A DNA stretch of 64,000 nucleotides from a virus, in IMG/VR virus record IMGVR_UViG_3300016471_000988, positions 62,791-126,790 of that record. One strand, 5' to 3'. The notes below the pieces were generated by a model. It searched no databases and was not told the origin of the DNA. It saw only the letters and a program-made list of their open reading frames with translations. Shown piece after piece: positions 1 to 64,000 of this stretch (positions are counted from its first letter, which is position 1; each line of letters starts with the position of its first letter). The translations under genes and the position numbers were made by a program.

Positions 1-1
1 G

Positions 2-259
2 CTTAAGACCGCATTAAGTGAATATAATGATAAACCTGGTATTGAACCAATAAAAGTAAAATCTTTCGATTTGCTGGATAAATTAAAAGCCATAGGAGTT
101 GTAAAGGAAAAACAAGTCGAGAAGCCTGCCGCAGAGGGCGAAGGCACTGGCGAGGTAGAGACGATTGATGATTTTCCTGAGGGTGATGACGTTACGACAG
201 TAGCTAGAGAGCTAGGTTTTGATTTAGGTCCGAAGAAATTTGATAGTTTTGATTATTAA
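2..259 (+). CDS. 5'-truncated hypothetical protein with acidic C-terminus
   Basis: Frame is open from position 2 (LKTALSEYNDKPGIEP...) through the tracked 71..259 ORF, so the real start is upstream of the window. Confidence 0.6.
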   Translation, partial: LKTALSEYNDKPGIEPIKVKSFDLLDKLKAIGVVKEKQVEKPAAEGEGTGEVETIDDFPEGDDVTTVARELGFDLGPKKFDSFDY

Positions 260-963
260 GCAAAAAACGGACTGTCACAATCAAACATACCGATAGCAGT
301 TATCCCTTCCGGTGTTATTTGAAATAAATGACCTTCAGGTAGTGGTTCTGAGTCTTTAAATTCTACACTACTAAATTCATTTTGTAAAGCATTTATAAAA
401 ACTGTACTACCACACCGCGCTAAATATATATTTCGGTTATTTGCATTGAAGAGCCATAATCCAAAAGTACCCTGTAATAGGCCTAAGGTTTGACATAAAA
501 TATCCGTATGATCATATTTGTGACCGAGTGTATCTAACATTGCTGCTACCATAAATGGTATAATGCTTGAATCAACAGGGTTAGGCCATTTTGGGTCAAA
601 GTTTTCCTTTATATCTTTAAAGTTTGTTAGCACACCATTATGTGCAACAACCCACTCACTAAAGCTAAATGGATGGGCTGTATCGCGTGAGTATTTTCTT
701 TTTGCTGAAGTAGGTGCTTGAGTATGGCCGAGGTAAAATTTTGCTTCACATGGCACCTGAGTTTTTTGTTCTAATATTTTAAGACTGTTTACTAGCTCTT
801 TTTCAGCCTCTTTTTTTGTTATAGAGCCGCTCCACCTGTGCACCACTAAATCACCTTGCGTAGTTAAAACACAAAGCGAGGTAGCGAACGTCCCTCGCTT
901 TCTATTTAAATCATATAATTCTAAATAGCGCTCTAATTCTCTAGCACCAAATATACCGCACAT
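256..963 (-). CDS. Class II (Ntn) glutamine amidotransferase, stand-alone GAT directly downstream of queC
   Basis: N-terminal MCGIFG (Cys1 nucleophile after Met removal); GHTQAPT, HPF, AHNGVLTN and DSS motifs of GATase-II. Confidence 0.85.
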   Translation of the reverse strand: MCGIFGARELERYLELYDLNRKRGTFATSLCVLTTQGDLVVHRWSGSITKKEAEKELVNSLKILEQKTQVPCEAKFYLGHTQAPTSAKRKYSRDTAHPFSFSEWVVAHNGVLTNFKDIKENFDPKWPNPVDSSIIPFMVAAMLDTLGHKYDHTDILCQTLGLLQGTFGLWLFNANNRNIYLARCGSTVFINALQNEFSSVEFKDSEPLPEGHLFQITPEGITAIGMFDCDSPFFA

Positions 964-1707
964 TTAGGTATTATAAGTGTCGTATTCAATTAATCTACAA
1001 TTATACTTTTTCCAAATATTACTCAAATCCTGTTTGTAAGGTAGAGGGTCTATATAACCTGCTTTAGCAAACCCTTTGATTCGTAGCGCGCTGCTTGGAG
1101 AGTTAGCATCACTTTTATTATTGCCTGAGTAGCACGTATAGGTTTTACTAAATTTTACCTTGAGTCTTATGCCTTCCTTGACAATATCAGCCTTATCTAA
1201 ATCAATTAAAGGTGCCTCGATAGTAATTCTAGTTTCCCGATTAAGGGCTAAAATACTATTTATAGTAGGTAAAAATTCTGGGCTTGCATCCCAATAACCA
1301 GCTAAACTATCAACTTTTGTAGCACCGTGATAAACAATTTTTGCACCTACAGCTTCTGCATACGAAGCTGCAATACTAAGAAAAATCATATTACGATTTG
1401 GTACATATGACTTAGGTTGTGCCTCGCCTGCTATCTGCCTTATATCTGGTGTTTCTATATTGTTGTTTGTGAGGCTACTTGTGGGCGCTAGCGTCTTGAT
1501 AAAAGATGTATCAATAGTTTGCCACTCTTTTATCTTGAGCTTCTTAACATGGTGTTCTGCTAAATTTAATTCTCTTTTGTGGCGTTGACCATAATCATAT
1601 GATAGACCATAAACATTCTCTGGTCCGAATGTTTCGACTGCCTTGTAAAGTATAACGGTACTATCCATACCGCCTGAAATTGGAACAACTACTTTAGCTT
1701 TTTTCAC
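964..1707 (-). CDS. queC: 7-cyano-7-deazaguanine (preQ0) synthase QueC
   Basis: SGGMDS PP-loop; YDYGQRH, YVPNRNMIFLS and TYTCY motifs. The C-terminal Zn cysteines are degenerate. Confidence 0.92.
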   Translation of the reverse strand: MKKAKVVVPISGGMDSTVILYKAVETFGPENVYGLSYDYGQRHKRELNLAEHHVKKLKIKEWQTIDTSFIKTLAPTSSLTNNNIETPDIRQIAGEAQPKSYVPNRNMIFLSIAASYAEAVGAKIVYHGATKVDSLAGYWDASPEFLPTINSILALNRETRITIEAPLIDLDKADIVKEGIRLKVKFSKTYTCYSGNNKSDANSPSSALRIKGFAKAGYIDPLPYKQDLSNIWKKYNCRLIEYDTYNT

Positions 1708-2776
1708 TTACAACCTCACCAGATGTATTTCCATACTTGTATGCGGTTTCAAGCTTTTTATCGAGAAGAGGGATCAGCTCTTCATAGAACTTTGGATCTT
1801 TTGTAAAGTTCTTCGCATATCCTAGCTTGGTACCGTCTGGTTTGGTGTAAGTAGAACCTGTCTGAATAATCAGACCGTGGTTAACAGCCATCTCGAGCAA
1901 GCCGCTATACTTGTCAAGACCAGTTAAATAATTTAAATCTATACTCGCCTCAAGAAACGGGGGCACAAACCTATTTTTTACAGTTAAGGCTCTTAAAGTT
2001 GCGCCGCTATAGTTTTTGGCTTCAGGTAAAATAGCGTCATTTTCATCTTCTTGTTTTTCGTTCTTTTTAGCAAGCTGAACTATTACACTGGCCATATACA
2101 GAGGTCCGCTGCCGCCGCTTTGATTCTGTACAAGCGATGGATACAGAGAGGCCGGGTCACTATATGTATGATTAGTCATTAATATAGTCACGCCAGCTCG
2201 ACCCGCTTTGTAAGTGAGCAATCGCAGCATGCTCTTTAACCCTTTTGCACGTGTTCCCATGTCTGCGGCAGACTTATCCTTTTCGGTATCGGTAACTTCT
2301 TTACTACTAGCAAGATTGCCCAAGCTATCCAAACTAATAATAAACTTACCCTGCAGATTATTTTCAACAATACTGTCTAAAAACGTACTAATCTGATTAC
2401 GTGCGTTTTCTATTGTATATACCGGTACGTATTTGGTCTTATCTGGGTCAAGACCTACACCAGCTGTAGTCGTTTTATCAATTGCAAATTCTGTATCAAA
2501 GATTACTGGTATCATTCCCTTCTTCTGCGCAATACCCAGAATCTTATTTACAAGCAATGTTTTACCGGTCTGCGAAGGACCAGCAAAAATCACAATACGT
2601 CCTTTCGGCACACCACCATCACGCAGCTTACCAGACACTATAGCATTAAGTGCATAGCACCCGGTATCATGCCATGTATCTACATTACAAAGGGCATTCT
2701 CCGAAAGAAACGTAGCTTCCGGGTTTAAGGCATCAAGCGACTTGAACGCTTTTGCCAGAAGGTCGTCTTGCTTCAT
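1694..2776 (-). CDS. uvsX: UvsX/RecA-like recombinase
   Basis: Walker A GPSQTGKT; DTE; DSLGNL; NHTY; KNRFVPPF. ATG at 2776 overlaps the upstream TGA. Confidence 0.93.
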   Translation of the reverse strand: MKQDDLLAKAFKSLDALNPEATFLSENALCNVDTWHDTGCYALNAIVSGKLRDGGVPKGRIVIFAGPSQTGKTLLVNKILGIAQKKGMIPVIFDTEFAIDKTTTAGVGLDPDKTKYVPVYTIENARNQISTFLDSIVENNLQGKFIISLDSLGNLASSKEVTDTEKDKSAADMGTRAKGLKSMLRLLTYKAGRAGVTILMTNHTYSDPASLYPSLVQNQSGGSGPLYMASVIVQLAKKNEKQEDENDAILPEAKNYSGATLRALTVKNRFVPPFLEASIDLNYLTGLDKYSGLLEMAVNHGLIIQTGSTYTKPDGTKLGYAKNFTKDPKFYEELIPLLDKKLETAYKYGNTSGEVVSEKS

Positions 2777-3135
2777 CAATCGTCAAACAACTTAATGACC
2801 GGACTGCCCTTGCCACTCTTACCTGTCTCTGCGGGAGCAGGAGTAGCAGAAAAGATTCGTGTATACTGCTCACAAATCTTAGGTTCCAACTCTACTTCTG
2901 AAGTGACGATTCTATCCTTGTTAAAGGAGAAGACCGCCCCCTCGCTACGCTTCGCGCTGTCAATAAACTCGCGGAAAAATAGCGGAATAAGTTGTACTTG
3001 CAATTGGCCGGACTGATTAGGAGTAACATGAAGCACCGCGGGGTTTCTTACCTTAAGTGCATCACCCTTATCAGAGACGACTTCAGCAAGAATAGTTTGA
3101 CCAACATGGTTAATGAATACTGTAATATCGCTCAT
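2776..3135 (-). CDS. Conserved small hypothetical protein of the T4-like replication cluster
   Basis: 119-aa ORF coupled to uvsX; TATATT box 6 nt before the ATG. Confidence 0.7.
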   Translation of the reverse strand: MSDITVFINHVGQTILAEVVSDKGDALKVRNPAVLHVTPNQSGQLQVQLIPLFFREFIDSAKRSEGAVFSFNKDRIVTSEVELEPKICEQYTRIFSATPAPAETGKSGKGSPVIKLFDD

Positions 3136-3165
3136 ATTCTTAATATATATGATCCTTTTCGTAAA

Positions 3166-5754
3166 TCAAGCTAAAAAAGAAAAAAGATCGCATTGTGTTA
3201 CTTCACCTGGTTTTTGTATAGCCCAGTCAACAGAATCATAGAATCGCTCTATAGCACTAAACATAATTTTGTCAAACATCATATCATGGTCGGGCTCAAA
3301 AATTTGCGCAAATTCTTCTGGGTAGTAGTACTTATAGGCGATTGCACTTATACCGTAACGGTTTGGCTGTTTCACATAAAAGTATCTAATCTTATCACCA
3401 CTGCTGATCTTTTCATATTTTTTATCTATTTTCAACAGATTTAATAATGTATTGTGCATGTATGCCGCCTTTACATGTAACGGCATAGATTTGACTGTTT
3501 TAAAGCCGTCACACTTAACAGCATACTTTTCATATCCTTTTAGCCCTGTTACAAAGGAAATATCACTAACTGGTAGCGTTTTAAATAAATCATACGTTTG
3601 CAGTACAATCTCGCTTGTCTTTTGTTGGTCTCGCGTTGTTAGCATTGTTTGCACGATTTTTTTTGCTAGCGGCTTTAAAGGTGCTGGCATCGTAGTGCGT
3701 GCAATTTCTACGCCTGTGTACTTAAATTTATCTGTAGGTATACCCTCTTCATCCAACACATGTAAGACGTATCTTTTTTTCTGAAGAAACATACCTACAT
3801 CACATATGGCTTCTCTTTTGAAGACAATTCTGCTATCTAAACTATTTAAAGATTTTTCACACCATAGCTTTATCTCAGTATTTAAATATGTTTCAATTTC
3901 ATGTACCAGTGCATGAAATTCTGCTGTTATTTTGCCTTTTTCATCGAGAAGATTAATATTTTGCCTTTCACAGACTTGTTGAAGTGTAATATAAACAGAA
4001 TCGGTGTCATTGTAAATAATTGGAGTATTTTTTTCTATTTCACCATCGGTAAGACCAGTTTTTTCCTGAATAAATTTTGATAATATCTTATTGCCTTGCT
4101 TGATAACTGCTTGACCGGTTAAAGTAATGCTTCTTGCCAGGTCATCATCACCAAGCGGAAATACTTTGTTACCTAATGCCCCGTATACAGTATTAATAAA
4201 AATTTTTATGGTATGTTGCTTAATATTGAGGATACTTATTTCATCTTTAATTTTTTGATAAGTTGGATCGGTTTTTTCTAATGTTGTTAATAGTTTTTTA
4301 GCTTTCTTGTGGTCGCGGCGAACCTGTACGCGCAACTTATAATATTGATCAACCATTTCTGGAATAATGCCTTTTGTTTTTTGGCTGAATAAAACTTTAG
4401 CTTTGCTAAGGCTTAGCTTTTCTTGTTGAACAAGCTGCGCAAACCTATTGATAGGAAGTGTAACAGTTTTACCATTAACATCTCTAATTATCACCTCCTC
4501 TTTATTTTGTGATTCGATAACTCCAAGCTTTGTTTCTGGTGATAAATTTAAAGTAACCATCACAGATGGATACAGGCTATTTGCATCAAAACTTACGATA
4601 TTTCTTTGAAAGCCTCGCTTTGGCTCACTCACATACGCGCCCTCGTTTTGCTTACCTTCGTCCTCGTCGCGTACGAACGTTGGAATTCGCATGTTACGAT
4701 GCCGCGCTCGAATTGCACATGCTCCAATAATGACACTCATGCTTCCCATAGCGGCTTCCATGGTAGTTAAGCCGGTATAGCTAAGCATTCTAAGTAATTG
4801 AAAATATTGTAATTTATCCTCTAATTTAACAAGCAATCTAACGTCTTGAACGTTATAATCGACAAACGTATTCCAATCACTATCCGCAAGACTACTTAAA
4901 TTAGTTTCACCATAATCGACCTTAGATTCGTTTAACTCAATCTTTGCAATATTATCAAGTTTATAATTTTCTCTAAGAACCATGCAGAATCGTTTATAGA
5001 TATCTAGATAATCTAGACAGGAAATACCATCTATATACCATCTAATTTGCTCTTTACCAAATTGTCCCTTGAGATGTCTACTGTAAACACGCCCGACAGG
5101 GCTCAACCTAGCTACTGTTTCATCATCGAATAAAACACGTATGCGATTAACTAGGTAAGGGAGATCGAAAAGAATCGAATTCCACCCCAGAATAACATCA
5201 GGATAATCCGATTCAATATGCTTAATAAACTTTTCTAACAGCTCTTTCTCCGTCTTGCAGTATAAAAAGATATGATCCTCACTTATCTTATTACACGGCT
5301 TAATACCCCACGTAATAAATTTTTTTGTCAGTGTATCGTAAATTGTGATAATATTAATAGGGTGATTAGCAGTTTCGATATTAGGAAAATCATCTACAGA
5401 ATAAGTTTCAATATCTAGAAAAAACAACTTTAATGGAAATTGTGAAAAATCTGTAGTCTCATTTACTTGCCAGAAGTTATCTAATAAAAACTGTTGTGCA
5501 GGAGAAAGATTCTCAAATACGCGGGTTATTCCTGACTCTCGCAAATATTTGGATTTTTCGAACTGATTTCTAAATGTCTTTTTCTTTAAATGCGTGTTAA
5601 AAATACTTAGTGCGTCCTTTGCACTATTATTTTCTAGAAAAACATATGGATGATATGTAGAATCAATAGCAATTCTTTCACCACTCTTATTCCATGTAAA
5701 AAGTCTAATTAACTCCTGACGAGGGTCATATGCAACATTTCTATAGCCAATCAT
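3166..5754 (-). CDS. gp43: Family B DNA polymerase (T4 gp43-like)
   Basis: Exo I DIET; Exo II GWNSILFD; Pol motifs SFDANSLYPS, KIFINTVYG and YNDTDS. 862 aa, with no intein-sized insertion. Confidence 0.97.
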   Translation of the reverse strand: MIGYRNVAYDPRQELIRLFTWNKSGERIAIDSTYHPYVFLENNSAKDALSIFNTHLKKKTFRNQFEKSKYLRESGITRVFENLSPAQQFLLDNFWQVNETTDFSQFPLKLFFLDIETYSVDDFPNIETANHPINIITIYDTLTKKFITWGIKPCNKISEDHIFLYCKTEKELLEKFIKHIESDYPDVILGWNSILFDLPYLVNRIRVLFDDETVARLSPVGRVYSRHLKGQFGKEQIRWYIDGISCLDYLDIYKRFCMVLRENYKLDNIAKIELNESKVDYGETNLSSLADSDWNTFVDYNVQDVRLLVKLEDKLQYFQLLRMLSYTGLTTMEAAMGSMSVIIGACAIRARHRNMRIPTFVRDEDEGKQNEGAYVSEPKRGFQRNIVSFDANSLYPSVMVTLNLSPETKLGVIESQNKEEVIIRDVNGKTVTLPINRFAQLVQQEKLSLSKAKVLFSQKTKGIIPEMVDQYYKLRVQVRRDHKKAKKLLTTLEKTDPTYQKIKDEISILNIKQHTIKIFINTVYGALGNKVFPLGDDDLARSITLTGQAVIKQGNKILSKFIQEKTGLTDGEIEKNTPIIYNDTDSVYITLQQVCERQNINLLDEKGKITAEFHALVHEIETYLNTEIKLWCEKSLNSLDSRIVFKREAICDVGMFLQKKRYVLHVLDEEGIPTDKFKYTGVEIARTTMPAPLKPLAKKIVQTMLTTRDQQKTSEIVLQTYDLFKTLPVSDISFVTGLKGYEKYAVKCDGFKTVKSMPLHVKAAYMHNTLLNLLKIDKKYEKISSGDKIRYFYVKQPNRYGISAIAYKYYYPEEFAQIFEPDHDMMFDKIMFSAIERFYDSVDWAIQKPGEVTQCDLFSFLA

Positions 5755-5801
5755 TTGTTTATTATATTTGAAATTTAGTGTTTAGCAATAAATTATATTA
5801 T

Positions 5802-5993
5802 ATGGATTATATAATGCAATTTTTTGATATGACAAGACCATGTCCAGAGCAAATTCAGGATTGCGAAAAGCATAGAGCGGCATACACAGCGGAGTATGAA
5901 GCAATAAAATCAAAAGGCGGCTGCGGCACTTGCATGGAGAGAAATTTAAAGCAGCGCTATATTGGTCTATTGCAACAATTTCTTAAACTGTAA
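5802..5993 (+). CDS. Small Cys-containing hypothetical protein (GCGTC)
   Basis: ORF with a CxxC motif; ATG 5802 follows a late-promoter-like AATAAATT. Confidence 0.55.
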   Translation: MDYIMQFFDMTRPCPEQIQDCEKHRAAYTAEYEAIKSKGGCGTCMERNLKQRYIGLLQQFLKL

Positions 5994-7233
5994 TACCATT
6001 AATGCGGTTAATATTGACGCGCTCTGGCGCACCATAAGGGTAATTGAATAGCTCGTAGTAACAATCCAGATTGCTACTATTCTCCATCCACCGACTATCA
6101 GCATTCTTACGAGCTGTAGCACATATATTCATATATCTTCCCTTGCGGCTTAATACATCTCTTACTATCCCAATCATTTCTTCGCCTGTTTTAAACTTAA
6201 ATTCCGCATCTTTGTATGTACAGAGATCTTGACACGCTATAGGAAGTCCAAAGCAATTAGCCTCAATCCACTTTAAATCAGACTTACTTTTATTAAAATT
6301 ATTATCCTGAAGCGGTGCAATCATCATGTTAATTCTTAGCTTATAAATAGCCTCACCATAATTGTAAAGATTTGTCCAGGGGTGGAATTCAACCAATCCA
6401 CGCTCAACTAACGGACGAAGCGGTAAAGGGAAAGCACCTAAAAATACCCATTGAAACTCAGTATGAGTATCATAGATAGTTCTAATTATATGCTCAAAAT
6501 CATCTCGCTGGTTTACTCTATTCTCTACATCGAAATGCGCCCCAGAGCCTGCATATAAGATTCTCGGCTTCGCCTTGTACGTGTCGTAGTTACTGCTAAT
6601 TTGTTTCTCATTATAGAAATGCCCGAGCCAAAACTTTGGCGGATAATTTGGAATAACTGTTACATGTTTATGTCCAGTTTTTTCCTTGTAATAATCCTTC
6701 ATAAAATCATTTGTTACAGTAATCTCGTCACAAAGCGACATTATGTCTTGTGCATTCTTCCGGATCTGGGGATCGACAAACGCTGTTTTAAATTTATTAT
6801 AGTCAGGAATATCCTCACAGAAAACTAAATCATCAATTTCATAAACAATTCTAAATCCCGTCTGGCCAGGTTGTTTCGATATTTGCTCAGAAACTTCCCG
6901 TAAAAACTTTACAAATTGTAGCTGCGACGAGGTCGCTTGTCTCTGGACACGTACCACCTTTACATTAACATACCACCGGGGGTCAAGCACCATGACAGTG
7001 CTGCCATGAACAGTCATTCTACCGTATGCGTTTAGTAGGTGCTCCGGCCATAACATTCGCCAAAACCCGCAGCCTGAATAATCAGCATAGTACTGAACGG
7101 CGCGGGGAAGATTAACGTCAGGAGGCGGTGAATTATCAGCTACAAGGGGAGTATTTGCAGGTACTTGTTGTACAGGTACAACACTTGGAACTGTTTGAAG
7201 TAATGGTGGTGTAAAATTACCTGTAATAAACAT
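5983..7233 (-). CDS. GT-B fold glycosyltransferase in the replication cluster
   Basis: ADYSGCGFWRMLWP, YEIDD and IAPLQDNNFNKSKSDLKWIEANCFGLPIAC match phage GT-B glycosyltransferases. Confidence 0.75.
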   Translation of the reverse strand: MFITGNFTPPLLQTVPSVVPVQQVPANTPLVADNSPPPDVNLPRAVQYYADYSGCGFWRMLWPEHLLNAYGRMTVHGSTVMVLDPRWYVNVKVVRVQRQATSSQLQFVKFLREVSEQISKQPGQTGFRIVYEIDDLVFCEDIPDYNKFKTAFVDPQIRKNAQDIMSLCDEITVTNDFMKDYYKEKTGHKHVTVIPNYPPKFWLGHFYNEKQISSNYDTYKAKPRILYAGSGAHFDVENRVNQRDDFEHIIRTIYDTHTEFQWVFLGAFPLPLRPLVERGLVEFHPWTNLYNYGEAIYKLRINMMIAPLQDNNFNKSKSDLKWIEANCFGLPIACQDLCTYKDAEFKFKTGEEMIGIVRDVLSRKGRYMNICATARKNADSRWMENSSNLDCYYELFNYPYGAPERVNINRINGITV

Positions 7234-7264
7234 TTCGTTATATATAGCTGCTATCTTTTATAGA

Positions 7265-9073
7265 TCAACTTATTCCACTCTTAGTCAACGTAGTAATTCC
7301 ATTGCATTTCTCTAGGCATATCATATTACCTGTAACAAACCTGGTACATTCTTTTCTATGTGTTATAACATAGACACCGTACATATTCTTAGCAACAAAT
7401 TCATTGAGCAAGTTTAAAACCAAATCAACACCAGCTTCGTCTAAGCTAGTATCGAGCAATTCATCATAAAATTGAATATTATAATATATATTACCTTGTA
7501 GGCTCAGCATATCAATAAAGCTAAACATAATAGCGAGATCAATTACCTTTCTCTCAGCACCGCTGAAATTAAAATATGTTGTAAGTTTTCCTTTATCGTT
7601 TACTATTTGTTCCTCGAAATATTCATTAAATGAAATAACGGCGTTAGAATTTAATTTTTTAAGATAATATGTTATTTTACTATTAAAGAGTTTTAGAATT
7701 TTCTTCACGATAAAACTCTTTACTCCTTCCTCGCTAACAATAAATTTTACTGTATCTAATAGATTTAAAACTTTTTGCAGGTTATCGAGCTTTTCCTTTG
7801 CAGCTGTAAATTTCGCCTTAGCATCTTCAATAAGATTGGTAAGACCTGTGCTTGTATCAGTTAGATGTTGTAAATCCTGATTAACCTGCTCGTTGAGCTT
7901 TTTAAGCTGCGCAAGTTTACTCTTGTCGTTAACTAGCTGCTGGTCGGATAATTTACTATGATTAATATTATTTTGTCCTTTCTTTACAGCATCCTGTATT
8001 TTAGTCTTTAAGGTACTCAATTCAGATATTTTTGCTTCGTAATCTTTAATTTCCGTCTCTCTTAGCTTAATCTCCTTCTCATATTCTTGCTTTGTATGGC
8101 GGATATGGGTAATATCATGAGTGTCTATTGTGCGTAAACACGTAGGGCAAACATCCTTATCGGTGCCGATCTTAGACATTGAGGTGAACACTAATTCATT
8201 TTTTGTCTCTAATGTTGCGACCTGCTTACCAAGATCCTGTATCTTGGTATCGGTTTCAGATAACTTCTCTGTTAGCTTAGTCAAATTTTTTGTAATTTCC
8301 TCGACACTCACAGGCTTATAGTTATTAATACTCTTCTCCAAGCTTTCGGCTTGCCGGTCATTGTCTCTCTGTCGATTGAGCAAGGTTTTTTTCCTATCTT
8401 CATATTCCTTATGCTGTGTAGTCTGTTGCGCTGTAAGAGTGTTAATAGAATTCTCAATCTCCTCACTTCGCGCACTTTCAGTATCAAAGTCTTTTCTTAC
8501 TGTTGATTGTTCCTCTCTTAACTGTGAGAGCATTTTACTAAAAATCTCTAGATTAAAAATACTCTCAATAAACTTTCTCTTTTCAGCTTTCTTCTTAGCC
8601 ATAAAAGGAACTGTATTATTGACCGTCATTACTACACAGTTTTGAAAGACCTCTGGGGTACATTGCAGTACTTGCATAATATAGTCTGTAGTATTAGCAA
8701 TACTGTCTCTAGTTATATCCAAATCGTTATGATAAAGTGTACATCTGCTCGGTTCTAAAGTACGTATAATTTCATACGTTTCAACATTCTTATTACTTGC
8801 AGCCACGCTAAAAGATAGAGTAACTTCACACGTTTTACTTGTAATATTATTAATAATAAATTCTTTTTTTAATTCACGAAGTGTGGTTCCGAAAAGCGCA
8901 AAATGTAGCGCGTCGGTAATTGTGCTCTTACCAACACCGTTGCGTCTGTCCATTTGATCCTTATTAATACCGGTAATTCCATGAAGACCTGGTCTAAACT
9001 TTAAAACAACTGGTGTATCCCCAACACTCAAAAAGTTTTTTATGGATAATTTATTAAAAAATATTTTCTTCAT
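7265..9073 (-). CDS. gp46: Recombination endonuclease ATPase subunit (gp46, Rad50/SbcC-like)
   Basis: Walker A NGVGKST; coiled coil with CPTC zinc hook; signature FSGAE; Walker B FYDE; ITH. Confidence 0.95.
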   Translation of the reverse strand: MKKIFFNKLSIKNFLSVGDTPVVLKFRPGLHGITGINKDQMDRRNGVGKSTITDALHFALFGTTLRELKKEFIINNITSKTCEVTLSFSVAASNKNVETYEIIRTLEPSRCTLYHNDLDITRDSIANTTDYIMQVLQCTPEVFQNCVVMTVNNTVPFMAKKKAEKRKFIESIFNLEIFSKMLSQLREEQSTVRKDFDTESARSEEIENSINTLTAQQTTQHKEYEDRKKTLLNRQRDNDRQAESLEKSINNYKPVSVEEITKNLTKLTEKLSETDTKIQDLGKQVATLETKNELVFTSMSKIGTDKDVCPTCLRTIDTHDITHIRHTKQEYEKEIKLRETEIKDYEAKISELSTLKTKIQDAVKKGQNNINHSKLSDQQLVNDKSKLAQLKKLNEQVNQDLQHLTDTSTGLTNLIEDAKAKFTAAKEKLDNLQKVLNLLDTVKFIVSEEGVKSFIVKKILKLFNSKITYYLKKLNSNAVISFNEYFEEQIVNDKGKLTTYFNFSGAERKVIDLAIMFSFIDMLSLQGNIYYNIQFYDELLDTSLDEAGVDLVLNLLNEFVAKNMYGVYVITHRKECTRFVTGNMICLEKCNGITTLTKSGIS

Positions 9074-10113
9074 TTACAATGATTGTACAGAGAAATAGTA
9101 TACTCTGTTATATCCTGCTTATTCTGTATATCGAGTAGATTAATAAATTCATTTATTGCTCTTGGTATATCCACACCGCTAAGATCTATTTCCTCTTGAT
9201 TTGCAGCCCCAAACAAATCAAAATTAATTGCATTATCTATAACATAGCTATGTGGCTTAAGTGTGCCAATTTTTGTTGAAAGTCTATCTAAATCATTAGC
9301 AGAAATGGTTTTATCAACAACAAGCTTAACAATATTATTACCAAAAACCTCTTTACCCTTATTGTGAAAGTCCTTTATTTTTATTAGATCGGATAGATTT
9401 ATTTTTATATGCCGGGGTGAAAGAGTATTTTCGTAAAATTGATATGTAAGGTCATTAAAATCAAGAATATAATAGCCCTTTGTTGTGCCTTCATCACCAA
9501 AATCAAGCTCAAAAGGTGAACCTACATACAATATAGTGCCTTTACTATACTTACGTTCTTCTCTATGATGAAAATGCCCTGATACTATTAGACTAGCCTT
9601 TCCGAGCAAATCACCTGATTTAAACCCATGGTCGCATATTTTATATGAGTTCATTTTAAAACTCTCAATTTCAAAATGACCAAATATTACATCAGACTCT
9701 GGAATAGTTTCAACTGCAGTTCCCCACGGTGCGAAAAAACATTCTTTACCAAAAAACTGTATAGAAGTTGGCTTATCTATCACCTCAATATTTTTTCTAC
9801 CACTAAAAATTCTTATACTGTTAACGCTACAATTATTTTTATAAAATGAATCGTGGTTACCGGCAATCATATAGATTTTTAAGTCTTTAAATAAGTCTAG
9901 TAATTCACCAGCCTGGTGTAAGGTGTTGACGGTTATTTCATTACGATTATGAAAGAAGTCACCGCAAAATATAACCTCCTCAATGTTTTTATCTTGTAAA
10001 TCTGCAACATACCACTTAGCCCAATTTTGCGACACCTCATGCCACGCTGGGCTATTCATATGAACGCCAAGATGGATATCGGAAAAGATAGCTACTTTAC
10101 GAGAATTAGGCAT
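9070..10113 (-). CDS. gp47: Recombination endonuclease nuclease subunit (gp47, Mre11/SbcD-like)
   Basis: SDIHLG, GDFFH, GNHD, FGHFE and SGHFH metallophosphoesterase motifs. Start moved to ATG 10113 (10122 is possible). Confidence 0.93.
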   Translation of the reverse strand: MPNSRKVAIFSDIHLGVHMNSPAWHEVSQNWAKWYVADLQDKNIEEVIFCGDFFHNRNEITVNTLHQAGELLDLFKDLKIYMIAGNHDSFYKNNCSVNSIRIFSGRKNIEVIDKPTSIQFFGKECFFAPWGTAVETIPESDVIFGHFEIESFKMNSYKICDHGFKSGDLLGKASLIVSGHFHHREERKYSKGTILYVGSPFELDFGDEGTTKGYYILDFNDLTYQFYENTLSPRHIKINLSDLIKIKDFHNKGKEVFGNNIVKLVVDKTISANDLDRLSTKIGTLKPHSYVIDNAINFDLFGAANQEEIDLSGVDIPRAINEFINLLDIQNKQDITEYTISLYNHCK

Positions 10114-10705
10114 TACTCTCATTATAACCGCTATTATCAAGGGCTCCAGCTGCTTCTTGTGTATAGACACGTACGCCTGACTCGTCTTCGTTTTGATTAA
10201 TAAGGCTGCTATAATTTCTTTCGCGATAATCTGCGATAAGCTGGTGATGCTTTTTTTCCTTTTTAATACGACTAATAAAAGCATGGAACGCTATCGTAGT
10301 GAAGTAACTGAAGGGGCTAAACCCGTGGTCAAGCTTAAACTTTTTATATTTTAAAGCCTGGTACATCTTAACCACAGCATCACCAATCATTTCATCGCGA
10401 TAACTATAGTTAATGAAATTTGGTGCAAATGATAAGCCATACGCGATGCGTCTTATCGAATCAGCCAAATACTCTGTCATTTTATCCGTCTTGTAGTACT
10501 GTCTTATTTCATCTTCAAACTGCTTACTATTTACATAATGCGGCTTTTCATGAGGCTTTAGCTTTCTACTGGCAGGTGCTTGATTTTCACCAGTCAGAGA
10601 CGCCACAATAGATGAAACTATCTTCTGTTCGTCAGGAAGCAGATTGTCTGCTTTAGACTTTTTCGAAGATTTTTTTTGTTTGGTAGGGGATGGTTTCTTG
10701 ATCAT
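10106..10705 (-). CDS. gp55: Late-transcription sigma factor (gp55)
   Basis: HYVNSKQF, IAYGLSFAPNFINYSYRDEMIGDA and PFSYFTTIAFHAFISRIKKEKK; matching TATAAATA boxes occur in the window. Confidence 0.93.
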   Translation of the reverse strand: MIKKPSPTKQKKSSKKSKADNLLPDEQKIVSSIVASLTGENQAPASRKLKPHEKPHYVNSKQFEDEIRQYYKTDKMTEYLADSIRRIAYGLSFAPNFINYSYRDEMIGDAVVKMYQALKYKKFKLDHGFSPFSYFTTIAFHAFISRIKKEKKHHQLIADYRERNYSSLINQNEDESGVRVYTQEAAGALDNSGYNESNA

Positions 10706-12134
10706 AAAGTGTTTGTCTTTTTAGTTGATGACGCTTTCCGTACGTAAATTGATCTGCAATGTCGATAATATATAACCTATCTTTCGTTTCATGTAGACGT
10801 AGCCCGCGGCCAATACTCTGTATAGTTCGTACCTTAGCTTTACCGCCACCGGCAAAAACAATAAAATGTAAGTTCTTAATATTAACACCGGTACTGAATA
10901 TTTTACTTATAGCTATACAAACTATATTATTATGTTTTTCCATTAGCTGCCTGACCTTATTGCGATCTTCGACTTCGACTTCACCTCTAATAAAAAATAT
11001 CTGCTTTCTATTACAACATGTTGTTAAGTAAGTATATAGCGCTTCTCCATGCTTAATGTAGTCAATTAAAATCAGTACATTGTTCGGTGCGTTGTTTGCC
11101 ACAGCGGCAATTGTTTTATTTCTAAATGTATTTTCAAAGAGAAACTCGAGTTCGGTTCTGTATTTTTCTGATGGGTTAAAACTTTCTTTTGGTTCAGGTG
11201 GTGAGACACTATAGTGCAGTTCTAATATATTAGCTGTGACATTGCTTATATAATTTTCCTTTCGTAATTGAAAACTGTTTTTCTCATATATAACAGGTCC
11301 AATCTTACCTATAATATTCCATTGATCTAATTTATCTTCTGGTAAAGTTCCAGTAAATCCAAAGCGCAACTGAGTTTTAATCTCTTTTAAGATATTATTT
11401 ACCTTATTTCCACGACGGACTTTATGAACTTCATCAACAATAACAAAATCAATATTCTCAAGCCAGGATAAATCTGAATTTTCAGATTGTAAGATTCCTA
11501 GATTTGCTATTACCACATTAGCTGCTCCAACATTATCGTTATCTAGAGGCTGCTTACCAGTCCATTTACGAGAAATAAAGGGCGAATTATATGAATTAAA
11601 GTCAGTAAAAGTTTGCTCTACTAACCCTAAATCCGGGACAATAAGTAAGCACTTAAAATTATTTTTCATGTGAAAGAAGTTTGAAAGCAGTGAAGCCATT
11701 ATTAAAGTCTTACCACCGGCTGTTGCCAGCACAACCGTACCGCGGCCTGCCTCTAGACATTTAGTCACTATTGCTTTTTGATAATCACGAAGCTTCAAAT
11801 TCAAATTGTCATACGCTTGACTTGTATAGTGAATGTTGGTGTGGAGAGTAGTAGGTGCAGGCAATATATAATTTAAAAAGTCTTTTGATGCTCTTATTTC
11901 ATCTTGATGGCAATAGTTATTTTGTAATAAAAATTTAGTAATCTCGAAAAACATGCACGGGTCTAATCGACCCCCTGGTGTAATAGCGTATGTACGAGCA
12001 GGGATAAACCGCCCACGCATACGCGCAAAACGGGCCCCTTCATTCTTAACAGAAAAATGTTCTCTTATATCATTAATATGATCGCCAGTTATAGTACCGT
12101 ATTTTTTACTTTTATCTAAATCAAAATATACCAT
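10653..12134 (-). CDS. uvsW: UvsW SF2 helicase
   Basis: LRDYQ, LATAGGKT, DEVH, GFTGT, FSTGVNI and QSIGRGLR; follows uvsY. Confidence 0.95.
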   Translation of the reverse strand: MVYFDLDKSKKYGTITGDHINDIREHFSVKNEGARFARMRGRFIPARTYAITPGGRLDPCMFFEITKFLLQNNYCHQDEIRASKDFLNYILPAPTTLHTNIHYTSQAYDNLNLKLRDYQKAIVTKCLEAGRGTVVLATAGGKTLIMASLLSNFFHMKNNFKCLLIVPDLGLVEQTFTDFNSYNSPFISRKWTGKQPLDNDNVGAANVVIANLGILQSENSDLSWLENIDFVIVDEVHKVRRGNKVNNILKEIKTQLRFGFTGTLPEDKLDQWNIIGKIGPVIYEKNSFQLRKENYISNVTANILELHYSVSPPEPKESFNPSEKYRTELEFLFENTFRNKTIAAVANNAPNNVLILIDYIKHGEALYTYLTTCCNRKQIFFIRGEVEVEDRNKVRQLMEKHNNIVCIAISKIFSTGVNIKNLHFIVFAGGGKAKVRTIQSIGRGLRLHETKDRLYIIDIADQFTYGKRHQLKRQTLYDQETIPYQTKKIFEKV

Positions 12135-12529
12135 TATGCTGTCTCCATTTTAATAAGTTCTATTAAATTCTTTACATCAAAACTAATACTGTGAATAGTC
12201 TTTTCTACTCGTTCTAAAAAATCAATAATACTTTTTTGACCAGCTATCTCCTCTTCTACTGCAATTACAGCGGGGTGCTTTTCCGCAGCACGCTCTAATG
12301 TTGGTAGATTAAGCTTAATAGGTGATTCGTTCTTAATTTGCTCAACAGCGGTCTTAATAATATCATTTTTCTTTTTATGTAGTTTGTTAAGGTTTGTCTT
12401 CTCTATCATCAACCGCGATACCCATTTAGCTTTTTTTGCAGGTAAGGTTAGTGCTGCGTCTTTTAAGTTTAATTCCTCAAGAGCAACATCCACTGATAAT
12501 TCCTGTACATATTTCTCTAGAACCGTCAT
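12134..12529 (-). CDS. uvsY: UvsY recombination mediator
   Basis: Size (131 aa), helical character and position directly before uvsW. Confidence 0.75.
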   Translation of the reverse strand: MTVLEKYVQELSVDVALEELNLKDAALTLPAKKAKWVSRLMIEKTNLNKLHKKKNDIIKTAVEQIKNESPIKLNLPTLERAAEKHPAVIAVEEEIAGQKSIIDFLERVEKTIHSISFDVKNLIELIKMETA

Positions 12530-12535
12530 AAATAC

Positions 12536-12563
12536 AGTATACTATAAGTACTTAAAAAATCAA
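12536..12563 (-). promoter_or_regulatory. sigma70-type promoter TTGATT-N16-TATACT, 6 nt before the uvsY ATG
   Basis: Read directly; same architecture as many other promoters in the window. Confidence 0.7.
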
Positions 12564-12566
12564 TAT

Positions 12567-12779
12567 ATGAAGTCGTTCAAACAATACGTTATAGAAATGA
12601 ATGTCGCGGGCGCAGGCGGTGTATTTGGCAGCGGAGCAAGCATGGGTCATGGTGGGTCATTCAATAATGCTGATTTTTATGCGCCTGGGGATACAAGAGT
12701 GCCTGTAGCTTTAGGAGCTAGGAAAGTCGGCAAAAAAAAGAAACCAGTTGTACAGAGAAGACCTTTAGTAAGTAATTGA
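12567..12779 (+). CDS. Small putative internal head protein (MKSFKQYVIE propeptide)
   Basis: ATG 12567 gives a T4 capsid-targeting-like N-terminus; Gly-rich core and basic C-terminus. Confidence 0.7.
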   Translation: MKSFKQYVIEMNVAGAGGVFGSGASMGHGGSFNNADFYAPGDTRVPVALGARKVGKKKKPVVQRRPLVSN

Positions 12780-13195
12780 TGGAATTAGGTCACTGGCGGC
12801 TATCACCCGGTGTAGTTATAACAGAAAATACGTTTGGGTTTATCTACGAAATCTGCAATACTGTTACAGGAAGAAAATACATAGGTAAAAAACAATGTCT
12901 TACTAAATTAAAGCGCAAGCCACTAAAAGGTAAAAAGAATAGACGTATAGAAATAATTGAAACGGATTGGCAAACATACACCGGGTCGTCAAAAGAGCTT
13001 AACGAGGATATAGTAAAATACGGTAAACAGGCCTTTAGTTTTACAATACTAAAAGCTTGTGGATCAAAATGGGAGCTAGGTTACAGAGAAATAAAGGAAC
13101 AAATAGAGCGAGATGTTATTCTTAGGGAAGACTACTATAACGGTATTTTAAATGTAAGAATAGGCACCCCGCCTAAGGATTTTAAGCTTGATTAA
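12779..13195 (+). CDS. GIY-YIG endonuclease (T4 EndoII/Seg-like)
   Basis: GFIYEICNTVTGRKYIGKKQ ... YTGSS ... E ... DYYNG. Confidence 0.85.
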   Translation: MELGHWRLSPGVVITENTFGFIYEICNTVTGRKYIGKKQCLTKLKRKPLKGKKNRRIEIIETDWQTYTGSSKELNEDIVKYGKQAFSFTILKACGSKWELGYREIKEQIERDVILREDYYNGILNVRIGTPPKDFKLD

Positions 13196-13221
13196 GTTAA
13201 AATTTAGTTTATAAAAGTAAG

Positions 13222-13755
13222 GTGAGGTATAGTAAAAAAGTCGACGAGGCAAATATTAGAATAATTGATCTTAAGCTTGCTGTGCTTGATGAAATCGAGC
13301 CGCTAGTCGACGAGGACCGTTATAAATTTAACCTTGCACAAAATTCTAGACTTTTAAAAAATTTTATCTTCTATAGACTTAGCGATTTTGTTTTAAAAAC
13401 CATGGAAAATTCAGTTGGTACTAAAGTTGTATTTTACATTACGCCGGACTTCAATCTAACCGTTTTACAGGAATATAGTAACTATACTAGAGCGGCGTTT
13501 GTGCAGATTGCTAGCGTATTAGCGCTAAATGTAATGATAGGTAAGACACATACATCACAGTTTCTTGCTACTTTAATCTCTCAGTCAGGTGAAGGCAAAG
13601 AGGCAAGAAATAGACTACATTTTACCTTGAATAGGACTAAAAATCCTCCTAATTTACCACGCTTTAACAAACTCTTGCGTAAATACAATATACATAAGCT
13701 TGAAGGGGATATAAATAATAATTATAAAGTAAAATTAGGTTTATTTGTAGCATAA
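13222..13755 (+). CDS. Hypothetical protein
   Basis: 177-aa ORF in a co-oriented run; no recognised motif. Confidence 0.6.
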   Translation: MRYSKKVDEANIRIIDLKLAVLDEIEPLVDEDRYKFNLAQNSRLLKNFIFYRLSDFVLKTMENSVGTKVVFYITPDFNLTVLQEYSNYTRAAFVQIASVLALNVMIGKTHTSQFLATLISQSGEGKEARNRLHFTLNRTKNPPNLPRFNKLLRKYNIHKLEGDINNNYKVKLGLFVA

Positions 13756-13758
13756 ATA
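13751..13758 (+). promoter_or_regulatory. gp55-type late promoter CATAAATA
   Basis: One mismatch to TATAAATA; 6 nt before ATG 13765. Confidence 0.7.
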
Positions 13759-13764
13759 TTGTAT

Positions 13765-14190
13765 ATGAAGTTCTTAGAAAAGCTTAAAGAACATTACCAG
13801 ACATTGGGGGTAGAAGTTCCTGATTGGCTTAATGAAGCTGAAGTGACGGGATCACCAATCGGCGGTGCTACACCTGGCAGTACACCTCAAGCGGGTCAGC
13901 AGCCTTCCGTTGTTGGTCAATTCATGAAAGCTGTTGAAGTTATGGGTGATGATCCTGATGTTCAAAAACTAAAAGCTACAGTAACACAAAAAGTAACGGA
14001 CGCAAAAAAAGTATTTACAGATACCGGTACAAAGGTCGTTGACACTATTGACAAGGCTATGCAAGGATTGAATAATATAGCTGGTTCTGCTGGTGCAGCT
14101 ACAGCAACAACAGCGAGTAATATTGCTGCAAATGCAGCTGCAGGAGCCGCAAATGCGGGTACAGCAGTAGGTCAAGTAGGCGTAAAATGA
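13765..14190 (+). CDS. Putative virion/internal protein, Ala/Gly/Thr-rich
   Basis: Late promoter; MKFLEKLKEHY...LNE propeptide-like start. Confidence 0.7.
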   Translation: MKFLEKLKEHYQTLGVEVPDWLNEAEVTGSPIGGATPGSTPQAGQQPSVVGQFMKAVEVMGDDPDVQKLKATVTQKVTDAKKVFTDTGTKVVDTIDKAMQGLNNIAGSAGAATATTASNIAANAAAGAANAGTAVGQVGVK

Positions 14191-14543
14191 AATTTTTAAA
14201 CCTTATTAATAACAAGTTCAAGGAATTGAATGAACAAGTACCAGGAGAAGTGCCTGGGCTAGGGCCAACAGATCCTATGGCTCCTGCTCCAGCACCGGTG
14301 CCGCCTCCCGCTGCAGGCCCGGCTCCTGAGGCAGGTCCAAAGCCTCTCTCACCTGAAGGTGAAGTATTTTTAGTAAGATTATTAAAAAAGGCTTTGTTTT
14401 TAAACCCTGGCGATATTGATGAAAAAATGTTGAAAGATTTGCCTGAAATTAATGAAACCAATGCATCTGAAGTACTTAATTCAATTGTTGAGATAATGAA
14501 GAAGTACTCTAATAGTATTGATGTAGATACTGAAAATAAATAA
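14187..14543 (+). CDS. Putative virion/internal protein with Pro-rich linker
   Basis: MKFLNLINNKFKELNE start; ATGA overlap with the upstream gene; PAPAPVPPP linker. Confidence 0.7.
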   Translation: MKFLNLINNKFKELNEQVPGEVPGLGPTDPMAPAPAPVPPPAAGPAPEAGPKPLSPEGEVFLVRLLKKALFLNPGDIDEKMLKDLPEINETNASEVLNSIVEIMKKYSNSIDVDTENK

Positions 14544-14546
14544 ATA
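14539..14546 (+). promoter_or_regulatory. Late promoter AATAAATA
   Basis: 4 nt before GTG 14551. Confidence 0.6.
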
Positions 14547-14550
14547 ACTT

Positions 14551-15777
14551 GTGGATTACAAGAGTTTAAAGGACATTTACACTGAAGCTGTAAATGGTAA
14601 GATGGTCCCTCCGCTACCGAGACAAGCTGTCCGCCTGCTTATTAAAGAGGAAGACGACTCTGTTAAGGTATATAAGCAAGAGCAAGATGACCCTGCAACG
14701 CTCGAAGGTGAAGTCGATAAAGAGTATTATAATGATGTAATATCGCCTGCAATAAACCGTGGCGGCGATTACAAACTATCAAAAATAGTTAAAGAGCGTC
14801 TCGTTGACGCACATTGTTATACAGATAAAAATTACAACATGTTAGTAGATTTTTTTCAGGCGCAAAACATAACAATAACTGAAGGATTATTTACAGATTG
14901 TCAGCGAATTTTTCTTAGTAAAATAAATGCAAATGAAAATAGCTTTCAATTTATGGATGTGTTGGCTGAAGCATTAAACGCAAACGGCCAAAGTATAGAT
15001 GGGAGGACGCTAGCGGGATATGATAAGGTTACTGAATTGTATGATATGCTTGCTACAGACAAGCCAGCAAGCGCTGATAGAAGTCAGAATGCAGGGCCAG
15101 GTGAAGTGTTTATTGCATTCTTTACGAAGGGCAAAAAACTATCATTTAAAGGTTCGGAAAAAACAGAAGAAGAAGCGAAGGGCGATATTGAGGTTGGAGG
15201 ATTAAGAATGGAGTTAAAAGGTGTGGATGGTAGATTAAAGGTTCCTAATTTATCCTACGATCTATCACCAGAAAAGGGCTTCAAAGACTTAATAAAAAAA
15301 GGACCTCTAGAACAAATAAGATACATAGCCCTCGGTAGTCACAGTAGCGCAGCACAAATTTTTAAACCTTTTGAAAAGGAGGTTATTAGCTTGGTCTCGG
15401 ATAGACCAACACTCGAAACGCGGCAAGACTGGACACTAGCGCGTGATATTGGTGGTTACATTACGTTTAAAATCTATGCAGAACAAAACCGATTAAACGC
15501 GTTTTTGATTGTTGATAAATACTCTGGCGGTGGGTTGGTATGTATACCGGTTAAATATAACCCAGGTAATACACTTACAGATATTAAAAACAATATAAAA
15601 GGAAGATTCTACCTACAACTTGACAGAAAAGGAGCTAAAGTTAAGATTGGAAAGAGACCTGAAACACCGTCACAGTCTACACCAGCTGTTGAGCCTGTGC
15701 CGCAGTCAGCGGTCATGTCGCCTCCGTTAGCTCCGACTACACAAGAGCAACCGGAGATAGACAATGCTAACCTATAA
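14551..15777 (+). CDS. Putative PD-(D/E)xK (restriction-endonuclease-fold) nuclease, late/virion
   Basis: GPGE ... GDIEVGGLRMELKG motif; MDYKSLKDIYTE propeptide-like start; Pro/Thr/Ser-rich tail. Confidence 0.6.
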   Translation: MDYKSLKDIYTEAVNGKMVPPLPRQAVRLLIKEEDDSVKVYKQEQDDPATLEGEVDKEYYNDVISPAINRGGDYKLSKIVKERLVDAHCYTDKNYNMLVDFFQAQNITITEGLFTDCQRIFLSKINANENSFQFMDVLAEALNANGQSIDGRTLAGYDKVTELYDMLATDKPASADRSQNAGPGEVFIAFFTKGKKLSFKGSEKTEEEAKGDIEVGGLRMELKGVDGRLKVPNLSYDLSPEKGFKDLIKKGPLEQIRYIALGSHSSAAQIFKPFEKEVISLVSDRPTLETRQDWTLARDIGGYITFKIYAEQNRLNAFLIVDKYSGGGLVCIPVKYNPGNTLTDIKNNIKGRFYLQLDRKGAKVKIGKRPETPSQSTPAVEPVPQSAVMSPPLAPTTQEQPEIDNANL

Positions 15778-16387
15778 ACTTTTTCTTGAGCAAAGCTCCA
15801 CTAGAATAATCGGTCTTTTTCCCGGTGCATTTAAGCCGCCGCATAAAGGACATTTTGCAACTGCGCTAAACGCGGCTAAAAATAATAATGATGTTTTTAT
15901 CCTAGTATCTTCAACAGACCGTGATGGCATCTCTTCAACTGATTCCCTGACAATTTGGAATATTTATAAAAAATATTTACCAAAAAATATTCGAATATAC
16001 TTAATACCAGGTTCACCAGTATTAGCTATCTATCAAACTGTAGATATATTGAACAATGGTAAATTTAGCGCTACACAAAAAGTGCCGCTACCTATGCCTG
16101 TAGCTGCGGAACTGGCAGAGGAAATCAAGCAAACTGGAAATAAGTTTAAAATTAATCTTTACACAGGCGGGGAGGATGCCGCCCGGTTTGATGCGTTTCA
16201 AAAAAACACACCAATTTATGCTGGAAAAGATGTTATTGAGATAAAGCAGCAAAACGTATCGCGCATAGCATCAGCAACGGACGCGCGTGCAGCTTTGAAA
16301 GAGAAGAATTATGATAAATTTAGACAAGTAATGCCAGATATAACTAAGGAAAATAAAATTGCTATATACAAAATGCTAGTAAAATGA
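15764..16387 (+). CDS. HIGH-superfamily nucleotidyltransferase (cytidyltransferase-like)
   Basis: FPGAFKPPHKGH (HxGH) and SATDAR (KMSKS-equivalent); MLTYKLFLEQ capsid-targeting-like start. Confidence 0.8.
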   Translation: MLTYKLFLEQSSTRIIGLFPGAFKPPHKGHFATALNAAKNNNDVFILVSSTDRDGISSTDSLTIWNIYKKYLPKNIRIYLIPGSPVLAIYQTVDILNNGKFSATQKVPLPMPVAAELAEEIKQTGNKFKINLYTGGEDAARFDAFQKNTPIYAGKDVIEIKQQNVSRIASATDARAALKEKNYDKFRQVMPDITKENKIAIYKMLVK

Positions 16388-17715
16388 ACACCTATAAGAA
16401 TTTTTTAGTCGTCGAAGCAGCTGCTCCTGCTGTAGATACTCATATCAAAACGCATTTGTCACATCTAGAAGACTTAGCTATAGAGCGTGGGCTAGATGGT
16501 TTTAATAATTTCTTAGAGCATATAAATGAAATGATTGAAAAGATTAGAGGGTTTGAGACTAATCAAGAAATAAATGCAAAGATTGATGGTAGTCCTATGA
16601 TTCTTTTTGGCTTAGATCCGAGAAAAGAATTTAAAAATAAATTTTTTCTTTCCCTAAAGGGCGGGCTAAGTAAAGCCAATCCTAAGATATTGCATACGGA
16701 AGCTGATATTGAAGCACTATATGGCACACATCCTATAAAATCTAAGCTTAAAAACATGTTAAAATTTCTACCCTCGGCATATGATAACTCTGGAAAAATA
16801 TACCAAGCGGACACATTATTTGCAGAGCCAACAGACAAGAAAAAAATTAAAATTGGAGAGGAAGAATTCATAGCATTTAAGCCAAATGTTATTGTTTACG
16901 CTGTGCCTGTTGATCCGACAAGCGAGATAAGTAAGCGAATAAGTGCCGCAGTAGTTGGTATAATTGTTCATGAATCATTTAAGGGTGTACAAGAGGGTGA
17001 AGGCATCAATTTGATATCGGCAGGTAGAAATGTAGCATCGCTTGTACAGAAAAGCAAGAGAACAAATGTGTTTATAGAAAGTAGCAATTACGGTCAAGTT
17101 GCGGTTAATATTCCTGATGGAGAGGTAAGAAAATTACAATCAGAAGTTGCAAAAGCTAAGATTGCTATCGGACGAGTAACCCCTGAGTTTAATAAAGAAT
17201 ATATCAGTAGTCCTGTTTTAGCTTTATTAAAAATATTTTTAAATAAACAGGTTGATTTAGGTGAAAAAGGTTTTTTTGGAATAGCTAAGCAAAATATAGA
17301 AGCCGGTGAGCAAGAGCTAGTTGTTAATTCGTTTATTGATAATTTTCGAAGATTTATTTCGGAGCGCTACGGAAAAGAAGGAGAGCTTAAAAAAACTCCT
17401 CAAGGTAAAGCAAACGTAGAGACAAGATTAAATCAAATACTGTCATTTTTAGAGCTAAGTAAAAAAAGCATAGCCGGTCTGATCGCAGCAACATTTCATA
17501 TGACGGCGTCAAAATACTATCTTTGGAATATTTTATCTAAATTTGAATCTAAACTTGGTAGGCAATTTTATCAAAATAAGGACGGGTCTTTTACCCCTGC
17601 AAGAGATGAAGGCTATGTTTTATTTGTCGGTACAAATCATGTAAAGATTGTAGATAGATTAGACTTTACAAAAATAAATAGGGCGGAGGGCGGAAGGCAG
17701 CGTACAACAATTTAA
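16384..17715 (+). CDS. DUF6267-like protein with RNA-ligase-type covalent nucleotidyltransferase motifs
   Basis: HLSHLEDL; motif I KIDG; motif IV DEGYV; motif V VKIVDR; MNTYKNFLVVE start; ATGA-coupled to the upstream gene. Confidence 0.7.
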   Translation: MNTYKNFLVVEAAAPAVDTHIKTHLSHLEDLAIERGLDGFNNFLEHINEMIEKIRGFETNQEINAKIDGSPMILFGLDPRKEFKNKFFLSLKGGLSKANPKILHTEADIEALYGTHPIKSKLKNMLKFLPSAYDNSGKIYQADTLFAEPTDKKKIKIGEEEFIAFKPNVIVYAVPVDPTSEISKRISAAVVGIIVHESFKGVQEGEGINLISAGRNVASLVQKSKRTNVFIESSNYGQVAVNIPDGEVRKLQSEVAKAKIAIGRVTPEFNKEYISSPVLALLKIFLNKQVDLGEKGFFGIAKQNIEAGEQELVVNSFIDNFRRFISERYGKEGELKKTPQGKANVETRLNQILSFLELSKKSIAGLIAATFHMTASKYYLWNILSKFESKLGRQFYQNKDGSFTPARDEGYVLFVGTNHVKIVDRLDFTKINRAEGGRQRTTI

Positions 17716-18249
17716 TTACTTGCTGTCTTCTTGAATAGTTTTAAGAGCCTCTAAATTAAAAATTACCTGACGAATAACCTGCTCGAGAACTTCTTTCTTT
17801 TCGCCATGTAGCATTTCTTTTACTCTCGAAACAATATTGTCTTGGTGTGCTCCTTCTAAGTCAGTTCCAAACTCACCTTCTTTCTTAAACTTGTCATATT
17901 CTAGATAATTTTTTACTCCTTCAAGATAGCTAGCCGCAACAGTAATTTTACTGAACACCCACGGCTCTAAATCTGAACAATCTTTAATAATATTGTAAAG
18001 CTCTTTTGATGCTTTATGAATCTTGTAGAGCTCACTCTTAGCCATAGAAGCTTCTGTTTCTGAATCCTCTGTATTAATGGGAGGTAAATGATCCTCCTGT
18101 TCTTCCTCTTTTTTTATAACTACCGCGGTAGGTGTACTTGGTGAAGGGGAAGCAGATCGACCAGCGCCAGGTCCAAAAGCAAGCATTTCGTTAACAATAC
18201 TTTCGCCGTATACTTCACCTAAATTTGCCAAGTCGCGTTTTCTATTCAT
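17716..18249 (-). CDS. Conserved T4-like late protein of unknown function
   Basis: EASMAKSELYKIH...LEPWVFSKITVAASYL domain; AATAAATA (18256-18263) is 6 nt before ATG 18249. Confidence 0.7.
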   Translation of the reverse strand: MNRKRDLANLGEVYGESIVNEMLAFGPGAGRSASPSPSTPTAVVIKKEEEQEDHLPPINTEDSETEASMAKSELYKIHKASKELYNIIKDCSDLEPWVFSKITVAASYLEGVKNYLEYDKFKKEGEFGTDLEGAHQDNIVSRVKEMLHGEKKEVLEQVIRQVIFNLEALKTIQEDSK

Positions 18250-18255
18250 TTTCAT

Positions 18256-18274
18256 TATTTATTCGTTATAAATA
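18256..18274. promoter_or_regulatory. Back-to-back late promoters: AATAAATA (-, 18256-18263) and TATAAATA (+, 18267-18274)
   Basis: Both boxes lie 4-6 nt from the ATGs of divergent genes. Confidence 0.7.
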
Positions 18275-18278
18275 TGTA

Positions 18279-18692
18279 ATGCGTAGATTTGGTAAGCTTT
18301 TTATTGAACAAATACTTGGATTGTTTGAAGGTATTACTATACAACATGTTGGAACTGTTAAGGCTAAAGTAGATACAGGTAATAGTGCACACAATGTTCT
18401 CCATGCAACAAATATTAAAACTAATAAAAAAGAAGTCGAATTTGATACAGTAAACAACAAACACCTAAAATTACCTGTATCTGAGATGATCTTAATACAT
18501 ATTGGTAGTGGCAATAAAGAAGAAAGACCTGTAGTAAAGCTCGATTGCAGTATAGGTACAGAGCAATTTAACGGTGTACCGTTTAGTCTGGGCGATAGAA
18601 CGGAAAATGATACCCCTGTATTATTAGGGGAAGAATTTATTCGAAAAAATGGTGGTGTTGTTAATTTGAATATAAACCGGCAAACCCAATAG
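18279..18692 (+). CDS. Retropepsin-like (RimK-associated 'ATP-dependent Zn protease' family) aspartic protease
   Basis: AKVDTGN catalytic motif; ERPVV; SLGDRTENDTPVLLG. ATG 18279 is 4 nt after TATAAATA. Confidence 0.8.
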   Translation: MRRFGKLFIEQILGLFEGITIQHVGTVKAKVDTGNSAHNVLHATNIKTNKKEVEFDTVNNKHLKLPVSEMILIHIGSGNKEERPVVKLDCSIGTEQFNGVPFSLGDRTENDTPVLLGEEFIRKNGGVVNLNINRQTQ

Positions 18693-18985
18693 ATTTTAAA
18701 ATATAGTTTAAATTATAGGCATGGACTGCCTTGACAACACACGCTGTAGGAGCATAGATAAAATCAGTATCTACTCGTAACCCTACTTCCTCACCGGGGG
18801 TGAGAATGTCATCTACATAATCCATACCACCTCTGCTTTTTAGAAAATTATAAAAAGGATCTTTGGGTTCACCTTCAACTATTACATTATAGTGGCAATA
18901 CTCGTGCGCGTAAAGTGTGAGATCTCTAAAACAGGATATACTACTAGGCGGATTTATTAAGTCCCCGCGTATAATTAAATTACAC
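18661..18985 (-). pseudogene. Untracked ~107-codon ORF lacking an in-frame start (GTG is 1 nt out of frame)
   Basis: Frame is open 18984..18661 (NLIIRGDLINPPSSISCFRDLTLYAHEYCHYNV...). The upstream sequence reads ctaaataattaGTGtAATTTA. Confidence 0.5.
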
Positions 18986-18997
18986 TAATTATTTAGT

Positions 18998-19651
18998 CTA
19001 GATTAATTTGCGATTTTGTGCAAATTCTATGAACTTATAAAACTCATTGCGAGAATTATCTTTATCATCGAGAAATGCACCGGACATTCTAGCTGTTCTC
19101 ATTGTAGAATCATGACGTATGCCGCGGTTCGAGCAGCAAGTATGGGCTGCTTCAATCATCACAGCTACGCCCTTGTTCTTTTCGCAAACTTCATCGATGT
19201 ATTTGTGTATTTGCATAGTTAGATTTTCTTGAACCTGTGGGCGACGAGAAAACCAATCCACAATTCGGTTGAGCTTACTAAGTCCAATTACTTTTCCATC
19301 CTTAGCAGGAATATATGCTACATGTGCAAATCCCATAAAAGGTGCGTGATGGTGCGAACAAAGCGACGTTACTTTGATATTAGTTTGCGCAACAATACCA
19401 TCGTACTTATCAACATTATCAAAAGCTGTTACCTTAGGAGGCTCGCTATAACACCCCCAAGCAAAATCTTCAACAAATGCTTTTGCTACTCTGTGCGGTG
19501 TATTAGCGCTATTTGGATCGTTCCTCCAGTCATATCCTAATGCATCCATATACTGCTCGTATGCTTTTGCAGCTTTTTCAATAATTTGCGCTCTTTCTTC
19601 TTGAGTATGGGGATGATTATGGTTGGCGAATTGAAGCTTCCTTTTAAACAT
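18998..19651 (-). CDS. folE: GTP cyclohydrolase I
   Basis: TPHRVAK; SLCSHH; VAYIP; GLSKLNRIV; RPQVQE; HTCCSNRG. Confidence 0.96.
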   Translation of the reverse strand: MFKRKLQFANHNHPHTQEERAQIIEKAAKAYEQYMDALGYDWRNDPNSANTPHRVAKAFVEDFAWGCYSEPPKVTAFDNVDKYDGIVAQTNIKVTSLCSHHHAPFMGFAHVAYIPAKDGKVIGLSKLNRIVDWFSRRPQVQENLTMQIHKYIDEVCEKNKGVAVMIEAAHTCCSNRGIRHDSTMRTARMSGAFLDDKDNSRNEFYKFIEFAQNRKLI

Positions 19652-19700
19652 ATACCTTATTATATGAGTAATTTTTATTAATCAAGATTAAATAACATGT

Positions 19701-21026
19701 ATGCATATAGACAGATTAATCGAAAGCACACTTAGAAATTCTAAGTTAAAGCGTGTAAGGATAAAAGTTGATCCATCTCAATTAGTTACACACGGATATG
19801 AGAATGTATCTAGCTTTGAAGGTTACGTACTCGAAGAAAATAATGCCTCGGTAAAGGTATATCTCATGAACGTTCCAAAGGAGTTTGATCCAGTGCAAAC
19901 GGTAGATGCAAAACATGTAACCCTAGCTCCTGAACAACCACCTGTACCTAATTTCAATACATTTAAACAAAAAGTTTTAAGCTATCTAGTAAACAATAAT
20001 AATGTTAGTAAAGAAAATCCTGTCTATAAGCAAATAGAAAATGCTAATAATCCTGAATTTATAGAAACGTATTTAAAGGAATTAAAATTTGATGATACAA
20101 AATTGTTACACTTATATAAACATTTGCTGTGTAATGAAAGCGTTGTAGGTGATGCATTAAAGAATGTTAGTTGGGGTACTGTTCAAAAAGGGGCTCAATC
20201 TGTTTTGAGCAATCCATTGTATAAATTAGGTAGTCTTGCTGCAAAAACTATTGCTGGTACACCCGGGCTCTTAATTGGAAAAAATAATATAATTGGAAGG
20301 ATTGCAAAGTTTATAAAAACACTGGATGTCAACGACTTAATGGCAACAGACAAAATTAAAATTCATTCTACGGAATTTGATAGTAGACCGCAGAAAAACG
20401 AAACTGTCTTAATAAGTTTCCCTTCGTCATTAAAATTGCCAAATCTACCTGTTGAAAAATATGGTGATTTTGAATATCAACTAAAAGGTGTGGTTGAAGG
20501 TAGCGTACTACGTGAGCACAAGGCAAAGGTAACTAAATTGCGAGATCTAAGCCCCGCGTGGGTCGATAGAGAGCTTACATTATCTTTAGATTTTTCTATA
20601 CTTAATAATTCTGAAAAAACTGGAACATTGATTATAGACTTTAAAGGCGGCGACACAAGTGCAAGGTTTTATAAAGTAAAAATACTTAATTACAAAAGTA
20701 TATGGATTGTCGGTGTTATTGAAAAACTAGATAGTAAGATGGTTGCGGAGGTTGGGGGTATAGGCAAGTCATTAGCTCAAGATGAGACGCTTGCTCTGGT
20801 GTCAAAGGCTTTAGAACAGTATTTAAATAAGCGATCTGTTGACAACAAAATGCTTGATGATATAATCAACTCTGTCGCAACAAAAATCTTAGACGGCAAT
20901 AGAGATAGAAACCTACAAAAATTTGATGAAGTAATGATAAAGCTAGTAGAAGATCCTAATGCTTCAAAAACAATGGATCCTTTGATGTACTTACGTAAAT
21001 ACCTAAAAGAAGCCGCATTATTATAA
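19701..21026 (+). CDS. Hypothetical late/virion protein
   Basis: 441-aa ORF; ATTAAATA 6 nt upstream; LIE near the N-terminus. Confidence 0.65.
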   Translation: MHIDRLIESTLRNSKLKRVRIKVDPSQLVTHGYENVSSFEGYVLEENNASVKVYLMNVPKEFDPVQTVDAKHVTLAPEQPPVPNFNTFKQKVLSYLVNNNNVSKENPVYKQIENANNPEFIETYLKELKFDDTKLLHLYKHLLCNESVVGDALKNVSWGTVQKGAQSVLSNPLYKLGSLAAKTIAGTPGLLIGKNNIIGRIAKFIKTLDVNDLMATDKIKIHSTEFDSRPQKNETVLISFPSSLKLPNLPVEKYGDFEYQLKGVVEGSVLREHKAKVTKLRDLSPAWVDRELTLSLDFSILNNSEKTGTLIIDFKGGDTSARFYKVKILNYKSIWIVGVIEKLDSKMVAEVGGIGKSLAQDETLALVSKALEQYLNKRSVDNKMLDDIINSVATKILDGNRDRNLQKFDEVMIKLVEDPNASKTMDPLMYLRKYLKEAALL

Positions 21027-21029
21027 ATA
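21022..21029 (+). promoter_or_regulatory. Late promoter TATAAATA
   Basis: Perfect consensus 4 nt before ATG 21034. Confidence 0.8.
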
Positions 21030-21033
21030 CTAT

Positions 21034-21300
21034 ATGCCATTAAAACAAGGATCCTCACAAAAAACTGTTGGTAAGAATGTATCGGAATTAATGCACGCGT
21101 ACAAGCACAAAGGCAAGATAGGTACATCAAAGCCATCTAGCAAAGAGGCTGCACAAAAGCAGGCTGTGGCGATTGCTTTGGGTAAAGCTGGTAAAAGTAA
21201 GAATGAGAGTGTATTTGATGTAAGAATTAATGAAATTCTTGATGAATTGTTTAAGCCTACACCCGCGGCCGAGTCTTCACCAGAAGCAAAAGATAGTTGA
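21034..21300 (+). CDS. Small basic DUF6496-like protein
   Basis: MPLKQGSSQKTVGKNVSEL ... KQAVAIAL pattern. Confidence 0.65.
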   Translation: MPLKQGSSQKTVGKNVSELMHAYKHKGKIGTSKPSSKEAAQKQAVAIALGKAGKSKNESVFDVRINEILDELFKPTPAAESSPEAKDS

Positions 21301-21340
21301 ATTATTCCGTGATTAATTTAATATACGTGTAAATACACGT

Positions 21341-22018
21341 ATGAATTATCAAAGTACAAAGACAATTGATTTAGGCAGCTGCGCATTCAGACAGTGGAGG
21401 GCTGATAGCCATTGCAAATTTATCCACGGCTATAGACTTCAAGCTAAATTTTGGTTCAATTGTTCAACATTAGACGACAAGAATTGGGTTGTAGATTTCG
21501 GTGGGTTAAAAGAGTTAAAGAGTGTCTTAGAAAAACAATTTGACCATACTCTGTGTATTGCAGCTGATGATCCTCATCTTTCGCATTTTCAACAACTTCA
21601 TGAATTAGGCGTAGCAGACTTGCGTGTTATGGAAGGTGGTGTTGGTATAGAGAGAACCGCTGAGTGGTGTTTTGAGACGGCAAACTCTCTAATAAGAAAG
21701 TTAACCAAGGATAGATGCTGGGTAGAAAAAGTTGAGGTCTGGGAGCATGACAAAAACTCCGCTATTGCTACACACGGCTATAGAACAGTACCGCAGGTCA
21801 ATCCTTATGTAAAGCATGTAGCGGAGCAGTATGAATTAAATTTTAGCAAACCAGAACCGGTAGCAACAGCTGTTGCAGCACCGGCAGAAGAGATACAAGC
21901 TGCTATACAAGAAAAAATTCAAACTGCAGAACAGAAAAACCCTATTGCTGCGCCTGTAGGCAATCAAGTCACTACGGGCTGGTCGAATCCCTTTGGTGGG
22001 ACGTCTTGGGGTCGCTAA
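21341..22018 (+). CDS. queD: 6-carboxy-5,6,7,8-tetrahydropterin synthase QueD with C-terminal extension
   Basis: SHCKFIHGY; VVDFG; FDHT; TAE; VWE. Confidence 0.88.
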   Translation: MNYQSTKTIDLGSCAFRQWRADSHCKFIHGYRLQAKFWFNCSTLDDKNWVVDFGGLKELKSVLEKQFDHTLCIAADDPHLSHFQQLHELGVADLRVMEGGVGIERTAEWCFETANSLIRKLTKDRCWVEKVEVWEHDKNSAIATHGYRTVPQVNPYVKHVAEQYELNFSKPEPVATAVAAPAEEIQAAIQEKIQTAEQKNPIAAPVGNQVTTGWSNPFGGTSWGR

Positions 22019-22730
22019 TACCCCTTACAACAGTAACAATATATTTTAGCAGCTTACTTCTTGTGATGTCGTCTTCGCTAAAGTAAAAACATTCAATACC
22101 GTTTTTCTTTGATTCGTTGGAGTCAAATGCTTTCATTATTCTATGAAAATCATCTTTATGAATATCGGATTGTCTAGAATCGCCAATAAAAAACATTTTA
22201 CAGTTTTTACCAAAACGTGTTAGTATGGTTATTAATTCGCTCTTATCTAAATTTTGAGATTCATCAGCGATTACTACACAATTTGTAAAGGTAGAGCCTC
22301 TTAAAAAATTTACCGGGATACACTTCAAATAATCGTTTTCAAACAATACATTTGTTACTTGCTTTCCGACCAGTTCATCACATTTCTCAACCAACGGTAT
22401 ACTCCATGGTTTAAATTTTTCGTCAACCTCGCCTGGTAGACTTCCTAATTTTCTACTAGCAGATTCAACAATACTTCTTATGTAAATTATTTCATCTACT
22501 CGTTTATCTCGAAGCATGGTTAGCGCTGTGTAGACGGCTAAATAAGTTTTAGAGCTGCCAGCTGGTCCATCAGCAAAAATGATATTTGTATCATCTTGTA
22601 GAACTTTTTCGACAAAAGATTTATGATGTTCATTTAGATGAAACTTTTGATCAATTCGAAAATTTCTTAAAAGATCCGTCTTAATTAACTCTTTTTCTTT
22701 GAATTTTTGGTTCTTTTTAAAAGAACTCAT
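21972..22730 (-). CDS. phoH: PhoH-like ATPase
   Basis: GPAGSSKT; LGSLPG; FLRGSTF; DESQN; GDSRQSD. Confidence 0.92.
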   Translation of the reverse strand: MSSFKKNQKFKEKELIKTDLLRNFRIDQKFHLNEHHKSFVEKVLQDDTNIIFADGPAGSSKTYLAVYTALTMLRDKRVDEIIYIRSIVESASRKLGSLPGEVDEKFKPWSIPLVEKCDELVGKQVTNVLFENDYLKCIPVNFLRGSTFTNCVVIADESQNLDKSELITILTRFGKNCKMFFIGDSRQSDIHKDDFHRIMKAFDSNESKKNGIECFYFSEDDITRSKLLKYIVTVVRGISDPKTSHQRDSTSP

Positions 22731-22782
22731 CTAATAATATTTATTCTGGAAAATCTTTATTTGTACCGTATAATAGAAAAAA

Positions 22783-22989
22783 ATGAGTTATAAAATTAAC
22801 GCTGAATTAGATGAAAGAGAGATGTACAATTTGCGGCATGTACTAGGTGAATTTAGGAGAATCACTAGAGATCATTACTATCGTTATGTGGGTACAGAGA
22901 AACAATATTCTACAAGCTCACACAACAAAGAACAGCTAGATATAGCAGAAAGCTTAATTAAAAAGCTAGTTGAAGGTTATAAAGAATAA
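22783..22989 (+). CDS. Hypothetical protein
   Basis: 68 aa; TATAAT 8 nt before the ATG. Confidence 0.55.
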   Translation: MSYKINAELDEREMYNLRHVLGEFRRITRDHYYRYVGTEKQYSTSSHNKEQLDIAESLIKKLVEGYKE

Positions 22990-23003
22990 TATATACTTGT
23001 ACT

Positions 23004-23744
23004 ATGGAAACTACTATCTTTCTCAGCGACGATAAAATCTTTTATACTATTGAAGGTGAAGGTGAGTATGTAGGTCAGCCTTCAGTCTTCATGAGACTGT
23101 CTATGTGTAACTTAACATGTAAGGGGTTTGCCTCGGCGGATTCACCTCATGGTTGTGATAGTTTTATTAGCTGGTCTGTTAAGAATAAATTTACTATTCT
23201 GGAGATTTTAGATCTTTTAGACAAAGAAAATTATACCAAGCACTTGAGGGAAGGTGCCATATGGAAAATTACTGGTGGTGAGCCGTTAATACAGCAAAAG
23301 GCCCTTCTTGAATTGGTTAGGGAATTTGCTAAGCGTAATGGATTTGTTCCTAAGATCGACTTTGAAACAAACGCAACAATTCAGCCTCTTGAAGAGTGGT
23401 CAGTATATCAAGTTACATATACAACATCACCGAAGATGTCAAACAATGGAGACCCGGAAGAGCGGCGATATAAGCCCGCTGTACTTAGATGGCACGTTAG
23501 TGCCGGTTCCGGTTTTAAATTTGTAATTAATAGTGAGAAAGACCTAGACGAAGTATATGAAAAGTATATAAACCATCCTGACGTATTAGTACCAAAGCAT
23601 AGAGTCTGGTTGATGCCGTGTTGCGGTAGCCGTAATGAGCATACAGATAAAGCTGCATTAGTTGCAGAGCTATGTAAGAAGCATGACTTTAAATTTAGCC
23701 CTCGGCTGCAACTAGTAATATGGGATAAAGCGTTAAAAGTATAG
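23004..23744 (+). CDS. queE: 7-carboxy-7-deazaguanine synthase QueE (radical SAM)
   Basis: FYTIEGEG; FMRLSMCNLTC...CDS; ITGGEP; ETN; SPK; RLQ. Confidence 0.92.
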   Translation: METTIFLSDDKIFYTIEGEGEYVGQPSVFMRLSMCNLTCKGFASADSPHGCDSFISWSVKNKFTILEILDLLDKENYTKHLREGAIWKITGGEPLIQQKALLELVREFAKRNGFVPKIDFETNATIQPLEEWSVYQVTYTTSPKMSNNGDPEERRYKPAVLRWHVSAGSGFKFVINSEKDLDEVYEKYINHPDVLVPKHRVWLMPCCGSRNEHTDKAALVAELCKKHDFKFSPRLQLVIWDKALKV

Positions 23745-23778
23745 TTGATTTTTATAATTAATAATATAAACATAGCTA

Positions 23779-23976
23779 ATGAAAGTAACTATCGATACTA
23801 GTATTAGAGGTGAAAACGGCGGCTACGAATCCTGGAAGGTAGTTCTCAACCAAGACGAACTTACGGATATTATTCGTACTGAAGGTATTGACGCAGGCAA
23901 CAAGGCCTTAACATCCTTTGTTGACAAATTTGTTGATCAATTTCGCGAAAAACTTTCCGCAGTAATTAACCGCTAA
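23779..23976 (+). CDS. Hypothetical protein
   Basis: 65-aa ORF downstream of queE. Confidence 0.55.
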   Translation: MKVTIDTSIRGENGGYESWKVVLNQDELTDIIRTEGIDAGNKALTSFVDKFVDQFREKLSAVINR

Positions 23977-23992
23977 TTATTATTTTTAACCA

Positions 23993-24000
23993 CATAAATA
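23993..24000 (+). promoter_or_regulatory. Late promoter CATAAATA
   Basis: 4 nt before GTG 24005. Confidence 0.7.
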
Positions 24001-24004
24001 ACAT

Positions 24005-24778
24005 GTGGATAACGACTCTAAAAATATAAGTTCTCTATATTGTCTTATAAAAGAGAACGCAATTATTGCACAAACAAATAACGTGTCAAACGCAGGAGGT
24101 CCTACTGCGATGAAAATAGGAACACTCAAGCTTACTGACCGTGAAGGTAAAGTTGTAGGTACATATCAATTTAGAAATGGCGGTGGTGGAAGAGGTTTTA
24201 TACCTGGCGGTACATATATTGTTACTGGACGCGAAAATTTAGCATCATCTGATGTTTTACCCATGACAGTAGATGGTGTTGGGTACAAATACCGGGTTCG
24301 CTCTTCTTCAGGTAGCACTCAAATTCCTGATCCAAGATATCCAAACGATCCAAGAGAAGGTATATTAATACATCCTGATGGTAACGTTCCGGGTACAGCT
24401 GGGTGTATAGGAATTGTAGGGAATGGTAATGTTCAGAAAGATTTTCAAACAAAAATGGACACTTTAATTCAGCAAGGCGGTGGTCAGTATGTCTTAAAAT
24501 TCGACGATCCAAGTACATCTATGCCTTCAATGTCCACGCCACCAGCAACAAACAAAGCTCCAGGTACAGAAACAGGTACAGCAGCTACTAGTACTGAGCC
24601 AGGCCAAGCTCAAAAATCTAAGGAAAAAACACCACCTGCACAGGCACCGGCACCAGTATATACGTTTGCAGGTAGAGTCTTAACCCCCGCACAAGCACAA
24701 GCCTTAGGTCCTTTTGCACAAGCCACAGTAGACCCGACGGAAATAGCTAAATTAGGAAATATCAAATATGGACGGTAA
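24005..24778 (+). CDS. YkuD/L,D-transpeptidase-fold (Tlde1/DUF2778-like) protein, late
   Basis: ILIHPDGNVPGTAGCIG (His...GC catalytic pattern); P/T/A-rich tail. Confidence 0.65.
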   Translation: MDNDSKNISSLYCLIKENAIIAQTNNVSNAGGPTAMKIGTLKLTDREGKVVGTYQFRNGGGGRGFIPGGTYIVTGRENLASSDVLPMTVDGVGYKYRVRSSSGSTQIPDPRYPNDPREGILIHPDGNVPGTAGCIGIVGNGNVQKDFQTKMDTLIQQGGGQYVLKFDDPSTSMPSMSTPPATNKAPGTETGTAATSTEPGQAQKSKEKTPPAQAPAPVYTFAGRVLTPAQAQALGPFAQATVDPTEIAKLGNIKYGR

Positions 24779-26120
24779 ATTTAGTAAATTATCTTTTAAT
24801 GATTATAGGGAATTAGAAAAAATTCTCACAGAGGCAGTTGACGAAGCAAGTCCATACGGGGAAAAAATTGAGTTATTTGGCGGTGCTATGAGCATGTCGT
24901 ATGAAATGGCGAAAAGAGTGCTGCTATTTATTTTTAAAATTTTTGATCCTACGGGTGTTTCGAGTTGGCCGGACTTCGCAAAAGCTTTAGAAAGATGGCA
25001 AAAAGAGCCAAATAAGTGGAATTTTGCATGTTTGATTGCAGCTATATTTTGTATCGTTCCAACTTTTGCTATAGATGCAGCTGTGGCAGCAGCTACCGCT
25101 GCCACAGTAGTTGGTGCTCCAGCTGCACCCGCCACCGCTCTTGGTACTCATTTGACAGTTTCAATACTTAAAGGTTGTGCTAAACTCGGTGCAAAATTCT
25201 TGAGGTATCTTCCTAAAGGAGCGCAAATTGCTGCAGCTATACAGAAGTACGGTGTCGCTGTATTAAAACAATCATCAGGTGCAGTCATAAGCGTATTACA
25301 AAAAGGTATTCAACAAGGCCATATACCAGCAAAACTTTTACCAGCTCTTAATAAATTATTTCGTAGATTGCAATTTCCAACCCGCGCCTTACAGGGAATA
25401 TTTAATATGGGCACTGATACTGCATACAAACTAGCAGGAGCAGCAGGGACCGCTGCAGGTGCGGGGGGTGGAGAAACGCCTGGTGAAACACCTGAATCAA
25501 CGCCTGCGGCGCCTGGTGAAGAGAAAATACCTTATCAACTTCCGGATGGTAGGATACTTTGGACTACAGCTGCAGCTATGCAAAGCCAAGGGATAAATCC
25601 ACCAGAAGAACCTCAAGGTGAACCAGTGTACAACGTTACGGGTCAGCCTATGACCCAGAGTCAAGCCCAAGCAACAGGTCCATATTATACTGCTGTACCG
25701 CCTACATACGGAAGAACGCGCGGAGAATATATTCCTAGAAATGTTCAGCAAGGTGCAACAACAAATTCCTTTGGAAGGCCATTTATGTCACCTGCTGAGT
25801 ATATGAGACCTGATAATTTTAACAATCCCCCAAATCTTGGCCCACAATCATTTTACAGATCACCTAACAATTACAATCCTTATGGTTATAATCAGGGATA
25901 TGGGCCAGCAGGTGCTCTAGCTAATATTGGTAACTTGCTAGGAGGTACACTTGCTAATATGGGGGCATTAGCTGGTCAAATGGCAGGAACGCCTGTTGCA
26001 GGTGTTGCAAATATGGCTGGCGGATTGTTGAGTATATTGCCGGGAATGGGAGCACCAGGGATGATGCCAAATCCTGGAATGATGGGCAATATGGGTATGT
26101 TCCCGGGTTTAGGAATATAA
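24768..26120 (+). CDS. Putative membrane-active virion/ejection protein
   Basis: FDPTG motif, long hydrophobic Ala-rich helices, and a Gly/Met-rich C-terminus. Confidence 0.55.
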   Translation: MDGKFSKLSFNDYRELEKILTEAVDEASPYGEKIELFGGAMSMSYEMAKRVLLFIFKIFDPTGVSSWPDFAKALERWQKEPNKWNFACLIAAIFCIVPTFAIDAAVAAATAATVVGAPAAPATALGTHLTVSILKGCAKLGAKFLRYLPKGAQIAAAIQKYGVAVLKQSSGAVISVLQKGIQQGHIPAKLLPALNKLFRRLQFPTRALQGIFNMGTDTAYKLAGAAGTAAGAGGGETPGETPESTPAAPGEEKIPYQLPDGRILWTTAAAMQSQGINPPEEPQGEPVYNVTGQPMTQSQAQATGPYYTAVPPTYGRTRGEYIPRNVQQGATTNSFGRPFMSPAEYMRPDNFNNPPNLGPQSFYRSPNNYNPYGYNQGYGPAGALANIGNLLGGTLANMGALAGQMAGTPVAGVANMAGGLLSILPGMGAPGMMPNPGMMGNMGMFPGLGI

Positions 26121-26123
26121 ATA
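26116..26123 (+). promoter_or_regulatory. Late promoter TATAAATA
   Basis: 6 nt before ATG 26130. Confidence 0.8.
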
Positions 26124-26129
26124 AATTAT

Positions 26130-26639
26130 ATGACACGTGATGCCAAATTAATTGCAGAGAATTACAGCAAAATATTTCTTGAAAAAGGAGCAAACCCAAT
26201 CGGCGCGGGGATGCCTGAAGGCAAAAGATTAAAAGATTTAAACAACTTCACCTCAAACCTTGTAGCTATAGACGCGTTTGAAGATAAAACAAACGAACTA
26301 TTTAATACTGCCGTAAAAACTGGATTTTTTACGCAAGCGGAAGCTGCTCAGGCTAAACAAATAATTACCGGAACAATAAGTGGTTTTCTATTGAGCTTAG
26401 TTTCATCCACGGAAATCAAGTCACCAAATCAACTTCAGCAAATGAAAAAAGCTATAGCAGACAAAATAACAGGCGTAGATGTAAAGCCAGTTTTAGCAGC
26501 AATCGACAAAATGACAAGTGCTATGGCTCCCTCGCCAGCCCCTGCTACAACACCTTCAACACAAACACCAACCACAGGCCAACCATCTGCACCAACTCAA
26601 CCAGTTCAAGCAACAACACCTACTCAGCCTACTAGTTGA
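26130..26639 (+). CDS. Putative internal virion protein with Thr/Pro/Gln-rich tail
   Basis: MTRDAKLIAENYSKIFLE start; late promoter. Confidence 0.65.
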   Translation: MTRDAKLIAENYSKIFLEKGANPIGAGMPEGKRLKDLNNFTSNLVAIDAFEDKTNELFNTAVKTGFFTQAEAAQAKQIITGTISGFLLSLVSSTEIKSPNQLQQMKKAIADKITGVDVKPVLAAIDKMTSAMAPSPAPATTPSTQTPTTGQPSAPTQPVQATTPTQPTS

Positions 26640-26668
26640 TAAATATAATTTTGTCTATAATATAACAT

Positions 26669-27364
26669 ATGCGAATCGCTTTTAGCGGTGCTGCCTCTAC
26701 AGGCAAGACAACAACTCTTAGGGCTTTTCTAGAGAGATGGCCACAATACAAGCAGCCAGAGCTTTCATATAGAAGTTTGATAAAGAATAATAAGCATAGC
26801 AAACAAACTGATAAAAAAATACAAAGAGAAATACTCGATTTCATGGTAACTCAACAGCAAGAATTTACACAGCACGATAAAATAGTATTTGATAGGTGTC
26901 CTTTAGATAATATTGTATATTCATTATGGGCCTTCGACAAAAATAAGAAAGGATTTACTGACAAATATATTGATGAATCTATAGCCTCGGTAAGAAAAGG
27001 AATGAGATCTTTGGACATTATATTCTTAGTGACACGTGACGGTATGGGACCTATAGAGCAGGATGATCATCGAGAGGTTGATGAAACATATGTAACAGAG
27101 ACAGATAATCTTTTTAGAGCTTTGACTAAACAATATTCAACTACTGGGGTATCACCTTTCTTCCCGCCTAACGATAGCCCTGCATTAATCGAAATAAGCG
27201 GTACTACTCAAGAGCGTATTGAGCAAATATCAATGTATGTAACTGAAGACGGAAACATGTACGGTGAAGAGCAGAGTCTGGTTAATATGGATGAGATTGC
27301 TAAGATGGAAAGACTGCTAACGCATCAAAAAGAAATGCTAAAGAAAGAAAAGGGCATTCTATAA
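26669..27364 (+). CDS. P-loop nucleotide kinase-like protein (AAA_28 / dNMP-kinase-like)
   Basis: MRIAFSGAASTGKTT; FDRCPLD. Confidence 0.75.
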   Translation: MRIAFSGAASTGKTTTLRAFLERWPQYKQPELSYRSLIKNNKHSKQTDKKIQREILDFMVTQQQEFTQHDKIVFDRCPLDNIVYSLWAFDKNKKGFTDKYIDESIASVRKGMRSLDIIFLVTRDGMGPIEQDDHREVDETYVTETDNLFRALTKQYSTTGVSPFFPPNDSPALIEISGTTQERIEQISMYVTEDGNMYGEEQSLVNMDEIAKMERLLTHQKEMLKKEKGIL

Positions 27365-27367
27365 ATA
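27360..27367 (+). promoter_or_regulatory. Late promoter TATAAATA
   Basis: 4 nt before GTG 27372. Confidence 0.75.
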
Positions 27368-27371
27368 ATAG

Positions 27372-27596
27372 GTGATGTTTAATAAGAAAGCTCAAAGTAT
27401 TTTAGAAAACTACGGGTCGATAAAAACCGTTACGCGGTTATTTTACCCGAGAAATTTTAATTTGTCGGATGAATTTATCAACGCTTTCCGAAAGGAATAT
27501 GCAAGGTTAAAATCATTAGGAATAGATGATAAAAGAATTCTTTTAAAGCTGAACAAAGCTTTACATTTCCATACACGGGAAACTAATAAGGCTTAA
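27372..27596 (+). CDS. Small late protein
   Basis: Late promoter; ILENY near the N-terminus. Confidence 0.6.
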   Translation: MMFNKKAQSILENYGSIKTVTRLFYPRNFNLSDEFINAFRKEYARLKSLGIDDKRILLKLNKALHFHTRETNKA

Positions 27597-28152
27597 ATAT
27601 ATTCCAGTATACAACTGTATCGAAAGTAGAAATATTAGATAGATTAGCACGTAGTACATAACCAGTGACTGGATTACCGGTTAATGATGTAAATAAATTT
27701 ACTACACCACCAGATATTGCCGCAAAGGTGGTACTGCCAAATTCTAGATTTACATCATACGCACTAAGTGTTACACCAGCAGAAACAGGAATAACTATGT
27801 TTGTACTAATATTGCTACCAGCTCGTATTGTTAGTGTCCCTGTACGATGATAGATTTTTGTATATTCTGCGTTTATAGTAGAGCTAAGAAAATTAAAAAC
27901 AGTGTCTGTGTACAGCACACTGCTTGCGGATAGCTTTGATTTTAGCGCAATTACCTCAGCACTAATGGGTGTTAAGTTGCTACTAACAGTTTCAATCACA
28001 GTATAAAAGCTAGTATTTTCTTTTTGTAAGTTGAAAAAATTAATATCTATTAAATGAGCACCATTTTCATCTTCAATAATAAGCTTATCTTCAGACTTTA
28101 CCGTAGGCATTCTGTTTAGATTATTAAAATTAACGGAATTAAAAGTGGCCAT
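27583..28152 (-). CDS. Putative structural protein, paralog B
   Basis: 189 aa; alignable by eye with the upstream 189-aa gene. Confidence 0.65.
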   Translation of the reverse strand: MATFNSVNFNNLNRMPTVKSEDKLIIEDENGAHLIDINFFNLQKENTSFYTVIETVSSNLTPISAEVIALKSKLSASSVLYTDTVFNFLSSTINAEYTKIYHRTGTLTIRAGSNISTNIVIPVSAGVTLSAYDVNLEFGSTTFAAISGGVVNLFTSLTGNPVTGYVLRANLSNISTFDTVVYWNIFKPY

Positions 28153-28153
28153 A

Positions 28154-28723
28154 CTAGTATAGCTTTATTACATTATAATTAACTGCAACTTCCACCATTG
28201 AGGGGCTTGTTAGGTTAGCTTGCAAGCTATAAAAAGGTGTATTACCGTTTACTGACGGAAAGCAATTTATAAGCAGCCCGGTTAAAGCAGGCACAACAGT
28301 AGAATTAAACGTCAAATTAACATTTTCTGGCCCGATGGTCATCCCAACAACAGGCAGCGTAATGACAACAGAATTACTAACAGTAGCACCAACCGGAAAC
28401 GTTAGCTGACCGCTTTGATAGAATATTTTACTATATTGAGATACAACGGTAGCACTCATACTAGCAGCCTTAGCATTAACGTAGTCTTGAATGGAGGTAG
28501 ATATGCTACGTGTAGTTGTTTGTAAGCTATTATTAGTGGTAATGATACCGCTACTTAAAGAAATCACCTCATTGTAAAAATTAACATTATCTGGGCCAAC
28601 AACAAAATTAGCAAAATCTATAGTTTGCGTACCTTTATCTGTCTCGACAAGCAATAAATCACCATTTTTAATTTCTTCTAAAACAGGTAACTCCTTAATA
28701 TTGACGTTAGTAATAACTGGCAT
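28154..28723 (-). CDS. Putative structural (tail/fibre-associated) protein, paralog A
   Basis: IKELP..EEIKNGDLLLVET N-terminus; AATAAATA (28730-28737) 6 nt upstream. Confidence 0.65.
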   Translation of the reverse strand: MPVITNVNIKELPVLEEIKNGDLLLVETDKGTQTIDFANFVVGPDNVNFYNEVISLSSGIITTNNSLQTTTRSISTSIQDYVNAKAASMSATVVSQYSKIFYQSGQLTFPVGATVSNSVVITLPVVGMTIGPENVNLTFNSTVVPALTGLLINCFPSVNGNTPFYSLQANLTSPSMVEVAVNYNVIKLY

Positions 28724-28783
28724 ATTGTTTATTTATTATTATCCATTATGTTGCAATACGTAAGATTGCTGTATAATATATGT

Positions 28784-29593
28784 GTGATAGGTGTCGGAAT
28801 AGTGACCTGTAATAGGCCGAGCTTCTTTCTTAGAAGCTTTAAGTCTATCCCTAAAGAATTAGAGCTTGTAGTTGTAAATGATGGTGCTGATTTTGAGGAT
28901 ATTGAACGCCTTAACAAGCAGCGCCCGTTTACATACATACACAATAGTACAAATGTGGGTGTCGGTAGATCTAAAAATAAGCTATTCAAAGTACTGCTCG
29001 ATAAAGGCTGTACAGATATCTTTATAGTAGAAGACGATATTATTGTAAAAAATGGTGATGTTTTTAATGAATATATAAGAGCAAGAAATATAACCGGTAT
29101 TCATCATTTTAATTTTGGTTACCATGGACCAGCCAACAAAAACGGTATTTCAGGAGGAGTGCCGGTTCCCAGATATGTCGTAGATTATGGTGAAATTAAA
29201 ATTGCATTTAATATGCATAGCGTCGGTGCTTTCTGTTACTATACAAAAGAAGTATTAACTGCTGTAGGACTGATTGATGAGGCGTATACAAACGCGTTTG
29301 AGCATGTAGACCATGATTATCGAATTTATAAAGCAGGGTACGGTACACCTTATTGGCATTTTCCAGATTTAGCTAATAGCACAGATTATTTAGATGAAAT
29401 AGAATGTTCAGAGGCTAGCAGTGCAATCAGACCTCGTGAAGACTGGCGCGACAATATTGTGAAAGGTGCAGAATTGTTTATTAAGAAACACGGGGTATCG
29501 CCTGCTTGGCAAAATTGTGTCCCTGATACCGGTGAACCTGAAGTTAGAAAACTATTAAAAGCCCTATACAAGAAAAACAAAACAACAAAATGA
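28784..29593 (+). CDS. Glycosyltransferase family 2
   Basis: IGVGIVTCNRP; VVNDG; IVEDD; EHVD. GTG 28784 is 6 nt after TATAAT. Confidence 0.85.
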   Translation: MIGVGIVTCNRPSFFLRSFKSIPKELELVVVNDGADFEDIERLNKQRPFTYIHNSTNVGVGRSKNKLFKVLLDKGCTDIFIVEDDIIVKNGDVFNEYIRARNITGIHHFNFGYHGPANKNGISGGVPVPRYVVDYGEIKIAFNMHSVGAFCYYTKEVLTAVGLIDEAYTNAFEHVDHDYRIYKAGYGTPYWHFPDLANSTDYLDEIECSEASSAIRPREDWRDNIVKGAELFIKKHGVSPAWQNCVPDTGEPEVRKLLKALYKKNKTTK

Positions 29594-30237
29594 GTGATAT
29601 TCTATTAGATTGTGGTACTAATTTTTGTCAAGGTCTTCAGACTCAAATTAATAACCTAGAGATAGATAAGGACTGGAAGATACATTGTTTTGAAGCAAAC
29701 CCCTATACATATGCACATACCAAGAATATTATAAATAAAAATTTTAATCATCTAGATATTACGCTGCACAACAAAGCAGTTTGGGTGAGGAACTGCGTAC
29801 GTAAGATGACTGTTGAATATAATGATCAAGATTGCCTGCAGCATATAGCAACAAATAATGGGTTTTCGTTGACAGATTTAAATTTGAATAAGGAGGATGC
29901 TTTCTGGGTCGGTGGTGCTAGTAATATAATGGAAGAGAATTTTTTACCAACTGAAAGCGTGGGTCAGGTTAAGGAGCAGACTGTGGATGTAGGTTGTATT
30001 GATCTTTCTGAATTTATTAATAAAACTTTTTCAAAAGACGATGTAATTTATATTAAAATGGATATTGAGGGTGCGGAATATTCAGTTCTAAATAAATTAA
30101 TAAAGACCGGGGCTATAGATAATGTAAGAAAAATAACTATAGAGTGGCATAACCATTTATTAAAGGAGCAATACGATCAACAATACCTCGAAAAGGAAAT
30201 AGAAAAAAGAGGTATTGAATTAATACCGTGGCATTAA
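29590..30237 (+). CDS. FkbM-family methyltransferase
   Basis: LDCGTN; FEANP; KMDIEGAEY; IEWH. Confidence 0.85.
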   Translation: MSDILLDCGTNFCQGLQTQINNLEIDKDWKIHCFEANPYTYAHTKNIINKNFNHLDITLHNKAVWVRNCVRKMTVEYNDQDCLQHIATNNGFSLTDLNLNKEDAFWVGGASNIMEENFLPTESVGQVKEQTVDVGCIDLSEFINKTFSKDDVIYIKMDIEGAEYSVLNKLIKTGAIDNVRKITIEWHNHLLKEQYDQQYLEKEIEKRGIELIPWH

Positions 30238-30239
30238 AA

Positions 30240-31067
30240 ATGAAACGAATAGCCCTTGGCGTTAATTTGTTTGGTACATCAAATCGTACGGATTTGTGTA
30301 TAGAATCTATTTTGAAATGTCAAAATAAGCATACAAATATAGATCTATTTAACATACAATTTAAACAACCAGCGAAATTTAGATCTCATGATAGTTTTAA
30401 GCTATTAAATGTACTAGAAAAAAGTAATCAAGATGTAATTAAGTCGCCTTCTACTAAGATAATTCCCCTAATGAGCGAGCTATTCGATAGGTTAGCGGAG
30501 CTAGATTATGAATATTTCTGCTTTACAAACGATGATATCATTTTATCTAACAGGTATTTTGAATTTATTAATAATACTAATTACGACTGCTACCCGGCCT
30601 CGAGACAAGCTATCCAACCAATTACATCTCTAGATCATTCTAAAATTGTCGGCGAACATTACCAGGTTGCAGGTTTTGATACCTTCTGTATTAGAACCGA
30701 TTGGTGGAGAAAGAATACTCATAGGTTTCCTGATTATATTCTCGGGCATCCATGCTGGGATGTTCATTATGCAACCTTATGTATGAGGTTTGGCACATCG
30801 ACTTTGTGCAATAAGTGGCCGCCACCTACTTTCCATATAGTTCACGGTGATGCTTCGCACGATCCAAGCCCTGAGAGAGATCATAATTTTAGTTTATACT
30901 GGAAACCTCATAAGTTTGATGTCGATATGTGGCATAACTATCTTTTTAAGGTCTTACTAAGGCGTCCTGGCGAAAATTACATGACCCCTCATTCTGATGA
31001 AGAACAATTAGAAAAACAATATTTTAGTGATGATTGGTTTAAAGATAACTACCAATCCTACCAATAA
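30240..31067 (+). CDS. Putative glycosyltransferase-like protein
   Basis: FTNDDII (DxD-like); located in the glycan island. Confidence 0.5.
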   Translation: MKRIALGVNLFGTSNRTDLCIESILKCQNKHTNIDLFNIQFKQPAKFRSHDSFKLLNVLEKSNQDVIKSPSTKIIPLMSELFDRLAELDYEYFCFTNDDIILSNRYFEFINNTNYDCYPASRQAIQPITSLDHSKIVGEHYQVAGFDTFCIRTDWWRKNTHRFPDYILGHPCWDVHYATLCMRFGTSTLCNKWPPPTFHIVHGDASHDPSPERDHNFSLYWKPHKFDVDMWHNYLFKVLLRRPGENYMTPHSDEEQLEKQYFSDDWFKDNYQSYQ

Positions 31068-31918
31068 CAACCACCTTCAATTTGTCTGTACCCGCTTGGA
31101 ATTTCCGCTTCACTGGGCCGAATCCAATAATCATTAAAAAATGAGCCTATAATTTTATTTCCATCCCACCTACCACCTTTAATACCAAAAAGTATTTGAA
31201 GCGGCCCACCTAAATGAATTGCCTTTTTACCTAAATTTTTAGCGTGCGAGGCTAAAGGCAGCGAGGAAGCACCAGTCCCAATAAGAGCAGCATCAAAATC
31301 AATTTTTTCCATCTTACTCTTTAGGTCATTAATCATATCATTCCATGAGCCATAATTATTATTATTAGTAGAAATAGCTTTGCTTGTTGGATGATATAGC
31401 GTTAACAATTCAAATTCAGGAAGAAGATTATTTTCCCATACTAAATTTCTACGTGCATATTGGGCTTTTATTGACTCAACGAAAGGAGAAATTACGAGTA
31501 CTCTTTTATTTTTTAAAAACTTTGTCCACGGGATTCCTGAATAATAGGGTTCTAGCGAGCCTAGATCAGCTAAGATACAATCCGGTGATCTACTCTTAAT
31601 AAACCTTCTTTCAAAATCACTGAGACCGCCATTCCACGCTGCTAACAAATCGCTATTTGCAACTGCCTTTTCTAACTCCTGACAAAAGCTGACCCGCGCA
31701 TATTCAGTTTGGGGAAAGACACCAGCATTAACATATATCTCTTTCTCGACAACAGGGCTCCATTGAATAGGTGTCTGCTTATGGTGTAACGCTAATTGGT
31801 AGTTGTACACACACATTAATTCGGCATTGCCAATTTTGCCACAACACACTGGATCAGGCGATTTGAATAAATCATACAGTTTAATCGCGCTGTCTAGAAA
31901 ATTTAATACATCAAACAT
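31058..31918 (-). CDS. GT-D fold (DUF1792-like) glycosyltransferase
   Basis: KRVLVISPF; ALIGTGA; AIHLGG; FGIKGGRWD. Confidence 0.7.
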   Translation of the reverse strand: MFDVLNFLDSAIKLYDLFKSPDPVCCGKIGNAELMCVYNYQLALHHKQTPIQWSPVVEKEIYVNAGVFPQTEYARVSFCQELEKAVANSDLLAAWNGGLSDFERRFIKSRSPDCILADLGSLEPYYSGIPWTKFLKNKRVLVISPFVESIKAQYARRNLVWENNLLPEFELLTLYHPTSKAISTNNNNYGSWNDMINDLKSKMEKIDFDAALIGTGASSLPLASHAKNLGKKAIHLGGPLQILFGIKGGRWDGNKIIGSFFNDYWIRPSEAEIPSGYRQIEGGCYW

Positions 31919-31955
31919 ATCTTGAAATATACGATTTAGATTATACTATATATAA

Positions 31956-32660
31956 GTGAAAATCAAGGCTTATACTTTATTCACAGATTCACATAAAAAG
32001 TTTCTAACAGATTATTTTTTACCTACGTTCCCTTTCAGGAAAGAAATTGAGCTAACAGTTCTTCATAGACCACAACATTGCAAAACAGCGCTGTTTGAGA
32101 CTGATGGCTGGAAGGATACGATGAGGGACAAAACTACATGTTTTTACGAAAAACTTCAAGAATGTAAAGATGGAGAGGTTTTTATGTTTATTGACCCAGA
32201 TATACAATTTTTTGGCGATTTTTATGATGATATAATATCAAGAATACAGCACATAGACGTACTGTGGCAGAATGATGTTATTGGCGGTGTTAATACAGGA
32301 TTCTTCGCGGTAAAGAATAATAAGCGAACAAGATCTTTTTTTAAGACGTTACTTGGTAATCTCGAATCAAAGGACTTCAGTCAAGAGCAAGTACTAGCAA
32401 ATTATTTGCTACAAAATGCCAGTCTATATCCATCAATAGCTATTGACTGGGCATTTCTTCCAGAATCATATTGGACATATGGGTGGGTTGCTGCTAGTGC
32501 AGATCCTCGAACCGGCGCGTGTAGGGGTGGTTGGAAGCCAGACTCACTAGACTTTGATATACCTAAAAATATAATTATCCATCACGCAAACTGGACGGGT
32601 GGAATAGACAATAAGCTAGCCTTGCTTAATATAGTAAAAGAAAAATATGCACGACTTTAA
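31956..32660 (+). CDS. Nucleotide-diphospho-sugar transferase (GT77-like)
   Basis: FIDPDIQF; NTGFF; EQ; HHANW. Confidence 0.8.
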   Translation: MKIKAYTLFTDSHKKFLTDYFLPTFPFRKEIELTVLHRPQHCKTALFETDGWKDTMRDKTTCFYEKLQECKDGEVFMFIDPDIQFFGDFYDDIISRIQHIDVLWQNDVIGGVNTGFFAVKNNKRTRSFFKTLLGNLESKDFSQEQVLANYLLQNASLYPSIAIDWAFLPESYWTYGWVAASADPRTGACRGGWKPDSLDFDIPKNIIIHHANWTGGIDNKLALLNIVKEKYARL

Positions 32661-33513
32661 AGACCTAAGAATTACCCCAACTTATTCACCATACCCACCG
32701 TATCATACCGGTCCATATATGGAAGAGTTTTTTTATAATTTTTATAAAAAAAATAAAGAAGATTTTGATAGAACTGAAATTACCCTAATTCCAATTTTCT
32801 GGACTAACCTATACATTGCCGGGGTACCAGATGATATTATCCAAGAGTATATAGATGTATTACCTAAAGATAAAAAATACTTTACATTATGTCAATTTGA
32901 CGACGGCATACATCACACTTTACCGAAACATACTATTAATTTTGTTGCTGGTGGCAATAAGGAGGGAATCCCCGTTCCCTTAATCTGCTCACCTATTCCT
33001 GATAGCTACATCGATAAAACATTGTCTAAAGATATATTTTGTTCTTTTGTTGGAACATGTCTTAATACCGACAAATATTCATGCCGTTTGAAGTTATATG
33101 AAGAATATGGCCAGGATAATCAATTTTATTTCAATGAAAAGCGCCCATGGGATCGTATTGTAACTAGAACTCAGTTTGAAGAGTTTTGCAATATTACGCA
33201 GCGATCAACATTCACATTATGCCCGCGGGGATACGGTCTTCAGAGCTTCCGTATATATGAGGCTTTACAACTTAATAGTATACCTGTTTTTGTTTACAAC
33301 AAACCATTCTTTCCGTTTTGCGATAAAATAAATTGGAATGAATTTTGTGTTAAGATTCATGAGAGTGAGATACCAAGTTTAAAGGAAAAATTACAAAGTT
33401 ATAGTGAAAAAGAGATTATGGATATGTTGAAAAAGGGTAAAGAGGTATATAAACAATACTTTACCATGGAGGGTATGAGCACACAAATCCTAGAAAAGCT
33501 AAGCAATTTATGA
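32647..33513 (+). CDS. Exostosin-family (GT47-like) glycosyltransferase
   Basis: SFVG; FTLCPRGYG; FRIYEAL; IPV. Confidence 0.82.
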   Translation: MHDFKDLRITPTYSPYPPYHTGPYMEEFFYNFYKKNKEDFDRTEITLIPIFWTNLYIAGVPDDIIQEYIDVLPKDKKYFTLCQFDDGIHHTLPKHTINFVAGGNKEGIPVPLICSPIPDSYIDKTLSKDIFCSFVGTCLNTDKYSCRLKLYEEYGQDNQFYFNEKRPWDRIVTRTQFEEFCNITQRSTFTLCPRGYGLQSFRIYEALQLNSIPVFVYNKPFFPFCDKINWNEFCVKIHESEIPSLKEKLQSYSEKEIMDMLKKGKEVYKQYFTMEGMSTQILEKLSNL

Positions 33514-34271
33514 AGAAATATCTATTTGTAATAGCCCGGTATAATGACGTGCGTCAAAATTGGTTTGACGAGAAAATATCTCCACGAAACCGCGAGTATT
33601 GTGAGCGTCACGGGTTTAAGTATATTGAAGTTCGTGGTGAGCATCAAGTAGAGTCTTTTCGCAATAACCCTACGTGGTGGAAGTTTACTATTGTTAGAGA
33701 TGCTATAAGGGCTAATAAAATTGTTGACGGCGATATAGTCACACATTTAGACGCGGACATGTACATTGTCAAACCTGAGTGCGAGTATAGAACTAATAAG
33801 AGTTTTTCCTATTCTATTGACAACGGTAATACACATTGTATGGGCAATTATACTATACAGGTAAACGAATGGTCTCGGGCGATGCTAGATAACATTCTAA
33901 GTGAGGAAAGATATCAAAAATTAAAAGATGTTGAATCGCTGCATATAGCGTTTAACGAATATTCGAGCTTTTGGAGTCATTTTCGCGAGCAAGCCTCATG
34001 GTATTCCCTTGCGGGTATAAAGAGACATTCGTGGGAGCCTTTCCTGAAAATGCCTAATTTTGGATTTCATTCAGATAAAACAAAAGATACTTTATATACC
34101 TTAGAAGAGCTCCATAAGCATGTTGAAGTAAGACCTGCATCCTGGAACGTAACTCATGACTACGAAAGTACAGATAGATTCAATATTAATAAGGTAGAAG
34201 ATAAAGATGTAATAATACGCCATTTTGCTGGTGGTCAATATTGGGATGTTGAAAAATGGACAAAAATTTAA
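33510..34271 (+). CDS. GT34 (GMA12/MNN10)-like glycosyltransferase
   Basis: YCERHGF; WWK; HLDAD; EQ; HFAG. Confidence 0.7.
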   Translation: MKKYLFVIARYNDVRQNWFDEKISPRNREYCERHGFKYIEVRGEHQVESFRNNPTWWKFTIVRDAIRANKIVDGDIVTHLDADMYIVKPECEYRTNKSFSYSIDNGNTHCMGNYTIQVNEWSRAMLDNILSEERYQKLKDVESLHIAFNEYSSFWSHFREQASWYSLAGIKRHSWEPFLKMPNFGFHSDKTKDTLYTLEELHKHVEVRPASWNVTHDYESTDRFNINKVEDKDVIIRHFAGGQYWDVEKWTKI

Positions 34272-35308
34272 TTATTGACCCCGTAGGTAATTTTGTTACA
34301 GCAAATAATATGTTTGCACCGGCAGATTATTTTTGTGAAGATGTACTAGCAGTTCAGGAGAATGATGTTGGTTTTTTCTGCAAGCGATCAGCCGACATAA
34401 ACATTCAGCAAATTAAAGATAGATACGGTATTACACCTGTAACAGTAGAAGACTTTAAAAAGGAATATAACAAAATTGTTATATGTTATCCAGTCAACAC
34501 AATAGACGACCCTGGCACGTCGGTATGGGATCCAATGTACGATAACAAGGAAGACAGCAGAATTCCTATTAAAAGATACTTTACATATCTTGCAGATATA
34601 ATTAGTAAATTGAAATATAATCATATTATTTTTCTAGATTATCACGACCGTGCTGTAACATCTGAAGGAGAAAAATGGTTAAGTAAAAATTTTCCCTCTT
34701 ATTCAGGAATTTTTAAACGCGAATATAGACGGACGCACACGTATGATTATTCAGAAAAAGTATTTCCATTCCCGTTTTTAATGTTCGGAAACACTCCAAA
34801 AAATTCTTGTTGGAAGCTTTTTGAAGAGCGAACACACGGTAATAGGGGTGTAAACGAATGTGTATGGCCAGGCGGTGGATATGTCTATACACCGCCTGGT
34901 AAGCGGGATGAATGGTGTGGGAGACAGACGTTGTTAGATCGTATAGCACCAGCAATACACTTTACAACAGCGCAAGGTGAATCTTTTTTTGAGCTTTTTA
35001 ATACGTTTAAATTCTGGCTTCATACTAATGGCTCTGGCCATCTTTGCAAAAGGTTTTATGAAGGTCTTTCTCGAGATTCTTTAATGATGATGGAAAGTAT
35101 GGATATAGTCTTTCCCTTTGATAGTGGTGATTTTTTTGCTGAAGAATGTGTATTCAGATACCCGAAAGAATTTTTTTATAAACTAAACATTTTACAAAAT
35201 GATGATAATGAATATAATAGATGTAAATCTCAGCAAGAGTATATTTTACGTAAATACTTCAATTATAAGTGGATTAATGAGTATGTTGATGGTAAAATAA
35301 ATCAATGA
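34256..35308 (+). CDS. Putative glycosyltransferase-like protein
   Basis: FKREY; GHLCKRFYEGL resembles GT-B C-terminal motifs; island context. Confidence 0.5.
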   Translation: MDKNLIIDPVGNFVTANNMFAPADYFCEDVLAVQENDVGFFCKRSADINIQQIKDRYGITPVTVEDFKKEYNKIVICYPVNTIDDPGTSVWDPMYDNKEDSRIPIKRYFTYLADIISKLKYNHIIFLDYHDRAVTSEGEKWLSKNFPSYSGIFKREYRRTHTYDYSEKVFPFPFLMFGNTPKNSCWKLFEERTHGNRGVNECVWPGGGYVYTPPGKRDEWCGRQTLLDRIAPAIHFTTAQGESFFELFNTFKFWLHTNGSGHLCKRFYEGLSRDSLMMMESMDIVFPFDSGDFFAEECVFRYPKEFFYKLNILQNDDNEYNRCKSQQEYILRKYFNYKWINEYVDGKINQ

Positions 35309-36000
35309 TAGATAATGTCTATGTTATTCATTACACTAAACTAACTGAGCGGAAGAAAAGTATTAATGCTTTTGCTAATGAGTTTAATTGCCCAGTTCAT
35401 TTTGTTGAGAAATGTGATAGAGAAGAATTAACACCGCAAACTGTACAAGGTGTTTATGAGCCAGACCCAGTACGGTTTGAATCAAAGATAGCACCGTTAT
35501 GGGATAAAAATGCACATCGATTTAGACACTTAACACCTGGAGAGATTTCTGTAGCGATTAAGCAATTGCTTGCTGTTAAAAGTATTGCCGACAGCGGAAA
35601 ATGCGGCTTAATTCTAGAGGATGATGCATTACCTATACAAGAAAATTTTCTACCTAGCATAAATAGGGTGCTCGAACATCTTCCAAATGGCTGGGATGTG
35701 GTGTTTATAGGTGAAGGCTGTGGAGTACAAGAAATAAACCGAAAAATAAACGACAACAAGCTTGAAGTAGTTAATGGTGTATGCAAAGCAAAGCACCCAG
35801 CTACTAATTGTGCAGAAGCTTATATCATAAAACCCGAAGTAGCAAAACAAATCTATAAAACCGCCCTCCCATTTCAACTCGCATACGATTGGGAGCTTGC
35901 ACATACAATTTACATATTAAATCTAAATGCATATTGGGCTGTGCCGCCAATATTCACACAAGGATCTAAAAACGGTACTTTTGCCTCTGCCTTAAGATGA
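35305..36000 (+). CDS. Glycosyltransferase family 25
   Basis: YVIH...ERK; LILEDDA; WDVVFIG; AYII. Confidence 0.8.
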   Translation: MIDNVYVIHYTKLTERKKSINAFANEFNCPVHFVEKCDREELTPQTVQGVYEPDPVRFESKIAPLWDKNAHRFRHLTPGEISVAIKQLLAVKSIADSGKCGLILEDDALPIQENFLPSINRVLEHLPNGWDVVFIGEGCGVQEINRKINDNKLEVVNGVCKAKHPATNCAEAYIIKPEVAKQIYKTALPFQLAYDWELAHTIYILNLNAYWAVPPIFTQGSKNGTFASALR

Positions 36001-36926
36001 TACCTTTAAAAATAGCATTTGCAGATATGTGGGGTTATGATGACCCAACCCCTACAGGGATATATTCTTATTTTTTTAATCCTTATGACAATTATTTTAC
36101 AGATCTGTTTTCGCAAAAATTTAATGTACAAATAACGAATAATAATCCTGATTTATTAATCTATAGTGTTTTTGGAAATAGCTACAAACGTTTTAAATGT
36201 AAGAAGCTTCTTTTTTCGGGTGAAAATTTACGAGCAGGCAAGGGAGAGATCTCTCATTATAATGATTCTACTGTAACTCTTTCACACTATGAAGATGAGC
36301 AAAAAGAGGTTTTTATGCCGCTCTGGGTACTACATACAAATTGGTTTAATAAACCTCAACCACGGCCGCTACCATGCAATCCTACATATAGCATTACGCT
36401 TAATAAGATATCTACTAACAGAGAGAGGTTTCTTAAAGATAGAAAGTTCTGTTGCTTCATAAACAATAACGTAATCGAAGATAGAATTAAATTGTTTGAG
36501 GCTCTTCACAAGCGCGAACAAATAGATTCATATGGAAATTTAATGAATAATGTGGGTTGTAGTCTGCGCGGATCACAATACGACAAAGTAAAACTGCTCG
36601 AAAAATATAAGTTTAATATTGCCTTTGAAAATAGTTACCATAAAGGGTATAATACAGAAAAAATTATTGAGCCTTTTGAGTCTGGCTGTATTCCTCTATA
36701 TAATGGCGGCGAACAAGTTCGCACCTATTTTAATAAGGAAAGCTTTCTCTATTTAAAAGACTACAGTAATTATGATGATTATATTAACGAAATTATAAAA
36801 ATTAATAATAACAAAGATTTATACGAACATAAATTGCTTCAGAATCCTTTGAATGAGGAAAACATTAACCGAGATTTTAGCCCTTCCGTTGTATTAGAAA
36901 AAATACTAACTAAACTTAATCTATGA
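35997..36926 (+). CDS. Alpha-1,3-fucosyltransferase-like (GT10)
   Basis: SGEN; RIKLFEAL; YKFNIAFENSYHKGYNTEKI. Confidence 0.87.
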   Translation: MIPLKIAFADMWGYDDPTPTGIYSYFFNPYDNYFTDLFSQKFNVQITNNNPDLLIYSVFGNSYKRFKCKKLLFSGENLRAGKGEISHYNDSTVTLSHYEDEQKEVFMPLWVLHTNWFNKPQPRPLPCNPTYSITLNKISTNRERFLKDRKFCCFINNNVIEDRIKLFEALHKREQIDSYGNLMNNVGCSLRGSQYDKVKLLEKYKFNIAFENSYHKGYNTEKIIEPFESGCIPLYNGGEQVRTYFNKESFLYLKDYSNYDDYINEIIKINNNKDLYEHKLLQNPLNEENINRDFSPSVVLEKILTKLNL

Positions 36927-37885
36927 AGCGTATAGGGTTTTATCAACCACATTTAGATATCCAGGGCACCGGGGTAAGTTATTTTGATTATGCATTTTAT
37001 AATGAAAAGATTCTTAATAACAAATCTATTATGTTTTATGATGCGCAGCACCCAGCTACTCACCCATTGGCGAAAGAAAAATTCGAAAAGGCTATTGAAA
37101 CTATACCCCTCCCGGGAACAGAAAATATGAACGCGCTTAAACAAGCGTGCAAAGATTATGAAATAGATGCTCTGTATATACAAAAATGTGGGCGTCCAAA
37201 CGACGGGCGCTTTATAGATACAGTACCAACATTTATTCACGTAGTAGGTGTATGTAATGAACCACACGGAACAGTGTACGCATATGTTAGCAAATGGCTT
37301 AGTCAGCATTGTAGCAACGAAACACTACCATACGTTTCTTATATAATTAGATTGCCAGAAACAGATAAAAATTTTCGCGACACTCTTAATATTCCATCTG
37401 ATGCTGTTGTTTTCGGAAGAACAGGGGGCCCATATTCGTGGAATATACCGTTTGTGAATGATGTAATAAAAAAAGTACTAGAGCAAAATAAGAACTACTA
37501 TTTTATTTTTGCAAATACCCAGCCGTTTATAACTCATGAGAGAGTTAAGTTTGTTGAGCCATTTGCAGATCTACTTATTAAACGAAGATTCATCAACACG
37601 TGTAATGCAATGATACACGCGCGACAGGAAGGTGAGTCTTTTGGTGCAGCAATAGGTGAATTTTCTTTATGCAACAAGCCTGTTATTACCTATAGGTTAT
37701 CGCCAGAAAAAAGCCATTTACAAATTCTTGGAGATAAGGGCATATATTATGAAGATGCCCAATCTTTAGAAAAGGCAATTAACAACATACAGACACAACT
37801 ACACGGCGACTATAATGCGTACAAAAACTTTACCCCTGAAAAGGTTATGTATCATTTCAATAAAGTTTTTATAAGTAAAATTTAA
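36923..37885 (+). CDS. GT-B (GT4-like) glycosyltransferase
   Basis: GTGVSYFDYA; FGRTGG; HARQEGESFG; KPVIT. Confidence 0.75.
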   Translation: MKRIGFYQPHLDIQGTGVSYFDYAFYNEKILNNKSIMFYDAQHPATHPLAKEKFEKAIETIPLPGTENMNALKQACKDYEIDALYIQKCGRPNDGRFIDTVPTFIHVVGVCNEPHGTVYAYVSKWLSQHCSNETLPYVSYIIRLPETDKNFRDTLNIPSDAVVFGRTGGPYSWNIPFVNDVIKKVLEQNKNYYFIFANTQPFITHERVKFVEPFADLLIKRRFINTCNAMIHARQEGESFGAAIGEFSLCNKPVITYRLSPEKSHLQILGDKGIYYEDAQSLEKAINNIQTQLHGDYNAYKNFTPEKVMYHFNKVFISKI

Positions 37886-38613
37886 TGAAGCCGGTTATTA
37901 TTAAACAGTCTAGAGGGCTAGGCGATATATTGTTTTGCCAGAAAATTGCCCATCAATTTATTCAAAAAGGTCACCCAGTTATTTGGCCAGTTTTTGACCC
38001 GTACTACCATATCAAGGAATATTTGACAGGGCCGCTGTTTGTAAGTGAGGATGTTGATTTTCCTTTCAAGCAGCACTACGGTGCATGTGGGTATGGGCAA
38101 CAAATGGACACGGAGGAATGTACGGTTATATGCCTAGACGGGGCCTCGAGCCCAGGTCTGGGAACGATGAGATCGAAATATAAGCTTGTTGACATAGATT
38201 ACCGTGATTGGGATGATTTTTTGAATATTAAACGAAATAAAGAAAGAGAACAACAACTTATAGATCGATTAAATCTGCCAGAAAAATTTATTCTCGTTAA
38301 CAAGTATTTTGGAACACCCCCGATGTGCCTATCGGTAAATGAACGTGTTGCACCAGTAACAGATTTGCCTATTGTACAGCTTGATTTAACGCTGGGACGT
38401 CCTTTTGATTGGATGGGTGTATTTGAGAGAGCTGCGGAAATACATTCTGTTGAAACAGCTTTTTGTTATATTATCCAGGCTATGAAAAGAACGGAGAAAG
38501 TGTTTATTTACCCGCGCTGGCTAAACGCTGATGATACACGCGTTGATTTTGACTACTGTAGAGACTATTTTAAAAGAGAGTGGACTTTCTACGGAGAGCA
38601 GATACATTTATAA
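37885..38613 (+). CDS. Putative glycosyltransferase-like protein
   Basis: QSRGLGDILF start as in GT9/GT11-like proteins; island context. Confidence 0.5.
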   Translation: MKPVIIKQSRGLGDILFCQKIAHQFIQKGHPVIWPVFDPYYHIKEYLTGPLFVSEDVDFPFKQHYGACGYGQQMDTEECTVICLDGASSPGLGTMRSKYKLVDIDYRDWDDFLNIKRNKEREQQLIDRLNLPEKFILVNKYFGTPPMCLSVNERVAPVTDLPIVQLDLTLGRPFDWMGVFERAAEIHSVETAFCYIIQAMKRTEKVFIYPRWLNADDTRVDFDYCRDYFKREWTFYGEQIHL

Positions 38614-38614
38614 T

Positions 38615-39403
38615 ATGGAATCCGAAACATTTGCCAAGTTTGGACCCAAATATAGAGTAGCAGTTTGCTTTACAGGTCCACGTGCATTAAAACTGTGTTT
38701 TCCAAAATTAAAAACTCACTTTTTTGATCAATGGAATATAGAACCAACGTATTTTTATCATGGACCTGCACACAAAGATTATGCTATAACTGACGTCATT
38801 CCAAATGTTATATGTAAAATTGAGGAAGATAGCCCCGCTACTGTCAAGCAGCTCAAAGATTGTCCCGTTAATGTAAGCGTTCTTAACTGGCAATGGTATA
38901 ATATAAAAAAATGTTTTGAACTAGCTTTTAATTACAAACACGACTTTGATTTTTTTATGCGTGTTCGAACTGATATATACCCTGTAGGTAAATCTCAGTT
39001 AAGATGGGATTATCGCAATCTTAGGCCCGATATGCTATATGTACCGATGAAGCTGGACTATGAATTGATTTGTGATCGATTTGCGTTTGGTACAAGAGAA
39101 ATAATGGAAGTGTATTCTGGATTGTACGATAGTAACACCTTTACAGAAACAACATTTAATAGCGAAAACCGTTTGCTTACACATCTAAAAAATCACAAAA
39201 TAAAAATTTGCTATTTGTTGGAAAATTTTGATCTAGACTTCTGCCATAAAGATGATAATGGTGTTATACGCTACGAGGGACCTGAAGTTCAGGAAAAACT
39301 TGTACATCTGGATGGGGAAAGTAATCATCAGTTTGATAATTTATGGTGGCCTAAGCCATCACAAATTCTAACAGCACCAGGTGGGCCGAGATACAAGCAA
39401 TGA
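38615..39403 (+). CDS. Putative glycosyltransferase-like protein
   Basis: VAVCFTG; MRVRTD; CDRFAFG. Start moved to ATG 38615. Confidence 0.55.
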   Translation: MESETFAKFGPKYRVAVCFTGPRALKLCFPKLKTHFFDQWNIEPTYFYHGPAHKDYAITDVIPNVICKIEEDSPATVKQLKDCPVNVSVLNWQWYNIKKCFELAFNYKHDFDFFMRVRTDIYPVGKSQLRWDYRNLRPDMLYVPMKLDYELICDRFAFGTREIMEVYSGLYDSNTFTETTFNSENRLLTHLKNHKIKICYLLENFDLDFCHKDDNGVIRYEGPEVQEKLVHLDGESNHQFDNLWWPKPSQILTAPGGPRYKQ

Positions 39404-40035
39404 GCTATGTTAAGCAAACTGTTAATACGGTTGCAGATAATTATATTCTCCAACGCTTGGCTATCGAAACGTGTGAAGGTGATGTCGATAGCAGTCAGCA
39501 CGTATTGACACTATTTGCATTGGCATGCTCTTTGAGAGCTAAGAGTGTTCTAGAGCTCGGTGTAAGGCATGGGTTTACTACATTACCACTCCTGGCGGCC
39601 ATGTGTATAACGGATGGTCATTTAACATCTGTTGATTTAGATCAACCAAAAGTTCTGCACCCAGAGTGGGAGCTAAAAGATTTTATGCTTGGCAGGTGGA
39701 CATTTGTTCAAAGCGATTCACTGAAATTCCTAAGCACGGCTCAGCCGCGCTACGATCTAGTTTATATCGATGATTGGCATGGTAGCGAACATGTTTACAA
39801 AGAGTTAAAGCTAATATCGCAATATACGGACAATAGATCGTTAATCGTATTACACGATCTGATGCATTCTAGCACACACCCTGAATATAATAAGAAAGAA
39901 TACCCACAAGGCAATGAATTCGAAGGGACTGGCCCATATGGTGGTGTAGAGAAATTTGTAAATGAAGCGCCGGGTGCTTATGAATATGTGACTGTCCCGG
40001 TATGCCACGGATTAACAATATTGCGCAAAAAATAA
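39400..40035 (+). CDS. Class I SAM-dependent methyltransferase (Methyltransf_24-like)
   Basis: LELGVRHG; SVD; YIDDWH; LHD. Confidence 0.82.
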   Translation: MSYVKQTVNTVADNYILQRLAIETCEGDVDSSQHVLTLFALACSLRAKSVLELGVRHGFTTLPLLAAMCITDGHLTSVDLDQPKVLHPEWELKDFMLGRWTFVQSDSLKFLSTAQPRYDLVYIDDWHGSEHVYKELKLISQYTDNRSLIVLHDLMHSSTHPEYNKKEYPQGNEFEGTGPYGGVEKFVNEAPGAYEYVTVPVCHGLTILRKK

Positions 40036-40866
40036 ATGAAATACCTTATTTTAGGATCTGCCGGCCAAATAGGCGAAGGCATGGTAGAGTATTATACTAG
40101 CACTGACGATTCTGTAGTAACGTTTGATATTGTTGATTCTTCTCACCAGGATTTGCGTATCTCAGGAGCAGCTGATGAGGCAATTAGACACAGTGATTTT
40201 GTATTTTTTCTTGCGTTCGATGTAGGCGGGTCAAGATACTTAAAGAAGTATCAACACACCTACGATTTCATTAGTAATAATATGAGTATTATCAGTAATA
40301 CATTTAATAGCTTAAAAAAATATAATAAGCCGTTTATTTTTGCGTCTAGTCAAATGTCAAATATGGACTATTCGCCGTACGGCGTTTTAAAAAGTATAGG
40401 GGAAAACTATACAAAAGTATTGAACGGATTGGTAGTTAAATTTTGGAATGTATACGGTTATGAAAGAAATAGAGAGAAGTCCCATGTGATTACAGATTTT
40501 ATTTTAGCCGCAAAAGCAAATAAACGTATAGAAATGCTGACCGATGGTCAAGAAGAGCGTCAGCTTTTATATGTTGAGGATTGCTGCAAATGCTTGGATT
40601 ATCTATCTAAACATTATGAAGCTATTTCGCGAGAAGAAAATCTTCATATAACTTCTTTTGAATGGATCAAGATTTTAGATGTTGCAAAGACGATCGCGAC
40701 ATTTTATCCAGGCACGGTGATACAGCCCTCACAAACAATAGACACAGTGCAACTCAATAAAAAAAATGAACCTAGCAAAGATATCTTTAAATACTGGCGG
40801 CCAGAAACTAATCTTAAAGAGGGGATTAGCAATATTATAAGAAAAATGGATAGGTATGATAACTGA
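40036..40866 (+). CDS. NAD-dependent epimerase/dehydratase
   Basis: GSAGQIG; FASS; YGVLK; WNVYG. Confidence 0.85.
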   Translation: MKYLILGSAGQIGEGMVEYYTSTDDSVVTFDIVDSSHQDLRISGAADEAIRHSDFVFFLAFDVGGSRYLKKYQHTYDFISNNMSIISNTFNSLKKYNKPFIFASSQMSNMDYSPYGVLKSIGENYTKVLNGLVVKFWNVYGYERNREKSHVITDFILAAKANKRIEMLTDGQEERQLLYVEDCCKCLDYLSKHYEAISREENLHITSFEWIKILDVAKTIATFYPGTVIQPSQTIDTVQLNKKNEPSKDIFKYWRPETNLKEGISNIIRKMDRYDN

Positions 40867-41731
40867 TCAAACATACTACCATATAACATTTCATCAGCAG
40901 CTAGACTGCTTGAGGTATCACATTGATAACGTTATGTCGTGGAAAGACAGTGGGCGATTAAACTTTGTTTTGACTTCAGCCCATTTAGATAATCTAGAAA
41001 AAATAAAGCAATATATTACAAATAAGTACCCTGAAAAAAAAGTAGAAACGGTAAAAATCCCCGTAGATAAAGGTTATAACTTAGGAACGATTACTAATGT
41101 TGTTGAGGGGTTAAGATACATAGCTGGCAAAGGTAGTTTTGATTATGTAATAAATGTGGAAGCAGATAATATGTTTTATTTTGAAAATAAGGTAAATAAA
41201 ATTCTTGATCTAATGAAACTTGAAAATAAGCATGTTTTAATAATTCCTGAGGGAGATGTAACCATAACAAATATTGGAAATGATATTTTTGGAAGGCGAG
41301 GTCTTAAGATAGGCTGCCACCTATCAAACAATATTCCAAAATACTATCACTTTACAACGCTAAACATGTTTAGTAAGGAATATCTAACTAACTTTTTTCC
41401 GTTTGAATACTATGACGATATTATAAATTTTAGCTGGGCCGGAAGACCTAATACCCCGTACGAAGATTATATGGGATTAGCAACAATGAAGAAGAATGCT
41501 CTCACAGAAGAGAGTCAGGTAGACTTTTACAGAAAGGTTGGTCTTAAGCTAGACTACAACATAGATCACTCACCTTTTGGTTGGAATGAGCCTGATAATA
41601 TGGTTCCGGACAAATTTATTAAATGGGGTATAATTAATGCACCATCCACTGCAGGGGGGTCGCAGCACGGTGATTGGACTAATTTAATAGGGTTTATTAA
41701 TAAACACAAACCACTTGTAGTAAATGACTAA
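40856..41731 (+). CDS. Hypothetical protein, possibly GT-A-like
   Basis: NVEADN; island context only. Confidence 0.5.
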   Translation: MITDQTYYHITFHQQLDCLRYHIDNVMSWKDSGRLNFVLTSAHLDNLEKIKQYITNKYPEKKVETVKIPVDKGYNLGTITNVVEGLRYIAGKGSFDYVINVEADNMFYFENKVNKILDLMKLENKHVLIIPEGDVTITNIGNDIFGRRGLKIGCHLSNNIPKYYHFTTLNMFSKEYLTNFFPFEYYDDIINFSWAGRPNTPYEDYMGLATMKKNALTEESQVDFYRKVGLKLDYNIDHSPFGWNEPDNMVPDKFIKWGIINAPSTAGGSQHGDWTNLIGFINKHKPLVVND

Positions 41732-42944
41732 GCCCCCTATCCTATCGCTCGGCGATAATAAACTAACAAACAATTACATATCGGTTCTCGATTTAGGTGA
41801 ACAACCATGGGGTAACGACTTTTTATCTAGCTCAGATAATTCAAAACAAAAGAAATACCCATTGCATTTGGTTTATTGTTACGATACCGAATTACTACAG
41901 TTGACACATTTTGTCCCGAAAGAAGTTATGTTTACGGAACATACTTACGTCACCACACCTACATTATTAGAAGATTTTTTAAATATTGCAAAGGAAAATA
42001 TTGCACAGTTTAATTTAAAAGATGGTGACATCATACTAGACATAGGCGGTAATGACGGCTCCCAGCTCCTACAATATAAAAAACTAGGTATTAATAGCGT
42101 TATAAATTTTGAATCTGCTAAAAATATAGCACAATTATCCGAAAAAAATAAAGTACTCTGTATTAACGAATTTTTTAATCTAACCACAGCTAAAAAGTTT
42201 CTAAATAAAGAATCAGTTAAACTTATAAACGCCTCCGGCGTTTTTTTTCATTTAGAGGAGCTACATAGCGTAATCGACGGAATAAACTACTGCCTGCATC
42301 AGGATGGGATATTTGTTGTCCAGTTTATGTATGCTGGAGCTATGATAGAAAATTTGAATTTTGACACTATTTACCATGAACACCTGTGTTACTATACCGT
42401 ACACAGTTTAGTTAAATTGTTAAAAAAATATAATTTGTATCTTGAGGATGGTTATTATACTGAATTACACAGCGGTAGTGTTGTAGCAAAATTTAGAAAA
42501 TATCCAACAGAAAAAACTGTACGGGCAAAACAATTAGTTGAAAGCGACAAAAAATATAATCTACAAGCCTTCCTGGATTTTGGTGATAAGATTAAGCTAC
42601 GGCGGAATAACCTTAGAGAAGTTCTTCAAAATCTTAAAGCACAAAATAAAAAAATATATGCATATGGTGCACCAGTCAAAGGAAGCACCTTAATGAATTA
42701 CATGGGTATCGATAACACGCTTATAGATAAAGCTGTAGAGGTTAACCCATTAAAAATCGGCACATATACACCTGGGAGCAATATACCTGTTGTCGCAGAA
42801 ACATCTACTGATTTGCCGGATTATTATCTATTGTTAGCGCATAACTTTGCTGACAAAATTATTGCAAAGAATTCTCATTTATTTCATAAAGGCGTAAAGT
42901 TTATTCTACCGTTTCCGGATGTTAAAATTATTGATAATGGTTAG
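41724..42944 (+). CDS. NDP-hexose C-methyltransferase-like protein
   Basis: LDLGEQP; DIGGNDG; DTIYHEHLCYY; YGAPVKG. Confidence 0.87.
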   Translation: MTKPPILSLGDNKLTNNYISVLDLGEQPWGNDFLSSSDNSKQKKYPLHLVYCYDTELLQLTHFVPKEVMFTEHTYVTTPTLLEDFLNIAKENIAQFNLKDGDIILDIGGNDGSQLLQYKKLGINSVINFESAKNIAQLSEKNKVLCINEFFNLTTAKKFLNKESVKLINASGVFFHLEELHSVIDGINYCLHQDGIFVVQFMYAGAMIENLNFDTIYHEHLCYYTVHSLVKLLKKYNLYLEDGYYTELHSGSVVAKFRKYPTEKTVRAKQLVESDKKYNLQAFLDFGDKIKLRRNNLREVLQNLKAQNKKIYAYGAPVKGSTLMNYMGIDNTLIDKAVEVNPLKIGTYTPGSNIPVVAETSTDLPDYYLLLAHNFADKIIAKNSHLFHKGVKFILPFPDVKIIDNG

Positions 42945-42978
42945 TTGCTTTAGACTGTTTTCAGGATAATATATAACT

Positions 42979-43512
42979 ATGATAGAATATAATATTGAAA
43001 CGGAGGATTCATCGATTCACTGGAAATATTTAAAGCCTGCAGGTAAGAACGTTTTAGATTTAGGGTGCGGGCGTTGGTGTGATAGAAATGGAAGTTGGGA
43101 CAATCTTGATCCGGCGGAATTTAGTCCAATATGGCTGGGCGCACAGGGGGCGCGAAAAGTTGTAGGGGTAGATTCTTCTGTAAACGAAATCAATATAATG
43201 AATGATTTGACAAAAGGCAAGGCAGAGGTATTTACCTTTATCTATCAGTCAATAACAAGCCCAGAGCAATTAAAACATTTGATTAATCTCTTTGATATTA
43301 ACGTAATTAAGAGTGATATTGAAAGAGCTGAAACAAATTTCTTCCATTTTACGAAGGAAGATTTTTCAAAAATTGAAGCTTTTGCAGTAGAGTATCACGA
43401 ACACTACATTAAAGATATGTTTTTAGCTAAACTACCGGAGTGGGGATTTAATATTACTGTCCACGGAAAGCTGTGGGTAGATGGCTTCGGTGTGTTATTT
43501 GCGGAAAAGTGA
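42979..43512 (+). CDS. SAM-dependent methyltransferase-like protein
   Basis: VLDLGCG; KSDIE; VEYH. Confidence 0.7.
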   Translation: MIEYNIETEDSSIHWKYLKPAGKNVLDLGCGRWCDRNGSWDNLDPAEFSPIWLGAQGARKVVGVDSSVNEINIMNDLTKGKAEVFTFIYQSITSPEQLKHLINLFDINVIKSDIERAETNFFHFTKEDFSKIEAFAVEYHEHYIKDMFLAKLPEWGFNITVHGKLWVDGFGVLFAEK

Positions 43513-44444
43513 AGATATTAATAACTGGTGCCGGTGGGTATATTGGCTCCGTTTTAACAGAAGAGTTGTTAAAAAGAGGCTATACTGTAACGGCTTATGA
43601 TAATTTGGCATATAATCAACTTTCTTTACTAGGATTTTTTGGTAACAAAAAATTTACCTTCGTTAGCGGTGACGTACGAGATCACGCCAAATTATTAAGC
43701 TGTGTTTATGAGCATGATGTAATAATACCGTTAGCGGCAATAGTAGGTGCTCCAGCGTGCGACAAGTTTAAAGTAGAGGCAACAGCGATTAATTTTACAC
43801 AAGTTGATACTATATTAAAAAATATCTCAAATAATCAACAAATTATTATACCCAATACAAATAGTCAATACGGCTCGAGTGAAGCAATAATAACAGAGGA
43901 TAGCCCGTTTAAACCTCTATCACATTATGCAAAAACAAAATGTGATGCAGAGAAGGCGTTATTCGATAGTAGCAACGGTATATCGCTAAGACTTGCTACA
44001 GTATTCGGAGTTTCACCACGTATGAGATTAGATTTGCTCGTGAATGATTTTACCGCGCGCGCATATACCGATAATTTTCTAGTATTGTTTGAATCACATT
44101 TTAAGAGAAACTTTATTCATGTAAGAGATGTTGCACAGGCATTTATTTTTATGATGAATAATTATACTAAATGTAATAATCAACCATACAATGTTGGCTT
44201 AAGCACAGCAAACCTAACAAAACTTGAGCTAGCCTTAGCAATCAAAAAATTTATACCTAATTTAGTGATAAAGGAAGATCAATTTGCGCAGGACAAAGAT
44301 AAGAGAAATTATATAGTTTCAAACGATAAAATAGAAAACGCAGGGTGGTCACCGAATTACAGTCTCGACGACGGAATAAGAGAAATATTAGCTGCAATGC
44401 CCATATTAAAAAATAAGCTTGACAAATCTTTTACTAATTTATGA
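43509..44444 (+). CDS. NAD-dependent epimerase/dehydratase
   Basis: ITGAGGYIG; YAKTK; LRLATVFG. GTG start at 43509. Confidence 0.88.
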   Translation: MKILITGAGGYIGSVLTEELLKRGYTVTAYDNLAYNQLSLLGFFGNKKFTFVSGDVRDHAKLLSCVYEHDVIIPLAAIVGAPACDKFKVEATAINFTQVDTILKNISNNQQIIIPNTNSQYGSSEAIITEDSPFKPLSHYAKTKCDAEKALFDSSNGISLRLATVFGVSPRMRLDLLVNDFTARAYTDNFLVLFESHFKRNFIHVRDVAQAFIFMMNNYTKCNNQPYNVGLSTANLTKLELALAIKKFIPNLVIKEDQFAQDKDKRNYIVSNDKIENAGWSPNYSLDDGIREILAAMPILKNKLDKSFTNL

Positions 44445-45145
44445 AGATATGTTTCTTCACTGTCAATCATAGCAGATCTGAATCATACAATTATCAAGCT
44501 AAATGTCTGAAGCGATTTACAAAAATAAAGAATTTCGATATTATTGTTTATGATAATTCCCCTATAGGCGGGGAGCAAATTAGCGCTGCATATAAAGATT
44601 TTAATAATGTTACCGTGTTAAGTAATCAGCGTAATGCCGGCTACCACCTAGGCCAGCTCTACGGTATTAATGAATGTTATCATCTTTTAAAAAATTACGA
44701 CTACGTGGTCCAGCATACGTCAGATACTTTTTTTGTTAGTGATAGCTTGCTTAGCGACTGGATAATAAATTTCGAAAAGCATAAGGGTGTAGGGTTAATG
44801 ACAAACCAATTCTTATTTCACCCAGAATCAAATCATCATGTGCGCGAACCAACACTATGCTATGGAACAGATGTATTTGTCTTTAAACCATCTCTTCTAG
44901 ATAAAGAATTTTGGCTAAAAACATTATCGTATGGAGATATTCCCCCAGAATTAATTCTCTATAAAGCATGCACGGATCTTAAAAAGCTTGTTTTTATATG
45001 GCCGCGAATGTTTGTAACTAATGAAGGCAGGCAGCTGTGTGCACCTGAAGCAAGTGACTTAAATGGTTATGATGCACGTTTTTTTGCTGATACAGTAAGT
45101 GTTATGCACACGCACAATCTAACATTTTTAGACAAATATTTATGA
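44441..45145 (+). CDS. Hypothetical protein, possibly GT-A-like
   Basis: IIVYDNS; HTSDTF; island context. Confidence 0.5.
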   Translation: MKICFFTVNHSRSESYNYQAKCLKRFTKIKNFDIIVYDNSPIGGEQISAAYKDFNNVTVLSNQRNAGYHLGQLYGINECYHLLKNYDYVVQHTSDTFFVSDSLLSDWIINFEKHKGVGLMTNQFLFHPESNHHVREPTLCYGTDVFVFKPSLLDKEFWLKTLSYGDIPPELILYKACTDLKKLVFIWPRMFVTNEGRQLCAPEASDLNGYDARFFADTVSVMHTHNLTFLDKYL

Positions 45146-46056
45146 ACGTATTAGTTACCGGCGCAACAGGGTTTCTCGGGCGACATTTATGCTCTAGGCT
45201 ATTGGAGCTTGGAGCAGATATATGGACATGCAATACAAAAATTGGTAACTTGCATGATTATAATGGTCTCGTTACATTATGCGTGGGTTTGAAGTTTGAT
45301 TATATTTTTCATCTCGCAGCAAGTACAAAGGCAGGGACATATTGTTTAAGTCATCAAGGTGATCAATATCTTGCAAATCTACAACTTAACACCAATATAT
45401 TAAAGTTTTGGCATGAACGTCAGCCACAAGCCAAATTAATTGCTATTGGAACCAGCTGCGGCTATGATCCAGGTCTAGAGAAAAAGGAAGATAATTTTCT
45501 TAAGGGCGAGCCATTCTATGATTTATATACCTATGCTATGACAAAACGTATGTTACTTTTAGGCGCACAAATGCTTAGTAAACAATACGGCCTCAAGTAT
45601 CTATACTATATACCTTCCACCTTATACGGTCCAATGTTTGATGTTGAGGATAGTCACTTTATCTTTGATTTAATAAAAAAAATATACGCAGGTAAAAATC
45701 ATAGCCAACCGGTTAAATTATGGGGGACTGGTAATCAGAAGCGCGAGCTGACATATGTGGGAGACGCTGTCAATATTATCATGCAAACTTTACATTTAGA
45801 AAATGAAAGTGTAAATTTATGTTGCGGTCAAGAATATAGCATTAAGCATTATGCAAATTTAATCTCAGACATTTATAATTATGATCAAACAAAAATCGAG
45901 TATGATACAACACAGTATGAAGGAGTGGCAAGCAAAGTACTATGTGCAGAAAAACTTCACAAGCTACTTCCAAACTACCAGTTTACACCTCTTGAAATTG
46001 GAATAAAAAATACTATCTATTATTATAATGAGAAAATATCTGCCAACGTTTTCTGA
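45142..46056 (+). CDS. fcl: GDP-L-fucose synthase-like epimerase/reductase
   Basis: TGATGFLG; HLAA; GTSCGY; YAMTK; WGTGNQKRE. Confidence 0.75.
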   Translation: MNVLVTGATGFLGRHLCSRLLELGADIWTCNTKIGNLHDYNGLVTLCVGLKFDYIFHLAASTKAGTYCLSHQGDQYLANLQLNTNILKFWHERQPQAKLIAIGTSCGYDPGLEKKEDNFLKGEPFYDLYTYAMTKRMLLLGAQMLSKQYGLKYLYYIPSTLYGPMFDVEDSHFIFDLIKKIYAGKNHSQPVKLWGTGNQKRELTYVGDAVNIIMQTLHLENESVNLCCGQEYSIKHYANLISDIYNYDQTKIEYDTTQYEGVASKVLCAEKLHKLLPNYQFTPLEIGIKNTIYYYNEKISANVF

Positions 46057-46438
46057 ATTAGTTGACAGATTGTCAATAACATTGCTCAAAGCAATTTTCA
46101 TTCCAGCGCATAAGCAGCAGTACGATCAGGAAATAAAAGATATAGAGCATGATTTAAATGAAATAATCACGGAGAAAGATATTAAATTTAACGCCACATT
46201 GATAAAGGCCGTTTGTATGGTAATGTTATCAAATAGATATATATGGGAAAACGAGAGCAAGTGTAGAAATGGCGAGTCGCAGGATTTGTCTTTACTTAAG
46301 TTGACGCATTCGATCAATGGTGTTAGAAATACAGCTAAAAACATAATAGCAACAGAAACAGGTGAACGAAAAGATCTAAAAGTCGACTGTCTTGCCGCAG
46401 AGCTCGTCTCAGATTATCAAAACTGGAAAGTTTTATGA
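46028..46438 (+). CDS. Hypothetical helical protein
   Basis: ELVDRLSI ... NGVRNTAKN; common in phage glycan loci. Confidence 0.6.
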   Translation: MRKYLPTFSELVDRLSITLLKAIFIPAHKQQYDQEIKDIEHDLNEIITEKDIKFNATLIKAVCMVMLSNRYIWENESKCRNGESQDLSLLKLTHSINGVRNTAKNIIATETGERKDLKVDCLAAELVSDYQNWKVL

Positions 46439-46752
46439 AACAATCATTCAAAGAATATTATACTCTATATCTAAAAAAACATACCAACCTAACAAACCGA
46501 AGACTGCATGTTGTAGGTCAACTTTTAACAATAGCTTATTTTTGTTTGGTAATATACTTGATGGCGACAAAAGGGTGGGTGTTTACTCCTTTATTGTTCT
46601 TGGTTCCTTTTATCGTTTACCCGTTTGCTTGGTCTGGACACTTTTTCTTTGAAAGAAATAAACCGGCTGCATTTAAAAATCCATGGAAAGCTAAAGCAGC
46701 TGACTGGGTAATGCTAAAGGATATTTTGCTAGGAAAAATAAAGCTTTGGTAA
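46435..46752 (+). CDS. DUF962/Mpo1-like membrane protein
   Basis: HTNLTNRRLH; AWSGHFFFERNKPA; DWVM; two hydrophobic helices. Confidence 0.8.
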   Translation: MKQSFKEYYTLYLKKHTNLTNRRLHVVGQLLTIAYFCLVIYLMATKGWVFTPLLFLVPFIVYPFAWSGHFFFERNKPAAFKNPWKAKAADWVMLKDILLGKIKLW

Positions 46753-47534
46753 TGAAAAAGAGAATATTAGTTGTTGGGGATGGATGTGAAGACATCTACA
46801 TTTACGGTAAATGCGAAAGACTCTGTCCTGATGCACCAGTACCTGTATTAATTCCTACTAAAAAAATCATTAACGGTGGAATGGCAAAAAATGTATATGA
46901 AAATATAAAATCAATATACCCGTATGTAGATTTAATAACAAATAAGAATTTAATATCTAAAACTAGATTTGTTCATGAACGAACAAATCAAATGTTTGTA
47001 AGGGTTGACGAGGGTGAGCATTTAGCAGAAAGGGTCAATATTCAAGACATTAATCTTAATAACTATGAATTAATTGTCTTGGCAGATTACTGTAAGGGCT
47101 TTTTGCGTGAAGAAGATATAGAATATATCTGCGCAAATCATAAGAATGTATTTTTAGATACAAAAAAAATTCTCGGCTCATATTGTCAGCAAGCACGTAT
47201 AATAAAGATAAATGAAGTTGAATATAACAGAAACGTTGAAGCAAAAATTGATTTGTCTAAATTTCATAACTCACTAATAACTACTTTAGGTGATAAAGGG
47301 TGTAGATATGAAAATATTCTATACGGTGTAGATGTAGTAGAGATAAAAGATATGACCGGTGCGGGCGATACATTTATGGCGTGTTTAGTTGTAAAGTATC
47401 TACAAACTGATAATATTGAGACGGCTATAACTTTTGCAAATGAATGCGCGACAACTGTAGTACAGCATAAAGGCGTTGTAAAGATAGGAGATCATTTTAA
47501 ATTAGGAAGTTTGTTAGTAGATTTTGAAAAGTAG
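46752..47534 (+). CDS. PfkB-family sugar kinase, RfaE/HldE kinase-domain-like
   Basis: VGD..EDIY; RLCPDAPVPV; DYCKG; DMTGAGDTF. Confidence 0.85.
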   Translation: MKKRILVVGDGCEDIYIYGKCERLCPDAPVPVLIPTKKIINGGMAKNVYENIKSIYPYVDLITNKNLISKTRFVHERTNQMFVRVDEGEHLAERVNIQDINLNNYELIVLADYCKGFLREEDIEYICANHKNVFLDTKKILGSYCQQARIIKINEVEYNRNVEAKIDLSKFHNSLITTLGDKGCRYENILYGVDVVEIKDMTGAGDTFMACLVVKYLQTDNIETAITFANECATTVVQHKGVVKIGDHFKLGSLLVDFEK

Positions 47535-47551
47535 GATATTAAAATTATATT

Positions 47552-48556
47552 ATGAAACATGTTGTTGTATGTGGTGGCGGTGGGTTTATCGGTGGGCATT
47601 TAATTGAATCACTGAAAAAACAAGGCAATTGGGTGCGGGGTGTAGATTTGAAGGAACCAGAGTTTAGACGTCTTTCAGCAGATGAATTTATAGTGGGTGA
47701 TTTAAGAGATCCGCAGTTTGCAAAAAAAGTTCTATATAAAAATAATTTCCGTGATATAGGGTTTACGGCCTCTAAGTTCTTAGAGCCTGTCGATGAAGTT
47801 TATCAATTAGCGGCGGATATGGGCGGCGCTGGTTATATATTTTCAGGCGAACATGATGCAGACGTTATGCATAATTCTGCAACTATTAATTTAAATATTG
47901 CTCATTATTGTGCAGAGCTAGGCATTAAAAAGATATTTTACAGCAGCAGTGCATGTATGTATCCGGAGCATAATCAGTTAGACCCTAACAACCCAAACTG
48001 TGAAGAAAGTTCTGCTTACCCTGCGAACCCTGACAGTGAATATGGTTGGGAAAAATTATTCAGCGAACGTATGTTTCTATCATTTAACCGTAATTATAAT
48101 CTCGATGTAAAGATAGCACGCTTTCATAATATATTTGGCCCGTACGGGTCTTATAACAATGGTAAAGAGAAGGCACCAGCAGCAATATGCAGAAAAGTTG
48201 CACAATCAGTAAATGATGGTGAAATAGAGATATGGGGCGACGGTGAGCAGACTAGAAGCTTTTTATATGTGGATGAATGCATAGAGGCAATCCACCGGTT
48301 AATGAAATCTGATTTTAATGGCCCAGTAAATGTTGGTTCAGAAGAAATGGTTACAATAAACAAGCTAGTCGACCTAGTTGCAGAGATTGCTAGTAAAAAA
48401 CTTACTAAAAAGCATATCCCTGGACCGCTCGGTGTGCGCGGTAGAAATTCTGATAATAAATTAATTCAAGAAAAGCTCGGATGGTCACCATCACAGCCTC
48501 TTGTTGATGGTCTTGCAAAGACGTACCGCTGGATTGAGAAGATGATTTATGCCTAG
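47552..48556 (+). CDS. GDP-mannose 3,5-epimerase-like protein
   Basis: GGGGFIG; QLAADMGGAG; YSSSACMYP; YGWEKL; KEKAPAA; WGDGEQTRSF. Confidence 0.88.
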   Translation: MKHVVVCGGGGFIGGHLIESLKKQGNWVRGVDLKEPEFRRLSADEFIVGDLRDPQFAKKVLYKNNFRDIGFTASKFLEPVDEVYQLAADMGGAGYIFSGEHDADVMHNSATINLNIAHYCAELGIKKIFYSSSACMYPEHNQLDPNNPNCEESSAYPANPDSEYGWEKLFSERMFLSFNRNYNLDVKIARFHNIFGPYGSYNNGKEKAPAAICRKVAQSVNDGEIEIWGDGEQTRSFLYVDECIEAIHRLMKSDFNGPVNVGSEEMVTINKLVDLVAEIASKKLTKKHIPGPLGVRGRNSDNKLIQEKLGWSPSQPLVDGLAKTYRWIEKMIYA

Positions 48557-49327
48557 TTAAATACTAACAGGCAGCTTTCCTTTTGATAAAGCAGCTGTTT
48601 TTGCAAATTCACCTTTTGTAGATATTATTGTATCGCACTCTCTTAGTAGATAAAAATCTATAAAAGATTTTTTAAACCCATACAGGCTGCAACCCTCCCT
48701 ATCCATATGCTCGGTTGTACCTGGTACATGCATAAAATTAAATCTATCTTTTGCATAGTCATAAAACGCTTGACTGTCTGTACATAAAAATATTTTTTTA
48801 TCTGCAGATATTTGTTTTGTTTTTTCAACAACAAAGTCAAAACTTAACTCCCTACCAAAATTTATATCTCCCCAATTACACTGTTTACCTCCAAATCTCG
48901 CACATAGCCCTATAGTATCACTCTCAATATTAAAGGGTAGTGAAGCTCTTAAGCAAAAAAGCTCTTCAAACAGCGATTCAAAACTATATGGAAAATGCTC
49001 AGTAAAATTAAGATTTGTTTTAATACAGACAATATCAGAATTAAAATGATCATTAATATCTGGTGAGTTAAAGATCGGTCTATATTGATCATGCCCCTCA
49101 CAATCAAATATAAAATGCTCTTCAGCAGTCCCAACAATTTTTCGCCTTTTCCAGTTTACTTTATTTGGCTCTAAAATTTCAGAAATATCATACGGGTAGG
49201 TCCAATTTATAATAAAATCCCTTTTAGTGACCTTTGCTAAGGCATAACAAGAAACAAGACCTTTAATTCTATCGGCTAAGCCGCCCGCAGGTCTGCATAT
49301 ACAGTTATAAACAATATATTTTTTCAT
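48557..49327 (-). CDS. O-fucosyltransferase/NodZ-like (GT-B) protein
   Basis: GGLADRIKGL; FLCTDS; DFYLLREC. Confidence 0.6.
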   Translation of the reverse strand: MKKYIVYNCICRPAGGLADRIKGLVSCYALAKVTKRDFIINWTYPYDISEILEPNKVNWKRRKIVGTAEEHFIFDCEGHDQYRPIFNSPDINDHFNSDIVCIKTNLNFTEHFPYSFESLFEELFCLRASLPFNIESDTIGLCARFGGKQCNWGDINFGRELSFDFVVEKTKQISADKKIFLCTDSQAFYDYAKDRFNFMHVPGTTEHMDREGCSLYGFKKSFIDFYLLRECDTIISTKGEFAKTAALSKGKLPVSI

Positions 49328-49340
49328 TAATAATTTATCA

Positions 49341-49742
49341 TGGAGCTGGTGGGGGTCGAACCCACGTCTTGAAAGGTTACATTTATAAACACTACAAGCT
49401 TATCTTAGTTAAGCTTCAGAATAAATTAAACTAAGCAAAATTTATTCTATATGACAATTTTGTACGCTTGATAGGTAACTGTCACAACACATCAAGTCGA
49501 GAGCTTGTAACACGCCTTATCTTACCAGCTCCAATCTACAATAAGACGATCGAGTTAAACTAACTCGAGTTCGGCTTCTGCGTCTTCAAAGCCGTACTGT
49601 GCAAGAATTGCATCAGCCTCTTCTAGACTCATAGCCATGTCGAAGTTATCTTCGGCATTTAATAGTTTTGCTATTTTATACTGGCATGCCCCAGTGCTTG
49701 CATCTATGAACCTCGCCGTTCAATCGATACCATTTCAGCCCC
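49341..49742 (-). ncRNA. ssrA: tmRNA (402 nt)
   Basis: 5' GGGGCTG pairs with 3' CAGCTCC-A (G3:U Ala identity); T-arm GTGGG-TTCGACC-CCCAC. Internal tag ORF 49656..49555 has its stop in a hairpin. CCA is not encoded. Confidence 0.95.
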
Positions 49743-49760
49743 ATGTCAAAGAACAATATT

Positions 49761-49788
49761 ATTGTAGATGAAAATCGATTCTTATCAA
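49761..49788 (-). promoter_or_regulatory. ssrA promoter TTGATA-N16-TACAAT
   Basis: Read directly, 18 nt upstream of tmRNA G1. Confidence 0.7.
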
Positions 49789-50013
49789 CTATATTAGTTG
49801 ACCTATCTGTCTAAACCCGTACGGTTTACCGTTCTTATCACAAACTGTAACCCCGTCAATATGACCCGCCATATAAGAGCCATGGCCTTCCCATTTACCA
49901 CAATACCATACAGGCTTAACTTCTTTTCCGTCTAGCATCCTCTTTCTATTTATAGACGTCTTATGGCCTGGGACTTTACTCCCAGCCTGGGGGTTGGTTT
50001 TAGATGCAGCCAT
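49789..50013 (-). CDS. Small hypothetical protein
   Basis: 74-aa ORF upstream of ssrA. Confidence 0.6.
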   Translation of the reverse strand: MAASKTNPQAGSKVPGHKTSINRKRMLDGKEVKPVWYCGKWEGHGSYMAGHIDGVTVCDKNGKPYGFRQIGQLI

Positions 50014-50034
50014 ATATTATATAGTCATCTGAAC

Positions 50035-50063
50035 AAAAAAATACCGAGCTATTAACTCGGTAC
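50035..50063 (-). terminator. Intrinsic terminator
   Basis: TACCGAG-N7-CTCGGTA stem followed by a T run on the minus strand. Confidence 0.8.
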
Positions 50064-50095
50064 TTTAATCTGCGAAACCGTCGCAGACGGAGGAA

Positions 50096-50293
50096 TTAGG
50101 CAACCTGAAGACCGCTCCTGCGAATGGCGCGGGTCAGATCACGAGCATCAACACGACGAATCGTGGATGCAAACTGATTCTTCTGCTCGAGGACACGAGC
50201 GCGCTTTACGGTAAATTGACCGTTGCGGGAACGCTCAATCTTAACGTAGAACGTCTTCGGCCGAAGATCCTTATTAGTATAATCGATTGACAT
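50096..50293 (-). CDS. Small basic protein with a strong Shine-Dalgarno site
   Basis: AAGGAGG upstream of ATG 50293; own terminator; Arg-rich. Confidence 0.75.
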   Translation of the reverse strand: MSIDYTNKDLRPKTFYVKIERSRNGQFTVKRARVLEQKNQFASTIRRVDARDLTRAIRRSGLQVA

Positions 50294-50327
50294 ATTCATT
50301 CCTCCTTTCATACATTGATAATAACAT

Positions 50328-50618
50328 ATGGTGATAATAAATCAACACATAATGAATGAAAGACTAAATAATTTTATGAAAGATTGTGTTTGGATAAGAG
50401 CATTACTTTACTTTCTTATTGCCGCAATACCAGCATTGATGGTTGATCTTGGTCAATATAAATCATTTAGCGAAATTGGTGATATTGCAATAGCAGTAAT
50501 AATTGCAAATTTTGTACTACAAGGGTTGATTGCTGTCAGAGCTTTTATGGATCAGTCATTAAGCCGTAATCAGAAAGAAAAAAAAGAAAATAAGAAAGTA
50601 GAACTATTAAACGGTTAA
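50328..50618 (+). CDS. Putative holin
   Basis: Two hydrophobic segments and a highly charged C-terminus; heads a cassette ending in an endolysin. Confidence 0.55.
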   Translation: MVIINQHIMNERLNNFMKDCVWIRALLYFLIAAIPALMVDLGQYKSFSEIGDIAIAVIIANFVLQGLIAVRAFMDQSLSRNQKEKKENKKVELLNG

Positions 50619-50631
50619 GCTAAGTATTTAT

Positions 50632-51093
50632 ATGAAAACATTTTTACCTATTCTTGCTCTTCCCCTACTATTAGCCGCTTGTGCAACTACTGGCGGTGAT
50701 AACGGTAGTGATGTCGGTGGTACAACTCCGAAGCAAGCTGTAGAGAACGCTTTACCCTATATTGCCCCCGCGGTAACATTGGCTTGTACAGTTGTACTAG
50801 AACAGGCAGTATCTCCAGAAGATCGTGTTGAAAAGGCTAAGATGATTAATCACGTAGCAACAATTGTTGAAAGTTTAACTCGCGGTTCAACGCCTACACC
50901 AGATCAATTACAAAAAGCATTGACAGATTATCTCCCCCAGGAAAAAACACACTGGGTAAAATATGTAACCGTTGTCAAGGATATCTACGCTGCACAATTT
51001 GCAAGGCTTGATGGTGATGCAAAGCTTGGTATTGATGTTCTTAATGCAATCGCGAAAGGCTGCAAAACAGCTACTGACGAATACGTAGAGTAA
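50632..51093 (+). CDS. Lipoprotein in the lysis cassette
   Basis: MKTFLPILALPLLLAAC lipobox. Confidence 0.75.
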   Translation: MKTFLPILALPLLLAACATTGGDNGSDVGGTTPKQAVENALPYIAPAVTLACTVVLEQAVSPEDRVEKAKMINHVATIVESLTRGSTPTPDQLQKALTDYLPQEKTHWVKYVTVVKDIYAAQFARLDGDAKLGIDVLNAIAKGCKTATDEYVE

Positions 51094-51094
51094 T

Positions 51095-51286
51095 ATGGAC
51101 TTTACAGCCATCTTCAAAGCAATTGGAGAGGTTTTCGGTTTAATTAACAACTGGATGGGTCATAAAAATACACCAGAAATGAAAAAAGCTGAGCAACAGC
51201 AAAAAGAAGTTGATCGGCAGAATGAAATCGAAAAAGCACTTAAGGAGAAAGACATTGAAAAGCTTCGCCGTCTGCTGTCTCAGTAG
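51095..51286 (+). CDS. Small possible i-spanin-like protein
   Basis: Amphipathic N-terminus plus coiled coil; overlaps the next lipoprotein gene in the +1 frame. Confidence 0.45.
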   Translation: MDFTAIFKAIGEVFGLINNWMGHKNTPEMKKAEQQQKEVDRQNEIEKALKEKDIEKLRRLLSQ

Positions 51287-51671
51287 TCTTTTATTGGTAA
51301 GTTGCGCTACTGTAACACCTGATAAGGTAAAGGACAATACTGCATCGTTTGATTCGACGACCCCACAACAGTACGACCCGATGAATTCTGGAATCATTGG
51401 TTTTAGTGATGACGGCAGGGGCATATTGACAGCTAATGGTGTAGAGAGATATAACAACCTGATTAAGGATTATAAACTTCAGTTTAGAGCAGCGAAGGGT
51501 GTTGAGTTAAAGGAAAATGATGGTTTAACTGAGTTTTTAGATAAACACGGTAATCTGCTCTATTATATTGATCATCAGCATATGGTATACTTTGGTATTC
51601 TAAATAGCTGGAGACGTGATGGTAAGGACGTAGATGGTTTATGGGATAAAGCTAAGACCTGGGTAAAGTAA
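51255..51671 (+). CDS. Lipoprotein, possible o-spanin
   Basis: TTG 51255 with AAGGAG 7 nt upstream gives MKSFAVCCLSSLLLVSC (lipobox). Confidence 0.6.
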   Translation: MKSFAVCCLSSLLLVSCATVTPDKVKDNTASFDSTTPQQYDPMNSGIIGFSDDGRGILTANGVERYNNLIKDYKLQFRAAKGVELKENDGLTEFLDKHGNLLYYIDHQHMVYFGILNSWRRDGKDVDGLWDKAKTWVK

Positions 51672-51672
51672 G

Positions 51673-52266
51673 ATGGGGTGGTCTTCTCGAGATAATAATT
51701 TACGTAGAAATAATAAACCTACACCGGCTCCTGAACCTATAGCACCAAAGCCGGTGGTTATACCCAAGCAGATTAATCTTGTTAAGACGGATCTTGCGGT
51801 TTTAGATGAAAGAAGTGCAAAAAATGTTGCAACACTACACAGTAAAGTTCAGGAAACGTTTCGCAACTGGATTGCAGAATGTCAAATCTTGGCAAAAGCA
51901 CATGGTTATGAATATAAGGCAATTTCTGGTAATAGAACATGGGAAGAACAGGCGAAAATTTATGCTCAAGGTAGAACCGCTCCCGGGAAAGTTGTAACTA
52001 ACGCCAAGCCTGGTTATAGTAATCATAATTACGGTATTGCTGTAGATATGGGTGTTTTTAAGAATGGTAAGTATCTAGACGCTGCCGTACCATCAGAAGC
52101 AGAGACCTTTCATAAAAAAGCTGCCACGGTAGCAGAAAAGTATAATATTGAATGGGGTGGTAATTGGAAGACATTTAAAGACTATCCTCACTTTGAATAT
52201 AAAACGGGTAAAACCCTTTCACAATTACGGCAGCTTGTAACTGAAGGCAGAGATATATTTGCCTGA
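51673..52266 (+). CDS. Endolysin, M15 family L-Ala-D-Glu peptidase-like
   Basis: RTWEEQ; SNHNYGIAVD; WGGNW; DYPHFE. Confidence 0.92.
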   Translation: MGWSSRDNNLRRNNKPTPAPEPIAPKPVVIPKQINLVKTDLAVLDERSAKNVATLHSKVQETFRNWIAECQILAKAHGYEYKAISGNRTWEEQAKIYAQGRTAPGKVVTNAKPGYSNHNYGIAVDMGVFKNGKYLDAAVPSEAETFHKKAATVAEKYNIEWGGNWKTFKDYPHFEYKTGKTLSQLRQLVTEGRDIFA

Positions 52267-52268
52267 GT

Positions 52269-52499
52269 ATGTATAATGATATTTCAAACCTTATTAAAGA
52301 GGTTGGTTCTAGGAGTTACCCTGATCAAACGTATTTTAGTAGTTTTGTTTCTCGTTACAAAATGTATCGTAAAACAAAAATTATCAAACAGCGAATTCTG
52401 GCATTTTGTGGAATCATTGCGTTTATTATAGTTGCATATCTTAGTCATTCGTTTATAACTAAAGATAGAGATGTCAAATCATCATACACAACATGGTAA
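52269..52499 (+). CDS. Small membrane protein
   Basis: One hydrophobic helix (ILAFCGIIAFIIVAYL). Confidence 0.55.
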   Translation: MYNDISNLIKEVGSRSYPDQTYFSSFVSRYKMYRKTKIIKQRILAFCGIIAFIIVAYLSHSFITKDRDVKSSYTTW

Positions 52500-52704
52500 A
52501 GTTGTAGTCACCGAAGGTACTGTTACAGATGTAACGCAATTTATTAAAACCCACGTTAAAGAAAAAACCGAATCAATTTGCCTTAAGGATTATTTCAAAG
52601 GAGAGGATGTCTGGGGGGTTTATGTGCCCGGGGACGAGAGATTTAGATATTATTACCAGTGCTTAGGCCAGGGCAAGTATTCTGTATTTGTTATTAATGA
52701 TTAA
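52471..52704 (+). CDS. Hypothetical protein
   Basis: 77-aa ORF overlapping the previous gene. Confidence 0.5.
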   Translation: MSNHHTQHGKVVVTEGTVTDVTQFIKTHVKEKTESICLKDYFKGEDVWGVYVPGDERFRYYYQCLGQGKYSVFVIND

Positions 52705-53264
52705 AGTTTGTCGTTAAAATAATTTTGAGATCTTTCTTCATCATCTAGTAATAAATTATTAATAATAATAACATTGTATTTGGCCTCAACATGTTTTGTT
52801 ATACGTAGTTGATACTCGTTTCTATTACCTACTTTTCCAATTGGTGTAGTACCCCAATTATTATCGTAAACCCACAACACACCAGCATGTTCAAAAATAC
52901 AAACCGCATGACCGTGTACACGGGGAAGAGTAATAGTAAATTCTTTTGATTTTTCGTCTATAGAAACTTTTGTATTAAGTAAGTCGTCTCTATAGTGAAA
53001 AGTAAAAATATAAACGTGAGCCCAAGTATTTTTATTGGAGAGTATATAATCGGCGTTAGAGGCAAAGGTAACAGCATCAACAAAACAAGAATTAGGAATT
53101 TTAGAAATACTATGATTTCTTTCTAACGCTGTTCCTACGGTAAAGCTACCCCAGCCTATAAACCCTATACCTGTTAACAAAGCAACCTTTTTTAACAGCC
53201 ACCATATTCTACGGGCTTTAAAATTATTCGTAATAATATTTAGACAGCTAAAACTAAAAAACAT
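52701..53264 (-). CDS. Membrane-anchored protein with a possible Cys-His-Asp (transglutaminase/papain-like) triad
   Basis: TM segment, then NSCFVDA ... GHAVC ... YDNN. Confidence 0.5.
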   Translation of the reverse strand: MFFSFSCLNIITNNFKARRIWWLLKKVALLTGIGFIGWGSFTVGTALERNHSISKIPNSCFVDAVTFASNADYILSNKNTWAHVYIFTFHYRDDLLNTKVSIDEKSKEFTITLPRVHGHAVCIFEHAGVLWVYDNNWGTTPIGKVGNRNEYQLRITKHVEAKYNVIIINNLLLDDEERSQNYFNDKL

Positions 53265-53302
53265 TAGAAATATTTTTTTGTCTAAGTCGACTAAATAATG
53301 TT

Positions 53303-53464
53303 ATGGCAGAGCTTGACGAGCTTATCGCCTTTACCATAGAGAAATATGCGGCAAGAGGCGGTAAAAGAAAGGGTGTAATAGCAAAACTCCTTGCCTGCAA
53401 GACTATAGGTGAGCTGCTAAAACTAAGAAAAAAACTTGGTATGATAGAATGGGAGAATAAATAA
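53303..53464 (+). CDS. Untracked 53-aa basic protein (MAELDELIAFTIEKY...)
   Basis: Manual translation; CTAAATA late-like box upstream. Confidence 0.5.
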   Translation: MAELDELIAFTIEKYAARGGKRKGVIAKLLACKTIGELLKLRKKLGMIEWENK

Positions 53465-53468
53465 TACA

Positions 53469-53675
53469 ATGAAATTATTCGACAAAATACTTGATGTTTA
53501 TTATGATGTTACTTGGAGAGTAACAGACTTAGTAGATACAGTAAAGTATAAGACGTTGGATCTTGTTGAAAAGCTCAAAGGTCATAAGGACGACTTCGAA
53601 AATATTATCGAAGAAGAAATCGTTCTTCCTGAGAAACCACGCAAGAAGAAGACGGCTAAAAAGAAAAAGAAGTAA
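53469..53675 (+). CDS. Small late protein with Lys-rich tail
   Basis: AATAAATA (53456-53463) 5 nt upstream. Confidence 0.6.
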   Translation: MKLFDKILDVYYDVTWRVTDLVDTVKYKTLDLVEKLKGHKDDFENIIEEEIVLPEKPRKKKTAKKKKK

Positions 53676-53703
53676 TTGCTTTTTTCTCTTTTGACCCTAT
53701 AAT
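53676..53703 (+). promoter_or_regulatory. sigma70-type promoter TTGCTT-N16-TATAAT, 6 nt before the heme oxygenase GTG
   Basis: Read directly. Confidence 0.7.
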
Positions 53704-53709
53704 TAGGGT

Positions 53710-54303
53710 GTGAACTTAATTCATTTAATTAAGGTAATAACTGCTTATAAGCTTACACCGTTTGCAAAAAATCTAAAAGAAGTGACTAAGCCGTTACACG
53801 ATCAAATTGAATCTCATCCCTTTATTAAGAAGTTTATAGATGGTAAATTATCAGACTTGGAGTATGCGGCATATCTCTCAAATTTATATCCGATTTACGA
53901 AAAAATTGAACGTAGGCTTTTATGTCCAACATCTATTCTAGCGCGTGCCGAACATATAAAAAACGATTTAGTTAACTATTCTAATTTTCTAGATATAGAT
54001 TTATCAAAATATTATGTTAACGGTGACTGGGCGGATAAACTCGACACAGATGACCCGTATAAGCTCACAGCAACTTTCTATATAAGATGGCTAGGAGATC
54101 TATACGGTGGACAAATATTAGCTAAAAATATTAGGTTTAATAGTTCTTTAAAGTTTAGAAATGTTAGAGACTGCATTAGAGTCGCAAGAGATCTTATAGA
54201 GTATAATGGGTCAAAAGACATTAACAGATTTCTTGTACAGGTAAGTGATGCATATACGAGTAACTATGACCTAGTTACAAAGCTTAATAGCATGAAACTA
54301 TAG
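53710..54303 (+). CDS. ho1: Heme oxygenase
   Basis: LKEVTKPLHDQIE (proximal His); YIRWLGDLYGGQIL signature. Confidence 0.9.
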   Translation: MNLIHLIKVITAYKLTPFAKNLKEVTKPLHDQIESHPFIKKFIDGKLSDLEYAAYLSNLYPIYEKIERRLLCPTSILARAEHIKNDLVNYSNFLDIDLSKYYVNGDWADKLDTDDPYKLTATFYIRWLGDLYGGQILAKNIRFNSSLKFRNVRDCIRVARDLIEYNGSKDINRFLVQVSDAYTSNYDLVTKLNSMKL

Positions 54304-54337
54304 TTGATTTTTGTATATCTTTTATTAAATTGTGTAT

Positions 54338-54523
54338 ATGTCAAATACATCTGAACAACTTAAAGTAGTCGTAGAAACCTTTAGCGCTGAGGCCGAAAAG
54401 TTCTGGGGCGGTAATAACGCTGCTGGCACACGTGCTCGTAAAGCTCTTCAAGAAATTATTAAGTACTCGCGTGAAGAGCGCAAGCGTATCCAAGAAGAAA
54501 AGAATAATCGCAAAAACAAGTAA
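54338..54523 (+). CDS. Histone H1-like Hc1-family nucleoid protein
   Basis: GNNAAGTRARKAL..I.K...E.RK signature. Confidence 0.8.
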   Translation: MSNTSEQLKVVVETFSAEAEKFWGGNNAAGTRARKALQEIIKYSREERKRIQEEKNNRKNK

Positions 54524-54525
54524 TT

Positions 54526-54939
54526 TTACAGATACCCTAGGTTAGACAACCTACGAATATTTTCTGTAACTAATTCTTGACCAGCATCGCTTAGCGACTG
54601 CTTTCTTGCGCGACCACCAAAAGTCGCAACAAATGTTGCAGCACTTCTGTCATCATACAGAACACCAAATTGTGTACCTTCATATGCGGTATCAACGCGG
54701 AGTGCGAAAGCATTATCGCCTGTTAATACTGCGGGGTTAGCTGTATCATTACCAGATAAAGTTCTAATAACACCAGTAAGGGCCGTGTTATTGGGCAGAC
54801 TATTATAAGCAATTTCTGCAATATTTGAACCAGTATAAATTATACCGACACCTACACCACTTACTGTGTAGCCATTTGATTGATAATCCGGATTATTTGC
54901 ACCAGCCGGTACCAGCGTTCGATCTAATGATAAGCCCAT
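54526..54939 (-). CDS. Putative virion structural protein
   Basis: TATAAATA (54945-54952, minus) 5 nt upstream; Gly/Thr/Asn-rich. Confidence 0.6.
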   Translation of the reverse strand: MGLSLDRTLVPAGANNPDYQSNGYTVSGVGVGIIYTGSNIAEIAYNSLPNNTALTGVIRTLSGNDTANPAVLTGDNAFALRVDTAYEGTQFGVLYDDRSAATFVATFGGRARKQSLSDAGQELVTENIRRLSNLGYL

Positions 54940-54947
54940 GTAAGTAT

Positions 54948-56105
54948 TTATATAGCATCGTCACCTTTTACCTGAAATCCAATAAACTTTTTAGGCTTCT
55001 CTTCCTCTGTATCATCTTCATCATGATTGTAAATTTCTGTTAGTGTAAGCGGTTTAGTGACTTCTTTTTTAATTTTTAACTGTTCAAATAGTTTTTTTAC
55101 GTTCTCTTCTGGTAACTCCTTAAATTCGTGTTCTGCTATTAATCTACCTTTTCGAAGAAGCGCGGGATCAATCTTTTCGCGAACCGTATTAAGTGTGGCT
55201 ATTATTTGAATATTTAAACAATCTCCTAAAACCCCATCTGTCATATTCAAAATATTTGAAACTCCATTATTTGTATCGTTGGCCTCTCTCGACCCCACAA
55301 CTTTTTCAGCATCTTCTATTACTAAAATACTATTTTTATTTTCAAGAAGGAAAGGTAGAAAGCTTGGAGTTGTGATGCCTTCGGCCATTGACGGTGGGAC
55401 AAAGATAATTCGCTTATCAATTAATGTGGTTAAGTATTTTATATATGTTGTCTTGCCCGTACCGGGTTTGCCATTTAGGATAACCAGGCCTGTATCATTT
55501 TGTTCGTTTAATCTCTTAAGAATTGTTTTGTGTTTCTTGGAAAACGAGTCACCATAATTTAAGTCTAAATCAATTTCTTTTGAAGGTAGTTTGGTGTGAA
55601 ATTCGCGCAAAGAATATCCCTCACCAGGGCTACCGACGATAAGATTGACATTATTTTTTTTATCGTCTTTAAAAAGTTCAAAGTTCTTAAGCAATCGCCG
55701 CAATTGCGGTTCGGATTTTTCTGTGTAGAAAAATATAGCTGTTAAACCTTTTGATTTAATGTCCCTGGAAAAACTTTGCCCTACATACTCGTCGTCTTCA
55801 AGCTCTTCAGCCGCATCTATTATAAGACGAGAACGCTCAAGATAGACAACTAATTCATCCCCCTCAAAAGCATAAGCAGAAATAGTTTCATCAAATTTTT
55901 TTTGTGTAGGGTTAGTTAGAACACGATTTTCACACACAAGTTTTAGTTCTTTTTTAATATCATCAAGAATACTTTCTTTGAAGAGAACTCTTGCAGGTTT
56001 GAGTACAGAGGGCTGCTTATTGAAGCGATGGCAGAAATAATATGCATAATTAAACGCTGTATACGAACCTGACGACTGTGTATATGGCTGATAGTTCTGA
56101 TTCAT
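54948..56105 (-). CDS. AAA+ ATPase
   Basis: GKPGTGKT; VIEDAE; LNMTDG; DPALLRKGRL. Confidence 0.88.
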   Translation of the reverse strand: MNQNYQPYTQSSGSYTAFNYAYYFCHRFNKQPSVLKPARVLFKESILDDIKKELKLVCENRVLTNPTQKKFDETISAYAFEGDELVVYLERSRLIIDAAEELEDDEYVGQSFSRDIKSKGLTAIFFYTEKSEPQLRRLLKNFELFKDDKKNNVNLIVGSPGEGYSLREFHTKLPSKEIDLDLNYGDSFSKKHKTILKRLNEQNDTGLVILNGKPGTGKTTYIKYLTTLIDKRIIFVPPSMAEGITTPSFLPFLLENKNSILVIEDAEKVVGSREANDTNNGVSNILNMTDGVLGDCLNIQIIATLNTVREKIDPALLRKGRLIAEHEFKELPEENVKKLFEQLKIKKEVTKPLTLTEIYNHDEDDTEEEKPKKFIGFQVKGDDAI

Positions 56106-56312
56106 CTATATAAATATAGTAAGATAAATAACACTAAAATCAAGTGAACATTACGTTACTTAAGCTAGACAACAAATCATTGCAAAATATTAAATTACTG
56201 GATGTATGGGTTGAATTACAACGAAAACCGGTAATTGAGAAGTATAAATGGAGATTTAATTTTCGAATTATTATTCTAAATGTTGTTGTTTTTGGTGTTG
56301 AGATTGCCCCGG

Positions 56313-56774
56313 CTAACAGTAAGTGGCAATAACAAGCTCTACAGCAGATTTTGATTCTTCAGAAAACACCGGGGCATTATCACCATACGTACCGTAGGGA
56401 TCATCAACGTCAACGTGCGACAATATATTTGCTGCGGGTATAGTTTGTGGGGTAGATTTGGGACAAGAATCAAGTAAGAGCTGAAAAAGAATTTTACTCA
56501 CAGAGTCGCCAGAAGCTCTGTTATAAAGATCTACTATTTGATCTTTTGTTACTTTTCCTTTTAAAGTTTGTACGGGGGATTTGAGCTTTAAAAATATTTC
56601 TATCGGAAGAAATAATAATGTAGTTTCTGCACAATCTTTAATAACCCTATATGCAGCAGGCTTGGTTATTGTAACACCGGTATCTGGTGCTTCAAAAGCT
56701 TTTTTAGCCGGGCCGTATAATTTAGCCTTAGTTTCAGGAGATACAGTCAATATAACATCTTCTATTCTTGCCAT
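56313..56774 (-). CDS. Hypothetical late protein
   Basis: 153 aa; AGTAAATA 4 nt upstream. Confidence 0.6.
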   Translation of the reverse strand: MARIEDVILTVSPETKAKLYGPAKKAFEAPDTGVTITKPAAYRVIKDCAETTLLFLPIEIFLKLKSPVQTLKGKVTKDQIVDLYNRASGDSVSKILFQLLLDSCPKSTPQTIPAANILSHVDVDDPYGTYGDNAPVFSEESKSAVELVIATYC

Positions 56775-56802
56775 ATAGTATTTACTAATATATACTAAAG
56801 AT

Positions 56803-63986: not shown

Positions 63987-64000
63987 ACTCCTATTATGGC

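Follow-up and report, generated by a model that had tools for sequence, protein, structure and literature searches.

The 64,000-nt stretch of viral DNA analyzed in this study (referred to as the window) carries a one-piece tmRNA gene with a tag reading frame of 33 codons. The RNA is a genuine tmRNA that evolves under structural constraint, and the pattern of codon conservation points to translation of its tag frame and to selection on the encoded peptide. The core of this peptide was detected in tmRNA genes on unrelated phage backbones. In the clade to which the window belongs, the standard end of the tag appears to have been exchanged for an invariant LELV.

The tmRNA gene and its carrier

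In a 126,790-bp IMG/VR virus record, rated 59% complete by CheckV, the window makes up the second half. The record encodes a T4-type gp43 that shares only about 30% identity with its counterpart in any isolate phage; the carrier is an uncultured, T4-like aquatic phage. Other genes include a heme oxygenase (53710-54303), a sugar-nucleotide and methyltransferase cluster (40000-48600) and an M15 endolysin. The cluster consists of a run of NAD-dependent sugar epimerases/dehydratases, C-methyltransferases and a NodZ-like protein, and with it a sizeable set of glycan-building genes adjoins the tmRNA gene. The sole tRNA gene of the record is a tRNA-Met (CAT) at 56803-56878; the complete relatives possess 8-16 tRNAs, often with one immediately upstream of the tmRNA. 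In a complete, more distant T4-like genome (236 kb, gp43 46% identical) a tmRNA is absent, and the tmRNA gene is therefore regarded as an accessory of one clade.

The gene is located on the minus strand at positions 49338-49742 and comprises 405 nt, of which 3 lie beyond the discriminator base. It matched the Rfam model RF00023 over the full model length (positions 1-374 of 374) with 93.8 bits (E = 2.9e-35) compared to a gathering score of 47, which confirms the phage tmRNA proposed in the initial annotation. The phage tmRNAs of the clade scored between 84 and 107 bits, whereas 120-216 bits were obtained for the bacterial genes. A putative sigma-70-like promoter (TTGATA-16-TACAAT) was predicted at 49761-49788 on the same strand by a consensus scan with 10 of 12 matches, and its −10 box ends 18 nt ahead of the mature 5′ end of the tmRNA. 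Many relatives have a tRNA gene 13 nt upstream of the tmRNA in place of this promoter.

All parts of the RNA described in the following are encoded on the minus strand. The 5′ strand of the acceptor stem (GGGGCTG, 49736-49742) is paired to positions 49342-49348. Among these pairs is G3:U70, the alanine identity pair, which is invariant in 16 of 16 relatives. The 3′ strand CAGCTCC and the discriminator base A (49341-49348) are followed directly by TGA; a 3′ CCA is encoded neither here nor in the tmRNA gene of any relative. The T arm (GTGGG/TTCGACC/CCCAC) was found at 49349-49365 with three of five pairs covarying, and the first stem of pseudoknot 1 (ACTGG/CCAGT) at 49680-49695 with two of five. 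One pair of the latter stem is C-G in 8 sequences and U-A in 8.

The sequence upstream of the tag frame is UAUUAAAU, followed by the resume codon GCC (Ala, 49654-49656), so that the resume context had been described correctly at the outset. In the Rfam consensus alignment this GCC is placed on the consensus resume codon at the top posterior probability, and the same codon was selected by ARAGORN in three relatives (L005, L008 and L013). The tag reading frame (49558-49656), identified by translation and codon conservation, ends with the stop codon TAA at 49555-49557, a site occupied by TAA or TAG in the relatives. As had also been noticed earlier, the stop codon is part of a hairpin. This hairpin is helix 5 (49550-49568; two of five pairs covary), an 8-bp stem-loop of the form TCGAGTTA-GTT-TAACTCGA at 49568-49550 with the stop codon in its 3′ arm. 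Compensatory change was further detected in the first stems of pseudoknot 2 (49513-49548; 6 of 9 pairs), pseudoknot 3 (49452-49484; 4 of 8 pairs) and pseudoknot 4 (49404-49435; 3 of 7 pairs).

A degenerate pattern over the first nine tag codons yielded 19 viral contigs, 17 of them with a full-length tmRNA. For the covariation analysis, 16 distinct related phage tmRNA genes were aligned. Compensatory change was found in 31 of the 90 predicted pairs, compared to 16.7 ± 2.2 pairs in shuffled alignments, none of which (0 of 500) reached 31, and 5-9 pairs in slid controls. The compensatory pairs are located in the long P2 helix, pseudoknot 1, helix 5, the first stems of pseudoknots 2, 3 and 4 and the T arm. 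All structural features of a tmRNA are present in the window RNA, and the Ala-Ala end of the tag is the only expected character that is missing.

ARAGORN did not report the gene of the window, and it also missed those of two complete relatives (L019 and L009). For the relatives L005, L008 and L013 it reported the same tag frame with the same start, and the tag of L013 is identical to that of the window at the protein level. For several long tags, an internal resume codon was selected by the program. Surveys based on ARAGORN thus undercount the phage tmRNAs of this long-tag family.

The acidic tag and its C-terminal end

Translation of 49555-49656 on the minus strand results in a peptide of 33 residues (P0001) followed by TAA. 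It contains 11 Asp or Glu residues and no Lys, Arg or His, in agreement with the strongly acidic tag annotated initially. An open frame of 33 codons is by itself unremarkable, and the evidence against chance is its conservation. The tag consists of 33 codons ending in LELV in 18 of 18 clade members. For codons 10-33, which lie outside the search pattern, 9, 5 and 16 variable sites were counted among 16 distinct relatives at codon positions 1, 2 and 3, respectively. The synonymous share of the pairwise codon differences was 61% in the tag frame compared to 13% and 7% when the RNA was read in either of the other frames, which argues for translation of the tag and its selection as a peptide. In the same 16 relatives, stop codons are present in the other two frames and absent from the tag frame.

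Conservation within the RNA is highest in the tag, where 68% of the columns are invariant compared to 35% in the rest of the molecule. Five helices were predicted by RNAalifold within the tag frame, all of them free of compensatory change. This finding is no evidence either way for RNA structure within the frame; since the five helices lack such change, the conservation found there is considered to be of the coding kind.

A structure of the peptide was predicted using AF2 fed with the tag alignment. In the model, residues 11-20 form a helix (pLDDT about 87) and residues 26-32 a weaker one, with a mean pLDDT of 74.5. The tag is accordingly predicted to be partly helical, in line with the acidic helix suggested beforehand, an AF2 model of a 33-residue peptide being weak evidence. 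Matches of the tag to domains or proteins were found neither in Pfam nor in the ESM Atlas.

The last four residues of the tag, LELV, are invariant throughout the T4-like clade of the window. In this part the frame overlaps with helix 5, and the 5′ partners of the covarying pairs are the third positions of Leu30 and Glu31, at which only synonymous changes occur. Because the covariation is limited to synonymous third positions, the C-terminus appears to be under selection at the peptide level. The last residues meet a constraint on the RNA and a constraint on the peptide at once, and part of their conservation is due to the RNA constraint of helix 5.

The C-termini of the sister tags that share the core read LLAA, QLAA, LMAA, AMAA, AVAA, LAAA, ALAA, AVLV or LVIA. 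Most of them finish with the ordinary LAA, VAA or MAA, and LELV is limited to the T4-like clade of the window. Since most sister tags have ordinary degradation ends, the core usually acts in combination with a standard degradation end, which the clade of the window seems to have swapped for LELV. Among the bacterial control tags, 19 of 19 end in Ala-Ala. The tag of the window is without Ala-Ala, and its last residue is hydrophobic, which is the rule among tmRNA tags (PMC4131195).

The initial annotation had regarded the LELV end as standing "instead of a degron". This interpretation could not be maintained as worded: the last two residues of the tag are hydrophobic and its carboxylate is free, LELV does not vary within the clade, and LAA, MAA, VAA or AAA ends are found in the sister tags. 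The ends of the sister tags weaken a reading in which degradation is avoided; they do not show that proteins ending in LELV are degraded. On sequence grounds, the data would fit better to a conserved handle combined with a hydrophobic C-terminal signal. The Glu at position −3 departs from the LAA signal of ClpX, and LELV may not be a ClpX signal. An E. coli tag with a terminal Val was described to be still a substrate of ClpXP, although a slower one, and in Mesoplasma a longer tag with another end can pass substrates to Lon (PMC9382460).

Distribution of the tag core and search for its reader

A profile of the clade tags was compared to 1.84 billion proteins. This search resulted in 21 hits, of which 20 are short miscalled ORFs and one is a repeat protein. 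Most of the 20 miscalled ORFs show differing N- and C-terminal parts around one common core, and a cluster look-up of the metagenomic tag ORFs returned metagenome sources only. A natural protein that is mimicked by the core was also considered and rejected, since the profile matches tmRNA-derived ORFs only and the single repeat protein is regarded as a chance match.

Using a second degenerate pattern for the core, 69 viral loci were obtained, 55 of them with a tag-like frame. The family comprises 36 distinct tags on 55 viral contigs with the core consensus [MLF]-A-[MP]-S-[LV]-x-EADA-[IV]-LA-x-x-G-[FY]-x-[DE]-x-E, which the tag of the window fits at every conserved position. With the start assumed to lie 12 codons ahead of the core, tag length comes to about 30-34 residues. 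At the core loci tested, full-length one-piece tmRNAs of about 385-470 nt were found with Rfam or ARAGORN. Outside the search pattern, one Ala (36 of 36 tags) and one Ser (35 of 36) are fixed. The invariant Ser is encoded by AGY in 26 cases and by TCN in 11, and selection at the peptide level is the only explanation for the use of both codon types.

The clade-specific pattern gave 0 hits in 185,579 bacterial and archaeal species genomes (one genome per species). The broad core pattern was found in at least 120 bacterial stretches, with none located in a tmRNA among the matches listed. In the 50,697 genomes of isolate phages no match was obtained in searches at the DNA and the protein level (tmRNA, and three tags by tblastn). 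As far as these searches and the matches listed reach, a tag with this core occurs in phages and neither in the bacterial genomes examined nor in the isolate phages, and the long-tag tmRNA family is without a cultured model.

The window-type gp43 was identified only in carriers of LELV (five searched, 58-77% identity). The carriers of other tag forms include near-complete genomes of 162-197 kb that lack it. In an all-against-all ORF comparison of five genomes, G001, G005, G008 and the related pair G009/G013 had 1-11 proteins in common. The GC content is 35% in G001 and G005, 56% in G008, which has terminal repeats, and 40-43% in G009/G013. From the few common proteins and the differing base composition it follows that the tmRNA core is present on at least four unrelated backbones. 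A tag-masked tree of the phage tmRNAs and 19 bacterial tmRNAs, based on an arbitrary bacterial sample and without support values, placed most phage genes apart and three of them beside a gene from Verrucomicrobia.

Further RNA elements were observed in the analyzed sequences. In a Burkholderiales MAG (G039) from the bacterial controls, two full-length tmRNAs are located on contigs C10 and C1 (192 and 180 bits, respectively). A Pistol ribozyme (RF02679, 59.7 bits) was detected at positions 2145-2212 of L148, a 64-kb viral contig, about 390 nt upstream of its long-tag tmRNA. The clade relative L021 contains a group I intron (RF00028, 70.9 bits; 7675-7911) about 3 kb from the tmRNA, and it is labelled "provirus" in IMG/VR, which is odd for a T4-like phage. 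On L004, an unrelated viral contig of 180 kb, the tmRNA (4788-5161) has an ordinary tag of 11 residues with an MAA end, and a ROOL RNA (RF03087, 108 bits; 6602-7182) follows 1.4 kb downstream.

Protein partners of trans-translation were searched for in the phage genomes. In accordance with the initial annotation, smpB was not found in the record of the window (59% complete), nor was it found in two 100%-complete relatives. Across the 14 carrier records searched, six of which are at least 90% complete, no gene for SmpB, SspB, Lon, S41/Tsp or RF-1/ArfB was detected, and ClpP was present in one. The record of the window and two complete relatives, G001 (229.7 kb) and G002 (217.4 kb), lack SmpB, a CCA-adding enzyme, SspB, Lon, S41/Tsp, ClpP and an RF-1/ArfB domain. 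A CCA-adding enzyme (PF01743) was not identified in any of five clade records.

A gene-sharing test was performed for five genomes using BLAST (E < 1e-5), a threshold that a fast-evolving small protein could escape. The families common to four of the five genomes were the two subunits of ribonucleotide reductase, dCMP deaminase, PhoH and a sigma factor, with no others. No support was obtained for a reader encoded by the phages: SspB, Lon, Tsp/S41 and ArfB are absent, ClpP occurs in 1 of 14 records and no candidate is common across the backbones. Since no such gene is shared, the reader of the tag, if there is one, is probably a host factor.

Possible function and comparison with known systems

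In our estimate, the chances are about even that the window encodes a host-dependent tmRNA which frees stalled ribosomes in infected cells and adds a two-part signal to their products, composed of a phage-specific helical handle for a host factor and a C-terminal end deciding what becomes of the product. The gene would be transcribed from its own sigma-70-type promoter, or from the tRNA cluster in relatives, and the transcript would be matured by the RNase P and the CCA-adding enzyme of the host. Charging by the host AlaRS would take place via the G3:U70 pair. Host SmpB and EF-Tu would then deliver the RNA to stalled ribosomes; these are expected in large numbers as soon as a T4-like phage begins to destroy the host mRNA. 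The ribosome would resume on GCC and append the 33-residue tag.

The first part of the proposed signal is the conserved acidic helix, which is presumably amphipathic, contains invariant small residues and may have spread between unrelated phage backbones. Its proposed role is that of a handle by which a broadly conserved host factor, for instance a protease, an adaptor or a chaperone, would bind tagged proteins. The second part would be the short hydrophobic end, an ordinary protease signal of the LAA/VAA type in most phages and LELV in the clade of the window. This end would determine the fate of the tagged protein, LELV representing a changed or weakened degradation end and not the loss of a signal. 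We infer the host dependence of each of these steps, the binding of a partner by the helix and the reading of the end by a protease.

A more specific version is put forward tentatively and is rather doubtful in its full form. Here the helix would be a handle invented by phages and traded horizontally, which docks rescued truncated polypeptides on one conserved host machine, and the interchangeable end (LAA-type or LELV) would pick fast destruction or another fate. If this were true, phages would reprogramme the output of trans-translation, beyond boosting the rescue of ribosomes.

Different functions of the tag were weighed against the two-part signal. The tag could be non-degradative, so that ribosomes are rescued while their products are spared or receive a new property (solubility, sequestration or interaction) and the quality control of the host is bypassed. 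This would account for an end of LELV and not Ala-Ala with an acidic residue at position −3, for the strong negative charge (11 acidic and 0 basic residues) and for about 20 additional conserved residues, which are needless for simple degradation. We nevertheless consider it unlikely, because most tags with the same core end in the canonical LAA, VAA or MAA, because the invariance of LELV under peptide-level selection argues that something reads this end, and because hydrophobic termini are common to tmRNA tags in general (PMC4131195).

A quite improbable alternative is that the long peptide affects, in cis, the ribosome translating it or the cycle of rescue, for instance by filling the whole exit tunnel with a defined sequence before termination or by pacing the release, without any signal after release. 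The exit tunnel has a length of about 33 residues. The size of the tag is close to this value and is fixed at 33 in 18 of 18 clade members and at about 30-34 across the family, and the lack of a detected reader fits such an action as well. However, the invariant small and acidic residues on one face of the helix and the conserved hydrophobic end are more like a binding surface, and bacterial tmRNAs function with tags of 8-14 residues.

Two further explanations dispense with the tag as the product of trans-translation. The RNA could serve mainly as a competitor or decoy for the SmpB or tmRNA of the host, inhibiting host trans-translation with an incidental tag. A phage without smpB would have to compete for host SmpB, and the RNA of phage DS6A, which consists of little beyond a tRNA-like domain, was discussed as a possible SmpB titrator (PMC4131195). 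A role of this kind is very improbable for the window gene, since coding-type selection makes the tag frame the most conserved segment of the RNA, and four pseudoknots and helix 5, none of which a decoy would need, are maintained by covariation.

The frame might also be an ordinary small gene that is initiated at an internal AUG (Met7 or Met9) independently of trans-translation, and metagenome gene callers did call ORFs of 25-27 residues from that Met. Across the family, though, M, L or F occurs at this position and M or P at the following candidate. A conserved AUG for ordinary initiation is therefore missing, and this practically excludes an independent small gene. The residues upstream of the internal Met also evolve as codons, and the frame begins exactly at the resume codon assigned by Rfam and ARAGORN. 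An independent gene is thus hardly credible.

The two-part signal bears on the question why some phages carry a tmRNA. A core of about 20 residues is selected as a peptide, as judged from its codons, is common to unrelated large phages and was not found as a tag in the bacterial tmRNAs and genomes examined; the phage versions therefore appear to do something that the host tmRNA does not. The explanations for phage tmRNAs that were found in the literature are general only, namely free ribosomes or recycled host protein (PMC9004378). In full-text literature searches, the core sequence was found in no paper, and only general remarks on the function of phage tmRNAs were retrieved. The core peptide is a concrete reagent for finding the reader of the tag, and the LELV clade and its LAA-ended sister tags represent a natural swap experiment on the C-terminal signal.

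The window gene is similar to the canonical bacterial SsrA (RF00023, e.g., in E. coli) in its acceptor stem with G3:U70, T arm, pseudoknot 1, Ala resume codon, stop codon in helix 5 and pseudoknots 2-4, and it presumably uses the same host partners. It differs in the size of its tag, which has 33 residues, about three times as many as is usual, compared to 8-14 in the 19 sampled bacterial tags, and in ending with LELV where all of these have Ala-Ala. The conserved internal helix and the lack of smpB in the phage are further differences.

Long tags that do not end in LAA are known from Mycoplasma and Mesoplasma, where bacterial ssrA tags ending in YAFA/NYAFA are read by Lon (PMC9382460). They are a precedent for a longer tag with a change of the reading protease; in contrast to the family described here, their tags show no similarity to the phage core. 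The marine myophages Melnitz and HTVC008M and some cyanophages encode two-piece permuted tmRNAs (PMC9004378). Like the carrier of the window, they are aquatic T4-like phages without smpB, and in their case, too, it was asked what the tmRNA is for. Their tmRNAs are permuted and related to host lineages, whereas the window gene is of the standard one-piece type with a tag that was not seen in the bacterial genomes examined.

A further parallel among phages is found in Bxz1 and related cluster C mycobacteriophages, which are listed as tmRNA carriers (PMC4131195). These also possess a phage-borne one-piece tmRNA, which in Bxz1 is located in a tRNA cluster, and no phage smpB, but they represent another phage backbone and infect another host phylum. 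The long acidic tags ascribed to mycobacteriophages in the initial annotation do exist, as ARAGORN reports a 25-residue acidic tag ending in ALV for Bxz1. A common origin of the two tags was rejected on account of an hhalign probability of 0.3% and the lack of a tblastn match. Judging from these comparisons, the Bxz1 tmRNA is an analogue and not a relative of the window gene, and their tags resemble each other only in length, in acidity and in ending with Leu-Val.
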